Shown here: in pieces, positions 1 through 64,000 of the stretch | Layout: every line of letters starts with the position of its first letter | How positions within the stretch are numbered: position 1 is the stretch's first letter | Assembly: GCA_038496445.1 (NCBI GenBank) | Contig: JALMLS010000531.1 | Span: forward strand, 186,001 to 250,000 | DNA from: Trichosphaerium sp. ATCC 40318 | Taxonomy: Eukaryota; Protista; Tubulinea | DNA: 64,000 nt | Reading direction: 5' to 3' | Program-made: the position numbers and the translations under genes | The notes under the pieces: generated by a model | Told to the model about the DNA's origin: nothing | Databases searched by the model: none | What the model saw: only the letters and a program-made list of their open reading frames with translations

Positions 1-3000
1 TTCGACTATGATCACACCTTCGACTGTTATGGTACCATCAACATTGGCGACACCATCAACAATACAGACGCCTTCAACAATAATAACGCCAACTGCAGTT
101 GTCAGCCCTTCAACAGTGAATGTTCCAGCAACGATGATCAACCCGTCAACAGTTCAGACGCCTTCAACCTTGGCAACTCCATCCACGATACAAACACCAT
201 CCACAGTGATAACGCCTTCTTCAGTTGTGAGTCCAGCGACTGTAAATGTTCCTTCAACAATGGTTAATCCTTCAACTGTGGTGACACCATCGACTTTGGC
301 AACTCCTTCAACAATCCAGACACCTTCAACGATTGTTGCCCCAAGTACCATTATCACTCCTTCAACAGTCAATGTACCTTCGACTGTTGTTACGCCATCT
401 AGTGTCGTAGCTCCTTCCACAGTGATTACACCGTCAACGATCATTACACCTTCGACTGTACAGACACCAAGGTAACCTCACAACATTAATCCCAGTTTAC
501 TTATCCTTTGTGTAGTACAATTCAAACACCTTCGACAGTAATCACGCCTTCATCAGTTGTAAGTCCAGCAACGGTTAACGTACCTTCAACAATGCTCAAT
601 CCATCAACTGTGATGACTCCTTCCACCTTGGCGACTCCTTCAACAATACAGACACCATCGACAGTGATCACACCTAGTGCTGTGCAAACGCCATCAACGT
701 TGAGTGTTCCTTCAACAGTAGTTACACCTTCTGCAATTCAGACACCTTCAACAATTGCAACACCTTCCACTATCGCAACACCATCTACTGTTCAGACACC
801 AAGGTACACAAACATCATTTTATGTAACATAAATTAACTTTATTGTAGTACAATACAAACTCCATCGACGATTATCACACCTTCATCTGTTGTGAGTCCA
901 TCAACAGTCAATGTTCCTTCAACGATGGTTAATCCATCAACTGTGATGACGCCTTCCACTTTGGCCACGCCTTCAACAATACAGACACCGTCTACGATCA
1001 TAACACCGAGTGCTGTACAAACACCATCTACGTTGAGTGTTCCTTCAACAGTAGTTACACCTTCAGCGATACAAACGCCGTCTACTATTGCAACACCTTC
1101 CACGATTGCAACGCCATCAACGGTGCAGACGCCAAGGCACGTAACTAATGAGATTTTACTTTATTAACTTGTTACTAGTACCATCCAAACACCTTCAACA
1201 ACGATCACACCATCTTCAGTTGTATCTCCGGCCACTGTCAATGTCCCATCGACAGTGATTACACCATCCACTATTATTACACCGTCAAGTGTTGCGACAC
1301 CTTCGACGATCCAGACACCATCAACAGTAATCACACCTTCCTCAGTCGTAAGTCCAGCAACAGTGAACGTGCCATCAACGATGATCACTCCATCTACAGT
1401 GATGGCTCCTTCAACATTGGCAACGCCTTCAACAATACAGACACCTTCTACGACTATAACACCAACAGCTGTTGTGAGCCCGGCCACTGTTAATGTGCCG
1501 TCAACAATGCTTACTCCTTCCGCTGTTGTTGTACCTTCGACAGTTGCAACTCCTTCAACAATTGTAGCCCCATCAACAGTTGTTACCCCGTCTACTATCA
1601 GCACACCGTCTACTGTACAAACTCCAAGGTAAGTAATAACTATCTAAGACAAACAAATGCACCTAACAACTTTGTAGTACGATACAGACACCAGCAACCA
1701 TAGTCACACCTTCCTCGGTAGTGAGTCCAGCAACAGTGAATGTACCTTCAACGATGATCACTCCTTCGACGGTGATGGTCCCTTCAACACAGGCAACGCC
1801 TTCCACTATTGCAACCCCTTCAACTATTGTGGCTCCTTCGACAGTGATCACCCCTTCAACAATAGTTGCACCGTCCACTGTGGTAACACCATCAACAATC
1901 AGCACTCCATCAACAACGATAACACCGAGTGCTGTGCAGACACCATCAACATTGAGCGTTCCTTCAACAGTTGTTACACCTTCAGCAATACAAACACCAT
2001 CGACAGTTGCAACACCTTCCACTATTGCAACGCCTTCTACAATTCAGACGCCTTCCACCATTGCAACACCTTCAACTATTCAAACACCAAGGTACGAATA
2101 ACAATGGTACCTATTTGAAATTAACTTTATTGTAGTACTATTCAGGCACCGTCCACGATTATTACACCTTCTTCAGTTGTTGGACCATCAACAGTCAATG
2201 TACCTTCGACTATGGTGACACCTTCAACGATTGCAACACCGTCTACGATAGTCAGTCCAGCTACAGTGGCTACTCCTTCGACTGTTAACGTTCCATCTAC
2301 AGTCCAAACACCAAGGTACTCTTCGTTAATCATCTCTAGAAAGCTCAATTTTTTGTTCAGTACCATTCAGACTCCTTCTACAATGATCACACCGTCATCA
2401 GTTGTGAGTCCAGCGACTCTCAATGTTCCTTCAACGATGGTTAATCCATCGACTGTGATAACACCATCGACTTTGGCAACTCCTTCAACAATCCAGACAC
2501 CTTCAACGATTGTTGCCCCAAGTACCATTATCACTCCTTCAACAGTCAATGTACCTTCGACTGTTGTTACGCCATCTAGTGTCATAGCTCCTTCCACAGT
2601 GATTACACCGTCAACGATCATGACACCTTCGACTGTACAGACACCAAGGTACCTCACAACGGAGTAATCTCAGTTTACTTATCCTTTGTGTAGTACAATT
2701 CAAACACCTTCAACAGTAATCACGCCTTCATCAGTTGTAAGTCCAGCAACGGTTAACGTACCTTCAACAATGGTTAATCCATCAACTGTGATGACTCCTT
2801 CTACATTGGCAACACCTTCAACAATACAGACACCATCGACAGTGATCACACCTAGTGCTGTACAGACACCATCAACGTTGAGTGTTCCATCAACAGTAGT
2901 TACACCTTCAGCGATACAGACTCCTTCGACTGTTGCTACACCTTCTACTATTCAGACGCCATCAACAGTGCAGACGCCAAGGTATTTATAGAACACGTTT

Positions 3001-6000
3001 TTATTTGTTTGTATTAACTTGTTGCTAGTACCATCCAAACACCATCAACGACGATCACTCCATCTTCAGTTGTAACTCCATCAACAGTCAATGTACCATC
3101 GACTATGATCACTCCATCCACTGTAATGGTACCTTCAACATTGGCAACACCTTCAACGATACAGACGCCTTCAACAGTGATCACACCTTCTTCTGTTGTG
3201 AGCCCAGCGACAGTCAATGTTCCATCGACGATGATAACTCCATCAACTGTAATGACTCCCTCTACCTTGGCAACGCCGTCTACAATTCAGACACCTTCCA
3301 CAGTAGTCACACCGTCGTCAGTCGTTAGTCCTGCGACTGTGAATGTTCCTTCAACTATGGTTACACCTTCAACTGTAATGACACCATCAACCTTGGCAAC
3401 CCCTTCGACTATACAGACGCCATCAACAGTGATAACGCCTTCATCTGTTGTTAGTCCATCTACAGTGAATGTGCCTTCAACGATGATAACTCCATCAACA
3501 GTTATGACGCCATCTACTTTGGCAACACCGTCGACAATCCAAACACCGTCTACGATTATAACCCCAACGGCAGTAGTGAGTCCAGCTACAGTGAACGTGC
3601 CTTCCACAATGCTCAATCCGTCAACTGTGATGACTCCTTCCACATTGGCAACGCCATCTACGATTCAAACACCTTCTACAACAATAACTCCAACAGCGGT
3701 TGTGAGTCCTGCAACAGTCAACGTTCCATCGACAATGCTCACACCTTCAACTGTGAATGTACCTTCAACAGTTGCAACACCAGCAACAATCAGCACGCCA
3801 TCCACAGTTGTGACACCCTCAACAATTCAGGCACCTTCCACTCTTGTTGTACCTTCAACTGTTGTGACTCCATCAACTGTCCAGACACCATCGACAATAC
3901 AGACACCAAGGTACGCTTAACTATTCAAACAACGTATTATTTCTCTGATAAATTATTTTTGTAGTACAATACAGACACCGTCTACAACAATAACACCAAG
4001 TTCTGTTGTCAGTCCCGCAACGGTAAATGTACCTTCCACGATGATTACTCCATCAACTGTGATGACACCTTCCACATTGGCTACTCCTTCGACCATCCAG
4101 ACGCCATCAACAGTGATAACGCCTACAGCAGTGGTGAGTCCAGCAACAGTTAATGTTCCATCGACAATGATAACACCTTCATCTGTTGTTGTTCCATCAA
4201 CCGTTGCAACACCTGCAACTATCGCAACACCTGCCACAATTAATGCTCCTTCCACAATTGTGACACCATCAACGATAAATAGTCCAGCGACAGTTATTAC
4301 TCCATCAACAGTTAATGTCCCATCTACATTGATAACACCATCTACTGTTCAGACGCCATCAACGTTGGCAACACCTTCAACAATACAGACGCCTTCGACA
4401 GTGGTAACTCCGTCTTCAGTTGTGAGCCCTGCAACTACGAACGTACCTTCAACAATGATCACACCTTCAACTGTTATGACACCATCAACTTTGGCGACGC
4501 CTTCTACAATTCAGACACCATCAACTGTTATCACACCTTCTTCAGTTGTGAGTCCAGCGACAGTTAATGTACCTTCAACGATGATCACACCTTCTACGGT
4601 TATGGTACCTTCAACATTGGCGACACCATCCACGATACAAACGCCATCAACAGTTGTGACGCCATCCACAATAAGCGCGCCTTCCACTGTGATTACACCG
4701 TCAACGATAAATACACCAGCTACTGTTCAGACACCAAGGTACAAGTTTGTTATATAAGCTGTTTTCTAAAGTTCTCTGTTTAGTACAATCCAGACACCAT
4801 CAACAGTGGTCACACCTTCTTCGGTTGTGAGCCCATCAACGGTTAACGTGCCTTCTACTATGATCAATCCTTCAACTGTGATGACTCCATCCACATTGGC
4901 GACTCCTTCCACAATACAGACTCCATCTACGATCATAACACCGAGTGCTGTACAGACACCATCGACGTTGAGTGTTCCTTCGACTGTTGTCACACCTTCT
5001 GCGATACAAACACCATCTACCATTGCAACACCTTCCACTATTGCAACACCATCAACAGTACAGACGCCAAGGTATGTAGAGGTTTTAGGTTACCAGTTTT
5101 AACTTTTTGTTACTAGTACCATCCAAACACCGTCAACAACAATCACTCCATCTTCAGTTGTATCTCCGGCCACTGTCAATGTCCCATCGACAGTCATAAC
5201 ACCTGCATCCGTGGTTGTTCCATCAACTATTGCGACACCTTCGACGATCCAGACGCCATCAACAGTGATTGCACCAAGTTCAGTTGTCAGTCCTGCAACA
5301 GTGAATGTTCCTTCAACAATGGTTACGCCGTCCACAGTGATGACACCTTCCACATTGGCAACACCATCAACGATACAGACACCATCGACAGTGATCACAC
5401 CGAGCGCTGTACAGACACCATCAACGTTGAGTGTTCCTTCAACTGTTGTTACACCTTCTGCAATTCAGACACCTTCAACAATTGCAACACCTTCCACTAT
5501 CGCAACACCATCTACTGTTCAGACACCAAGGTACACAAATAACTATTTATGTAACACATAAATTAACTTTATTGTAGTACAATACAAACTCCATCGACGA
5601 TTATCACACCTTCGTCTGTTGTGAGTCCATCAACAGTGAATGTACCTTCAACGATGGTTAATCCTTCAACGGTAATGACACCTTCAACTTTGGCAACACC
5701 TTCAACGATACAGACACCATCTACGATCATCACACCTAGTGCTGTACAGACACCATCAACGTTGAGTGTTCCTTCGACTGTAGTTACACCTTCTGCAATA
5801 CAGACACCTTCAACAATTGCAACACCTTCCACTATCGTAACACCATCAACTGTGCAGACTCCAAGGCATGTGTAACATATTTATATTATTATTAACTTGT
5901 TGCTAGTACCATCCAAACGCCTGCAACAGCTATAACGCCGTCTTCAGTCGTGTCTCCAGCCACTGTTAATGTGCCATCGACAATGATCACACCTTCAACG

Positions 6001-7120
6001 GTAATGGTGCCTTCGACTTTGGCATCACCTTCAACAATACAGACACCATCTACACCAACGGCAGTTGTTACTCCATCAACGATCAATGTCCCTTCAACGA
6101 TGCTTACACCTTCATCAGTGATGGCCCCTTCAACCTTGGCTACCCCGTCAACTATTCAGACGCCATCGACTGTGATCACGCCTTCTTCAGTTGTGAGTCC
6201 AGCGACTGTAAATGTTCCTTCGACGATGATCACACCATCAACTGTGATGACACCTTCCTCACTGGCAACGCCTTCTACGATCCAAACACCATCCACTACA
6301 ATAACTCCAAGGTAATAATAGTAGTCATTTATTAAAATCACTAATGTCTTCGTAGTACTGTACAGACACCTTCTACAGTTGTAACACCATCGTCAGTTGT
6401 GAGTCCAGCAACTGTAAATGTTCCTTCAGCGATGATTACACCTTCAACTGTGATGGTACCTTCAACGCTGGCTACACCATCATCAATTGCAACACCAGCA
6501 ACGATAAATGCTCCGGCTACTGTAATCACACCTTCAACGATCAATGCCCCTTCGACAGTGATTACACCTTCCACTATTAACACTCCATCAACAGTACAAA
6601 CACCTTCAACTATCGCTACACCAAGGTACATTAGTCACAACCCCAGAGTCTAATTTCTCTAACACTTCCTTTAAAGCACAATTAATACACCTTCGACGAT
6701 TCTTACACCGTCATCTGTTGTATCACCTTCAACCTTGGTTACGCCATCAACGATTAGTGCACCTTCAACGTTGATTACGCCTTCTAGCGTAGTGACCCCT
6801 TCTGCTGTGTTTGTTCCATCTACGATGCAAACACCTTCGACTATAATGGCTCCATCAACAACAATAACACCAACAACCATCGTGACTCCCTCAACGATAA
6901 GTTCACCATCCACAATTATCACACCGTCGACAACCATAACACCTAGCACCACAGTAACACCTTCGACCATCAACGCACCCGCTACGGTAGTTACACCTTC
7001 GACTGTATTCACACCATCAACTGTGACCACTCCGTCTACAATCAACGCACCTGCGACAGTGTTGACTCCTTCGACGATAAACGTACCAGCGACTATACAG
7101 ACCCCATCAACTATAATCGC
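1..7120 (+). repeat. Coding tandem repeat: 18-nt/6-aa unit with a higher-order 7-unit (42-aa) block STIQTP-STVITP-SSVVSP-ATVNVP-STMITP-STVMTP-STLATP
   Basis: Directly visible in the translations; third codon positions vary strongly while the amino-acid pattern is kept. Confidence 0.95.
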
Positions 7121-8259
7121 ACCAGTCGCACCAACACAACCACCAACGTGTGTACCTCTCACAGAGCAACCATGTGATAACATTGGCTCGCTTCAATTCC
7201 TTGTGAACAAAATATACGCTGGAAATTGTAACATGCCTCTAAAGGGCACAGTACGTTATCCTTATCATCTACAATCCTCAAAAAACTAATATCTTAATAG
7301 CCTATATTCCAACAAAGGCTTCGCACTGCCAATTCATCTGATACTTCTAACTTCTGGGATCCTACAAGAGGTATTTTCCGTGCAGATTACGATCTTTTAG
7401 ATTTTGGACCATTGGTTGAACAAGTTGGCACTCTTTCAATCTCATCCAATAATCTATTCGCTGATGGAAATAACCTTGTCAGTGGCGTTATGATAGGCGA
7501 ATTTTCAGTAGACGTAGGCACGTGCCAAAAAAAATCCGCGAAATATTTCTTGCTTTTCTCATTTTATTTCCAGCTAAAGTTCAAGCTTCACTCCCTCTTG
7601 TCTCACTCATGATCCCTGGGTATGTTCATGCTTACTTTGATCACTGTCTAATTGCATTAAAAGGCCGCAGTTCACTGTAACATTTGTGGTGGAGGGTAGT
7701 AGAATACTCCCTCAAGGACAAGGTGAATCTCCAAATACTTATATTGGAAACACATTATTCCTACTTGGTTTTGAGGTATGTAGCCAAAGTAGATCATACT
7801 GTACCGTCAGCTTAACATCATTATTATTTAGCCTACAACTTCGAGCAGTACATGCTTTGGTACAATAGGATATCTTACTGCTGATCAATCGTTGGCTGGT
7901 CAATGTGACATGTGTGAAACTGGCTGTATGCCAAACAGTTGTCCAAACTTAGATTGTGCCACAGGTACGCTGCTTTTTTATTTACAAAGGTTTTGTCTGT
8001 ATATGCATTTCTAATCACCTTGGTCACAGGAGATTCCATGTCTCTACCATCATTCGATTTTGTTGAACAGTTCAGAGCAATTGCTGTTGACAGCTCAACA
8101 GATATGATCCAAGTTCTTCCAAACGGACCTTATCAAAGACATGTTACAAAGAATCCTACACGTGTACTAGTCACAGGTATGACATTGGTAGCTCTATTTA
8201 TAGATAAATACACAATTTTGTTGACATTCGCAGAAATAACATCAAAACTTAGGACCTAG
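1..8259 (+). CDS. Giant Ser/Thr/Pro/Val hexapeptide-repeat (mucin-like) protein, 5'-truncated by the window, with a Cys-containing non-repeat C-terminal region; multi-exon, 3' end ambiguous
   Basis: About 2,100 aa of [S/A][T/S]xx[T/V/S/A]P repeats become one frame after removing 15 introns of 41-54 nt: 472-515, 804-848, 1137-1178, 1629-1677, 2092-2135, 2316-2360, 2649-2693, 2982-3028, 3911-3964, 4739-4783, 5072-5116, 5531-5577, 5866-5906, 6312-6355, 6626-6676. The frame continues through further introns (7251-7300, 7518-7573, one near 7620-7663, 7776-7831, 7965-8029). It stops at 8257-8259 if the CAG acceptor at 8233 is used. Confidence 0.85.
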
Positions 8260-10401
8260 CATGAGTGGTACTGTTCGGAATAGTTTTAGAGTTAATGTGA
8301 TTTACAGAAACGTGTTTAGGGAAATCAAAGCTTGTATTACAGTTTAGACTCTTAACAGAGGAAAAATTAACCCCTTGGGAGCATAATGATTACTCTAGCA
8401 AGGGTATATCATTTGTACAGAGGTTCTTGCAAGTTTTATCTACACAACCTGAATTTTCAACTTTGGGCAGCGTAAGATACATCTAAAGCACTAATTAGTA
8501 ATACGTGACATAAAATAGACAACACAAGATATGGTGAAGTCGTTTTTAGATATGTCTGATTACACGTGGACACAACAACTCATTGACGCTTTAAAACTGT
8601 ATTTATTTTTCTAAGTCAATCTCTTTTATGTACTAAGTCTTGGGTAGGTTGAAAGACAACAAAGAATTAATGGACATGATTTTGTATACTGACTTTAAAT
8701 GTATCGTTTTATCCTGTAAGGACAACATGAAAGCGTGAGTGGATTGTTAACCTTACGTCATGACGTTTGTTTTAACTTTTTTTTTTAAGTTACATTGATT
8801 CAATTTGCTCTCAAACTGCAGATTCTTTCTTTGTGAGTTATGAACAAAGACTTAACTATCATTCACGTTCTTCCAGCATTAATGAGGTAGAGGGTGAAGT
8901 TGATGGTACTGACTATAGATTGGGGGATGTTGGAGGTTTGTCTTTGCAAGTCTTTGTGTTTTAGACTTTTTTCTTTTCTTCTATGTCAAATCCTTCTAGG
9001 AAGTCGTACTGAGAGGAGACGGTGGCGTTATTTTTCTAATGGCTTGGATTGTATTATCTATTGTATGTCTCTTGATAGGTATCCTTGTGTTTTCTTGAAT
9101 TTTTCTTGCTATGTTTAACCCTTTCGCTCAACAAAAGTTACTTGTACTACCTTTGGGAAGATGATACAATTAATGCGTTTGAAGAGTCATTGGGATTACT
9201 TGAAGCTCTAATACACAGTTCTTTTTTCAATGCGCCTGTTGTCCTTGTAATGACAAAACTTGATATGTTTGACAAAGAAATACAAAAGTGTCCAGAAAAG
9301 TTTAGAGAGTTCTTCCCTAGTTACAAAGGTACTAACCGGTTTACCCACGTAACTTATATATATGCGATAGGAACAATGAATTTATATGATTGCGCCATGC
9401 ACGTGTTCAATGTCATTTGTTCAAGGCTAGATAACTCAACGTGTTTCCTTGGGGCTACCTTTGCATCTTTGATAGAAAATCCTAATGCGATATCATATAT
9501 TTTAAGACAAACTCCAGAGAAAGTAGACTTGTTTAGTGACACAGGAAAACAATATTCACCTTGTATGTATAGTTGCAAACCTTTAATAATTACACTAATT
9601 CCTTCATGTCTAGTATCAGCCATCCGGCCTTTCATGTTTCCAATAAAAACATCGACACTGCTACTTGATGTAGCAAAATTAAGCCAAGAACTATACGCCA
9701 ACATGAACACAGATAATGCCTTTATTTGTTCCATACGCAAATACAGATCTCGTAAAGGTAAAACCAAAGCGTCACAACTAAAATACCTCAGAAAGTTGTA
9801 CAAATCAAACACTCATGACTTTGCTATTAAGACTGGAACAGATTGTATTAAATGTCACAAGGTAAGCTCCTATTTTCTTTTGCTTCTACTGACATAATTC
9901 AACTAGGCAATATTGATGTGCCGAGCTACATTCTTTGAAGGAGCTATTCTTTCCAACAATCTTGGGACAGATGGTGACGGCGATACAAGCATTACCTTAG
10001 AAGAAGATGCGTTCATTATCAGAACTTTTATTCAGTTTGCATACTTTGATGACATACCTTCTAATCTTGATTTGGATACTCTATTGAATCTCTTAAAATT
10101 CTCAGATAAGTATTGTATAGATTCTCTACAATCTGTCGTGATATTTTATGTATTTAATCATAGTACACGTGATAAGATTACTAACAGTGACGAAGATTAT
10201 TATCTTTCAAAAATGAGCGAATTTCTTGACTATGGATTATTGGGATGCAACTCGTTCATCATAAACAATATAACTTCATGGTTTCTCTATCAGGAATCCA
10301 AAACGCTAAACAGGTTTCTTAACAAACACAAGAAAGCTGTTGCAGTGAAGTATCTCTTAGATCAAACAGTTCTGGTGCTACAAGACACTGATGAACCTTA
10401 A
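8038..10401 (+). CDS. Divergent heterotrimeric G-protein alpha subunit fused to a C-terminal BTB/POZ domain; multi-exon
   Basis: Spliced translation gives a P-loop RVLVTGPSMSGKSKLVLQFRLL (uses a 15-nt micro-exon at 8253-8267), a helical domain, G3 DVGGSRTERRRWRYF, WEDDTINAFEESLGLL and G4 VLVMTKLD. It then reads THDFAIKTGTDCIKCHK|AILMCRATFFEG...FIQFAYFD...LLKFSDKYCIDSL, the BTB pattern. Confidence 0.85.
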
Positions 10402-10640
10402 AAAAGAAAATATTCAAATAGGAGTATAGACATAAGGCACCACAGTAATTAAATCATTTGTAATCTAGCATGTGATTCTGCTAACAAAGCTCAGTGAAAA
10501 ATAGTTACAGAAACATCTCTGTACTCAAGATTGCTTCTCGGACAAGTTAACGTCTTTGTTTTTTCTGGACTTTGAGCCGGATGTTTAAGTGAATGACGTT
10601 AAGTGAGTACTTCAGAAATAGATCATAAAGAAGGAGCACA

Positions 10641-11668
10641 ATGACCTCTGTCAACTTACTTGAACAAGTTGTAGCAAATCCTATCGCATACGAAGCGGTT
10701 ATGATTAACTTTTCTGCAAACGACTTTATTAGTGTGTCACTAACTTGTAAAGCAATATGCAGTCATTCACGGAGCCATACGTTGACTAATGTATACAAAA
10801 TATGGTATTCTGATGATTACAAAGACAATGTACTTGCTGGACGCAACGACTGGTACAGAAAACGCGTTGCGCGTTATTTTAAAGACACTTTCAACCAAAC
10901 GGACTTGCGAGATCGGTTCAAGGCTAGATCCGCTTACAGCTACAAAGTGAACGCTATTATGCAAACCGGGGCACGTCAAGGGTTCTTGGATGCGACCAAG
11001 ACGAAAATAAAGGTAAAAAGGAGTGGCATTCCGAAGCAAAAAATCCTTGAGCTTAAAAAGGCTGACTTGGAGATCTTAATTGGTTCTATAAGGCATCCTC
11101 CTGGTGTTGCTTGTATACTCATTACAACTTACGATGACTATCTCGATATTGATGAACTGAATGAAGTTGTAGGGTAAAAATTCAACCACGTCGGTTATAT
11201 TTTGACTTTTTTTTTTTCAGGCATGCCTTCTTGTCAGTTTCTGACCCTGGAAATATTTTCTTGGCAATAATTAATGGCAGACTGGAGTGGTTCTTTCCTC
11301 ACGTCGCTGAGAAGCCTTGTAAGGATATAAAAGGTACTCATGTTGATGATGTAGAACCAGGAGAGAGACTGCCTGCTTGTTATAATACAAGAAATCTTAT
11401 AATGTCTTTAAATATGTCATGTGGTATGTCTATAAACATAAGTGAGATGGATCATTTAGGAAACGTTATATTAACGTATATAACAATATGGGGAGATAAA
11501 CTTTTGCCGTTTTTTGTTGGTGATGACATTAGAGATTCTACAAAATGGAGTTTAAAGTGTCTTGCTAATAATGCACCAGACGTTGATATTGAAAAAATGA
11601 ATTATCCTTGCGATAATAAGACAGCTCAACAATGGTGTAGCATAACAGATTGGTCGTTTGTTGAGTAG
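10641..11668 (+). CDS. Hypothetical protein, 2 exons, weak F-box-like N-terminus
   Basis: ORFs 10641-11177 and 11231-11668 join in frame across a GT-AG intron at 11174-11220; FSANDFISVSLTCKAI resembles the second half of an F-box. Confidence 0.6.
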
Positions 11669-12246
11669 ACATTTATGCAGTGAGAGAATAAATTATTAAC
11701 ATTACACGTGATTAGACCAATCATCCTCAATCCCAACAAAAGCGGTGCAAGACGATCTGGAGGAAAGGAACGCACGGTCCCTGGCCGATAGCTCTGGGCA
11801 GAGCTAGCATGTGTGAGGTTTATTTACAAAACATGAGCGCGAATGCAATAAAATACGAATAAAGAAAATTTTGTTCCAAAGGGTGATTTCTGCTTGCTAT
11901 CGTATAAACCTGCTTGAGTCGGTTGTCTGTCTTGTTGTATCAGTCCAGTTTGTTCAAACGCCTGAAATGTCTCATGTTCAGACATTATCAATAAAAAAGA
12001 CTGACAACATTTTTGAACTTGTTCAACAGATTCTCCGGGTCAGCTGCTATGTTTACCTTAACTTTTTAATGAAACCTCTTAGTATCTTTGTTAAAAAAGG
12101 ACTTGTTATAGCAGCTTGTATGAGAATCTAACAATTAGTACAAGAAAATAAACAACGTCAACAAGGAGACAAGTCAAAGCGAATCTGCATGTACAACTTA
12201 ATTTGTGAAAGTGCAACTACTCGAAATAGTGTAAAGGTTGCAATCA

Positions 12247-13257
12247 ATGTCGAAGCAACGCCAAGTATCCCCAAATCAATGGTAAGGATCACGTACTACT
12301 CTATTTGTGTTTTAACACCCTAAAAGCGCACCTGTGACCATTTTGGAGTTGCCCACAGAGATTTTAGCTCATATCTTACAAAAAACAACAAAAGCCCGAT
12401 TTGCGGCTTGTCAAACCTGCAATTACTTTGCCTCTATCATTCACGACATCGTTGGATACGAAAATGTTACCATTTCAACACTATCAGAAGCAAAAGCGCT
12501 TTTACAACATGGTGCTGCTCTCCAACACACAAAAATTAAGCTGAAAGACGATTCTGTTGATATTGTCAAAGAATTTGCTGGTGTGCATAGTATTGATCTC
12601 GGATACACTTCAGTTACAGATGAAGGTGTCAAAGCACTTTCTGGTGTTCATACCATTGATCTTAGTTATTGTTGCCAAATTACAGACGAAGGCATCAAAG
12701 CACTTACTGGTGCTCACACCATTAACCTTAGTTTTTGCTACAAACTTACAGATGAAGGCATAAAAGCACTTTCTGGTGTTCATTCTATTGATCTCAGGGA
12801 ATGTTTTATCACAGATGAAGGCGTCAAAGCACTTTCTGGTGTTCATACCATTGATCTTACTTGTTGTTACAAACTCACAGATGAAGGTGTGAAATCACTT
12901 TCTGGTGTCCATGCCATTTATCTTAGGAATTGTCACAAAATTACAGATGAAGGTGTAAAAGCACTTTCTGGCGTTCATACCAGTGATCTTACTGGTTGTA
13001 TTAACATTACAGATGAAAGTGCAAAATCTCTTATTGGTGCTCATGCAATTGATCTTTCAAGGACAAATATTACAGATGAAGGTGTGAAAGTACTGTCTGA
13101 CATTCATACCATTGATATGAGAGACTGCAAAAACATTACAAATGAAGGTGTAAAAGGACTTTTGGGTGTTCATGCCATTGATCTTAGTGGTTGTATTAAA
13201 ATAACAGAAGAAGGTATAAAAGTGCTAAGAGATCATCATACTATTGTTTATAGATAG
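12247..13257 (+). CDS. F-box + leucine-rich repeat protein
   Basis: ILELPTEILAHIL...AACQTCNYF (F-box) and about nine 24-25 aa repeats of the VHTIDLSYCxxITDEGVKALSG type. ATG 12247 joins in frame through intron 12282-12326. Confidence 0.9.
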
Positions 13258-13445
13258 ACCTTCATGTTAAATCGGACAGAACACTAATACATTTGTAATT
13301 GGAATCCAACAAGATCGTAAATAGCATCTACAACATATCCACTATTGAATACAGTAACATTCTTTGTACACATAAAAAACGAAAAAGAAAAATATGTACA
13401 AAATTGTTAAACAACTTATTTTATTCTTGTGAATAAGATTTTTTG

Positions 13446-14570
13446 TTAAAGAAGGTTGTGTAGTTGTAAAGAAGTGAGGAATACAGACTTTAAGTTATCT
13501 AGTTCTGTCTTATATTCAGGTTTATCTTCAACAAGTCCTTTCAAAATCATATCTGTTTTAACCTTTTCCTCTGACACACTGTGCTTAATAAAAGTAACGT
13601 TCCCAAATTCTATAGAATCTAGCCTCATGTGTCCCAAAAACCCTTCTATATTGCAATTAATATAGTAGTTAATGAAGGGTTGTATCAATCTTATGCATTG
13701 CAAAAAAGTATTCAACATTTTTAGGGATTTTAAGAAACTTGTGCCCAATACAACGACAACTTACCTTCAACATTATATTTAAATGTGTGAGTATCTGGAA
13801 TGTATTGAACATCGTAGTGAGCAATTTTTGTTAAGCCCTCCAAGATATTATCAGCTCCGAATGAATCAACAATAACAAACTACGAAAAAAGTTTTAGCTA
13901 ACACTTTTTTTTATTTTTAATTTCTCATACCTCATATAAAGTGACCACCCTGAAAAATCCTTTGTATATAATCTTGACGTCCGAAATTTCTTCATCAGAT
14001 TTAGAAACAATAGCAGTTTCTAAAGAGTAGTTGTGTTAAGTAATTGACCTAACAGGTAGAAAAATTTTGCGCTATTCAGTAAGTTTTAACTTTTCTCAAA
14101 TCTTACTTGCAGTTTTTATGATTGCTTGTATCTCATCCTGTAATAAATCACGTGTTAGTTATAATACTACTATTTAAATCTTTGTACCGAATACGAAGAT
14201 GTATCAGGTAAGTCCTCAGGCGCATTGCAACCACCATACCAGGACTTGTACACGCAACTCTGTTTATCGAAAAAAAAAAGTCAACAAGTTGCAGAAAAAC
14301 AAAAAGTGAAATAGCGTTGTACGTCAAAGTTGGATAGTTCTGTTGCGCTGGCGCATTGAAACCTTACTAAAGATCCCTCGACGTCATTGTAATATGCAAC
14401 GAAATGATGCTTAAAGGAAATAAGCTTCAAAAACCGTAATTAAACGTAATTAAGCTTTGATTATGTAATACGGGCATAGGCGTTACCTTTGCAGGGTTTT
14501 TATTAACAGTAATACCGTAATAGTGTACATTACGTTGTAATTGTAGCAACCGATTGTCAGCGTTGGCCAT
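13446..14570 (-). CDS. Hypothetical multi-exon protein
   Basis: A chain of short GT-AG-bounded exons gives MANADNRLLQ...SCVYKSWYGG...GFFRVVTLYE...MRLDSIEFGNVTF...LHNLL*. No family recognised with confidence. Confidence 0.5.
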
Positions 14571-14821
14571 TGTTTGTCTAACGCTTTTTGATTACTACGG
14601 TTAAGTTTGCTTAAGCGAGAGCTCTTACGTATCGCAACACGTGCTTGCAAAACTATCGCTGGAACGTTCGATGTGTATCTTGAATCATTGAAACTATTTA
14701 CAGAGGCTTCTATGTCCAACAGCGACTGGCTTTCTGAACTAAACTTGCAATGTAGTTTGCGAAAAGTCGTGTTTATTATTGACAATCGTATTTACAAGAT
14801 ATACCACAATTAAACATGTGT

Positions 14822-15807
14822 TCACACCTTCGCTAACGTAGGTCTGAATTTTTTGAGTGCTGGATCATCTTTACTCGCCAACGTCTTCTTTGCCTTACGT
14901 ACTTGTTCAACAACTTTGTCAAACTTTTTCATATCAGGTACTTCAAATACGCCATCTCCATTGATCTTGTTATTTGGCATCTTCTTGTATCGTTGTGCTT
15001 GTTTCGTGTCTTTACCCCAACCACATGCCCAAAGTGCATCAGGCTCAACAAGAGGATGAATAGAACCTTTGGAATCCAAGTAGAATCCACTTTTAAACCC
15101 TTGACATCCTGTTTTGTTGATCACTTTGTGAGCGCCCTTTAGAATCTCAAGTACAGCTGCAAGTGTTGCATTTGCTTTTGGCATTCCTGTCATCACGTAG
15201 AAGGTTCTTTTGCTGATTGGATGATTTCCTAGACGAAAGTGAGTCAAACAATAAACATCAAAAGAAACAAAACGAAGTAATGTACCTAAACCAGATTTGA
15301 TTTTTTCTTCAATCCATGCTGTGCGAACTGCTTTTTGAACCTTATCGTATGGTGTCCACCATGTCTTCATTGAGCAAGAATCGCTGATATGAGCACAATA
15401 ATTTGTACCATTTGGATTTGGACTGATGATTCCAATACAAGGACCCAAGCCAGCAACACCACAAGGTTTTGCTATCATAAACTGTTAGACTAAATTTCAA
15501 AACACTGAATACGAGAACTTACGCAATGACTTCATGAATGTGCCTCCGACACCTCCTCCAACAGTTGCAGGTTTAACTGAGGGCTTCTTTGTACTATCGT
15601 AAAGTCAGAATACTAAATAGATGAACCAAGGACGTACACTTTCTCTCCATGAGCTTTCTTTTGAAGCATTTGTTGTTTTCGTTGTTTAGCTTCTTCTCTC
15701 ATTCTAAGTTGTTTTTCTGTTGGTTTTGGTTTTACTGGTTTTTTCTTTTGAGTGACACGTTTTGTTGTCTTGTTTTTGTTTCCAGTCGTTGATCTTTGTT
15801 TTGACAT
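14822..15807 (-). CDS. CheD/CNF1-like putative Cys-His deamidase, paralog A, with a basic N-terminal extension
   Basis: Motif GVAGLGPCIGIISPNPNGTNYCAHISD resembles the CheD GLGSC-x(15-17)-H catalytic segment; short introns; near-identical paralog at 28270-29177. Confidence 0.6.
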
Positions 15808-16289
15808 TGTTGGGTTTGTTGTTTTTGAAGCTTGTTGTTGTGTTGTGTGTTGGTTGTTGTTGATTTTGATTGTTTTACAAGTCAGTGAAACAAACATGAT
15901 GTGATAACCACAATTTTTATTTTTGTTTCCTCGATACACACTCAGATGCACGCTCACTTTTTTCTCAATTTAAAGTGTTAACGAGTACCAACGGCATGTA
16001 TTAAAGCTATTCCATGCTATGAAACATTCATAGTTAATAAAAACCGCTGTGACTTGATTAATACGCTTATGCTGCGCACATAGAACAATAAACGATAGCC
16101 ACAGGTTGTTTTGTCGAGAAATATCGTGAAAATAACAAAACGACCTTTTTTAAATCACGTGCTATTTTTCTAGCAGGAAGAAGTTGTTGTTAATGGTAAT
16201 TTCATGGTAAATTTACTTCCCTGGAGTAGTGCGGGTACATTTTGATAAAACAAACAACATTGACAAAAAAAAAATGTGAAAAACTTTAT

Positions 16290-18352
16290 TTACAATTGTT
16301 TGAATCTATCTATTAGTGCTTGGTGTTGCATGTGTTTAGAAAGGTTGGACATAAAAGAGTGAACATGTACATCTTCCTGTGGCCTACACAAAATGATTAA
16401 CGACAAAGGGGACAACCAAAGGTAAATTTACCTATCTCCTTTTAAAATTATAGCCAAATAAAATCGCGGCTCAATTCGTAAGACATAGTACGTCTCCTTT
16501 AAGCTATTATCATGCATATGCGCTGGAAATGGTGGGAAAGATGCTAAGTAATCTACAAAGTCACGAATAAGAGATACTACAACAGCTTGTTGTGCTCCAG
16601 GTAGGTCACTCTACAACAAAAAAAGTCAGTAAGTTTTGCCTTCGGTTAAAAAAGGAAAATCTGTTGTAGTTGAACTCAATAACTGAAAATAAAAGCACGT
16701 GCATGAACAAGAAATTACAACGTTTCTCGAATCGATTTCAAAAAAAAATAGTTGAAAAATCTGTCATTGCGTGTTGCAACGCCAGTTAACAGATTTCTCA
16801 CAAAGCAAGTTTGATAGCTTTTACGTTAAAAAAATTACCTGTGGATAGGAAAACACAGCAGGCCAGTATGATAGCTTTGTATAATGATCAGCTTCGCTTA
16901 CTTCTGCTGGTTCAAGTAGTACGCTGACATTGAAAGCGTTATGAGCTTTAGCAAATTGGCAAAGGCTGCATACCAGTTAGTGAGTACACGGTCATATCAG
17001 AATATGTTTGAGAAAGTAAAATTATAATATTATCTTGCCTTTCAACATAGTCTCTACCGTATGGTAGGTTTTCTATAGCCTTTATATGATTCCCTTTAAA
17101 CACTATACTGAAATATAACTTCAATTTTGATACAAGGACCAAGTATATCTCTTTAGCAAAAGTATGTAATCTCAATCCCTAAAAGTTTTATCACTTGATA
17201 TACGTCACCACGCTTTGAAGGAACTTGCTCATAAAAGAGCGAAGCGTCATATTACCAAGTGTTGTTTGACACGTGTCTAGATATTTGACGTACAGGTTTA
17301 CCAATCTTATATTCCCATGAGTCAATCTGAGATCTACATTGATGAGCCCAATCTATAGAACCTCTGCAATCAAAGGACTCAAGCGCAACTTGAAACCTGC
17401 AAAGCTTGATCAAAGTCTCAATCTCTGTCCTACACAAAACTGTAAATAACTAACTTCCATGGTCGGAAAGGTTCACAAAAACTTTGTCCCACTACTCCAG
17501 GACAGTGATAAATGATACAAAAAAATTGGTTTTTGTGTCAGAAATATAAGATCTGACTTTGACAAGTTTTGTTGTTTGTGGCGTACAAGAAGTTCTTTTT
17601 CATTTGCTGAAGTAGTGGGTGGTCTAGCACTGTTGCCACTTGTTGGAATATACCACGGAAACGGTTCAATAGTGGTTCATATAAAGGTAGAGAAGCATCC
17701 TTCCGTTGAAATCCACGATATCTTTAAAAAACGTCAAGGAACTCAAACTTGTTTGTTCGTTTGCGTTTAAAATAATAAAACTAAGTAGGATACAATGCTA
17801 CGAGTGTTTTGCGCATATTTACAAGGATGCACATTTCCTTGATGAGGAGAGAAAAATACTTAACTTCCTCTCCTGTTTTACCTTCTTCAGATGCTGATAT
17901 GTTATCAAATACGCCTAAAAAATCAGATAAATACGCGTTTTGCTGATGGGAAATGTAATTTTCACTTTGAATGTCGTTGTACCTATGAGATGGTTTAAAC
18001 TTGTCAACAATCGCTTGTGTAGCTCGTTGAATTGCTACAAACGTAAAAATGTGAAATAGACCATGTATGCTTACGATTTTTGCGTCTGCGTCGAAAGAAA
18101 AGAACGACAGACTACAGTAAATATTTTCTGAAGCTACAAAGAGCAACAACGGTTGAACAAGCAATAAAAGCGATCGTTCCATCTCTACATCACTCTAATG
18201 CGCTTAACATGACGTATAATCAATTTACAACGTACTGATTTTGTTCTGAGAAGGAGAGCAGCCTTTTTAAACTGAAAACGCTCCACATACGTAAAAAACA
18301 GTAACAACACTTCGTTGATACGAATGTGGGATGTTTGTTCCTCGCCTTCCAT
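16290..18352 (-). CDS. KICS2: KICSTOR subunit 2 (C12orf66)-like protein; multi-exon
   Basis: Colinear segments resemble KICS2 as I recall it: EVLLLFFTYVERFQFKKA, LLFVASENIYCSLSF, LVSKLKLYF, WPAVFSYP and KETYYVLRIEPRFYLAII...FMSNLSKHMQ. Confidence 0.75.
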
Positions 18353-18766
18353 AATGTGACTAGTTACTCTTACAAAAACAATGTTGAAAAAACCAGAATT
18401 GACCTTGTTTGACTTTGATGCCTTTTTTGTTAGATTGTATGGCAACGCGTTAACTCACATTCGTATTCTCCGCCGTAAATTAGGTACGAACTAGTATTTA
18501 CTATCTACAAAATACATTTTAAACCAATAGAACGTGTGCATTTGGTTTTAATTACACCATCCGTCAGTATGCCGCGTTTTAACACAAAAGTTAACAAATA
18601 ATTCCTCAATACTTTTATTTGTTTAGCCCGCCAATTCTGTTACGATAAACCACGCGTTCACCACTTTTACTCGTTGAAAACAAGCTTCTCACTAGTTTTG
18701 GAGTTCTAGATAGTTTTTTTTTTAAGCGGTTTTTCAATCTAACATTTGTTCGCCACAGGTTCAAAG

Positions 18767-21700
18767 ATGGCGCGACCTACTCTCACAAAAGAAGAACTAG
18801 AACGCGCAATTAACTTTGATCTTCTTATAGTACGTCAAAGCGAAGCGTCACGTGATGTTTACCGTCTTTTTTAATAGAGTGTCGTACAAACAACTTTTCG
18901 AACTGATGAAATAAAAGCATGCCTACGGTGAGTACCGCCACAAATACTTGAACAACACCCTTGCGTTCTATTCCTAACCATTCTTTTCAGTTACTTGGGA
19001 CAATTACGAGGTTATAGCGGCGTGCGAAAGCACATTTTGTGCACAAGATTAATAAGTATTTTGGCGTTGAGAGTACGCCAATGTGATCAATCCATCATAA
19101 CAATAGAAGAGCTTTATGACATATGCCTCAAATGTGAAGAACTAAGGCACGTGCCACGCCCATTCTTTTCTCTGAAATGTAACAATCAACGTAGTAAACA
19201 AACAAGAAAAGGAAGAAGATACATGTTTTTGGGTTGTGACAGATACCCAAGACCAACACAACCTGATCGTAGACCTGCTCGACAAATATACACACCTCAG
19301 AGACAATATCATGTCCCAACGACTACAACAGTACCTGTTACGTTCACAAGTGGTAATGCATCAAATCTACCTCAATTCATACTGGACAAAGCATCAAAAC
19401 CTGATCCACGTGATCCTTTTCATGTTACAAACTCTAAAGTTGTTTTTTGGTTCAAAGTCAATAGCGCAGGAACACATCTCCATAAGTTTGTTAAACCTCA
19501 AAATTCTGGTGGCAAGCTTTATATACTAAGGTGTTTCAGTCATACACCTCTTCTTGATGAAGGTTACTGTCCTTGGCCACCATTATTGAGTCAAATCATT
19601 TTGAACAATACACTGTTGGAGTTTAAAAAAGTACGTGAAATCGGTGCATATTTTTCTCAACAAAATCTCCACTTAGACTTCAGCTCATTACTTAAAACTA
19701 CTTTTTTTTTGGTCTCTCACATAACTTTCAAGTAACCAATACTTTTAATCATAACAATACCCAAAACAAGAGCCATGATTTATCAAACTTAAATTTTGAA
19801 AAAAAAGTTGGTTTTTTTGACTTTGTGCAAGCTTTTGGTTTAATTTCTCACTTCTAGGGTGAATGTCTGGAACTTAATCATCTCCGTGAAGGAAATAATT
19901 CTTTTACTGTTGGCGGATTCTTTCCAAGGGTACGATACAAAGTTTTTTCCAATTTTGAATAAAAAATCAATAAAGTCTTTTTTCTAACTTTTGTAGCCGT
20001 GGTATGGCGTGATGCAAGAATTTACAAGACCTTCTGTAGATTCTTTATGCCGAGGTTTACGTCAACTGTCATTTGAGGAAAGCAAGAATCAAGGTAAGCA
20101 TAACAAAGCTTGGTTAGTAAAAAGTATTAATTAACACTTATCCCAAGTTCGACTATCGTTTAACAACACATGTGGTATCGAGGAGGTTGAGCGTAAAGTT
20201 GCTTTAATTGATCCACTTGGATTAGGACGTATAACAATACCTGGCCGTGGGACACATTGCAGACATGTTAAGGTACGTATTCTGGAGACAACTCAAGCAA
20301 CCAAAAAAATCGGATTATGTTGTCAGTGTTGCACTTGATGTACTGCGCCGATTAAGCTATTTATAGTTCTAATGTGTTCATTAGTGTTTTGATGTTCGTA
20401 TATGGCTTGAGATGAATAAACGTTCAAACACTTGGAAATGCCCTATTTGCTCGAAGAGTTTACTTTTAAATCAAGTGGTAGTAGATTCTTACTTTGTCAA
20501 AATATTAAACGATGTCACTGATAATGAAGTCACAATACGTCCAGATGGTAACTATGATACTAAACCTGCTGCACAAGCGCATGTTATTGATAGCGATGAT
20601 GAAGACAATGACAACGACGGATCTAACAATAAACCATCAAAATGTGTTACAATTGACTTAACACTTGATGACAGTGACAACGAAGATGACATGATGATAG
20701 TAGATGATCAACAAGACATGAACGAAGTAAATAGAAAAGCCAGACTAGGTATACTTCAAAGTATACTTCAAAAGGGGGACTTAAACAACAACGACGGCTT
20801 AGAAGCTTTAGCTGCTGTTGCTGAAAGCGAAAAAGAAATTAATGACAGTAATCAAGCTCAAGAAATCCCGACGCCTGGTCAGACACAATCTCATCGTTCT
20901 GTGTATGATGAGACGCTCGACAATGCTGATTATCTGCATTTGAAGAAGCTAAATCGTTCTATACAAGTATGCGACGATATTATACGAATGCAAAGAAAAA
21001 TCGCTGAGGAGAACCGTGAAACAGGTAAAGTGTTGTATACATTGGTAAATTATGGTGTTACTAAAAACCCTTGTAAGGTACTGAATCATCAGATGAAGCT
21101 TCAGAGGAAGATTCATCACAACCTCCTGAAGTGAGACGTTCAAATGGTTTGTCAGAAGATCCTGTAGCTGAAGATAAACAACAAGATAATGATGTTGAAG
21201 ATGAAGGTGACAAAGTCGAGGAAGATAGTAATAATGACGACGAAGATGAAAATGAAACGGTAGCTATGAGACTTGGAAGGTTAAGGCGAATTTCTAGAGA
21301 TTTAGTCGTGTCCTATGTTGAAGAAGATGACAATATTGAAAAATACAATATACTCCCAAAACATGATCAAGAGGAAATTGAACGTGGGTGGATTGAGCCT
21401 TTAGAGATTAGCACAAAAGATATAAGATATGTTTGTCATATTTGTGATGCAGGACCTATAGAGAAAAATGTTTGGGTTCAGCACACTACATCTCATAGAC
21501 ATGTTGGTAAAATACAAAAAAAGAGAACGTTCGAAGAACTTCAAGCTAAGAAAACTGTGATTGAGGAGCAAGTAGAATCATTCAAGAGAGATTGGGTAGC
21601 GAGAAGGCAAAAAAAATATGGTAATTGCATTGATTTTAGAGGTATTGTATTTGGTGGGCGTCTGCACAAGACATGGTACGACTTATTATTTTTCCAAATA

Positions 21701-22033
21701 AAGAAAAAAAACTCACGTGTTTCTACAAGGGGTATTTGTAAGGCTTGTTCATGGTATGGAGAAAAAAAATCTCTTATTACGCATTGTAAGTCGCAAGAAC
21801 ATAAAGACAACTTGATATCTTGGTTTGCAAAATCTCAGGGTAATAATAAACGTAAGAGACACAAAGACGATAACGAAGATTCTGAACCCAAAACGAAAAA
21901 AAAGAAAAGTTCTGAATCTGGTGAGGATCTTAGTTATATTCAAATAAGCTCCAGCAGTGATGAAGAGGATAATGTTTCTTTCAGTAGTAGTGGTAATGGT
22001 AGTGATTTTGATAGCTTTATACACCACACATAG
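18767..22033 (+). CDS. PIAS/Siz-type SP-RING (MIZ) SUMO E3 ligase with acidic SIM-like segments and two C-terminal C2H2 (matrin-like) zinc fingers
   Basis: VALIDPLGLGRITIPGRGTHCRHVK|CFDVRIWLEMNKRSNTWKCPICSK is an SP-RING; SAP-like N-terminus; VTIDLTLDDSD is SIM-like. An intron near 21024-21077 joins the last ORF, which has CHICD...HTTSHRH and CKACS...HCKSQEH. Confidence 0.85.
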
Positions 22034-22787
22034 GGTAAATCTTCACTTGTAAATACTTGTACAAACAGAAAAAAAAAACAACTACGATTCAAAGTAGAGA
22101 TGTGATTTACTTCCGTGTTGTTTGACTTAGAAATGTTGGTTGTCCTTAGTAATCTATCATAAGCACATTCATACAGACTTTTCGCTCACATACATGTGGA
22201 TACCAACCATTTCAAAACAAATACTACTTTATTTGCAACGCCGCTTCCTATTATTTTCTGATTGTTGCTAGCGCTTGGAAACCGTTACGGTACAAGACCA
22301 AAACTCTGAACATGTTTGTATATTCTCCCATGCGCTATAGTATAGGCTACATGAGCGTAAGACGTTGTAGCACTGACTCCTCAGCTAAAATATTCCCGTC
22401 ACAGTTGTTTATCATAGAATAGTCTTGTGAGGCAACTGTCGCAACATCCAGCAGCTTGGTGGCTAACGCGCTTAGACAATGCCTGAATAATTTTGCATTG
22501 AGTTTAAATAAGGTGCCTTTGCCAGGAGAAATTGATACTCAGAGCACCAAAAATGTACTGTAGATGGGTTGTAGTGGTCAGAAAGTTAACACAGCCAATT
22601 ACCCATTTGTTGTGACAAATCACAGTCCGCCCTTGCAGCGGTCTTGTGTATCCATTGTGAACAAGATTGTTGCTTGAATAAAACTAATTCGAGAAATGAG
22701 AGGCCTAATTAAGAGCTTTCTTTCCGCTTTAAGCAAGTGTAAAACTCAATTCACATTAAATTCACTTGTACGCACGCTGCTGAAGAA

Positions 22788-25700
22788 ATGTTTCCTTCCA
22801 AGGGACCTTTCTCAGAGGCTAGCTACGTCCCAGCGCCAGAAGGCACTCCTGGCCCACCGCAACCTTTAACACCGGCAGTTACAACTACCGCCGCTTATGA
22901 TGGTATAATTACATACCCTCAGTGATCCCTAATAGTAGTAGACCCTCAAATCGACGATGATCCAAAGTTATACGATGATAGAAGCGCTGCAAGTAGTTTT
23001 TCATCCCTCGCCACTCGCCTTTCACTTGTAGATGGGTTTATGGCCGAATCAGATCCAAACAAACCAAAAAAAAAGAAAAGTAATTACGCTCTCATTATAC
23101 GTACTAGCAAGTGCTAATAACATGGTAGCTGTTTTCTATGTAACTGGAGGCGCTTTGCTCGGTTTATTGCTAATAGGAATAATTGGCGCTTTTTGCTTTG
23201 TATACTTCACCGACAGTGCCCAACAAGACGGTACGGAAGAATTACTCAACGGAACTTCTAAACAACAGAAAATCGATATTGTCGCTTTGTTCGCACAAAA
23301 ACTGTTGTTTTTTAAAGCAACGCCGACGTTTGATGAATATTTTTGTAATTTGTCATAGATTTGAACGATCGAGCTAGAAACCTTCACGACAGAGTGGATT
23401 TCAACGCTGCATACCACCAAAACGAAACAGACAACCTTCATGATAAAGTAGACGAACATAAAGAACAATCAAACATAGCGCTTGCTAAATCGATAAACAA
23501 AGTACACGACGCTATGGATGATAAATTCTCACAAACAAATATGCGTGTTGATATCGAGTTGCACCGTACACACGTTCACTTCACCCACGAAGTAAACCGC
23601 ACACATATTATTATGAATAGACGATTTGAAGACACAAACAAGAAGATCGACGACGGTTTGAAGTCTGTTAATGATAAAATCGATACGGGATTAACAGTTG
23701 TTAACGAAAAAATCGATACAGGTTTAACAGATGTTAACAAAAAAATCGATACGGGATTAACAGATGTTAACGAAAAAGTCGATACAGGATTAACAGATGT
23801 TAACGAAAAAGTCGATACAGGTTTAACAGATGTTAACGAAAAAGTCGATACAGGTTTAACAGATGTTAACAAAAAAGTCGATGACGGTCTTAACACTGTT
23901 AACGATAGAATGACAACAGAGATTACAGCAACAACACAAAAAATAGACCAAGGGGTTGCTCAAGTTAATAATAAGATTGACACTGAAATCAACGAAACAA
24001 ACACTTATATGGCCGCAGAATTCGCAAAGAGACCACTTCGTACGTGATTTTTTTTTCTACTCGTTTTTTTTCTTTTTTCGTTTTTTTTTCGAAATCTCGA
24101 ATGTTTTATGCTTATTCCTCCTTCTAGCGTGTCCAATGCAGTGTGAGAACAATGGTTCTCCAGATACTCTTTGTAAAAGATGTATTGCTTGTAATCCTGG
24201 ATGGGGTGGAACACTTTGTGATCAACCTGAGAGTTGTGCTGCAAGATGCACTGCTGGCACAGCTCCATGTTCTTGTAAACGTGGTACTATGATACCTAAC
24301 ACATGTTTATGTGATTGTCCACCAGGATGGATCTCTCCTGATTGCTCTGGTACGTCTTAATCCATTAGCTTCCAAAAACAATTTTTTGTTGTTTCTGTTA
24401 TCCACAAAAAAACTTACATTGTCGCTTAGTGCAAGATACAACTGTTACATTGGCTACAAAGATTCAGTTCTTGCAACAACAATTAGACCTTGCGTTAGCT
24501 GAACAAAACACTCAAAAGAGATCTTTTGACGATGATATTATTAGACTACCACATCACTTGGGTAAGTCTACTGGTTTTTTTTGTTCTTCATCTTTGTTGC
24601 TGACAAAATCTTTTAGGTACTGGTATGTCAGCCCATACCAAGCTTACAGGAGTTCCCCTCATCCAATTCACGTATGACGAGGACGAAAGTAAAACTTGGA
24701 CTCCAGTAGCCGGAACAACTTACACCGTTCCTGCTGAAGCAGCTTTCAATCCAATCTTGGGTGGAAAGTATCACTCATCAACGGAAACAAAGGTTTATAT
24801 TGATGCCAATGAACTCATCAATGATATGCGATCCCAGTACGTTCTTTTTTATGTCCTTAACGATTGGAGAGTAGTAGATACGCTGAAGTCATTACTAACT
24901 TGTTGTGTTTTTTAGCAAGAATGGAGGATTACAACCTGTTGCTCCACAAGAAATGCTTGAATCAAGGGCTGTTGATATATACAACGCTTACTTCCACTCA
25001 AGTTACTTAACAGTTGTACAAGAGTCATTCAAATTATTTGAAATGAAACTCCCTATCAACACACCTAACAATGTACGTCTGACTACCTTGCAAAAAGTGT
25101 AAAAAAAAATTTGTTCCTTGAAGTTTTTCTTTTGCGTTAAGTGCTGGTGTGCTTACAAACTTCCTTAGATCAGGCAATATAGATTAAGACGACAAATTCG
25201 TAGAGCGTTTGCGAGTCTACCTACTGGTGATGACGCACTAACTTCTGATGCTTACAATCAATACAAATTCGTCTTTGATAAATTTGGTGTTAGATACATT
25301 ACAAACAGTGTTGAAGGAGGTATCTTGACCAGCTTAACAGCTGTTCAAAATGAGGTGAATGGTTTGCAAACTGCAACAGGAGGATTCACAGGTTATGATT
25401 GGTCAAAAACCCAGGCTTTAGCAATGCATAAGAGCTCTTTAAGTAGTACGTTGTTTAGATCCCTATTAATACATCTTGGTTTTAAGTCAAGCTTACTTTT
25501 CTTTTTAGAAAAGACAGGTTCTTTTGTGAACCAATTGTTCCGTAGCAACGTGAGACTACATAAGACACTTTGCGCTGGTGGTAATGCACCAGAACAAGTA
25601 GCATGTACACAAACAAATGGATGGACAGATTCTCTTTATAAAGCACCGTATGTTACCCACTTCGACTCTGGTAACATTGCAGAGCTCATTGAAGACAATG

Positions 25701-26528
25701 AGTTGAGAAAAACTTGGGAAGGCATGCTTAATAGATATGTACGTTTAAACGACTACCACGTGCACATATACTCATTTTGTCACGTGTTATAGATTGATGA
25801 ACTCATGGGAGATAAAGCTGAAGGATGTCCTGCTTGCGGTCAAGGTGGAACATGTACACCTGGTAATAACTACTGTACTTGCCGTCCTAACTGGGGTGGT
25901 GTTACTTGCTCTCGATGTACCAAAGGTTGGGAAGGAGCTGACTGTAATGTTCAAAAGTCTTCCTTGACTAGCACCCTACATACAAGTACGCACATTTGAC
26001 AGAGTCAACCAATTTGTTCTCTTCGTTTTCTTCTTTTTTGCTCACCTTTTTTTTTTCTTAAGTTACACATGTTAAGCCAGGAGCTGAACAACATCCTCAA
26101 GCAAAGTATGTCAATCTAGGATCTGTAGAAGATCGCTATTGTGTTAAAGTTGGTATGAGTCATAACTGTGGGGAAGAAGGAGCTAAGGTATTCCGGTGTA
26201 CTCTACACGTTGGACATACATGGACAGCTGAACTTGGTACGAAATTCTTTAACGAGTTTATCATCGCATCTCGCTAACATTTTTCTTCTTTTTTTTAGCC
26301 TACGAAGCAAAAACAAAGCGTGATATTGGCGAAATGTCAGACTATCAAGCTATTGTAGACTCTGAAAGTGAAGAAAATGATCAAGAAGAAGAAGAAGCGG
26401 ATGATACTATTGTATCAAAACGATTTTTATGGGGCAAAAAGAAGAAAAAGGGAAAAAAAAAATGGAGATGTGGTGGTTCTACAGTTACTTGTAGCTTCCG
26501 TTGTTACATCGGAAAACCACCACAGTAA
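22788..26528 (+). CDS. Type II membrane protein: TM, 11-residue coiled-coil stalk, EGF-like modules, MACPF-like domain, EGF-like modules, Cys-containing C-terminal domain; multi-exon
   Basis: TM segment VAVFYVTGGALLGLLLIGIIGAFCFVYF; DTGLTDVNEKV repeats; EGF-like CNPGWGGTLC, CDCPPGWISPDC and CTCRPNWGGVTC. MACPF-like motifs: FASLP...YKFVFDKFGVRYITNSVEGG, CAGG...WTDSLYKAP...IAELI. Confidence 0.8.
23640..23910 (+). repeat. 33-nt coding tandem repeat (hendecad, DTGLTDVNEKV)
   Basis: About 8 copies related to gatacaggtttaacagatgttaacgaaaaagtc; the central copies are nearly identical. Confidence 0.95.
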
Positions 26529-26895
26529 ATAAGGGTGCTGTTTATCATGCAGCATTACACTGAATGAGTTCATTTGGGCTCAATAGAGTAATACTCCAAA
26601 AACCCTTTTTTTTTACATTTAACATTATCAATAAAACAAACTTCAAAGTATTTATTTATTCCTTGTTGCTTTTTTTTATCGTATCAATCAGCCAATAGAG
26701 CCAAACATTGTTTGTTGGAAATTCTGCAATAAACAATAATGGAGAACGTCATAGTGTTTGAAATTAGCAGGACATGAGACAGTTGGCATCATGAGTTTTA
26801 TGAGCTGTCTACAAAAAAATTGACGAATTCCACTCCAGAGAGGTAAGCTCGCTAGGAGCATTCTACTTCCCACTGAGTAGCAAGAAGCTACAACT

Positions 26896-27315
26896 TTGTG
26901 TACAACTATTAGTTTGTTGAGTTACGATGAAAACTGTCCAGGAAGTGACAAACTGTGCAACACGAGTATTAGGCTATATGAACACATTCCTAAAAAGTCA
27001 CAAATCATCAAATATCTAGTTAATAACGCAACGGATGGCTTTACACAAGAACGACTACAGTACCTTATTAAAAACTACTATGAAACTGATCTACGATTTA
27101 TTTGGGAGAGCTACGAAAAGCTTTGCGCAAAAACGAACCAGACACCTCTAAACTTACTGAAAGACCATAGTCTATATGAACAAGCAACCTCATTTGGTGT
27201 TTCAGCGATTACAACCAGAATAAACGCTGAGAGGGATAAAATAGTACAAGGAGACTCTACACTTATTGAAGAAGCTAAAAAAGAGCGCCTGGAGTACTTG
27301 GTTGACAGATACTAA
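26896..27315 (+). CDS. Hypothetical protein (139-codon ORF, true start uncertain)
   Basis: Uninterrupted ORF with protein-like composition; no family recognised. Confidence 0.35.
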   Translation: MCTTISLLSYDENCPGSDKLCNTSIRLYEHIPKKSQIIKYLVNNATDGFTQERLQYLIKNYYETDLRFIWESYEKLCAKTNQTPLNLLKDHSLYEQATSFGVSAITTRINAERDKIVQGDSTLIEEAKKERLEYLVDRY

Positions 27316-27527
27316 ACAGACATAAAACCCGTTTGGACCTCTCCGAAAAAATCTGCGCAAAGACGAAACAAACACCTTTGTACCTCTTAAAAGACCATAC
27401 ACTATATGAGCCATCTTCTAGAATCTATAAACTATCACTTTCAGAAGTTACATCTTGTGGTTACATCAAGTGACTAAAAATGTAAGCTTAGCACTTTTAT
27501 CAAGTACTAGAAAGAAAAAAAATATAG

Positions 27528-28122
27528 GTCACGCCGAAGTGTGGCCTAGCACTTTTACCTGAGCAAGACAGAAGCTTGGAATTCGTATCCGAGTGTACTG
27601 CATCACCTAATTCCGCTACAATATGTAAAGTAGGCTCTATAGTACCAACAGGTCGGAATACCCTTATAAAAAACTATTCGTGTCTTCGGATTTTAATATT
27701 TCATTCAGGAAGCACTTACGGATTTGAAAGTGATGTTGTGCACAATGCTGATACTACTTTCCCATCAAGTCAGATGTACATGAACATGGCTATATTGTTC
27801 TGTTACATGACACAGATTGAGAGATATGCTAAAATCAAGAAGATTGAAACAAAAGACTTACAAGTACGATCAAGTTTTTGACTAAAATCAAACGGAATCT
27901 CAACCCTTTTTGCTCTTTATTAACACGTGTTGTTGCTTTTTTTAGCTTTATCAAGAGCAAGTACACGATGAGCTGGGTGGAAGTTTACATACACACATAT
28001 CTGTTAACTCAAGAAGTGGTGAAAAAGCTATGACTGATACAGTTAAAATGGCAGAAAAAATGTGTTTTCTACATGTAGCTCTGAGAGATGCCCATCCAAT
28101 TAACTTTACAGATAAATTCTAG
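27528..28122 (+). CDS. OsmC/Ohr-like two-cysteine protein; 5' end unresolved, possibly truncated
   Basis: Spliced exons give PTGSTYGFESD...PSSQMYMNMAILFCYMTQIERYAKIKKI...HTHISVNS...VKMAEKMCFLHVAL, with two Cys in OsmC-like contexts. Confidence 0.65.
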
Positions 28123-28269
28123 AATCTAGAAATACTGCTACTCTAAGCCCTATATTGTCCGTGACTTACCTCAGCTGAATAAAATAAAAAAGTATTGATA
28201 AAAGGGTTGTTTATTTATAGTAGTATATACAAGGCGTATCATCCAACGATACGAAAGTTCACATGTGAA

Positions 28270-29177
28270 TCATACCTTCGCCAATACAGGCCTGAATTTT
28301 TTGAGTGCTGGGTCATCTTTACTGACCAAACCCTTCTTTACTTTACGAACTTGTGAAACGACTGTATCAAACTTTTTCATTTCAGGTACTTCAAATATGC
28401 CATCTCCACTGACCTTGTTATTTGGCATGTTCTTATAACGTTGTGATAGTTTTGTCCCTTTAACCCAACCACATGCCCAAAGTGCATCAGGTTCAACAAG
28501 TGGACGAATAGAACCCTTGGAATTCAAGTAGAATCCACTTTTAAACCTTCTACATCCTGTTTTGTTGATCACTTTGCGAGCACCCTTCAATACCTCAAGT
28601 ACAGCCGCAAGTGTTGCATTGGCTTCTGGCATTCCTGTCATCACGTAAAATGTTCTTTTACTGATTGGATGATTTCCTAGACCATAGGGTGAGTCATACA
28701 TCACGATCACCAAAAGTAACAAAGCAAACAATTACATACCTAAACCAGATTTGATTTTTTCTTCAATCCAAGCTGTACGAACTGCTTTTTGAATCTTATC
28801 GTATGGTGTCCACCATGTTCTCATTGAGCAAGAGTCGCTGATATGAGCACAATAACATGTGCCATTTGGATTTGGGCTGATGATTCCGATACAAGGTGCC
28901 AAACCAGCAACACCACAAGGTTTTGCTATCATAAACTGTTAGACTCTATTCCGCGAGAATGAAAACTTACGCAATGACTTCATGAATGTGCCTCCGACAC
29001 CTCCTCCAACAGTTGCAGGGTTAACTGTGGGTTTCTTTGTACTATCATGAAGAGTGTCAGTAATCATTGGATTTCACTTGACGATAAATTAACGTACACT
29101 GGTGCCTTTGATGGTTTCTTCTTTTGAGTGACAACTTTCTTTGTCTTGTTGTTGGTTGATGTTTGTTTGTTTGACAT
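28270..29177 (-). CDS. CheD/CNF1-like putative Cys-His deamidase, paralog B
   Basis: GVAGLAPCIGIISPNPNGTCYCAHISD; same core exon layout as 14822-15807 and a shorter N-terminus. Confidence 0.6.
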
Positions 29178-29714
29178 TTAGCTTGTTGTTGTTTGTGTTG
29201 GTTGTTGTTGATTTTGATTTTTGTAAAGTCAGTGAAACAAGAATGACGTGACAACCACAATTTTTATTTGGTTTCCTCGATAAACACTTTGCTGCACGAG
29301 CACTTCTTTCGCGATACATAGTATTATCGAGTGCTAATACTACGTATTGGAGCTTTATCAACCTATTTAATGGTATGTATAGTTTATAGTCTATACTACC
29401 GCTTTTAGGGTTGATCACGGTCATTCTTAAAGCAGAAACGTGACAAGAAGCCTATCAATAAGTTTTACGTGAAATCTCACGAGAAACATCGTGAAATAAA
29501 TAACGCGAATCTTGACCATGTGTTATTCATCAATAACAAACTAGAAACGTAAACGAGCATGTATAATGAACCGATTTATTCAATCTAAATATATCACGTG
29601 TCAGTGTAGTCAAAACTATTTTAGGATTTAAACTAATAATTTGAATACGCCAATAAAACAGGCGAAAAGTGCGAGAAATGTGGTGGACTAGGCTGTTGCG
29701 GACATGGTAAGGAT

Positions 29715-30172
29715 AATAATTATTGGAAACTTCCTTCTGGTGCAGAAGGAGAAGACTATTTGCCTGCATTCCCTGGTTTGACAGATGGTGATTCTGTATC
29801 TATTAACGTTTGTGTCAGATAGCGTCCTTGTTATCATTTTTCGCTTGGTTCACGTTGGACCGCAAGCTGTTTTGGAGTGTATTAATTATGATCGCTGTTT
29901 TTAGGCAAAGCCTATCCGATGTACACCGCGATTGGAACGGACGGGTGAGTGTTTGATGGAGACTAACCAGGGTCCCAGCCTGGACTGGCCACTGGAACAA
30001 TTCTCGCGAATCCATCCTCTACTATCCACAGCACGAATGGAACAACGTCTCAGCACCACCTGAGGAAATGTAGACTGTTCGTTCAGTGAAAGGAGAAATG
30101 GAGAGCACGGGATTTGAACCGGCAACCCAAGGTAGACGAACCTGCCCATGACCCCACTGGGCTATCGACACC
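29715..30172 (-). mobile_element. tRNA-headed SINE-like element, or Pol III non-coding RNA
   Basis: Minus strand 30172-30099 reads GGTGTCGATAGCCCAGTGGGGTCATGGGCAGGTTCGTCTACCTTGGGTTGCCGGTTCAAATCCCGTGCTCTCCA. It has an A box (TAGCCCAGTGG), a B box (GGTTCAAATCC) and a GCCC/GGGC D stem, but a mispaired acceptor stem. A GC-richer body of about 380 nt follows; its 3' end is approximate. Confidence 0.55.
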
Positions 30173-30411
30173 TTGGTCAACTTTAGGAAAATAAAAGTGA
30201 TAAACACATAAAATGTGTTGGTTGTTTCGACAACTTTTTGTAAAATACAATGTAGCCACATTTCGTGTTTTGCGTATGGTAATTTTGTTTAATTTCATTG
30301 TGTATTCAGGTTTCCCAAAAAAGCTGAATACAGGTCTCATCTGATTGGTCAAAACTAGATTGGCTTAACAGGTCGTTTTAAGTCATTTACCAAATCAAAT
30401 TGACAGACACA

Positions 30412-31300
30412 ATGGCTGCAGCAACAAGAAGTTTTGAGATTCTCCCAAAAGGTGGTGTAATTATACGTAATGCCCTTAATGCAAGTGAACAAGAACAATT
30501 CTTCAAAGATATGCACGATATGGCTGCACCGGTACAACTCTCTATAACGTCTATTTTTCTTTTTTTGCTTTTTTTGAATTGAAATGTATTAATGTTACTG
30601 AACAGAGATATATTGCCGACTTGAAATCAATGGCAGCAAGTGACAACTTCAAGGATAAAAAGTTTCCTTTCCCAATGACTTATTACAGGAACGTACTAAC
30701 TGATGAATGTACAATGAAAGAAAGTATGTACTGATTTTATTTTGGAATAATCTTATTGTTAAAAAAATTAAATCTTGTGTCTACAGGACCTACCAAGACT
30801 CTAGACTGGATTAACAACTTACTCAATGATGTAAAGAAGTATGTTTCGGAGCACAAAGATTGTACAGATCTCGATGACATGTTCAAAATTAAAGATCTTA
30901 TGATTGACAATTTCGTTGCTCAATTGTACCCAAACAAAGGCATGTTGTTCAACCATAAGGACGTCAGTAAGTGCACACATACTCAACACATTTTCACAAT
31001 CTTACTCTGTGACTAGACTTTGGATGGGCTGGATCCCTTACTCTTGGCGCACCATGCGATTTCATGTTTGATGGACAAACTATAAAAATTAATTCGGGTG
31101 ATATCGCCATTGGTAACTTTGGTCAAATTGACCACGGTGTGCCGAAATTATACCCAGAAGAGGCCCCTGAATGGTGGAAATCAGTAGAAAACCATGGATA
31201 CGCACGTTGCAATGTGCAATTTCGCCAGTACGATCAATATACTGGCAAAAAGCAAACAGTCGAAGAGTATGACAAATTCATCACTTGGCAGCGTAGTTAG
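30412..31300 (+). CDS. AlkB-like 2-oxoglutarate/Fe(II) dioxygenase; multi-exon
   Basis: QLYPNKGMLFNHKD (HxD), SLTLGAPCDF, SGDIAI...HGV and ARCNVQFR (RxNxxxR). Confidence 0.8.
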
Positions 31301-31529
31301 AACTACTCATTGCACGTCACTAATGCAAGACGACCCTCTATAATCACATTAACCTCACCATCATAATAAAACCTAACTTGTCAAATACTTGAAGTCTCTT
31401 CGTAAGCACCAATAAAAATGAAATGAGGAATCGAAGCAACACGTGTTAAAATCATCAATATTTATTGTATACCAAATGGTTGGGCGTATTGTATATAAAC
31501 AATCTTGTATAATTAGAAGATCATTCTAT

Positions 31530-33051
31530 TTAACAACACCACATGGTGTTTGGGAAGTTAACGCCGTTCTCAGTGAGTTTTCTGAAAGCCTGAAAAAAAG
31601 AATCCAATAAATACAAGAAAACAATTTCACAAAAAAAAATTCGTTTCGTACGGAAGCAAAGTCCTTCTTAAACAAATCCTCATCAGCAGCGTACATCTGT
31701 ACGTACTTTTTAAACGCTATAAAAAGAATCAATAAAGAAAAGGGAACAAAGATAAAAAGAAGCATACAGGCGTCTTCAAGGAGAGCAACATCAGTAGGTA
31801 ACATCATCAATGTTCCAGTTGCTGCATCAACAAATTGCGTAGCACCACCCATATCTTTTGGTACCCATTCTAAGTAATCTTAGTACTACTACCACAATCA
31901 GGTAAAGGTATTAACACGTACTTTGCTCCAAGAGTTGGACATAGTAGTCATTAGAAAAGTATGTTGGTGACTTTGTCCATGGTCCATCAAAACCAGATCT
32001 ATCAGTGTGACATCTTCCAAGGGCATGAGCACCAGAAAGAGCGACAATTTCCTTGTCGTTAAATCCCATTCTGTAAAAGATATCTCTCAAGTGAGAACCA
32101 CCTTGAGTAGCGTCTGGCAAGCGACCATCTTCAGTGCAGCTAGTTAACAACAATTAGAAACCAGGTCAACAAAAGATACAACATACTTTGAGTTGTCCGG
32201 GCTATCAGAACGTCCAAGACGGAATGGTACAGCTGGACCATCCATTTCTTCAAGAGCAACATAACCAGCAAAGGTGTAAAGGTCAGCATAAGAGATTTCT
32301 GGATGTCTAATTCAAACCGTAAGAAATCTGTGATTACAGGAAGCAAAAGTTGACGTTACCTCTTTTTGATGTCTTCTAAACGAGCCATGGCGTGATGCAA
32401 ACCAGCATTGGCACCATAGTCCTTTTCAGGAGAGAAACTAAGCAAACAGTAAACACAAAGCGAGCAAAAAAAACAAACTTTAAGAATTCGAGCTGTACCG
32501 AATATTGGCGCCATCAGAACCACCGTCACCAGACTTGGTACTGTAAGTACCAGAGTTATGCCAGCAAAGACGCATCAATACTGGGCCCCAAGAGCCGTCA
32601 TCCCACAAAGGATCGCTCTGAAAAATGTCAAAAAAAATAAAACGTTTACACCATAAAGCTAACGTACCAAAGTCTCAACAATCTCTGCGCGGATTTGGGC
32701 AAGGTCTAAGAACGATTACGTCAGTACATTTTCGTTATTGGCGCAAACAAATGAAGTGGGCGATTTACAACGAAATATAACGGTATACTCGCTGGCAAAG
32801 CCTCTTAGTGCGCGTACCAACTTTTTTTTCGTCAGCGGCTGCGGTCGTTAACCACAAAGACAATCCACCGAAAGTAGCTAGGGCAGCGACTTTCATGACG
32901 TTTGAGGAAGAGGAACTTTGTACTCCTGTCGTTGCTGTGGCATAAGTGCGTGCTGCTTTGTAATTAGCGCTACAATTCATAGTACAACGCGCATACCCTT
33001 TTTCGTGTACGAACGTTGAGAAAAGCGAGAAGAAGCGATAAAACGTCTCAT
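31530..33051 (-). CDS. Class I haem peroxidase (cytochrome c/ascorbate peroxidase) with a mitochondrial-type presequence; multi-exon
   Basis: [50 protein letters not shown] and [10 protein letters not shown]; Arg/Ser-rich N-terminus followed by a hydrophobic stretch. Confidence 0.92.
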
Positions 33052-33491
33052 CTACAAAGAGCGTTAAAAGACAACGTTAAAATACAACGCCATTGCTCGT
33101 TGTTATTAACTTGGGCTTGATAGCAAATAAAAAACTTTACAGCGTCTGGTTTTGATCAAACGGCGGGGAAATTAACCCCTACCAACGACAACTACGGTTA
33201 TCAAAAATGGACGCACAAGCGCTTTTGATTAACGCGCCGTCAGTTTTGGAAGATTTAACGTTGCAAAAAACAAAAGGAAAAAAAGGGCGTACGTTGTTGG
33301 GCGGTTTGTTGTTTGTGGAACGATTAAGTGTTGCAAATCAAAAATCTATCTTAAACAGTACAAATACAACATTCCAGTACTTACAGTCAGTCACCAATAA
33401 ATCAATGAGAACGCAGTGCTTCACAGCAATTTAATGAAAGTTTTTCCAACGAATTTTTTTTTTGTTTAACGTTGCTTTATTTACATTAATT

Positions 33492-35128
33492 TTAGTACTC
33501 CTCATCTTGTCCATACGTTTGACGTGCTTTTTCCTGTTTCAAAACCTTATAACGATGTAGGTTAATTTTCTCCAAGTTATCAGAGTTTGCTCTGTAAATT
33601 TTTCCTTGTTCTCCAAAAGTAGTTGGTTTACGGTTTCCTGTTGATTTTTTCGTTTGTGACGCGGCACTAAAAACATAATAAGCAAAGAAGTCGTACGAGA
33701 GAAAAAAAAGAAAAACCTTGCTCTAAGCACGGTGGCAGCTCAAACAAATGGCTTCAAAAAGCGCCTTCATTGTTGCAAGTAAGGTCAAGTATACGTACCG
33801 AGCCATAGCTGCGTTTCTGAGATCCCAGGACGCTAATTTATTTCTTCTCATTGATAGATCCAAAGAAGGTCCCATCTCTTCTAATTCTACTTGTGGTGTC
33901 TAATAAAACGTAAGATGAGGCGAAAAAAAAAAACAAAAAAAACACGTACTGCGCTGCCAGCCTTTTTTAGTTTTATTAGACAATGCCTAATTTGCACTGT
34001 ACCATCTTCTTTTACTGTAACGACAAATACTCTTGAAAAAAAAATTAGAGAAAAGCAAACAAACAACTACGGAGAAATGGCTCTTTTTTGCGATCTCCAC
34101 TGGGTTGCCATACCACATATGAAAATAAACAGCCATTTAGGCGATTAATTTGTATAAAATAAAATGAAATTGATCAAATGTCGTTACCTATCAATAGAGT
34201 GTAGATGAATCTTATCAACCATCCAACCACGGAAAAAATCAACTAAAAAATTACCAAGTACTTTATATGTATCATCTGTTTGAAATCGCTCACTAGCTAA
34301 TAAAATACATGGTTTTGTACCAAATCCAGACTTGCCAGACTAAAGAGTGTATAAGTATTTTAAAAGAGTAGATAAATGAAACCTGAGATCGCAAAGCTAC
34401 TAAAACTTGGTTGGTGCTAAGAAAAAAAAAACGTACTTTTATAGTACGGATAGACTCAAAGTGCTCTACGCCAAACTCAAACATATCCATTACATGGTGA
34501 TTAAACATACGCCCAAGAACAAGGTTATTTGGGCGCTTCTTTGTATGACTCGCAAAGCAGAACAAAGAGGCATCGTGTCTGAGAAAAAAGGCGTTAGCAA
34601 AAAAAAAACCTGAAAACAAACAAAAAAAAAATAGACATTTGACACTTCAAAAAAAACTCGGTAAAATGCTTTTCTGTGCGTACTTTCGCGATAAAAACTC
34701 GAGTTCTGAAGAGTCTTCAAAGGGAACGATGTTTTCAGTAATTTTGGCAACTTTTTTAGCGTATGGTTGTTTTATAGTGATCTAAATGCGTCGTTAGTTC
34801 GAGAAATGAGTTCGCGTATAAAAGTTTTAAATTCTTAGGTGGTTTCGCGAAGTTTAGGAAAACCATCAGAGTGTTTCATTATACACCAATGGTGCATCAC
34901 CTCTTCCACGTACCAAGTCATCTATAACATTACGGACGAGCTGTGATGCTCTGCGATTAATAACGCATACAGTTTGTTTTACACGCTCAACATCTTGTGG
35001 TTGTCTTTTAGCTATTGCGCGCGCTCCCTTACGCGTTTTTGGTTGGCTATTGGCGTAAATTTGTTTGTAATTTGGAATATAGCGTACCGTATAGCTGATT
35101 CGATACCTAAACTTGGTGCACCACTCAT
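33492..35128 (-). CDS. RPF2: Ribosome production factor 2 (Brix domain); multi-exon
   Basis: DASLFCFASHTKKRPNNLVLGRMFNHHVMDMFEFG, NFLVDFFRG and PQVELEEMGPSLDL are characteristic of Rpf2. Confidence 0.9.
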
Positions 35129-35280
35129 ATTGTACAAGCTGCCGTCCTCAGATCAAGTTTTTGGTTCCGTATTTTTTTTGAGAATCTCGTAGGAAGACAT
35201 TTTAAGTGGACCAAATTTACTTGCTTAATCGCTGAACTCAGAGTTCACTATGGAAAGTTGCCGACTTTTCATTCACCAAA

Positions 35281-37519
35281 ATGGCAGTCGTGTCGAACAT
35301 GCAACCGCCAGTAGTACAAGCGACGCCCATTCAAATAAACTATGCCGACCACAAGCCTGGCTTACTCATTAGTGTACGCCCAGAGATTCGAAAAGGCTGT
35401 GTCTGGGACATCAACTTGAAGTTCTCTAAAGAGCTCTTACAACGTGAAAAAATACGCTATGTATACTTGGAGAAGCCAAGAACAGCAAGAGATGTCCATT
35501 ACCTTTGCTTAAAAGTGAGAAGCAAGTTAATCCGACCAAGACGAGAAATTGCGTTCCGTAAGGTCGCAAACATTGATAGCGATGTTGACAGGCTCGAAAT
35601 AAACGAAACGGGCAATTTAGTGCTCAAAGCGAGATTCACACAAAGGCCTCGCGCTGTATTCCACAAGCACGCAGACGTAATGATATTCATCGCAAGCATC
35701 AAGACGACTCGTAGCGATCGTGTAATCGTAACGGATGAACACGAGCTTATTTTCCGCGGTGGAACCGGTACGTTAATATATACACCTACTACACCGCAAA
35801 AACCGTATCATTTGTGCAAAGTTTTTCGTAACAAAATGCAGTTTTTTTTCTTGATCATGTTTGTTTACGTAAGTATTAGGTTCCGTACACTCCGCAGATA
35901 GTAGAAAAAAGAGTATACGCAATGAAGAAAAAAAGAAAATGACAGCACCAAACGCGTTTCACATGCAATATCTAAAGTATCTTGAAAAAGGAGAAGCTCT
36001 ACCTAGACCTGTTTATGACCTTACAAGCGCTTCATCTCTATACAACGACTTCGTAGCGAACCAAGGGTAAGATTTTTTTTTCACTATTTATTATTTTTTG
36101 GATAATATCGCCGAAATTGGGCGTTTCTAGCGATATAAGTGTTAATTATCTTTTAGAGAGTGTTTAGCTGCTCAACCTGAATTATCTGACCTTTTTCAAA
36201 CTTATGATTCTCTTGAACCACCAATGATGGCCAGCGCAGTAACAAATACTGTACCAGAGTCAATGTTCTTACCAGATGGTTCGTACATTATTTTCGGGAA
36301 TTGCGAAGAAGCGGGCTTTTATTTTTTTTTTTTGGTTGATCTCGAGAATTTTTTGCGATTAAACGCTTACTACTACCTCTATTGAATGCATCCTTATTGA
36401 TTTTTACCCTTTAGGTGGTGTAAATCAACAAATGAACCAAATGAACCAAATGAGTCAAATGAACCAAATGAACGTGTTTGGCGCTCCTACAAATCAATTC
36501 GTTTCTGATCAATCTATGGACTTTGGTGCACCTACAGGTGTTCAAGTTGATGCCAGTGGATGTAAATTTACAACAGTTTTTGACGTGCGAAGGTATGTAG
36601 TCGGCGCCTTTATTCGGCGATTTTTTGTGGAGAATTATTGTGATATCCTTTGCTAAGTTTGTCTGTTTAGGGGTATGTGCAAGAACTGTACAGATGAATG
36701 TGAAGTTTACCAAGGGAGAGGAGGTGCCTGCGAGAATTGTGGATGTTATCCTGCACATCACGGTACGAATACGTTTCCCAATCCAACACAACAGAAAAAA
36801 AATTCACAAACTTACGAGTATTCTGCTATGACTGAGAATACTTGCCATTTTTATTATTTTTTTATTTCATTTTATTGGCGACCTTGTCACGCAGTTTTAT
36901 TGCGAATGTCATCTCTTTATCGCATCATTATAAGCTCAGTTTCTTATTCCCTTTTAGAAAATTTGGATAATCCAAAATCTTGTAAACGTAAGCGTGATGA
37001 TGAAGAGATGGATGGACCTCCACATAAGCGTAAAAAGTATTTGTTAGAATCTCGGTTTTATCAACGACTTTTCTTCAAATCCTTAAATTTTATGACGCTG
37101 GACGAACTGTGTACAGTCTGTCAAAATGCACCACTACCATTTTTTGTAAAGGTACGTTTCTTGATCATCTTCTCTTACAACATTTTTTTTTACATCAATT
37201 CAAAACGGCATCGAGACTGATTTATTCATCATAGGACGAGACTGGTGTTTACAAATACGTTAATCCAGCTTTCTGCTTTTTTATCCTTGATAGTTGTCGT
37301 ATAAACGATGTACTTGATAAGGATGTATCACAGATTCTATCAGATAAGCATGAATCAACAGAAGTTATGAAACATGATAAGTATCTGTTTTCACATGAAG
37401 GAGAAATTAAGACTTTCGATGTTTGTGTAAACAAACAAGATTTCAGAGTAATGAAGCTGTTCACAACATTGCGCGATGGGAAGAAGTATCTCATTGGTGC
37501 TGTAATCTCAGACACTTAA
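35281..37519 (+). CDS. Putative transcription regulator: basic beta-rich N-terminal domain, M/N/Q-rich linker, Cys/His cluster, NLS-like segment, C-terminal PAS domain; multi-exon
   Basis: C-terminus NAPLPFFVK|DETGVYKYVNPAFC...DVLDK...DGKKYLIGAVISD fits a PAS pattern; CKNCTDECEVY...CENCGCYPAHH; KRKR...HKRKK. Confidence 0.65.
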
Positions 37520-38456
37520 AACAAAGGAAAAATGAGAAAAAACAACGAGGGGAAAAGAAAAAAAATCCAAAATAACAAAAAACAAAAAATCGCGCTCCCG
37601 TTCATTGTGAACTTCTAATTTGCACTGCACTGTATTATAATGTGTATATTAAGTAAATAAGCCTGGAAAGCATACCGCAAAAGGGCCACTACAAACTAAA
37701 ATAACTGACTTGAATCTTTGCGTATTAATTGATTTTATCACGTGGTTTTTTTTTTTCTTGCTGAAAATGTCAAAAAGAGCCGTTAACGGCATTCATTGCC
37801 TAATTCCACATGATTGTCACTGTACAGTGAATTGTGTTATGTTGTGAGTTCGTGAGTTTACGGAGCATTTCTCAAAACCGCTTCCGATGGCCGTAACATT
37901 TTTACGAAAATAATTTGACAGCTTTTTTGGATTGTAAATTGACAATCCTCTAATGACATTTAGAAGGGCGCTCTCATATTGGCGTAGTCGAATATGGCAT
38001 GTAATGTATTACAACAAAGGAAACCCGCTCATTAGAGCTCAGTAGAGTCCATTATTGCGGTGTCATATCGTGCTTGTACAGTAGGGTTTAGGACAAAGGA
38101 GTTTCCATCACTAGCGGAACCCTGCAATCTGGATTTCGAGATTAACTAGCTAGTTGACACTATCTGTTAGCAACACAAAAAAAGTGACAATGTGATGCGC
38201 TCTATGGATTAAAGTAGTTTGTGGATTCTCCTCCGACCGATCTTTTTCAAATAAACATTTTGACTTTTTTTCGTTTGTATTGAATCACCAAGCACATTGT
38301 CTCAGGTTGTGTCATGATTTTGGCTAATTTAGGTCTTTATGAAATACTATAGCATGTTACAGTTTAGCAATAACGAATATTCGGAGTTATCAAACTTGTT
38401 CAATAAGACTGAATTTGACATCTTTTTTCGAGGTTAAAAAAAACCGGCGAGGTACT

Positions 38457-38907
38457 ATGAGCAGTAAAGCAAGACGACTTATTTATGAACCTGGTCCAAC
38501 TACACGTGATGAAGAGACTAACATATATCACTTTAAAATAAACAAGATGGTACGAGATGTAACAAACTAGAACGTTTTTATTTTATTTTTCTTTCGATTT
38601 TTGATATTTTTTTTAAAGACATTTCTATTTCCTCTTTGGTATTACAATCTAATTAATCAGTTTATAGTGTCCATTGTACTTTAGTAAAAGCGGTTGGAGT
38701 CGTAGAAACCCCTCGTGGGAGTTTCGCAATGATGCTGAGCTCTTGAAGCAGTGTACGCGCAGTATTTATCGGTTTGAAAGCGATCAACTTTTTTGGTCTT
38801 TTTTTTCTTTTTTGTTGTTAATCTATTTTCCAGATTTCGTTATGCACAATGAACCCACCACGCATAAAAAGAAGATGGATATTGATTTCCTACTCACGAA
38901 TAATTAG
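38457..38907 (+). CDS. Spliced microprotein, paralog A (about 80 aa, 3 exons)
   Basis: MSSKARRLIYEPGPTTRDEETNIYHFKINKM|CPLYFSKSGWSRRNPSWEFRNDAELLKQ|...KKKMDIDFLLTNN*; intron 38550-38667; paralog at 47309 has the same intron positions. Confidence 0.75.
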
Positions 38908-41843
38908 TAAAGCGTTTCCTTGTGTGATAATAAGTAAAATAAATACACCACATGGTAGCTAGTTCAAATCCGAACAGTTGGTATTGTTGTTTAATTTATG
39001 AAAATATCAATTTTAGGCATATGTTTTTTTAAAACATTCTTTCTCAGTTAGGATCAATCAAATATACGTAAGTAAAGTAGAAATTACCTGTAGTGAATTA
39101 CTGCAAAATACGACATGTTGTAGGAAGAGTTCTGCCTCAAGAACAAAGCATCTTTTCGAAACGCCTACAAAGGGTAATCAAGAGCTCCCAAAAGTGGCCG
39201 GATGCCATTTTTTCTCAAAGCGGCGTTTACGAATGCACCACGTGTGAATCAGAAAGCGGAAAGTGGTGTCCACGTGGATTTTTTCTTTCAAGAACAATGT
39301 AGATCACTCCGGAGTTCGTATGTGTTTACTAAACGTTGTTAGAGTTTGTCAAAATCACGTGACCAAAAAAAAAAAAGTTATTTTTAACTTTTATTTTCAC
39401 TTTTCTTTTTCTTTTTCTTTGTCAGATTGTAAGCTTTGAAAAACGTTGTTGTTTGTTTTGTGTTGATAAAAATGAATAAGTGGTAGATGGTTTTAACAAA
39501 GAGGGTTAAAAAAAAGATCAATGGTATGTGACAAATTGCTTGTCAGATAACACCGACTGTAAAAAAAAAATTACGCTAGTCCTGAAGGAATAATTACTGC
39601 ACTTGTTGAGTACACCCTTTTTTTTTAACTGTTTCAAAAACAATAAGGAATAGCAAGCACATACCAATTAGGTTTCTTGAATTTAAAACCGCATGGTAGC
39701 TAGAAAGTACGAAAATCGAAAGCATTGTACATACCGAAGTTAGATAGATGAAGGCTTCATACCGCAGGACAAACTTTTTCGTCTTTGAAAACAATCTCGA
39801 AAGGATCACCAACTCAGGCGCTTGCTTCACATGAGCCCAAACATGTGGTCTCTAACCTGAATGAACAATGGTAAGAGTGCGAATGGTGTTACAGAAAGGT
39901 CTTTGTGGCTGTATCGCGCTTACCTTTGCTGTGGCTGTAGGCTTGGTTTCTCCCAATATATAAAGAAATATTCGGAGGAGATGTGTATGTAATGAGATTG
40001 CTCTTTTTGAAAAAAAAAAGCGATTTACGCGGGTCAAATGCTTTCTTTTTAAAATAAACTACGTGCTAGTTATGATATAGAAGTAGTATAATATATATAC
40101 GTTATAGTTTGATAAAAATATGTACCAGACAAAGAACAAAATTAGATTTTCCAAAAAAATTAGATTAGATTGCTTCTTTTTACGTTTGGAATGTATTTAC
40201 AAACTTACCGTTAGATATGCTTGTTCGTTATTCGGTTGTCGTAATGCCGTCTTTGAGATTGTTACGGAGAAAATACTAAGAGGTTAAGCCAGGAGGTACA
40301 GAAACGATTTTGTGGACTGAGTTTGGCTTATTTTTAAGATATGTTCACTGTCTTCGTTTATTTGTTTAGAGTGTTTTGTGTGAAGGTATTTTACGGCATT
40401 ATGAAGCGACACTGGTGATAGATTTCGGTTTTCTGGCAACGGCAAGGACGTCAATGAGGAAATTAATAATAACGGCTCTTATCATTGTTGTGATGATGCT
40501 CATGGCCTCTTTTTGTTTCTACAGATTATTAGAAAATTGCTGGTAGCGCTATGATCTTTTGTTAGCATACTTGTGCATCTAAAAAGTTATACTAGCATGG
40601 TATCTACACAGCGAGTATGGTTTCATGCGTTGTTCTTTCTTAAAATGTTCTCTCAAATTACAATACAACGAGAATGGTACAGGGAGATTACTGTATACTC
40701 TAGTAACTCTACTAGCATCATATCATGATGTAGTAATAGAACACAATGGTCTTCTGCTTGCAGTGTTTGAAAAACGTGCACGCGGTTTCTATTTAGCCGA
40801 GGAAAAGTCCTAGCATAGTACGTACTTGTAGCGTTGTAGGTTACCGGGTTTGTTCGGGTTTTTTTTTCAAAAATAAACAGAGTACTCCGAGAAAGTGTTC
40901 ACTAAAAGAAAACGTTAGTTGTGCAGTTTTTACAAGCTACTGGAGTAAATATGACGTCGCAATTATGGCATCATGTCTACATAGAGCTCCGCGGAGGAAA
41001 TAACACGTTTACGCTAGTCACGTGATTATTTTTTTTTATACAGTTTTAAAACGTGCGTAGGTGAAAGGTGTGAATAGGAATAATGCTAGAAATCCATTAT
41101 TATTATAGTTGCGAAAGAGAATAGAAGAAGTGTCAAAACTTGGTATGCAACTTTTTTCTTGCTACATTGCAATTGCGGCCCGACAAAATAGGTACTTTGA
41201 GTTATTCTTTTATTCTTTTTTTCAGATTATATTATTTTCTACACATGCTAAAGGATAGCTGTGGTATGAGAGGATAACAAATACAGAGAAAGAATAGCGC
41301 TACTGAAGAACTTCATTTTTTTTTGTTTTTTTTTTATTTGTCACTTAAAAATGTATTGATGCAGAACTACCTCTTTAAGTTGCGTCAGCAGTTAGTTAAA
41401 AGTGATCAAACAAAGCAATGGTTACCAATTATTTATTCTTAGTTTAGGCAGCGAAGTATAATACTTTGCGCCTTTGTGGAAATGTACAACAAATAATTTT
41501 CTGCTTTTTTATTGAAAAGTAGTAAGTTGTTTGTCGTTACCACTGTTATACACTTGTCTTTTAGACGTGAAACAAGTCCTCATATATTTTATGACATCGC
41601 AGTATACCGAGCTAAAGTTGTTATTTGACATAAAGCATTGTATTGCAGACGCAAGAAATTTTGATAAATAACCAAAGTACCATACTATTATAACGGTACG
41701 TCTAAATTGAAGAAATATTGACACGTCGCAATGTCAAAAAATATTGAGATCATAAGTAAGTTAAATTAACCATCTGTAGAAGAGTGGAGGTACTGGAGAT
41801 CACAAAAATGGATTGTGTAATTGTACAAGAGAAAAAATGTCTT

Positions 41844-42791
41844 TTATTCCTTACACGTGAAGTTCAAGCTAAAGTCATAGTCGATTATTGTACCATACTC
41901 TCGATTAATCTCTTTAATATCAATTTTATCACCCATAACTTTTGCATTTACAGTACCACGTTGTCTAGTAAAACTACATATTCTTTTTACATAAATAAAT
42001 CTATTACATCGTGGATGATACTCAATAAAATCAATCTTATCTTTCTTCATTTTTTTCCCAAAGTTTTCATGATAAGTATCAAAAGGGTGTATAAAGTAAT
42101 CAGAAGTTGAAGGGTTATACAGTGTTTGAGATATTGAATAGTGTTTAGCTTCATGAAACGGAGAAAGAAAGTATGATCCTTTATCAGGGTAAAGATAAGA
42201 ACCATTATCCATTGAGATATAAGCATGTGTTGTCAGATTATGATTCTCCATTTGTTTTGTAACACAATCGAAATAATCACTTGGTGGTATATCATCAGGG
42301 TCCATTAATACATGAAGAGTCTTGTTATTAGTGCCTTTAGCTACCTGGCTTCTATTTATCGCGACTACAGCAGAATTCACGACTTTTATCGGTAAACTGT
42401 GACTGAAGTGTTCGCACTGGTATAGAACGTTTGTAAGGTACTCAAACTTGTCTGGGTTGACGTAAAGGAACAATTGAATATCGTATAAGTCCATCTTCGA
42501 AGTATAAAAGCGAAGAAAACCGTTGCAGAAGAAGTGTTCGAAATCATATTTAGGTGCGTCGCCACCCCAAGTGTACACGCTTGCGTAGATATAAAAAGAC
42601 CATTTTGATTCGTCGGTATGTGTAGTCTCTTCAATGCTCTTGGCAGGTTCGGTGGGCGTAGTAGTATCGTCTGTGCTAGTAGTCCAGCATTTATGCGGTT
42701 CTACGGACTTAGTTTCAAGAAGGAAATAAATTGTAACGGTAGAGATGCATGTCCATACAAGTAGTATAGTGGTAAAGCTTTTACCACGCAT
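41844..42791 (-). CDS. Intronless type II membrane glycosyltransferase-like protein (GT-A-type acidic motif)
   Basis: N-terminal signal anchor (FTTILLVWTCISTVTIYFLL), Thr-rich stem, LHVLMDPDD motif. Confidence 0.6.
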   Translation of the reverse strand: MRGKSFTTILLVWTCISTVTIYFLLETKSVEPHKCWTTSTDDTTTPTEPAKSIEETTHTDESKWSFYIYASVYTWGGDAPKYDFEHFFCNGFLRFYTSKMDLYDIQLFLYVNPDKFEYLTNVLYQCEHFSHSLPIKVVNSAVVAINRSQVAKGTNNKTLHVLMDPDDIPPSDYFDCVTKQMENHNLTTHAYISMDNGSYLYPDKGSYFLSPFHEAKHYSISQTLYNPSTSDYFIHPFDTYHENFGKKMKKDKIDFIEYHPRCNRFIYVKRICSFTRQRGTVNAKVMGDKIDIKEINREYGTIIDYDFSLNFTCKE

Positions 42792-43420
42792 CTTGTGCAA
42801 CAATACCGTGTTTTGAGCTTGGAATGCAATTGACTTTTCTTAAACGCCGTCATTGACGACACCGCACGTAATACTACCATGTAATTAACATACTTTGACT
42901 ATGGCGCTAATTGCAACAGCGTAAACTACAAAAACAGTCTACACGCTTCAATCTTCCTCAATATGTGGTATTTGTTGCTCCTCTATCTTTCAATGCGTAT
43001 TGAGAGTATACCTGGGTACACCGTGCATTTTAAGGTATAACTTGCACGTTTTTTTTTGCCGAGTTGCGTGACTGTTCGCTTTTTTTCATCTTTTTTGTAT
43101 TGACAACTGTTGTGTCGCTATTTAATTTTTTTAAGTTTTGATTGTGTTCATAGGTTACCTAGTATTTGGCCTATGTTTTACACACGATTGGAGCTACCTA
43201 GATTTTGTTTGGGATGCGTATGTTGCGTGATGACAAAAAATCAAAGAAATACTATTAATTGTGCTTGGCTCTATCACCTGACCGCGCCCTAGCTTTATAA
43301 CTTTAAGTACCTATGTGTCACTTGAAATCCGCCCTTGTCAGAGATGTTATGTGAATAAATTACGAGAAAAACTATTGAACTAAGTTTTTTTTTCGAGAGA
43401 AAATACAAGTATGTGTACAG

Positions 43421-45357
43421 TTAGTTTATCGTTACCACTGTAATACAGTTGTCGTGAAGTTGTGAAACAAGTAGCTCGTATGTTTCATAACGTCCAAGTG
43501 CTACGAGATGAAGGTGTTCATTTGATTTAATGAATGCACTCATTGTTTGTATTTCCTGATACAAAAAATTAGAAGGGAAAGTGTATTGTTCAAAGAAAAA
43601 TGTAAAACCGTCATGTCGTACTATTATAACAGGATAAGTCACAAGTCTATAAATATAGGCATCGCCGTACATACGAATTAAATTTACCATCTTTAGTTTC
43701 CTTAAGGATGAGGTAGAAGTTGCAAATGCTCTGAGAGCATTTGATGCCATAGTTTTGTTTGCAAACAATACAGAATCCAATGTCAACGAGGTCAAACGCC
43801 ATACAGGCATATTGTCCAACTCACACCGCATAATTGTTGCTTTTTTCAGAGACAATATGTTTAGATGAGGAAAGCATTCGAGTAGTGAGTTAAAGTCGTT
43901 ACCACTAGAAATCCTTATTTTTTCAAATGATATTGTTGAAACCTTGTTTGCCTCTCCAACGCTTATGAAGTCTTTTTCGTCTTTCCCCCCTGATTCTATT
44001 GGTATTTTAAATATGATTGGTCGTCTTCCACATTGTACTAGAATGGTGCGTTCTTCTCCATACACGGTAAGGTTCTTGAACTGTCCAGCATATTTCTTGA
44101 ATTCTTGTTTATTTTCATCTATTGTTGAAAGCATTATCTCAAACGTATTGGCTTGGGGTACCATTGAAATCAATACTCTAAGTTGTTCTGGTGTCATATA
44201 TCGTTCGCTTAATTGGAAGAAAGTAAGACGTTGCTATTGCTCACGTGTACAAGAGTACCCGACGTGTAAAGTTGTTATTCTTGCAGCGTTTAGAGATGAT
44301 AGCATGCTAACTATCTCTGAGTAAGGCAGCCCATCAACAATGAGTGTTGATAAGCAAGGCATCGTTTCTTCAGATAATCGGAACAGGTTCAGGTATGTGA
44401 CATTCTTTGCAATCAACGTATGAAGTTTAGGAAGTGTTAAACCTTTTTTGAAAAAAACTCGATTATTCCGTATTACTTTCAAAACAAAAATTTTATACCT
44501 CTGAAAAATCTTTTCCCAGGAGATTTATGCCATCCAGAGATACTAAAAAAAGTTCCTCAGGTAAATATAATAGCGGGAGCTAAAAATGTTATTCCATACT
44601 TGAGGTATTCGAGGAACTTGTAATTCCGTAATAATTTTTTCAATCCGTAAGATGAGAATTGGAGATCCGCAAGTGACAGTTTCTGTGGTAAAAAAATAAG
44701 GTACTAATCGTCTCCCTTTGTGAGGTTTTCAAAGATCTCATCAAAAACAAAATCAAAACTCAACGGGTACTTACTGTGACACCTCTACAATGTATTGAAA
44801 GTATCTTAAAAGCGTCTGTACAATCTATAGATGAACAACCATCAAGTACCACATGCTTCAAATTTGGACAAATTCTCAACACCTAGACAAACAACAGAGG
44901 GTTATTTAATTGTGACAATCCAAATAAATTTGCTTGGTACGTTATCTAGTTGGACATTACCCAAAAACCTGTTTTTCAAAAAAAAATTATTAATCAGTAC
45001 GAAGTGAACGAAAGTTAGCACGTGCCTGCAGTTTGTGAGGTCAATTTCATGCATATAGATTTGCGCTAGCGCTGCCAATTTCAATGCTAAGGGTGGTGTG
45101 CTTTGACATAACGATACACGAGAAATGAAGCTTAGTGTTTAAAGTTAATTATAATACGCCTTTGAATTTAATCCATTAGTGGGTTTCATAGCTTTTTTAA
45201 TACTCTCTTTGTTCAAAATAACGTACTATGGGTCTAATGCAATTGTTTTCCATCTAATACAAACAAGAGACAGCCGAAACACGTATCTAAGTGTCACCCT
45301 GTTGTAATTGAGCATTTTGCACATCACTTCCGGAGGTAGATCATCAATGTAATTCAT
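43421..45357 (-). CDS. F-box + degenerate LRR protein; multi-exon
   Basis: MNYIDDLPPEVMCKML...LSLVCIRWKTIA (F-box); LRR-like segments CPNLKHVVLDGC, LPKLHTLIA and FPHLNILSL. Confidence 0.75.
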
Positions 45358-47308
45358 TGTCGTTGTATAAAAAGTTTTTTACGGAAGCCCAAATATGTAG
45401 TATTTTGTCAAAACAAAGTCAAAAATTCGGACCACTAATTATCCTATATTATGTCATAGGAACTATTTAGAAAGCCCCTTTTAGGGGGGTTGGCGGGACA
45501 GAGCCTAGCGGCGGCTGAGCGCCATAACCCTGTTGTCTCCCTGTGGCGAACAGTTCAATATCACTTTGACATTTTTTCGACTGTTTTTTTGACATTGAAG
45601 TATAACCCGCTTTTTATTATATTGTTGTGGGAGGATTATATCCAAGGAGTGCGGAAGAGGAGAGGAGCGGTTATACTATTTATTCCCGCGAGATAGTGAT
45701 CTCCGGGCGGTGTACAATCTGTGTTTTCAATTTATTAATAAATCTCGTTCAGAAAAAGACCTCGTACAAGAAATATTCTCAAGAAAACATAGATTGTGTA
45801 ACCTTGGTGCTGAACGCATTTTATGCAGTGTCAATTAAGCGTATTTACATGAGTGTTTTGTTGTTGAGGCTAAGAGTCAAAAATCACGTGATTTGCCTTA
45901 AGCATACATTGAAGTTTGTATGTTACGTTTACGTGACGAAAGGTGACCACATAGTAGCTTTCAACAAAGATGTGATTATTTTTTCGCGGTATCAAATGGT
46001 GCACATGATGAAAAAAAATGTAAAGTCAACTCTTCTGAACGTCTGTCCTTCTTCGCCAAGGTAGATGTTCCAAACCTCGATATCAACGTATTCTCAGGTC
46101 ATGAGGTAACGTACGTTCATAGACTCGCAGGCAATTCAATGCGTCGCTAAAACAGCTCCGAAAAATAATACATCTGAGGTTTGATACAAAAAAAACCCAC
46201 TTGTTTTTGTACTTTTACGCCGAAAAAAATCATCTAGTTTGTCTCCGATTGAATTCACTCTGGGCTTGTATTTCTTGTGTCACCTATGCCTAAATTAAAA
46301 CTCATAGCGTGAGGAAAACAATGCAGTTAAACGTTATCATAACGAACGAAACCTATATTTGACTTTTTCAAAAAACCAGAAAATTTACCTGGATTTTACC
46401 AATTGTTTCTGTGATTGAAATAGCCGCATCTGTGCTAGTAGTTTTTATATAAATAGATGCATTGGTAAGGATATTATATATACTTTATTCAATCAATCTC
46501 AGACTCACGGAGTTAAATACAAAGAAAGTTAAGCATGTCAACTATCATTTGAAAAAAAACCAAAATAAAACAAAAAAAGCCGAAAAGCTTTTCGCGTTTT
46601 TTCACGCTAGCCAAGTCTCATTTTGTAAATGTTGTCACTGTTTTAAACACAAGAAACCGTATTACCAATCTTCCACGAATAATATTGTTTACAGACACTT
46701 CCAGATAGTAAAAAAGACTACTAACAAATTCATAGCTAAGTATGACATTTATACGTGATTTACCTGAGCTCTCTTTCCAATTACTACCAAACTACACGTG
46801 ACCCAACTACTGTGAATGTTATTATAAATATTATAATAACATAGCCCCACAAAACACACATACAAAGGTCCCTAATAAGTACCTTATTAGCGAGAACAGA
46901 ACCAAGAAAATGTCAATGAGCTGTTTTGATCCAAAAACACGCAGTTATGCTTCATCAAGCCCTGTACGCGTTCTTTAACTCTGTACATCACGCGGAAGTA
47001 ATTTCCGAATGCTATACAGTGATTTATCACGTTTTAACGCTTAAAGCACGTTGAGGCATTTCTAAATACATTTGACATTAAAATAAAAATGGGACACGTT
47101 ATTCTAGACGGCGCTCACAACGCCTGAGATAAAATACATCATGTGATTGTTCCCAATAAACTAAGCAATCTAATATGGGATGATGGCTATAATACAAAGG
47201 GTTAGAGGCGAACAAAATCATCGGAGTTATGCCAAAAAAAAAAAAAAGGAAAAAAAAACACTCTCATTAAGTTGGTGTCCACGTTTTTTAAATTCTAGTC
47301 TCACTATA

Positions 47309-47687
47309 ATGAACGCACCAAGAAGAAGAGATGCAATGTTTGAGCCAGGGCCAACAAAAGGAAGCAAAGAGCCAATGGTGTTTAAATTTAAAATAAATAA
47401 ACAGGTATGACGAAATCACCAATAAGGGTGTTTTAATGAATTTGATTTTGTTGATACTAATGTCACTGTCATTAGTGCCCTATGTACTTTTGTGAAAGGG
47501 GTTGGTGTCCCCGTAGCCCTACGTGGGAGTTTCGTAACGATGCAGAGCTCCTGGCGCGATGTACGCAACGTTTGAGAAAGTCTAACAGAGCACAATGTGT
47601 TTGTAAAAACAAGTTTTTATTACCGTTAACACTATCGTACTTGTAGGTCACATTGACAACTCTGACGCCAATCAAGAAATTTCATAG
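47309..47687 (+). CDS. Spliced microprotein, paralog B (about 75 aa, 3 exons)
   Basis: MNAPRRRDAMFEPGPTKGSKEPMVFKFKINKQ|CPMYFCERGWCPRSPTWEFRNDAELLAR|...; intron 47405-47475. Confidence 0.75.
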
Positions 47688-50441
47688 TGGGGCGACTGAT
47701 CTTTTTGTCCTCTTACAAAAGCAAAAACCTGTTGTAGACCAATAAACTAATCACGTGATTAAACTCGAACAAAATACTTTTTTTTTTCGTCATTTTTTTT
47801 TTGATAAAAATCAACAGAATACAGTACCTCATGCGTCCTCATATGCGTAACGCTTGTTTACTGAACTTTTGAAGTGCATATCAGTGTTCCCAATTTGAGA
47901 ATGCGTTAAATAGACGTCAGGCACGTCAAAGCTTCTCAAAACATGTCAAAACTTCTCAAAAAACTTGGGTTAGGTGTAAAAGGCAATTTCTTGTTCTCTT
48001 CCTGTATCTTTTCATAAAATCCACTTATTCCCACTAAACCAACGTAAATTAACGTACATCAAATCAGTATTTATCTCAACAAATTGAAAATCTTTCAAAA
48101 AGTGAAAGTAAAAAAGTGTCAAAAAAATCTTTTGTGTTCGCTCAGGAATTTGTTTGGGTGCATAAACATACCTACCACGACGTCTCAAACTTGTAACTAA
48201 AAACGTAATCGAGATTTTACAAAAACTATTCGGATTCCTTTTTACGCCAATCACTACGAATACGATAAACTGGGAGACTTATGGAGAGATTATTTTTGTC
48301 TTTTTCTATTCAAAATGTTTAGTCAACTAGCTTATATCAAACGTTTGATACCCTCATTCTAATACGTACCTAGTCAATAGTTATTAAAAACAATAAGTCT
48401 GCTCCCACTTGGCCAGAATTCTTCAGTTTAAACAGCTTGAATTGGCTATTGGCTCGTAAATATTATATTACAACGTATGAGAATAGATAACAACAAGCTC
48501 GAGAACATAGCGTGTACAAATGAAACCGCATTCACCATGTTTCTATGTTAGGTAATACCTTCACGGCGCACTCTCCTCGTGTGGTACTATTGAATTCAGA
48601 TGTACTAACGAGCTCTGGAGGTCAAGGAAAGTACGTTGGAATAAAGTGGATTGTTAAAAACTATTGTCATCACTCCATCGCGTTCCTTTGTAACTGCTGT
48701 AGTCTACATAAATATCAGCAAAAACTCCCATCAAAATTACCAAAAAAGCAAAACGCTTGCAACCTTTCCAAGCAATACCCACCCGTGTTGTATGCTATGA
48801 CCAACTACTACAATAATCCTAGTTACTCTTCTTTACTGTAACCAATGAGGCTACAATATCGATCCAACGCGTCGTGAGTAACCTACAGTGGAGCCAAATA
48901 CATTGGATTATTTTTACAACATAAAGTACAAAAGTTACAAAAACAGTACGTGAAAGCTCGCACGTGAATAGTGGTACTTCTCAATATTATAACCTACACG
49001 TTCATATTTTCTGATATCCCTTAAGGTCTAGAAACCTTGTACGTGGTGTAGCACGCGCAGTGCAAGTAAAGATGCTGGTCTTGAGTTATTTGATAACCAA
49101 ACAGATTCAAGTCTGTTTTCATAAATATTAGCAGCGCCTACGGCACCACCCAGCGCCGCATTGCCTTGCCCTAACTGTCGCATGTACCTGAATTCTTAGA
49201 CTCATCAACCTCTCATTAGAACAAATATAGCACCTATATTGACACCGATTAACTGTAGCGCTAATTGAGTTAGCTTTGCCTCCACTATTGATTCACGTGT
49301 GCTAGCACCATTAACATCACGCTAGCATACTCATTGCGTCTGAATAAAGCGCCTTGTGAGCACTCCGACGCACAGCAAATACCATGAGGGTTCTCTCGTG
49401 TCTTTTTGTTAAACTTGCTTATCACACTCAAGGAAAATACTTCGTGACGTGATGAAGTAAATCGTTACAATGTGCTACAAAACGTATGGAGAAAACTAAC
49501 CCCGCCGCACAAGAATTGCATTTCAAAAAAGATGATCTTTTCTGTGTATGGGGAATCCTGAAGGCTAAGAGCGCACAAGTAATACAATTAAAAAAAAGTG
49601 CGCCAAATGTGGGATTCATTTGCTTTTGCTTCTTTTTGGCTCGGAAACTATGTTTCTATGCTGACGTGAGTAAAATATGTGGTACACATTCGTACACGTA
49701 GTGCCTGAGTTTGGTATGTCACTTTGCCTGAGCTTGTGTACCATACTAATACAATTTTTTGCGTGCTTGGGACTCTCGCGTTGTGTACAGTTGCGCAGAG
49801 GCTATAAAGTGCGAACCTAATTTTCGGACATTGTTGTTTTGAGTAAATACACGTCATGGGTACTTTAAAGGGGTTACTTGCAGTGTATTTCGATGACACT
49901 CAAGTTTTGTTCACTCGCATACTATTTGTAGCGACATACAAAGGTAGTTTACGCATTTTAGAGCCTTAATGGCGCTAAACTGAGGAATGTTTAGAGTGAC
50001 AGGTTGCGGACAAAAAGAGCCAGTTTTATTGCGCAAAAATGGCTAATTAACGGTTATTTACGCTGCCTATTTGTGCAGCGATTGATTTTCATACTTACTG
50101 AGTAAAAACTCCTCCACCGGAGCTCACAGCTCTTTTATACGCTACCAACAACTGACTGACAACACAATTAATGACACCCGGTAAGGTAAAAGTAATCGAC
50201 AAAAACGAAATAGTCTATTTTCTACTCCTCCTAAATGTCACTTTAATTGTCACTTACCCGCAATTGTACACCTAAACAGCCAATAATCATAATGGAATAG
50301 AGAAGATTTGGTGAAAACACTCCCAAACAACAAACCGCCTAAAGATACAAAAAATAGTTTATTTACATTGTCAATGTGACTACAAGGTCACCTGTATAAT
50401 ACAAAAGAGAAAAAACGACCACTAAATTTGTTGCCGACACC

Positions 50442-51983
50442 TTATTCGTATCGTGGTCTTTTACGGCCTGAAGTCTTCTTCAGTATCCGTCGACGAGCAT
50501 TAGTAAACCAATTGTTAATTTGAGTTAATGTCAGGTTAGTCTGACCAGCTAACTCTATTTTCTCTTGCTCAGTAGGGTAAGGATGATCTTCATGGAAAAA
50601 TAACCAATCTTTAAGCTGTTTTACGGCCTAAAAACAAGGTATAAATAACAAGCGTTAAAAAAAGAATCATTTTTACCTCTTCTGGTAAATTACCCCTTTT
50701 ACGTCTAACAGAAGAAGCTAAAGATAATCAAATCAGTATAACAGATTGCCAAAGATGCCAAATAATAACTAAAAAAACCGCAAGTGACACTTGCCGAAAA
50801 ACCTACGGAAAAACCCTTTAAAATGTAGTACGTACAAGGAGGTTCCCTTGTGTCCCTTATTTTATCTCTATTCCCTTTCATTCGGACTTGATGTGGTCTA
50901 TAATCTTTGTCCTCTTCTATATCTCGCTTACCATACACTCTTTGACGCTTTCGCATGTCGTTATCGTAGGTATTGTTCTCTGGAACCCTGTAACGACGAG
51001 ATTGTTGAGGTTGTTGGCCATCAGCGCTATTTTGAAAGGTATATAGCAATTGTGACGCCCACAAATCGGTGAATTCTTCTTCGTTTTCTTGAGTCGCTGG
51101 TCTACAAACTTGAGGTGGAGTATGGTGTACTTGCTGCGCAACGTTCAAAGGCACTAAGGTTGCATTTCCTGAAGTTACCAAACTCTGTTGCGTTCGCGTT
51201 CCGGACTGGTGAAACATAGATGTCATGTCTACGTTCATTGACGTGCTATGCACTACCGTCCCGTTGGCAGGGTAGCCACTGTGAACTTGAACTATGGGTG
51301 ACAGCGGCATACTGTTGGCAAGGTGAGCAGGACTGGAGTGCGTAGGAACGAGGGAGGCGTTCATGCGGAGGTTTGCAGGGTTTCCAAGCTGCTCTGACAG
51401 TTTTGGCAACTTGACCTGCATCTTCGCTCTAGTAGATCGTACTTGCTCCCGTTGCTCCTTAAGCTACCATGTGATGAGTGGAAAGCAGTATTGTAACCGT
51501 TAGGTTGTACCGTATTGAGGTCCTGTTTCAATTTAGTAACAGTTAATTGTAAGTCCTTTCGTGAAGGATCACCACACTCCATTATCGTTTTTACGGTATT
51601 AAGACGTAAAAAGACTTCGTCGATCTACTGACAGGTCAAAAAGGTGCTGATTATTACTAATTAGGGTCACCTTCTTCTCCACTCTGCTGATGCGTATATC
51701 GTGCTGGTTTTTGAAAGCTGCCAAGTGATGTTCAAATACCTTGACAACAACGTCAATTACCTTTTGTTCTAGTCCAGAATCGCCTAACGCATAATTTAGC
51801 GACACTTTTACATGCACTTGACATGACACGAGCGCGCGTACCTAACACGGATCGGAGGGTACTCCCGTTAGCACTCATGGGTGCGCTAGCGGTTGGTTGG
51901 GAATTTTGTATCTTGTAGGCGTTTGTGTCACCGATCTGCCCGTGTTGTGGGTGTTGAACAATAAAACCAGTTCCGTTTTGCAT
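50442..51983 (-). CDS. TALE-class homeodomain transcription factor; multi-exon
   Basis: KRGNLPE|AVKQLKDWLFFHEDHPYPTEQEKIELAGQTNLTLTQINNWFTNARRRIL contains the PYP loop and WFxNARRR. Confidence 0.92.
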
Positions 51984-52258
51984 TACGAGCCTAGTGTTGC
52001 CTCCTTATACTTTAGACGTACTTCAAACTGCACCAGCAAGAAGTTATTTTTGGATAAAGAATTTGTAAATGTGGAGAAATCTCGCGGTTGACTGAAATAA
52101 ACTCAGAATTTATGCGGGTTTTTGTGTAATTCCTATTGGTCATTTTGGTTTTTGCTACCAAAACAGGCGCCTTCAACGTCTGGCGACCTCAATTTTACTA
52201 CTTACAACTTTTTTTAGCATTTGACGCTATTTACGCCATGTTGTGTTTTTGGGAGATG

Positions 52259-54358
52259 TCATTGTTCTAGCACTACAAGTCCTTTCTTTACAAGCGATTC
52301 AATAGGTAACGAAGGCATCCATAGAGATTCGCGTTTTCGCCTTACTTCTTTCAATTTCTCTTGCTCCTTCTTTTTCATCAACTCGCGCTCTTTTTCAAGG
52401 TACGTGCATAGTAGATTCTGGTAATAACAAAGCTTTATCTGACGCGTTTTGCGGATATTCCTAAAACAAGGTTATTGAAATTGCTTACATAGTGGCGAGA
52501 ACATTATCACAACCAAAAAGGCGCGAAAAAAAAGCAAAAAAAAGCAAAAAAAAAATAGGGTTCTTTAATTTCTAAAATAATTCGTTACCTTCTAAGCACT
52601 ACACGGGACTTCTGTCCTGTCGCTTTATCCTTTATATCCCATTCGCCAGCATCTATTGGTTCTGTACCAAGAACATGAGGTTTTATTCCATCAATTAGAT
52701 TCTTGTAGTGTGCCGCATTAGGCACATAGTTTGGTGCCTTCTGTTTTTTACCTGTCTATGGAGGTTGTTAGTTACTGTCCTTATTTGGGTTATTTTTTTG
52801 CTATTTTTTGTGCACGCAAAAATATTAAATTTTTTTACCTTCGTTTTGTTAACTCTTTTTGAGCCTAGATAACGTCGACAGTTGTCTGAACCACAATAGC
52901 ATCTCTGTTTACGTAATCCAAATCGTACCTAAGCAAAGAAGAATTCAACACGTCAAAAAGTTTATAAATCTGCAAGAAAAAAAAAGCGTACAAATTGATA
53001 ATCAAAAGTCAGTTCTGTACCAGCTTGAATTGGTTTAATAGCAAATATACCAACTCGTGTTTGTCCTGCAGCAACCCTAACAACGAAAATAAACGGAATT
53101 CGTGTACAAAAAAAAACAAAAAAAATTTAAACCAACTCTACAAGTTTCAATAAACATACCATTTTTCAGTTCTGCAATTGGGATCACAACTATGGTTAAT
53201 AAAGCGAGCCAAATTACCTTTTCTTGAAGCGTCGATACATAATTGAGAATCGATTGTTAAGAAGTAAAAGTGCTTATCCTTTCTACAAAGCTATTAAAGT
53301 CCACACAAAAGCATTTTGATTTGTTTGGTATTGCTTTGGAATACACAAATAAGTTTTCGGGTCAAATAATGACGCGTGTCACTCTTTTTACGCCACGTTG
53401 CAAACAAGTAAGAAAAGGCGTAGAAAAGAAAAAGGGTAGAAAGATATTGTTAGTTTACGTGTAAATGTAAACGTACTTGTATTTTGCTGATTTCATGCGT
53501 TGTACGCATTGGCTTGTGGTAATAACTTCTCCAACATACTCTATGATGAGGTCACCTGGTTGCAGGTTTTGTAGAATTTCTACGCCGTGACCTTTACGCC
53601 CAGCCTGAATTTAATAGTTAAACAATAGAAGTTTACCGATTCGCTCACATTGATAAGCTTAATTTTTGCGTATTGCTCGTTTTGTAGCCTCGTATTTGTG
53701 CAATTCTGTCCGCAAGGGCAAAGTTCTGGGTTACACTCGTAGTATAATTGCCTATAAGGTCGCTGTGAGAATTTTTAAAATGAAAGTGACGCCTGTCATT
53801 TTGTTGAAAAAGGCGCGGGTTTAAAGTTGCAGATAATATTGTACCTGTTGACGCAGGAACGGCCACAACCTAATGAAGTGGATTAATAAATGTACAAACA
53901 AATACTGATTGTTTGATTCGTACCAATACCATCAGGCTCTACTGTACAAGTGCATACATGTCCATTTTCTCGTTTTGTTTTAGCGAACCGTTTTACAGAA
54001 GCAGGGTAGATATCTTCAATCTATGAGTTCAAGTAACGCTAATGGAACGTACTGCTTCGAATTACTTGGTAATCAGGCGCTATTTCAACATTAATGTTAC
54101 ATTTCCAATTGAATACGCGTTTTTACGTACGGTCTCTCTTTTCATACTTTCTTTTGCTCTATTAAGAAGAACGGTTAATTTTTTTTCTTCAATTTGTAAT
54201 TTAATAATTCTGCATACTGTAGAATTGTCCGTAGTACTTATTCGACTATCTTCTGATTTGCTTTGTTCTTCTTCGTGTGTTTCATGCATTTTTTGTCTCT
54301 TAGAGTTTCCTGTATCACCATATTCAAGCTTTCGCTTCTTTACGGGCTTATGCTCCAT
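52259..54358 (-). CDS. AWS-SET-postSET histone lysine methyltransferase (SET2/ASH1/NSD-like, probably H3K36); multi-exon
   Basis: [46 protein letters not shown] and [13 protein letters not shown]. Confidence 0.92.
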
Positions 54359-54567
54359 TACAGAAAAAGAGAAAAAAAAACAGATGGTCAAAACTCGTAT
54401 TATTTAAGACCATTCCAATAACAGGCAAAATTATCATACAGTACCAAAAAGAAAAGAGTGTCGATGAGGTTGTTTGGGTTTGTGGGTTTTTTTTATTGTT
54501 CTATCAACTTTGTTGTTGCTTGTGTACAGTACGATTTGATTAACGTGTCAAGTTGTGTATGTTCTTC

Positions 54568-55364
54568 TCATGTAGTTTTATTTAAACCTGCAACATCCAA
54601 TTGCCTAAAGATGATCAGAACGCGTAAACAAATAGGCTGTAATTCGAGTTTTGTAGTTTGACATTTTTTTTTTTTGGTTTGTATTTAGATATCGCATTAC
54701 GTACCCTGATGACATGAGTAGATTCCTGAATTTTGGGTAGTTAATCTCATTTACATTCTGTCCAACTACTGAATCAAGTTCATTGTCTGTTATTTTTTCT
54801 CCGAGAATTTCAAGAGCAGTTTTCAATTCCTCCTTTGTGATAAACCCTCGATTGTTAAAATCAAAAGCTTCAAAAGCACATTTTAGGTCTTTATCTAACT
54901 CTATCTGTGATTTACTACGTGTTCTAGATCCAAGAGAGCCAGACATTGTACGTTGGAACTTTTTTTCCATTGACGTGTTTGTTATCTTTCTGAATTCCTC
55001 ATATGTAATGAAACCTATTTTTGTGACTGTTTTAGTGTGGAGTTTTGGTGAAGTTATCTTTTTTTTTGGTGTTTGTTGTAGGGCCATATAATTGGAATTT
55101 CATCCTGTTTGGAACTATAATTGAGTAATTCGTACCATCGCTATCGCTGTCTACGCTGTTAAAAAGTTCAAGCATCTCCTCACGAGCAACATCGCCCAGA
55201 AATTTATTGTATCCTTTGTATGCTTCGAGAAACGCTTCGAAATCAATTTTTCCAGCTGATTGTTGATCTATTTTCCCGAATACTTCCATTGAGAAGCTAC
55301 GAAGGCGTCTTGGTGGCATTCTAGGCATTGGCGGGCTCTGACCGGTTGGAGTTGGGCTGGTCAT
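54568..55364 (-). CDS. Calmodulin-like EF-hand protein; 3 exons
   Basis: EF loops DQQSAGKIDFEAF, DSDSD|GFITYEEF and DFNNRGFITKEEL; the fourth is degenerate. Confidence 0.85.
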
Positions 55365-55857
55365 AGTGCTATTGCAAAAATTAGTACAAAAACTGCTTAA
55401 TACGGATTTAAAAAGCCCGCCGTACCTGTTGTACAAGATATATTTTCACGAAACAAATAAAGCGTTGATTAATATTGACAAGTAGATTTATTTCGTTTAC
55501 AAAGTAGAAAACCGAGTCAGGTCAAATAGAAAAGACAATTGCATAAGAGGTAAACTTTTTTCTTGATAAATATTATTGCAGAAATTGCAGGAATTCCTTA
55601 CACGGCATACTGTTCGCAATTAAAACAGGTAGTTGATATTACTTTAAAAGGATTTCGTGTCATCTACAACTTAAGTTCTATAATAATGCTTCTCACGAGT
55701 ACAGTATAGCTATTAGTCATACTTACTAAAGCGCAAAGAAATATAACCTGACTATTTGACTATTTGTCCATATTTGATAAAAAACCAATCTTATTCAACA
55801 GACAATCAGTAAAAAAGGGTAAAGAATGCGTATATTTTACAGTAGTAGTGGAATGAT

Positions 55858-57639
55858 TTATAATTCAGCATCAAGTGAGAAAGTAATACCTGTAGTATAA
55901 AGTGAGTAGAAATAAAACACGTAACTAAAATATTAAAAGTCACTACGCGTACCTTTAAGAGCGCTCAACATATCTTGAGCTGCTCCAAGGAGATCCTTTT
56001 GGTCTTCAACATCTCCTTCTAGTTCCAATTCTTTCAATTGTGCTTTATGAGTCACTTCTGACATCAAATTGCCTAATTTCTTCTGTGCAGAGAACAGATT
56101 GCGGTTTGATGGTTGTAAGCCTTGTTTGATTGCTTGTACGAAAGCGCCTCTGTCTGCTTCAATGTTCTAATAAATATGTGAGCCACTAAAAAACCCAAAG
56201 CCGGTGCTGTACGTCATTTCCCAAGTTATCTACAATATCTCTTGCCAAATTACCAATACTCTACAAAAAATGTCAACAGCACGAAATGGATGTAAATAAA
56301 AGTACCTTGCGCAAGTTATTTTTATCAGCATCTTCAGCTGCAGCGTGCAATTTTGCGAGTTTATCTGCTACATTTTTGACAGAATTGTCCAAGTCCTTAA
56401 GGTATCCTGGTGGGTTGTAGTCTTCCATGGTTTCCATCAACTCTGATTCAAACATAGCCTAACGTAGTTCGTAAGTAAATTACCATTAATACAACCACTT
56501 AAAGCAATATAGATCGCCATAATTAAATTTTGCAAGAAAGAGAAAACGTACTGAAACTTCATGGATGATCGCTTCGATCTCCTCAAGACAAGCTGACACT
56601 TGATCGTAAGCGCCTGCTGCAGTATCCTGAGATTGTTGTCTATGAATAGTAGAGTAAGCACAGTGCGAGGTTTTAAGATATTTCTTTAAAACGTCAATAA
56701 AAAGGCTCGTTATGTACCCTGGCTGTTGTTGCTTTTTTTGGACAGATCGAATAAAATCTGGTAAGCTCGCTTGTAGTAGATCTTGAGCTGATTGTAAACG
56801 CTCTGGTAATAGACCAGTGCTATTTTGTGCTGTAACTAAGCGTTTAACTGTGCGTATTAAATCAATGATTTTGCGAGAGCAGATTTGGGCGAATTCAAGA
56901 AGCATTTCGGGATGTTCGAGGTTGTATAGTTGCGCTACGGTCTACAGATGCGTTAGAACATTGTACCACAATACAATTCAATTTAGTAATTGTCGATTTT
57001 TTTTGGTTCAAAATCCCGCTTTGGCGTTGAGCATACCTGACTAGTTGATCCGTGCACTTCTAAAACACGTTCTACCTCTACTTTGTGACCAGCTTTCATA
57101 AATGCTGTCATGGCCTTTACTACGTTAGTACATGCGCTATACTGCAGTTTTGCAAAGAAAGTTGCGAGCGAATGTTTGGAGTCGCGCAGAAAATTCCAAT
57201 GACGCCAAAATGTGGTAATACATACCTGCAAGAACGTCATGAGCTGATCAAACACGTCTTCGTAGATCGAGCTGTCTTCATTAATAATTGAGAAGTCCTC
57301 GAGTAGTTTTGTTGTAAATCTATCCACGTCTGCGCAAATATCGCGCATGAGTTCCTGCACGGAAGCAACTTTACACGCTCCAGCCTCAGATCTGCAAAAG
57401 TCTCTGCAAAACGTAACCTCCGGTCCCAGGGTACCAATGAGTCGTATTTTTGATATTTTTGTTGCCACAGGAGCATTATCATCGTTACAAACTCGGTAAG
57501 CTTCTACAATAGTAGCACATATCTTCTCTAGCTTCACTCTCACTTGGATAGCGAGGTCTCTGTTCTCGGCTACAATAACGCCTCGAAATTTGAAGGCAGC
57601 CTTTTTGACCATTGGTTTCGCAAATGATTCACTTGCCAT
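55858..57639 (-). CDS. Short vinculin/alpha-catenin-like helical-bundle protein; multi-exon
   Basis: HKVEVERVLEV...TVAQLYNLEHPEMLLEFAQICSRKIIDLIRTVKRL...ERLQSAQDLLQASLPDFIRSVQ...LEEIEAII follows the vinculin D1 helix pattern. Confidence 0.6.
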
Positions 57640-58064
57640 GTTGTTATATCTTGTTTAGACTCAATTCAGTTTCTATCTCATTTGACCGTTATTGAATACT
57701 TATTAGGGCCGGGTTGCATCAGAACCGTATACAACCATGCCAAAGGGTCTCTCACATGAATCAACAAATAACAGACTAACAAACGTGCATTGACACTAAT
57801 CGTCAAATTTTACACGTGCTTTTTTAAAGCACGACACAAAAAATCTGTAGGCTCAAAGTAACATGATAGAGGTAACATGACGTTAGAAATACATGCTATG
57901 TGTTGAAGATTTGTGCGGATTAACCAACGAAATTAGTCGTACAATGACTGACTCCAACAGCATGTTCACTTTTGTAAAAGGGGAGAGTGAAAATCCGGCT
58001 GTTTTTGAAGAATCAGTAAGTCAACGTTTAGTACTAAACTAGAGTTTGCGTTGTGTACGATGAA

Positions 58065-60664
58065 ATGATTGCCTGCTCTCGTATTCTTACCAACACGTAC
58101 AGTGGTGTTGTAGTTGGGTTATTGGTATGCACGCTATTTAACATTGTACCATGCTGTAGCGCAAACTCAGAAGCGTGGCTTCCACGCCAAGAGGGGTGCG
58201 TATATACGAATGAAAAACGCATTAATGCGTGTTAAAAGCTAATATTTATTGTACAGATGGTATCCGCCATTAGAACCGCTTAGCGGGGATGCAGCGAAGG
58301 TTGTAGTACAAAATATGGGTCTAAAAGATACACAAGCGTTCGCATTACCTGTAACCGTTTGGCAAGATATTACAACATGTACGACAAGTGTCACATCTGT
58401 TATCGCTACGATTTACAGCTAAACGTAAAAAAATTCAGTGCATCCGGCGACAGTAGTGATATATTCGCGAACCGGTCGTATACGAGTGACTATAGACGTT
58501 GCGTATGTTGGGGGGTCATATGACTTGGACCAGAATGTAGTTGTAGGAAATGGAGAGTACTTTATTATTCCACCTCATAAGCCAATAAAATGGTTGAGAA
58601 CATTAAGTCAAGAATCACAAATGTCCGTTGCTACGTGCCTATTCTTTGAGCAGGGCATCGCTTTATCAATAGGTAAGAACATAATAAAGCTATTGGATCA
58701 TACATAAATTGATTTAATAGTAATGTAGACTCTGGTGATGCTGGTGAATGTGATGAAATTTCTAAATTTCAAAATATAGTTAAAGTTCACATGTCAAAAT
58801 TACCAAGGTAAATGGTTGATTATGGCTCAAACTCATTTTTGTTTTAACAAATCATAGGCGATTATGGAAACCTATTTACCCTTATTTTCTTACTTCAATA
58901 CGAACACCTGTAAACCATTTATTATGTCAAATATTCATTTAATGAAGTCTTTAAATGATGCTGACGTTTTGTTGGTTTAGCGTGTTAATGCTGAGTAGGA
59001 CCCAGAGGAAATCACTGTTGTATCTATGGGTACCTGTGATAGGCTACTGCGATTAAGGCAAATTTCAGAGTTATACGGGGGTATGTACTGAGCACTACAG
59101 ATATAACAATATCATAATAAGTACTTTTATCAACAAAATGTAGGACCGCTATCTATTGCTATATTTATTAAAGATCCTATTTCTGATATACCTGCCATCA
59201 TGAATACATGGCTGGGATCAGAATCTATGCGTAAAAATACTGACATTCACCTTGTATTTGAAGATAACGTACGCAACCAAAAAAATTAGCTTCGATTTTT
59301 TTTACAGCTCTTTTTGTTGTTCTAACATTTTGTTGACTTGTTTCACAAGGTTGTTAATCTTAATACAAAAGGTGTTAATTTTCCTGTTAATATTCTACGT
59401 AATGTACCTGTACGGTACTGTAGAACTCAAAATGTTTTTTACATTGAAGCCGATTTCATACCAAATAGAGACTTTTATAACTCTCGAGAGTATTGGGATG
59501 CAATGTAAATACCTTTCCTATCTAACTTCCTCTTTTCTTACTTTTTTGTTTAGTACTGCTCTTGGAAGAAACCCAAAGCAAATATTCGTGATAGCAAGCT
59601 TCCTATCTTGGAGTAAAGTTTATGCTGATCCCAAGTATGATTTGATGAAGTTTCCGCCAAATAAGAAAAAACTGATGAGTTGGATATCTCATAACAACGA
59701 AAATAAGAAAGGTACGCTTGTATGATTTTGATCTTATCTGTTTCGCTAACTTATATCCAAGATATAATTCCTTTGGGTGTCCTATTCCATTCACACGAGA
59801 AAACGCCTTATAGTAAGTCAGAGAAAATTATATAATTTCTTCCTTTGTTTTCCTTCTTTTTTCTTAGTTTTTAAATCATTTAGGGAGGTGGTATAGATAC
59901 AGAGGTTCAAGCTTTATTAAGATGAGACCTAAAGGAGTTGGATTTTATGAACCTTATTATATAGGAACAAGAGATTATCCATTGTACGCACATTGTCTGT
60001 AACCAACTTGTTTTTAATCCGATACAACCAGGTTTGCAGAAATTATGATTGGTTGCGGAAAAGACAAAATTGTTCACTATCAAGAATTGATGAAAGCTGG
60101 ATACTCTGTATCTATGCTATCAGATCATTTTATAATACATCTGGACTCCACAGGGATGGGTAAACCTTGGTGTAGGAAAGTAGGAAGTGTACGTTTTTTT
60201 TGTATTTTTATTTGATAGTAAAAATGACATTCGTTCTCTAGGCATTTCCTAAGCTTGACGCTTTTGAATATCGCATTAACAGACAGTATAAGGATAGAGA
60301 TACGCCACCCTATGTTTGGTGGTTTCCTGAAAATATTGATAAGACTATATACAAGACCATGGTGTCTACAAGAAGACGTCATCTCGGTAAAGTTGTTTGA
60401 TTTTACGTGTTTTTTTCTCCTTTTTTTCTGAAAAACTAATGTTTTGGATTTGTAGATGAACGAAAAAAGATATTGGAAAGGTTAACAAATAAATTGAATA
60501 GATTAATACTTTGGCAGAACTTTCCTTTCTTGATTTGTGCATGTACTTTAATTTTCTTGATTGGTACAGTTTTTTTTTTGTATTATTATGTTTCAACTGA
60601 AATGAAGTTCACATTGGTAGGGTTCATTGTGCAAATTTTTAAACAAATCGAGAAGATGGCATGA
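58065..60664 (+). CDS. GT49 (LARGE/B4GAT1-like) glycosyltransferase with an N-terminal signal and a C-terminal TM; multi-exon
   Basis: EITVVSMGTCDRL...YGG|PLSIAIFI, DIHL, FPVNILR, FYEPYYIG, GCGKDKIVHYQEL...FIIH parallel the LARGE C-terminal domain. Confidence 0.75.
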
Positions 60665-61643
60665 AATAAAAACCTTGGTTGCTTCTCCGGTAACTTAGAA
60701 CGTTATGGTAGTCAACAATATTGTAAATTGTTATGTGCAAAAAAAAGCACGTATGTAAATATATCGTACTATTCCCATTTTACATTGTTGCTTTGTTTGT
60801 CCGTTATGTAGTTAGTAACGGCTACCATTCATAATGAATATATTGTAAGAGGTATGAGTTGAATGTACGCTTATTGTTAAACTACTTTACATGACTAGTT
60901 CGGTCAACATGTACCACTGCTTAGTACCATCCAACGTAGTACACGTGTCAAAGGGCTCCATTAAAATCGCTGTTTTTCAGTCGGATAGGCGCCCACAATC
61001 GCACACATGAGAATACGTATCAACATCTCAAACCAAACATAAAAATCACTTACATTTACCTTTTTTGGTAGCTTTGTACAATAATTTTGACAACATTCTT
61101 TCGCATTTTAGCAATCTCTGTACCTTACTCGAAACGTCAGTTTCTAAACGTGCTATAACTCGACTGCTTTTAATAAAAACGTGTAGTGTTTGTCAACGGA
61201 TAATTCTACATCTCGCTCAAAGACAATAATAACGTACTCTCCATTCCCTACCGCTGTTGGCCTTGGTTATATGACTCTTCGACATAAGCAATAGACACTG
61301 TCACAGTGCCTGTCTTGCAATACTACCAAGTGCATGCAGGTAATTCAAACGCTTGCGTATCTGTAAGACGCCTTTGGCGGTGCACTATTTGCTATGACGC
61401 CGCTAGGCGATTCCAGGTACACTTGCACACTAAGTACCTAGTTAATGGACATTGTCACTTTGTTTTGAACAAACACCGCACACCTCTTGGTGTGCGAACC
61501 ACGAGTCGGAGTTTGCAATAAGCACGATCCAAACAAGGACGTACTCACAAACATTATTTGGCATTTAAAATACTTAACATGCTTGGCTTAAAGTGTACCA
61601 TTTCGAAAAAAGCAAGTAACGGTTAGTAGTACTATTCGCAACA

Positions 61644-63845
61644 ATGTCGAAGAAATGGTTTTCGAGCGCTAGTCCACCAACTACCCCAACTGGGAAGAGC
61701 ACCAGTTCCAAGACAAAACCATCTGTTGTGCCCGAGCTATTTTTCAAGAGCAGCGCATCCTCAGATATGGTCACAGCCGTTGCCGCTAAAGCGCCACCAA
61801 AACGCCCTACAGGATACGTTAAACCAAAGCGCGGTTTGGATAGCGGTCTCGTAAGCGGTTTTGCAAGGGCTGGAAGCTCTACAGCGCCTAAAGCAGCAGC
61901 AAAAACACCACAGAAAGCGGCACCAAAAGCTGCAGCCCCTACTGCTACTAAAACAGACACCAAGCAAGCTCCTGCACCCGAAAAGAAGGCCACCAAACAT
62001 CCTAGCCAACCAGCTGCTACAAATGTAGCCACCCTACAAACTCAGGTTAAAGATTTGGAAGAGCACGCAGAAGCCCAAAACCAGTTACTCGGCGTTTTAA
62101 GCAAGGACTTGGACGAAAGCAAGAAGCAAGCCGAAGGTATGGTTTACAGCTGTTTTATACGACTTTGAAGGCATTTGTTTACTTTATTTTGCTTTCTCGT
62201 TTTACTTTTCGCTTCGCACACTTCCAACGAACTTAATTACATCTCTAAACCAACAAACGACTGTTTACTTTAATTTTCTCAAAGTCCGCGCCATTGCCGA
62301 GGATTCTTTTTCCGAATGCATTTATTAGCAACCACACATTTTATGCCCGCAACGCCGACCCTAAAACCCACTTTTGCTCATTTTTGGACAAAGCACCTTT
62401 AACGATAAAACAATTTCCAATCTTTGTTTTGACCGTCTTTTGCACTCCGCAGACGCACTACCTGTTCTTTTTTTGTTCATAAACATTTTGAAAAAAATTC
62501 ATTTTACTAATCTACCCGCGTAGCTTTCAAGAGCGAGGTAACACAAGTCAAAAACCAGTTAGAAGATGCACAAGATGAGATCGCCAAGCTAAAGAGATCT
62601 GTTAACGGTTAGTTCACCAAGGCCTTTTTTTTCTTTTTTTTGTTTTCAAAAAACTTTGCGTGTTTGTTCGCGACATCATTACGCTATACATGGCACGATA
62701 AATTAATTACTTGTTTCCAAAATTCTATTTCCACTTTTTTACAGAATTTTTTTTTCTGTCAACGAACAAGAGGTAACCGTTGAATTATTGACATTTTTTT
62801 TTTCTTTCTTTAGACAAAAATGACGTTATCTCTCAATTGCAACAAACCGCTGCATCAAGCGGTGACTCTGCCAAGGCTGCCGCGGATTTAACTGCGATGG
62901 TTCAAAAATACGAGAAACAAGACCAAGAACAAAATGCAGCCCTACAAAGTACGTTTTCTTTGATGTTTAATTGTTCATCTTTTACTTTCCGTAAATTGCC
63001 GCTTTATTCACTTTATTTGCAGAGAGCAAAGACACAATTCGCTTGCTTCAAGACCAGATCACCAACCTTAAGAAAATGGCCCAAGAAAATCACCAACAAG
63101 GAAAAGGTAAGCATTGTAACGTTGCGTTTCTTTTACGCCTGGATTTTTTTTTCATACTTATACCTCTTTTAGGTAGCGATGACCAAGTTACAAAACTCTC
63201 TAGCGATTTGCAAGCTGCTAACCAAGACAGAATGGATACTGTCCACGCTCTAGGACAACACCTTGCTAAAATGCAAGATCAACTCAAACAAGTCGAATCT
63301 CATGTTGGTATGTATTTTATGCCGCATCGAAGAGATATGTCTAACTCCTTTCTAGATAGCACCAAGACTGTCAGCAGTGTCGATAGCACTGGTCGCCCAG
63401 CCGGCGAAGCTGCTCTTCCTCTCGTACAAGGTATTGAGCGTGAAATTGCAACTTTGAAACAAGATTTGGCAAAGAAGGCCAAGGCAATTGCTTCTGGAGA
63501 TAACAAAGTTAAAATCCCACAAGCTACCTACCAACCTTCCAAAAACACACAAGTTGCTTCTGTCGCTGGAGGCGCTGGAGGTGATGTTAACGCACTTCTC
63601 ACTAAAGAAAAAGAACTATCTAAAACGTTGCAAATTCAACTCGCTTGCTACAAAGGTACATAGTGCATATTTTTTGGATCAAAAAACTAACCTTCTTTTT
63701 TCTAGAAATTGCCATGAAATCTGGAGACTACTCTGGTGGTTCTTCACGCAAGACCATCCTAATCTTTGCTGGTTTGATTATTGTTTTTGCTGTAGCTTTC
63801 CTACAAATGTACTCGAACAGCAGAAGGACCCAAGTCTACTACTAA
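61644..63845 (+). CDS. Tail-anchored coiled-coil protein with a K/A/P-rich disordered N-terminus; multi-exon
   Basis: Heptad-rich exons, single C-terminal TM (TILIFAGLIIVFAVAFL) and a short tail ending RRTQVYY*. Confidence 0.75.
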
Positions 63846-64000
63846 TTGTAGTTTGGCTTTGTATATCGAATTTAGAAAATGTTGTTGGTGTAGAACGAGC
63901 AAATACACTTTTTTTAATTATTTAATCGTTGGTCTTTGATTACATTTTTGTTGTTGTGTTGAGTGTATTTTTTTTGGCATCGATCCACTGAAATATGGAG

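What the first reader, a model, noticed from the sequence alone, without database searches (positions are those of the whole stretch)
8038..10401. G-alpha lacking both catalytic residues, fused to a BTB domain
Seen: the spliced gene has the full G-alpha motif order. Switch I reads LNYHSRSSSI (canonical LRTRVKTTGI), so the catalytic Arg is His at about 8860. Switch II reads DVGGSR (canonical DVGGQR), so the catalytic Gln is Ser at 9002-9004. G4 is TKLD, and a BTB domain follows the G domain. Established: loss of that Arg or Gln impairs GTP hydrolysis in G-alpha, and many BTB domains are Cullin-3 adaptors. Inference: a GTP-locked or pseudo-GTPase used as a substrate-recognition module of a CRL3 ligase, for example to capture G-beta-gamma, RGS proteins or effectors. 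I do not recognise this architecture from characterised proteins.
Basis: partly seen in the sequence, partly recalled or inferred. Interest (0 to 1): 0.85.

Follow-up and report, generated by a model that had tools for sequence, protein, structure and literature searches.

The report
Crippled G-alpha fused to BTB domain
An intact ten-exon protist gene joins a divergent G-protein alpha subunit, which has lost the residues needed to hydrolyse GTP, to a SPOP-like BTB domain; I found this combination in no paper or database I could search, it resembles RhoBTB, and its function is only inferred.

Summary
Window 8038-10401 (+) splices through nine GT..AG introns (42-131 nt) into one 606-aa ORF.

- **G-alpha part:** residues 51-318 match a G-alpha profile, helical domain included (133.8 bits). 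Single exons also hit Pfam G-alpha.
- **Catalytic residues:** the Arg is His181 (8860-8862) and the Gln is Ser207 (9002-9004). The P-loop reads TETCLGKS and G4 reads TKLD. The residues that hold nucleotide and Mg (GKS, DVGG, KLD) are kept.
- **BTB part:** an intron splits the BTB, so Pfam misses it. The joined region scores 23.5 bits against a profile of Pfam-verified BTB domains, against at most 12.6 bits for 2000 shuffles. An MSA-guided model matches SPOP best.
- **One ORF:** G4-G5, the linker and the first BTB strands lie in one continuous ORF, so the fusion does not depend on a splice.
- **RNA support:** spliced contigs confirm two introns, including the one inside the BTB, and show an expressed paralogue.

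The 5' end is unresolved. The upstream repeat gene splices in frame into exon 1, and those transcripts leave the window sequence at 8131.

The GTP-locked and Cullin-3 adaptor roles are inference only. No close relative was found among 1.84 billion representative proteins. Earlier notes of this scan report the same architecture at several other loci of this genome.

The parts
8038..8176 (+). Exon 1: N-terminal 46 aa, ending in beta-1 strand RVLVT and the first P-loop residue. There is no MG myristoylation site.
   Evidence: Model. RNA contigs cover 8030-8131, joined to upstream exon 7832-7964, then diverge at 8131. 8132-8176 has no RNA cover.
8308..8471 (+). Exon 2: rest of the P-loop (ETCLGKS) and the start of the helical domain.
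   Evidence: An in-frame alternative acceptor at 8320 would delete ETCL. There is no RNA cover.
8519..8598 (+). Exon 3: helical domain.
   Evidence: The splice 8598|8648 (GT..AG) is seen in an X2 contig. The G-alpha profile alignment runs through it.
8648..8734 (+). Exon 4: helical domain.
   Evidence: X2 contig 8648-8734 with one mismatch.
8790..8935 (+). Exon 5: end of the helical domain, switch I (His181 at 8860-8862 in place of the catalytic Arg; Ser184 in place of the Mg-binding Thr), and beta-2/3 up to DVGG.
9000..9078 (+). Exon 6: switch II, reading SRTERRRW, with Ser207 (9002-9004) in place of the catalytic Gln.
   Evidence: Pfam G-alpha E 4.5e-4, profile positions 192-217. Column check.
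9138..9328 (+). Exon 7: alpha-3 to G4 (TKLD at 9253-9264) and alpha-G.
   Evidence: Pfam G-alpha E 6.8e-13. 123 PDB G-alpha chains match. A paralogue transcript overlaps 9239-9318.
9371..9562 (+). Exon 8: G5 (TFAS), a shortened alpha-5, and the start of the linker.
   Evidence: The junction YKG|TMNLYD is mirrored by a contiguous DYQGSMNAYD in the paralogue transcript.
9614..9861 (+). Exon 9: basic linker (RKYRSRKGKTK) and the BTB N-terminal strands (HDFAIKT, CIKCHK). The BTB starts at about 9817.
   Evidence: X1 contig 9715-9862 is exact. The splice 9861|9907 is seen in two X1 contigs and one X2 contig. BTB profile alignment.
9907..10401 (+). Exon 10: rest of the BTB (to about 10182), a roughly 70-aa helical C-terminal extension (3-box/BACK-like), and the stop codon.
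   Evidence: X1 contig 9905-10040 is exact. Atlas features give BTB, 0.93. AF2 with an MSA gives pLDDT 82-92 over residues 31-90, and SPOP 216-365 is the best match, Z 8.6.
7832..7964 (+). Last Cys-rich exon of the upstream TPSTI-repeat gene, spliced in frame to 8030.
   Evidence: Joint 7964|8030 (GT..AG) in X1 and X2 contigs. The frame is continuous.

Best explanation
Shown: this is an intact, at least partly transcribed gene for a 606-aa protein with three parts.
1. A divergent but complete G-alpha domain (Ras-like fold plus helical domain).
2. A basic linker of about 75 aa.
3. One SPOP-like BTB domain with a helical C-terminal extension.
The G-alpha part keeps the residues that hold nucleotide and Mg: GKS, a Ser at the Thr181 position, DVGG, KLD and TFAS. 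It has lost every element that drives hydrolysis: the Arg finger is His, the Gln is Ser, and the Gly42-equivalent is Thr. It also lacks the features of receptor coupling, namely an N-terminal lipid site and a free C-terminal alpha-5 tail.

Inferred: it no longer cycles as a receptor-driven switch. It acts as a constitutive (GTP-bound or nucleotide-independent) binding module for partners of G-alpha switch II. The BTB dimerises the protein and probably recruits Cullin-3, by analogy with RhoBTB. It is one member of a lineage-specific G-alpha-BTB family in this genome.
For: - Gene model: nine GT..AG introns and one ORF.
- G-alpha homology.
- Motif columns.
- Fusion independent of splicing: ORF 9085-9897 holds G4, G5, the linker and the first BTB strands.
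- BTB by sequence: 23.5 bits against at most 12.6 for 2000 shuffles; hhalign E 2.4e-4; a second, broader profile gives 14.5 bits against at most 8.5; the comparator domains are all PF00651.
- BTB by features and fold. The best structural matches (SPOP, KEAP1, gigaxonin, KLHL11, KBTBD2/4, NPR1) are all Cul3 adaptors.
- RNA: introns 8599-8647 and 9862-9906 are spliced; contigs 9715-10040 are exact; an expressed paralogue keeps TKLD.
- Selection: variant transcripts in the BTB core show 5 synonymous and 2 non-synonymous codon changes plus an in-frame 3-nt insertion.
- RhoBTB precedent: PMC4931677.
Against: - No biochemical evidence exists.
- The first P-loop Gly is Thr, so nucleotide binding may be lost altogether.
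- The Cul3-contact phi-x-E motif is not evident.
- Pfam BTB does not hit the last exon alone.
- The fold match is middling (Z 8.6, Foldseek E 0.05) and partly circular, because the MSA consisted of BTB proteins.
- No RNA covers 8132-8487 or 8736-9231. Contigs that enter exon 1 come from the upstream gene and leave at 8131, so the N-terminus and independent expression are unproven.
- Over all variant sites, 11 are synonymous and 19 non-synonymous, which indicates only weak constraint.
Confidence: 0.6

Rival explanations
1. The domains are as described, but the BTB serves only for oligomerisation, as in BTB-ZF or T1/KCTD-type assemblies. The protein would be a dimeric, non-cycling G-alpha-like scaffold that sequesters G-beta-gamma, RGS proteins or effectors without any ubiquitin ligase.
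For: No phi-x-E motif is evident in the A2-B3 loop (sequence). ZBTB8A and KCTD15 BTBs also appear among the fold matches. Switch II (SRTERRRW) is well kept.
Against: The best fold matches, which cover both the BTB and the C-terminal helices, are SPOP and other Cul3 adaptors with a 3-box. The only known GTPase-BTB family, RhoBTB, binds Cul3 (PMC4931677).
Confidence: 0.2
2. This copy is a young chimeric or decaying paralogue. A duplication or rearrangement with a breakpoint at 8131/8132 replaced its own 5' end with an exon of the upstream repeat gene. It is then transcribed only as read-through and has little or no function of its own.
For: - Contigs from two separate studies follow the repeat gene into 8030-8131 and then share the same foreign continuation, which is absent from the window.
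- The upstream ORF is in frame with this one.
- There is no MG lipidation site, whereas earlier notes describe paralogues as myristoylated (unchecked).
- More substitutions are non-synonymous than synonymous outside the BTB core.
- The motifs are the most degenerate possible.
Against: - A 1.8-kb ORF across ten exons has intact GT..AG sites and no frameshift.
- The nucleotide-binding residues are kept.
- Exact spliced contigs cover the 3' exons.
- The BTB core variants are mostly synonymous.
Confidence: 0.15
3. The genome assembly is mis-joined at about 8131. The G-alpha-BTB gene is real, but its true first exon lies elsewhere, and the apparent link to the repeat gene is an artefact.
For: RNA contigs diverge exactly at 8131, where there is no splice donor. 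No run holding 8085-8330 could be listed.
Against: The join keeps the reading frame. The sequence 8132-8176 encodes exactly the beta-1 strand needed before the P-loop. No repeat of this segment exists in the window to mislead an assembler.
Confidence: 0.05

Closest known systems
RhoBTB1/2/3 (atypical Rho GTPases; PMC4931677)
   Same: An N-terminal GTPase-fold domain with atypical or impaired cycling, a linker, then BTB plus a BACK/3-box-like C-terminus. In RhoBTB the BTB binds Cullin-3 and dimerises, and the GTPase domain acts as a regulatory or binding module rather than a classical switch.
   Different: Here the GTPase is a heterotrimeric-type G-alpha with a helical domain, not a Rho. Only one BTB was found, not two, and it has no bipartite insertion. 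Nothing suggests common descent of the fusion, so this is a convergent architecture.
Canonical heterotrimeric G-alpha subunits (Pfam PF00503; e.g. Gi/Go, yeast Gpa1)
   Same: The G1-G5 order, a helical domain between G1 and switch I, and a conserved switch II/alpha-3/G4 region (30-40% identity over about 110-160 aa).
   Different: The catalytic Arg is His, the catalytic Gln is Ser, the P-loop GAGESGKS reads TETCLGKS, and NKxD reads TKLD. There is no N-terminal lipidation motif. Alpha-5 runs into a linker and a BTB instead of ending in a free receptor-binding tail.
Plant extra-large G proteins (XLG) and other pseudo-GTPase G-alpha-like proteins (from my own knowledge, not tested here)
   Same: A G-alpha-like domain with substituted catalytic residues, thought to act with little or no GTP hydrolysis while still binding G-beta-gamma.
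   Different: XLGs carry an N-terminal Cys-rich/NLS extension, not a C-terminal BTB. There is no sequence affinity beyond the G-alpha fold.
SPOP and KLHL/KBTBD-type Cul3 substrate adaptors
   Same: The BTB plus the following helices of this protein align best with SPOP residues 216-365 (Z 8.6, 138 residues aligned). The other top matches are Cul3 adaptors.
   Different: The substrate-binding module sits N-terminal and is a G-alpha domain, not MATH or Kelch. Sequence identity is only 12-18%. Cul3-contact residues are not evident.

Membership tests
G-alpha (PF00503) | Ras-like GTPase core with G1-G5 motifs in order | tested here: met
   Pfam hits on two single exons. A local G-alpha profile gives 133.8 bits over aa 51-318.
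G-alpha (PF00503) | All-helical domain inserted between G1 and switch I | tested here: met
   About 115 aa lie between the P-loop and switch I, aligned through the helical-domain columns of the profile without large gaps.
G-alpha (PF00503) | Catalytic Arg in switch I and Gln in switch II | tested here: not met
   His181 and Ser207 occupy those columns. 7 of 9 comparators have Arg and 8 of 9 have Gln.
G-alpha (PF00503) | P-loop GxGxxGK[ST] | tested here: not met
   It reads TETCLGKS. GKS is kept and both upstream Gly are Thr. The reading depends on the unverified acceptor at 8308.
G-alpha (PF00503) | Guanine and Mg ligands (K/S of G1, Thr of switch I, DxxG, NKxD Asp, G5 Ala) | tested here: met
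   K52/S53, Ser184 (a conservative change from Thr), D203-G206, K272/D274 and A327 are present. Actual binding was not tested.
G-alpha (PF00503) | N-terminal lipidation and a free C-terminal receptor-coupling tail; heterotrimer formation | tested here: not met
   The N-terminus is MSLPSF, with no Gly2 and no Cys. Alpha-5 continues into the linker and BTB. G-beta-gamma binding cannot be tested with these tools.
BTB/POZ (PF00651) | Sequence match to the BTB profile | tested here: met
   - Pfam itself gives no hit on exon 10 alone.
- The spliced protein could not be submitted to Pfam.
- A local HMM from eight PF00651-verified domains gives 23.5 bits against at most 12.6 in 2000 shuffles.
- hhalign gives E 2.4e-4.
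- A broader HMM gives 14.5 bits against at most 8.5.
BTB/POZ (PF00651) | BTB fold | tested here: met
   AF2 with an MSA gives pLDDT 71 overall and 82-92 in the core. All of the top 50 Foldseek rows are BTB proteins, though E is only 0.05-0.5. SPOP gives Z 7.8-8.6. Caveats: the MSA was made of BTB proteins, and strands B1-B2 were absent from the piece that was folded.
Cul3 substrate adaptor (BTB + 3-box) | phi-x-E Cul3 contact motif and 3-box helices; binding to Cul3 | tested here: inconclusive
   Helices after the BTB superpose on the SPOP 3-box/BACK region. The loop SNNLGTDGDGDTS shows no clear phi-x-E. No complex modelling or binding test was possible.
RhoBTB | Rho-type GTPase domain followed by two BTB domains (the first bipartite) | tested here: not met
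   The GTPase is a G-alpha. Only one BTB was detected, at aa 428-534. The protein is therefore an analogue, not a member.

The most novel reading that the evidence does not exclude
A lineage-specific family of G-alpha-derived pseudo-GTPases has been recruited as the substrate-recognition arm of Cullin-3 ligases. G-protein partners such as G-beta-gamma, RGS proteins, effectors or receptors would then be ubiquitinated according to what a permanently 'on-looking' G-alpha surface can bind. This would be a second, independent invention of the RhoBTB principle, on the heterotrimeric branch of GTPases.
Probability: 0.25. Interest if true: 0.8.

Novelty: new variant of a known kind. Interest (0 to 1): 0.58.

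Why it matters
GTPase-BTB fusions are known only for Rho (RhoBTB). A G-alpha-BTB family would show that evolution has twice wired a disabled GTPase to a BTB/Cullin-3 module.

It would also give a natural reagent: a G-alpha surface frozen in one state and tethered to a ligase adaptor. That could be used to ask which G-protein partners are controlled by degradation in amoebae.

- It is one, rather degenerate, member of a family the scan has already noted elsewhere in this genome.
- Its 5' end is entangled with a neighbouring repeat gene.
- Nothing about nucleotide state or Cullin-3 binding is shown.

Tried and rejected
**Searches that found nothing**
- Pfam, PDB phmmer and the word-indexed protein search on the last exon alone gave no BTB hit. 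The intron at 9862-9906 cuts the most conserved BTB motif (CIKCHK|AILMCRATFF).
- The Atlas search on exon 9 alone was uninformative.
- The metagenome scan for relatives found none.
- tblastn of the model against the window found no second copy within these 64 kb.
- The loose-end 30-mers of the RNA contigs are nowhere in the window. This rejects splicing to a nearby exon.

**Structure prediction**
- Single-sequence AF2 of exon 10 gave pLDDT 55. The fold searches on that model were uninformative.

- The spliced 606-aa protein has no reference form, so it could not be given to Pfam, AF2, the PDB search or the big protein searches. I did not type it in. Whole-protein tests were run only in the sandbox.

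**Readings considered and rejected**
- A decaying pseudogene with broken frames: no breaks were found.
- An Arf, Ras or other small GTPase instead of G-alpha: a helical domain is present and every database hit is a G-alpha.
Full report
**1. Gene model**

The region is eukaryotic, AT-rich (about 36% GC) and has short introns. From the three forward frames I built a ten-exon model. The exons are 8038-8176, 8308-8471, 8519-8598, 8648-8734, 8790-8935, 9000-9078, 9138-9328, 9371-9562, 9614-9861 and 9907-10401. All nine introns are GT..AG and 42-131 nt long. The CDS is 1821 nt and encodes 606 aa with no internal stop.

**2. RNA evidence**

Two runs from two different studies hold spliced contigs of this locus.

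- The joint 8598|8648 (GT..AG) is present in X2.
- The joint 9861|9907 (GT..AG) is present in two X1 contigs and one X2 contig.
- X1 contigs 9715-9862 and 9905-10040 match without a single difference.
- A piece at 9239-9318, carrying two substitutions and unlike flanks on both sides, is present in both runs. Its 3' flank reads DYQGSMNAYD, where this gene reads SYKG|TMNLYD across the predicted intron 9329-9370. So an expressed paralogue exists, it keeps TKLD, and it supports that junction.

Three of the nine introns therefore have RNA support, two directly and one through the paralogue. Nothing covers 8132-8487 or 8736-9231. Contigs show presence, not absence.

**3. The G-alpha part**

- Pfam PF00503 hits single exons. 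Exon 9130-9336 gives E 6.8e-13 and 48.9 bits (profile positions 219-281). Exon 8999-9079 gives E 4.5e-4 (positions 192-217).
- An exhaustive HMMER search of 9130-9861 against 1.84 billion representative proteins gave only 39 hits. The best was E 1.4e-8 and 51 bits.
- The ten hits I checked are all G-alpha proteins and none contains a BTB. They come from scattered taxa: a nematode, chytrids, Tritrichomonas and Leptophrys.
- In the sandbox, a profile of nine full-length hits matches the spliced protein over aa 51-318 with 133.8 bits. The match runs through the helical domain without large gaps.
- One exon matches 123 solved G-alpha chains.

The motif columns read as follows:

| Motif | This protein | Canonical |
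|---|---|---|
| P-loop | TETCLGKS | GAGESGKS |
| Switch I | LNYHSRSSSI (His181 in the Arg column, Ser184 in the Mg-Thr column) | LRTRVKTTGI |
| Switch II | DVGGSRTERRRW (Ser207 in the Gln column) | DVGGQR... |
| G4 | TKLD | NKxD |
| G5 | TFAS | TCAT |

The ligands for nucleotide and Mg are kept, and every hydrolysis element is lost. The assignment of these columns to the catalytic Arg178/Gln204 of Gi-alpha-1 rests on established knowledge of the family.

The N-terminus (MSLPSF) has no lipidation motif. Alpha-5 runs into a linker rather than ending in a free tail. Classical receptor coupling is therefore unlikely, though this is inference.

**4. The fusion**

ORF 9085-9897 is continuous from G4 through G5 and the basic linker into the first BTB strands (HDFAIKT...CIKCHK). 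The two predicted introns inside it (42 and 51 nt) are in frame and free of stops. The G-alpha/BTB junction therefore does not depend on any splice.

**5. The BTB part**

The intron at 9862-9906 cuts the BTB between strand B2 and helix A1. The last exon alone gave nothing with Pfam, PDB phmmer or the word search. Language-model features of that exon did point to BTB: the ten best clusters all carry BTB, the score is 0.93, and the first cluster is RhoBTB1-like.

I therefore fetched natural BTB genes to use as comparators.

- A back-translated AHKxILA..S.YF pattern found 13 viral loci.
- Eight distinct domains from these loci (alignment A1) are all PF00651, with a best E of 2.3e-31.
- A local HMM built from the viral BTB domains matches the spliced protein at aa 428-534. 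The region scores 23.5 bits, against a maximum of 12.6 bits in 2000 composition-matched shuffles.
- hhalign on the joined region gives E 2.4e-4, in register from B1 to A4. The tool's own hhalign on exon 10 alone gives E 0.024.
- A broader profile, which adds 52 PF00651 proteins, gives 14.5 bits against at most 8.5 bits for shuffles.
- AF2 of exon 10 with a BTB MSA reaches pLDDT 82-92 over the core.
- All of the top 50 Foldseek rows are BTB proteins, with E 0.05-0.5.
- The best VIA rows are seven SPOP chains, with Z 7.8-8.6 and 137-143 residues aligned, covering SPOP 216-365, which is the BTB plus 3-box/BACK.

The fold test is partly circular and the Z scores are middling. Taken with the sequence tests, I accept a single, divergent, SPOP-like BTB with a helical C-terminal extension. 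I saw no second BTB.

**6. The 5' end**

Contigs from both runs follow the upstream TPSTI-repeat gene through the joints 7775|7832 and 7964|8030 into 8030-8131. That ORF is in frame with ATG 8038 and with the whole G-alpha-BTB ORF.

Both contigs then leave the window at 8131/8132 with the same foreign sequence. In frame it reads ...LPNGP|SATMIPAFEN. Position 8132 is not a splice donor, and the 30-mer is absent from the 64 kb.

So the first 102 nt of exon 1 are shared with another transcript or locus. This fits any of the following:
- a duplication with a breakpoint at 8131, giving a chimeric 5' end;
- a second allele;
- an assembly mis-join.

I could not decide between them. The sequence 8132-8176 encodes exactly the beta-1 strand (RVLVT) that a G-alpha needs before its P-loop, so the G-alpha gene proper begins at or before 8132.

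**7. Constraint**

Variant transcripts, from paralogues or alleles, give 11 synonymous and 19 non-synonymous codon changes overall. In the BTB core the counts are 5 and 2, with an in-frame 3-nt insertion. This suggests weak purifying selection on a small sample.

**8. Context and novelty**

Earlier notes of this scan report G-alpha-BTB genes at seven or more other places in the same genome, and follow-up agents reached the same architecture. One note takes the organism for the marine amoeba Trichosphaerium. The published draft genome has 37.7% GC, a mean intron of 75 nt and about 8 introns per gene. That fits this gene, and the paper mentions neither BTB nor G proteins (PMC10521059). I did not verify the identification.

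Full-text searches found no paper describing a G-alpha-BTB architecture. A eukaryote-wide survey of GPCR signalling does not mention BTB at all (PMC3971589). No Atlas cluster near this protein combines the two families.

The nearest known design is RhoBTB: an atypical GTPase, BTB domains that bind Cullin-3 and dimerise, and autoinhibition of the BTB by the GTPase domain (PMC4931677). This protein is not a RhoBTB member, because it has a G-alpha rather than a Rho domain and one BTB rather than two.

**9. Verdict**

The architecture is real and unusual. The mechanism (a non-hydrolysing or pseudo-GTPase G-alpha used as a binding module on a BTB/Cullin-3 scaffold) is a reasonable inference and is untested. 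This locus is one divergent member of a family the scan has already seen, and it has an unresolved 5' end.

Noticed in passing
window 7832-8176: The upstream TPSTI-repeat gene is spliced (7964|8030) in frame into the exon that holds ATG 8038. RNA contigs from two studies then leave the window at 8131 with the same foreign sequence. Retention of the intron at 7965 would give a stop at 8012-8014.
   Followed up: partly
window 9239-9318: Both runs hold a transcript of a paralogue. It is identical here apart from two non-synonymous changes (D277E, K282N), it is unlike on both flanks, and it keeps the TKLD form of G4.
   Followed up: partly
window 8308 / 8320: Two in-frame acceptors lie 12 nt apart inside the P-loop. 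Using 8320 would delete ETCL and destroy the P-loop spacing. No RNA covers this site.
   Followed up: no
window 9329-9370 and 9563-9613: Two predicted introns (42 and 51 nt) are in frame and free of stops, so retaining them would only insert 14 or 17 residues.
   Followed up: no
P0015, P0023 (hits): Two of the nearest database G-alpha proteins also lack catalytic residues. P0015 (Logan) has His in the Arg column, Glu in the Gln column and TNID as G4. P0023 (Tritrichomonas musculus cluster) has Leu in the Arg column. Loss of these residues therefore recurs in divergent protist G-alphas.
   Followed up: partly
window 12334-13257: A single-exon ORF of 307 aa has an F-box-like N-terminus and about 10 short leucine-rich repeats (ITDEGVKALSGVH...). 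It resembles the giant-virus-type F-box-LRR family noted elsewhere in this genome.
   Followed up: no
window 1-7290: A very long Pro/Ser/Thr repeat gene (TPSTI units) with strong GC skew fills the first 7 kb on the + strand and runs off the window start.
   Followed up: no

Follow-up and report, generated by a model that had tools for sequence, protein, structure and literature searches.

A stretch of 64,000 nucleotides from Trichosphaerium sp. ATCC 40318 (GCA_038496445.1 JALMLS010000531.1:186001-250000; hereafter the window, in whose coordinates all positions are given) carries on its plus strand a 13-exon gene (22788-26528) whose product is, with good support from sequence analysis, a glycoprotein of about 926 residues that crosses the membrane once in type II orientation (N-in, C-out) and in which a divergent, perforin-like MACPF domain stands beyond a stalk predicted to be a long coiled coil. 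MACPF proteins are the main pore-forming weapons in animal immunity and in several parasites, and one question in their evolution is when and how their tethering to the membranes of phagocytic cells first arose. Anchored proteins with the order EGF, MACPF, EGF are already known (the astrotactins); a layout of type II anchor, very long coiled-coil stalk and MACPF was not found in the papers searched. The family defined by this layout is small, previously undescribed and, as sequence searches support well, found only in deep-branching heterolobosean-type protists.

Gene Structure

The coding parts of the gene join across 12 introns, all of them GT..AG and nine starting GTACG, into a frame that stays open for 926 codons, and this joined model was the input for hydropathy, periodicity and motif counts. 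Its product runs from a 54-residue tail ending in KKKK through one transmembrane (TM) helix, a 227-residue stalk and two EGF-like modules to a 45-residue linker, the divergent MACPF domain, one more EGF-like module and a short tail rich in Cys. The features described in an earlier note on this DNA (tail, TM helix, stalk, EGF-like modules, TQKR|SF and MACPF) were all found at or near where it had placed them, while the gene end that it put at 25990 gives way to two probable further exons (26063-26236 and 26299-26528), which join in frame and would make the gene about 540 bases longer.

Exon 1 (22788-22902) holds the start codon, the first ATG downstream of an in-frame stop, and a Pro-rich cytosolic tail (aa 1-39) up to a GT donor; its 3′ boundary and the first intron are placed provisionally, and a 33-nt intron at 22903-22935 may be the alternative. 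Exon 2 (23032-23079; 48 nt, AG/GT bounded) would supply an acidic, then polybasic juxtamembrane piece (ending in AESDPNKPKKKK); its inclusion restores the frame into the TM exon, and the orthologues described below have the same acidic-then-N-K-K-K pattern immediately N-terminal of their TM helix. We infer exons 1 and 2, like exons 12 and 13, from splice signals, open frames and pattern resemblance. Exon 3 (23129-23230) codes for the TM helix (23131-23208), recognized by hydropathy as a type II signal-anchor, and exon 4 (23359-24039) for the stalk, a putative hendecad coiled coil with a 33-bp tandem repeat, delineated by TRF, periodicity and a three-copy fold. Two EGF-like Cys-rich modules with 14 Cys make up exon 5 (24128-24349; 44% identity to the orthologue region), and the sequence of exon 6 (24430-24561), the linker, comprises a short helix, T-Q-K-R|S-F and a conserved ..HHLGTG that leads into the MACPF domain.

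The MACPF domain spans four exons (24617-25738; approximately aa 434-728). Exon 7 (24617-24836; 43% identity to the orthologue P0002 from Pharyngomonas kirbyi, colinear in tblastn) encodes its N-terminal part and the beginning of insertion loop 1, and exon 8 (24916-25072; 33% identity to P0002) the remainder of that loop and the second core strand, exact colinearity with P0002 being restored at the junction of the two (12 vs 12 residues). Exon 9 (25169-25445), assigned by its Pfam MACPF match, contains the MACPF signature (25283-25321), the third core strand and the beginning of insertion loop 2, while exon 10 (25509-25738; 41% identity to P0002), which covers positions 145-214 of the Pfam profile and was also aligned to perforin-1 (3nsj) in a profile search, provides the fourth core strand, a conserved C-A-G-G-N-A-P, a helix-turn-helix (W-x2-S-L-x3-P-Y) and the last MACPF helix. 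The exon 10/11 junction is exactly colinear with P0002, and exon 11 (25793-25985; 47% identity to P0002) codes for the EGF-like module adjoining the MACPF domain (Pfam EGF_Teneurin, 25.1 bits against a cut-off of 24.3). The Pfam EGF matches of exon 5 are all sub-threshold; the equivalent region of P0002 reaches an AF2 pLDDT of 70-88 in a model (P0002:250-788, 8-row alignment, mean pLDDT 38.9) that is usable for the EGF region only. The order EGF, MACPF, EGF is present in exons 5, 7-10 and 11. Exon 12 (26063-26236; GT..AG, open and in frame) would code for the first half of the small Cys-rich C-terminal module, with C-x8-C-x9-C and G-x-x-W; its Cys pattern is like that of the orthologue tail, to which BLASTP gave no significant alignment. 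Exon 13 (26299-26528; open and in frame, stop codon at 26526-26528) would add an acidic stretch between two KR, a K-rich stretch and a C-x6-C-x3-C that lies at the C-terminus as in P0002 (alignment E 0.57 only), its acidic/polybasic part being absent from P0002. Pfam matched no FnIII or annexin-like domain in exons 12-13 and no MABP in the window gene, and no Pfam family was found in the neighboring open reading frames at 21131-22030 and 26896-27312.

Orthologues and Distribution

Among billions of proteins, only three other sequences were found to share this layout. P0002 is a Pharyngomonas kirbyi transcript (GECH01005616.1, EukProt) with a complete 788-residue open reading frame and a Pfam MACPF match of 55.2 bits (E 1.4e-14); it aligns with the window by tblastn (E 1.5e-57) colinearly from the first to the last EGF, with exon-wise identities of 31-47% and splice junctions that restore colinearity to 0-2 residues, and with no sequence similarity in the stalk region. 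P0005 (766 residues, from an intron-free 2456-nt Logan contig of SRR26825228) and P0016 (a 277-residue fragment from a Logan assembly) have the same layout. Common to the family are a tail with a basic cluster, TM helix, coiled coil, two EGF-like modules, a linker with ..HHLGTG, MACPF, EGF and Cys tail; the three orthologues differ from the window protein in an unrelated, heptad-like stalk, a W-G-T-E-Y signature, a KR elsewhere in the linker, a tail with E-x-x-x-L-I and an acidic cluster, and the lack of the acidic/polybasic insert near the C-terminus. A search with a 190-residue MACPF piece returned P0002 as its sole true relative, the matches to P0001 (C2 repeats), P0003 (DUF285 repeats) and P0004 (a repeat protein) being repeat or low-complexity noise, and one profile search was swamped by fish perforins because of a single perforin row in its profile. 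A metagenome scan produced 151 pattern matches and no relatives. The window’s own protein was not found in the protein collections searched, nor did a paralogue search find a second copy of the gene in the genome, where the other MACPF loci inspected (C117 and C63) are of canonical secreted types. The family occurs in free-living amoebae that presumably feed on bacteria and branch near the base of Heterolobosea.

A Divergent MACPF Domain

Several lines of evidence support the window domain as a real, divergent MACPF. The HMMER-type check proposed in the earlier note bears it out: Pfam PF01823 matches 25169-25738 with 23.9 bits (E 5.4e-5), a narrow margin over the cut-off of 21.5, across profile positions 45-213 of 214, with a query that included 21 intron-coded residues, and a six-frame family scan of the whole genome gave MACPF 23.3 bits at the same place. 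When the family profile was compared with PDB sequences, it matched perforin-1 (E 6e-8), C8 alpha (4e-4) and TgPLP1 (0.015), and its first matches outside the family were perforin-1-like fish proteins (E 2e-14). The fold that marks the superfamily is a bent beta-sheet of four strands, with two clusters of helices lying between them. An AF2 model of the orthologue MACPF domain has an overall pLDDT of 63, rising above 90 in its core; the 50 best Foldseek matches to this model are all MACPF/CDC structures (best E 3e-9), and VIA Z scores for it are 10.5 with TgPLP1 (190 residues, rmsd 4.5), 10.2 with C8, 8.9 with perforin, about 8 with MPEG1 and 6.5 with astrotactin-2, although its fold leans to MACPF by construction since three-quarters of the alignment were perforins. 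Relative to the reference signature, (Y/W)-G-(T/S)-H-(F/Y)-x6-G-G, the window has F-G-V-R-Y-x6-G-G (25283-25321), in which the spacing, Gly2, the aromatic residue at position 5 and GG are kept and positions 1, 3 and 4 are changed, whereas the orthologue signature, W-G-T-E-[YF]-x6-G-G, has lost His alone. The FGVRY variant, to which meaning had previously been attached, is therefore not a trait of the family, given the W-G-T-E-Y of the orthologue.

In the window protein both insertion loops are 42 residues long; those of P0002 have 43 and 38 residues, as compared to 52-57 and 45-50 in perforins (n = 32), the window loops thus being each about 10 residues shorter. The best 11-residue beta-moments of the two loops are 0.40/0.24 (window), 0.34/0.35 (P0002) and 0.37/0.27 (P0005), all below those of their own shuffles and set against a perforin median of about 0.6, this being a crude measure on which a few perforin paralogues score equally low. 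An alternating hydrophobic/hydrophilic pattern was not found in the loops of the window protein, P0002 or P0005. Short loops and beta-amphipathic moments at the bottom of the perforin range argue against canonical beta-barrel insertion. The suggestion that the protein may be non-lytic has some independent support in the loops, which are short and without an alternating pattern. Loops of matched length, as seen in this family, are required of pore formers; astrotactin-2, whose loop 1 has 19 residues, lacks such a match (PMC4892435).

Membrane Anchor and Stalk

The cytosolic tail of 54 residues, coded by 22788-22902 and 23032-23079, ends in KKKK, and the TM helix (aa 55-82), with a maximum of 2.56 over 19 residues, is the one place where Kyte-Doolittle hydropathy peaks above 1.4; no signal peptide or second hydrophobic segment was found in the 926-residue model. 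The lysines on the N side of the helix predict an N terminus inside, and the C-terminal part, Cys-rich in the manner of disulfide-bonded proteins and with NxS/T sites, fits an extracellular or lumenal placement. The proposal of a membrane-anchored protein with an N-terminal TM helix has thus held up, with one TM helix, an N-in/C-out orientation, EGF-like modules, a stalk and a MACPF domain that is genuine though divergent.

TRF detects in the stalk exon 7.3 copies of a 33-bp tandem repeat (23666-23905, 90% matches), and the 11-residue register extends across the entire exon (23359-24039), the hydrophobicity power at period 3.67 being 266 as compared to a maximum of 64 in 500 shuffles. Folded in three copies, the stalk reaches an ipSAE of 0.61 (best control 0.00) and pLDDT 84-85, in an in-register parallel model with contacts every 3-4-4 residues over all 226 residues; at least 97% of contacts agree between runs, with a partner pLDDT of at least 84, and in calibration 21 of 30 proteins whose solved structures are pairs of one chain attained this ipSAE, as did none of 23 solved as single chains. 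The stalk is accordingly predicted, from modeling, to be a parallel, in-register coiled coil about 30-33 nm long. Its sub-threshold Pfam matches are to the 11-mer families Apolipoprotein, ApoLp-III and Phasin, and an apolipoprotein-like, lipid-binding reading of the 11-mers was rejected (43.8 bits against a cut-off of 90), a coiled coil being preferred because of the position just outside the TM helix, the in-register three-chain model and the heptad-type stalk of the orthologues. Orthologue stalks are heptad-like (period 3.55), Ser/Asn-rich and provided with many NxS/T sites, have no sequence relation to the window stalk, and differ between P0002 and P0005 by a 21-residue indel. The presence of a stalk is conserved between species while its sequence and length are not, which points to spacer-like behavior.

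Possible Modes of Action

The explanation that we consider best, though we hold it tentatively and doubt it slightly more than we believe it, is that of an anchored, stalked MACPF protein that meets a foreign membrane in trans and needs no release. The stalk would hold the perforin-like head far from the cell’s own membrane, at the cell surface or in the topologically equivalent phagosome lumen, where the head would meet and bind the membrane of prey bacteria or other cells and might insert its two 42-residue loops, in what we propose as an MPEG1/perforin-2-like job in which the membrane topology is reversed. Nothing in the evidence calls for proteolytic release. The orthologue tails, with a conserved E-x-x-x-L-I motif and an acidic cluster that form a sorting signal of endolysosomal type, speak for this explanation; against it stand the window tail, which is without this dileucine motif, and the poor fit of a dimeric or trimeric stalk with the assembly of a many-subunit ring. 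If the head is lytic, the protein would be a second independent solution for keeping a perforin off one’s own membrane; if it is not, it would be a protist parallel to the repurposed MACPFs of astrotactin type.

A somewhat doubtful alternative is a surface protein without lytic activity, a receptor or adhesion molecule of the astrotactin/BRINP kind, whose head would serve binding (between cells, to a substrate or in recognizing prey) or endocytic trafficking without forming a pore. It has in its favor the N-terminal anchor and the EGF-MACPF-EGF order common to the astrotactins (PMC4892435). Short loops without alternation also speak for it (all six family moments are at most 0.40, as compared to about 5 of 64 perforin values), as does the loss of the signature His in all members (R in the window, E in the orthologues). 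Many receptors, such as scavenger receptor A and the C-type lectin receptors, are moreover built with a C-terminal head on a coiled-coil stalk and a type II anchor, and the orthologue tails have a motif of endocytic type. Against this alternative, the loops are equal and twice as long as the 19-residue loop 1 of astrotactin-2, and so not degenerate by published criteria (PMC4892435); the domain retains GG, the W-x2-S-L-x3-P helix-turn-helix and the C-A-G-G strand, FnIII and annexin-like domains are lacking, and the best sequence and structure matches are the lytic perforin-1, C8, C9 and TgPLP1 (Z 10.5) rather than astrotactin-2 (6.5). We regard as unlikely a tether-and-release mechanism, in which the stalked protein would be an inactive precursor, cut by a kexin/furin-type convertase after T-Q-K-R (24510-24521, followed by S-F at 24522-24527 in the short helical linker) to free a soluble, EGF-less head that oligomerizes on its target. 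Such release has a precedent in the shedding proposed for MPEG1 (PMC7593815), would do away with the mismatch of a small-oligomer stalk and a ring pore, and could draw on at least three genome loci with a proprotein-convertase P domain (44-53 bits). KR is mildly enriched in the protein (6 observed vs 2.5 expected, shuffle p 0.035), with four of the six at domain boundaries (aa 312, stalk/EGF; 419, linker; 857 and 891, flanking the acidic insert), and every linker examined, in both lineages, has a dibasic site. These sites, however, do not align: in the three Pharyngomonas-type proteins KR stands some 20-25 residues nearer the N terminus, within L-x-K-R-L-x-Y-L, at a place that reads A-T-K-I-Q-F-L in the window (T-K in place of K-R), and they have no dibasic site at the position equivalent to TQKR (S-A-S-K-G or A-K-G-G). 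Furthermore, the orthologue KR falls inside a predicted helix (in a part where the model is poor), TQKR, with Thr at P4, does not make a furin R-x-K/R-R site, Pro comes directly after the KR at aa 312, and a dibasic pair is not rare in a 45-residue linker of such composition. The release site that the earlier note had seen in this KR is hence not conserved in position, and cleavage there stays speculative. Quite unlikely is the combination in which a 33-nm oligomeric stalk, as a “perforin on a pole”, would present heads to prey membranes in the phagocytic cup or phagosome and a convertase cut in the linker would free them to form pores; if true, evolution would have arrived independently, with inverted topology, at a counterpart of the MPEG1 of animals, and perforins tethered to a membrane would be an ancient weapon among phagotrophic eukaryotes.

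Very improbable, lastly, is a mis-joined model, with either a pseudogene or two or more genes, one for a TM/coiled-coil protein that ends at the stop in a retained intron 4 and another for the MACPF protein. Retention of intron 4 would indeed stop the stalk frame at 24045-24047, and the stalk is without sequence similarity to that of the orthologue, but the 13 exons join open and in frame with consensus signals, the codon at the stalk-EGF junction supplies Pro, the first residue of the conserved P-C with which the EGF module begins, and a stand-alone MACPF part, though Cys-rich, would lack a start codon leading into a signal peptide. Three independent transcript-type relatives carry TM helix, stalk and MACPF on one open reading frame; the single, transcript-derived frame of P. 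kirbyi in particular counts against TM/stalk and MACPF lying on different transcripts, the finding that the earlier note had named as able to overturn its reading.

Comparison With Known Systems

The earlier statement that anchored MACPF proteins are anchored C-terminally overlooks the astrotactins, N-terminally anchored EGF-MACPF-EGF proteins thought to be vertebrate-specific, in which a membrane anchor formed by two TM segments around a cytosolic domain is followed by EGF repeats before, and one EGF after, the MACPF, and then, beyond this EGF-4, by FnIII and annexin-like domains (PMC4892435). Astrotactin-1/2 (PDB 5J67) resemble the window protein in their N-terminal anchor, a protein bulk outside or lumenal and the EGF-MACPF-EGF order, but have two TM segments, no coiled-coil stalk and a mismatched 19-residue loop 1, in contrast to one TM helix, a 227-residue stalk and loops of 42/42, and the structural similarity of astrotactin-2 to the orthologue model lies below that of lytic MACPFs (Z 6.5 vs 10.5). 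MPEG1/perforin-2 is a type I protein with a signal peptide, the MACPF first, an MABP/P2 beta-prism and a C-terminal TM segment, whose tail directs trafficking and for which proteolytic shedding has been proposed (PMC7593815). Its likeness to the window protein consists in a tethered MACPF on the extracellular or phagosomal face of a phagocytic cell, with a small EGF-like linker after the MACPF, and its difference in the opposite topology, the TM helix of the window protein (aa 55-82) being N-terminal of the MACPF, and in the lack of a coiled-coil stalk. Perforin-1 and complement C6-C9 likewise have an EGF after the MACPF and conserve GG, the core strands and W-x2-S-L-x3-P, but are secreted and soluble, with C2 or TSP/LDLRA domains, without anchor or stalk, and with insertion loops that are clearly amphipathic and exceed those of the window protein by about 10 residues. 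In general design, the window protein resembles type II proteins such as class A scavenger receptor, CD23, langerin and the paramyxovirus attachment proteins, which consist of a short cytosolic tail at the N terminus, a signal anchor, an oligomeric helical stalk and a C-terminal head that binds ligand. To our knowledge, these heads belong to the SRCR, C-type lectin or beta-propeller domains and never to MACPF, and the window protein has no sequence relationship to them.

Gene structure and orthologues

The window, contig C45:186001-250000 of the 70-Mb source genome (G000), is eukaryotic DNA; its short GT..AG introns, recognized by donor-like sites of the form GTA[CA]G and by acceptors rich in pyrimidines, define the exons. 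Hydropathy, periodicity, loop lengths, loop moments and KR counts were all taken from the joined-exon translation, and searches and fold models took exons and the orthologue described below as input. Thirteen forward-strand exons result: 22788-22902, 23032-23079 and 23129-23230 (exons 1-3), 23359-24039 (exon 4, the 227-aa stalk), 24128-24349 (exon 5, first EGF region), 24430-24561 (exon 6, a 45-aa linker), 24617-24836, 24916-25072, 25169-25445 and 25509-25738 (exons 7-10, MACPF), 25793-25985 (exon 11, second EGF region), and 26063-26236 and 26299-26528 (exons 12 and 13, placed by splice signals, open frame and Cys pattern only). Joined, they give an open frame of 926 codons with a stop at 26526-26528, and the introns measure 49-129 nt, nine of the 12 starting with GTACG. 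In this model the start is at 22788, as in the earlier note, and the end lies about 540 bases beyond the 25990 given there.

A 190-aa MACPF piece compared with 1.84 billion representative proteins retrieved one true relative, P0002 (E 1.9e-13), a complete ORF on EukProt transcript GECH01005616.1; GECH01000000 is the transcriptome of Pharyngomonas kirbyi (PMC5421314). This 788-aa orthologue has the order of parts of the window protein, all on one ORF: tail, transmembrane (TM) helix, stalk, two EGF-like modules, a linker ending in HHLGTG, MACPF (Pfam 55.2 bits, E 1.4e-14), EGF and a Cys-rich tail. By tblastn it is colinear with the window from 24130 to 25945 (E 1.5e-57), with 31-47% identity exon by exon, and across the predicted junctions the two sequences stay colinear with an offset of 0-2 residues (12 vs 12 at exons 7/8, 11 vs 11 at 10/11). 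That TM, stalk and MACPF belong to one protein, as first suggested from the window, is thereby upheld by a transcript-derived ORF, and the claim of a single transcript is based on orthologues on single ORFs together with splice logic; on this footing the gene model is probably correct. A second relative, P0005 (766 aa, 61% identical to P0002), comes from a 2456-nt Logan contig of SRR26825228 that has no introns, and a third family member, P0016, is a 277-aa fragment. The metagenome contigs searched held no family match, the organism's own 70-Mb genome no second copy, and the protein collections searched lack the window's own protein.

The gene ends (intron 1; exons 12-13) are the less certain part of the model. 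Exons 12-13 gave no significant BLASTP alignment with the orthologue tail, and a C-x6-C-x3-C motif at the extreme C-terminus, in exon 13, is shared with it. In intron 1 (22903-23031) the exon 2 frame stays open through the 3′ part, 22936-23031, and an alternative 33-nt intron (22903-22935), shorter than every other intron of the gene, would lengthen the cytosolic tail by 32 aa. Exon 13 carries an acidic stretch with a KR site on either side (T-K-R|D and S-K-R|F), then a K-rich run, KKKKKGKKK, and the Cys motif; we assign the acidic stretch to the gene's C-terminal Cys module. Compared with the Pharyngomonas orthologue, in which the tail runs straight into the same motif, the acidic/polybasic segment is inserted.

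A MACPF domain flanked by EGF-like modules

The window protein belongs to the MACPF superfamily. Over 25169-25738, a query that includes intron 9 (open in frame), Pfam MACPF scores 23.9 bits (E 5.4e-5) against a cut-off of 21.5, bearing out the domain proposed in the earlier note, and a genome-wide family scan gives 23.3 bits at the same place. The signature reads F-G-V-R-Y-x6-G-G (25283-25321), and the GG, a C-A-G-G-N-A-P strand and a W-x2-S-L-x3-P-Y segment, the last aligning with the perforin helix-turn-helix, are kept in the window protein and its orthologues. A family profile matches the solved structures of perforin-1 (3nsj, 7pag; E 6e-8), C8 alpha (4e-4) and TgPLP1 (0.015), and in profile search of the protein collection the first matches outside the family are perforin-1-like fish proteins (E 2e-14); protein language-model neighbours, at lead-level scores, are all MACPF clusters (C8 beta, C9, BRINP). 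When the MACPF-EGF segment of the orthologue is modelled with AF2 (pLDDT 63 overall, >90 for the helices and sheet of the core), the top structural matches are exclusively MACPF/CDC (Foldseek E 3e-9; VIA Z 10.5 for TgPLP1, 10.2 for C8 beta, 8.9 for perforin, ~8 for MPEG1 and 6.5 for astrotactin-2); the fold is partly imposed, since the input alignment consisted mostly of perforins. Of the flanking modules, exon 5 encodes 14 Cys with EGF-like spacing, all its Pfam EGF matches falling below cut-off, and exon 11 matches EGF_Teneurin (25.1 bits vs a cut-off of 24.3).

Membrane anchor, cytosolic tail and stalk

Residues 55-82 form the sole hydropathy peak of the protein and are preceded by KKKK; the sequence and hydropathy of the joined protein reveal no N-terminal signal peptide. 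By the positive-inside rule, the KKKK before the TM indicates a type II orientation, and the predicted signal anchor would leave 54 residues cytosolic and the remainder outside or lumenal. The tail of P0002, 25 aa long, ends in N-N-K-K-K, with the TM helix next. Residues 6-18 of the P0002 and P0005 tails read invariantly Y-E-x-R-R-L-I-N-E-E-D-E-S, comprising an acidic-dileucine motif, [DE]xxxL[LI] (E-x-x-x-L-I), and an acidic cluster; few stretches outside the head (the EGF-MACPF-EGF part) are better conserved, and we take this combination to be an endolysosomal sorting signal. The Pro-rich tail of the window protein is without the dileucine motif.

An 11-residue register spans all of exon 4, where the power of the hydrophobicity signal at period 3.67 reaches 266 vs a shuffle maximum of 64, with no signal at period 3.5. 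Three copies of the exon are predicted to fold as a parallel in-register bundle held by contacts at 3-4-4 spacing along residues 5-226, with run-to-run contact agreement of at least 97%, pLDDT of 84-85 and an ipSAE of 0.61 vs 0.00 for the best control. Of 30 proteins solved as one-chain pairs, 21 attained this ipSAE mark, and none of 23 solved as single chains did so; the modelling supports self-association of the stalk, the copy number not being fixed by this calibration, made for two copies. A rise of 0.15 nm per residue would make the stalk ~33 nm in length. Within exon 4, a 33-bp tandem repeat (23666-23905; 7.3 copies) retains 90% DNA identity among copies, which points to recent expansion. 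The P0002 stalk has ~190 aa of coiled-coil-type sequence and differs from that of P0005 by a 21-aa indel; stalk length seems to evolve fast, and across the family sequence and length drift while presence is kept.

The dibasic site in the linker

The linker does contain the dibasic site proposed earlier for release of the head (T-Q-K-R|S-F, 24510-24527), but the site is not special and its position is not shared by orthologues: the three Pharyngomonas-type proteins have no dibasic pair there and carry a linker KR ~20-25 residues earlier, within L-x-K-R-L-x-Y-L (A-T-K-I-Q-F-L in the window protein). Six KR pairs occur in the window protein vs 2.5 expected (p 0.035), four of the six at domain boundaries, a suggestive placement. 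Kexin/furin-type proteases probably exist in the organism, given matches to the proprotein-convertase P domain (PF01483; 44-53 bits) at at least three loci (C36:153211-153381, C188:94006-94185 and C27:38486-38665). Head release by cleavage in this protein is unsupported speculation; as precedent, shedding has been proposed for MPEG1 (PMC7593815).

Genomic surroundings

Other MACPF genes occur on at least three further contigs (C117:36677-41268, C63:73772-74432 and C517:5160-7911; loci L001-L010); on C117 the matches fall on either strand inside a 5-kb stretch. Two of them (L001 and L002) are of the canonical secreted type, with signal peptide, Y-G-T-H-[YF] signature and Pro/Thr-rich linker. 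Nearer the gene, the forward-strand ORFs 21131-22033 (300 aa, rich in acidic and basic residues, containing Cys/His pairs) and 26896-27315 (139 aa) match no Pfam family at E 0.01. Window positions 1-8000 have a GC content of 0.43-0.45 vs about 0.37 and a strongly negative GC skew (-0.27 to -0.35).

Possible function and comparison with known systems

By analogy, the overall design is that of a surface or phagosomal receptor: a long oligomeric stalk would present a disulfide-rich head far from the cell's own membrane, and this perforin-related head may act in trans on foreign membranes met in the phagocytic cup or the phagosome. We tentatively favour such a trans-acting role because of the receptor-like design, the matched membrane-insertion loops and the orthologue tail motif. 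Loops 1 and 2 measure 42 and 42 residues here and 43 and 38 in P0002, and are therefore matched in length and not degenerate. Pore-formers require such matched loops; astrotactin-2, with a 19-residue loop 1, fails this requirement (PMC4892435). The loops fall ~10 residues short of those in a set of 32 perforins (52-57 and 45-50), and their best beta-amphipathic moments (0.24-0.40) lie below the values for shuffled versions of the loops and at the low end of the perforin values. On this crude measure canonical membrane insertion is not favoured. A non-lytic, astrotactin-like receptor role is only a little less probable than the trans-acting role, our preferred account.

Literature searches combining MACPF with Heterolobosea, Naegleria, type II TM and coiled-coil, N-terminal TM, or amoeba phagosome returned nothing relevant. 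Judged by its predicted architecture, the window protein belongs neither to the perforins nor to the complement proteins, from which it differs in being anchored and without C2, TSP and LDLRA; nor is it MPEG1, relative to which its topology is opposite and MABP is missing; nor is it an astrotactin, from which it is set apart by one TM, the lack of FnIII and annexin, and a long loop 1.
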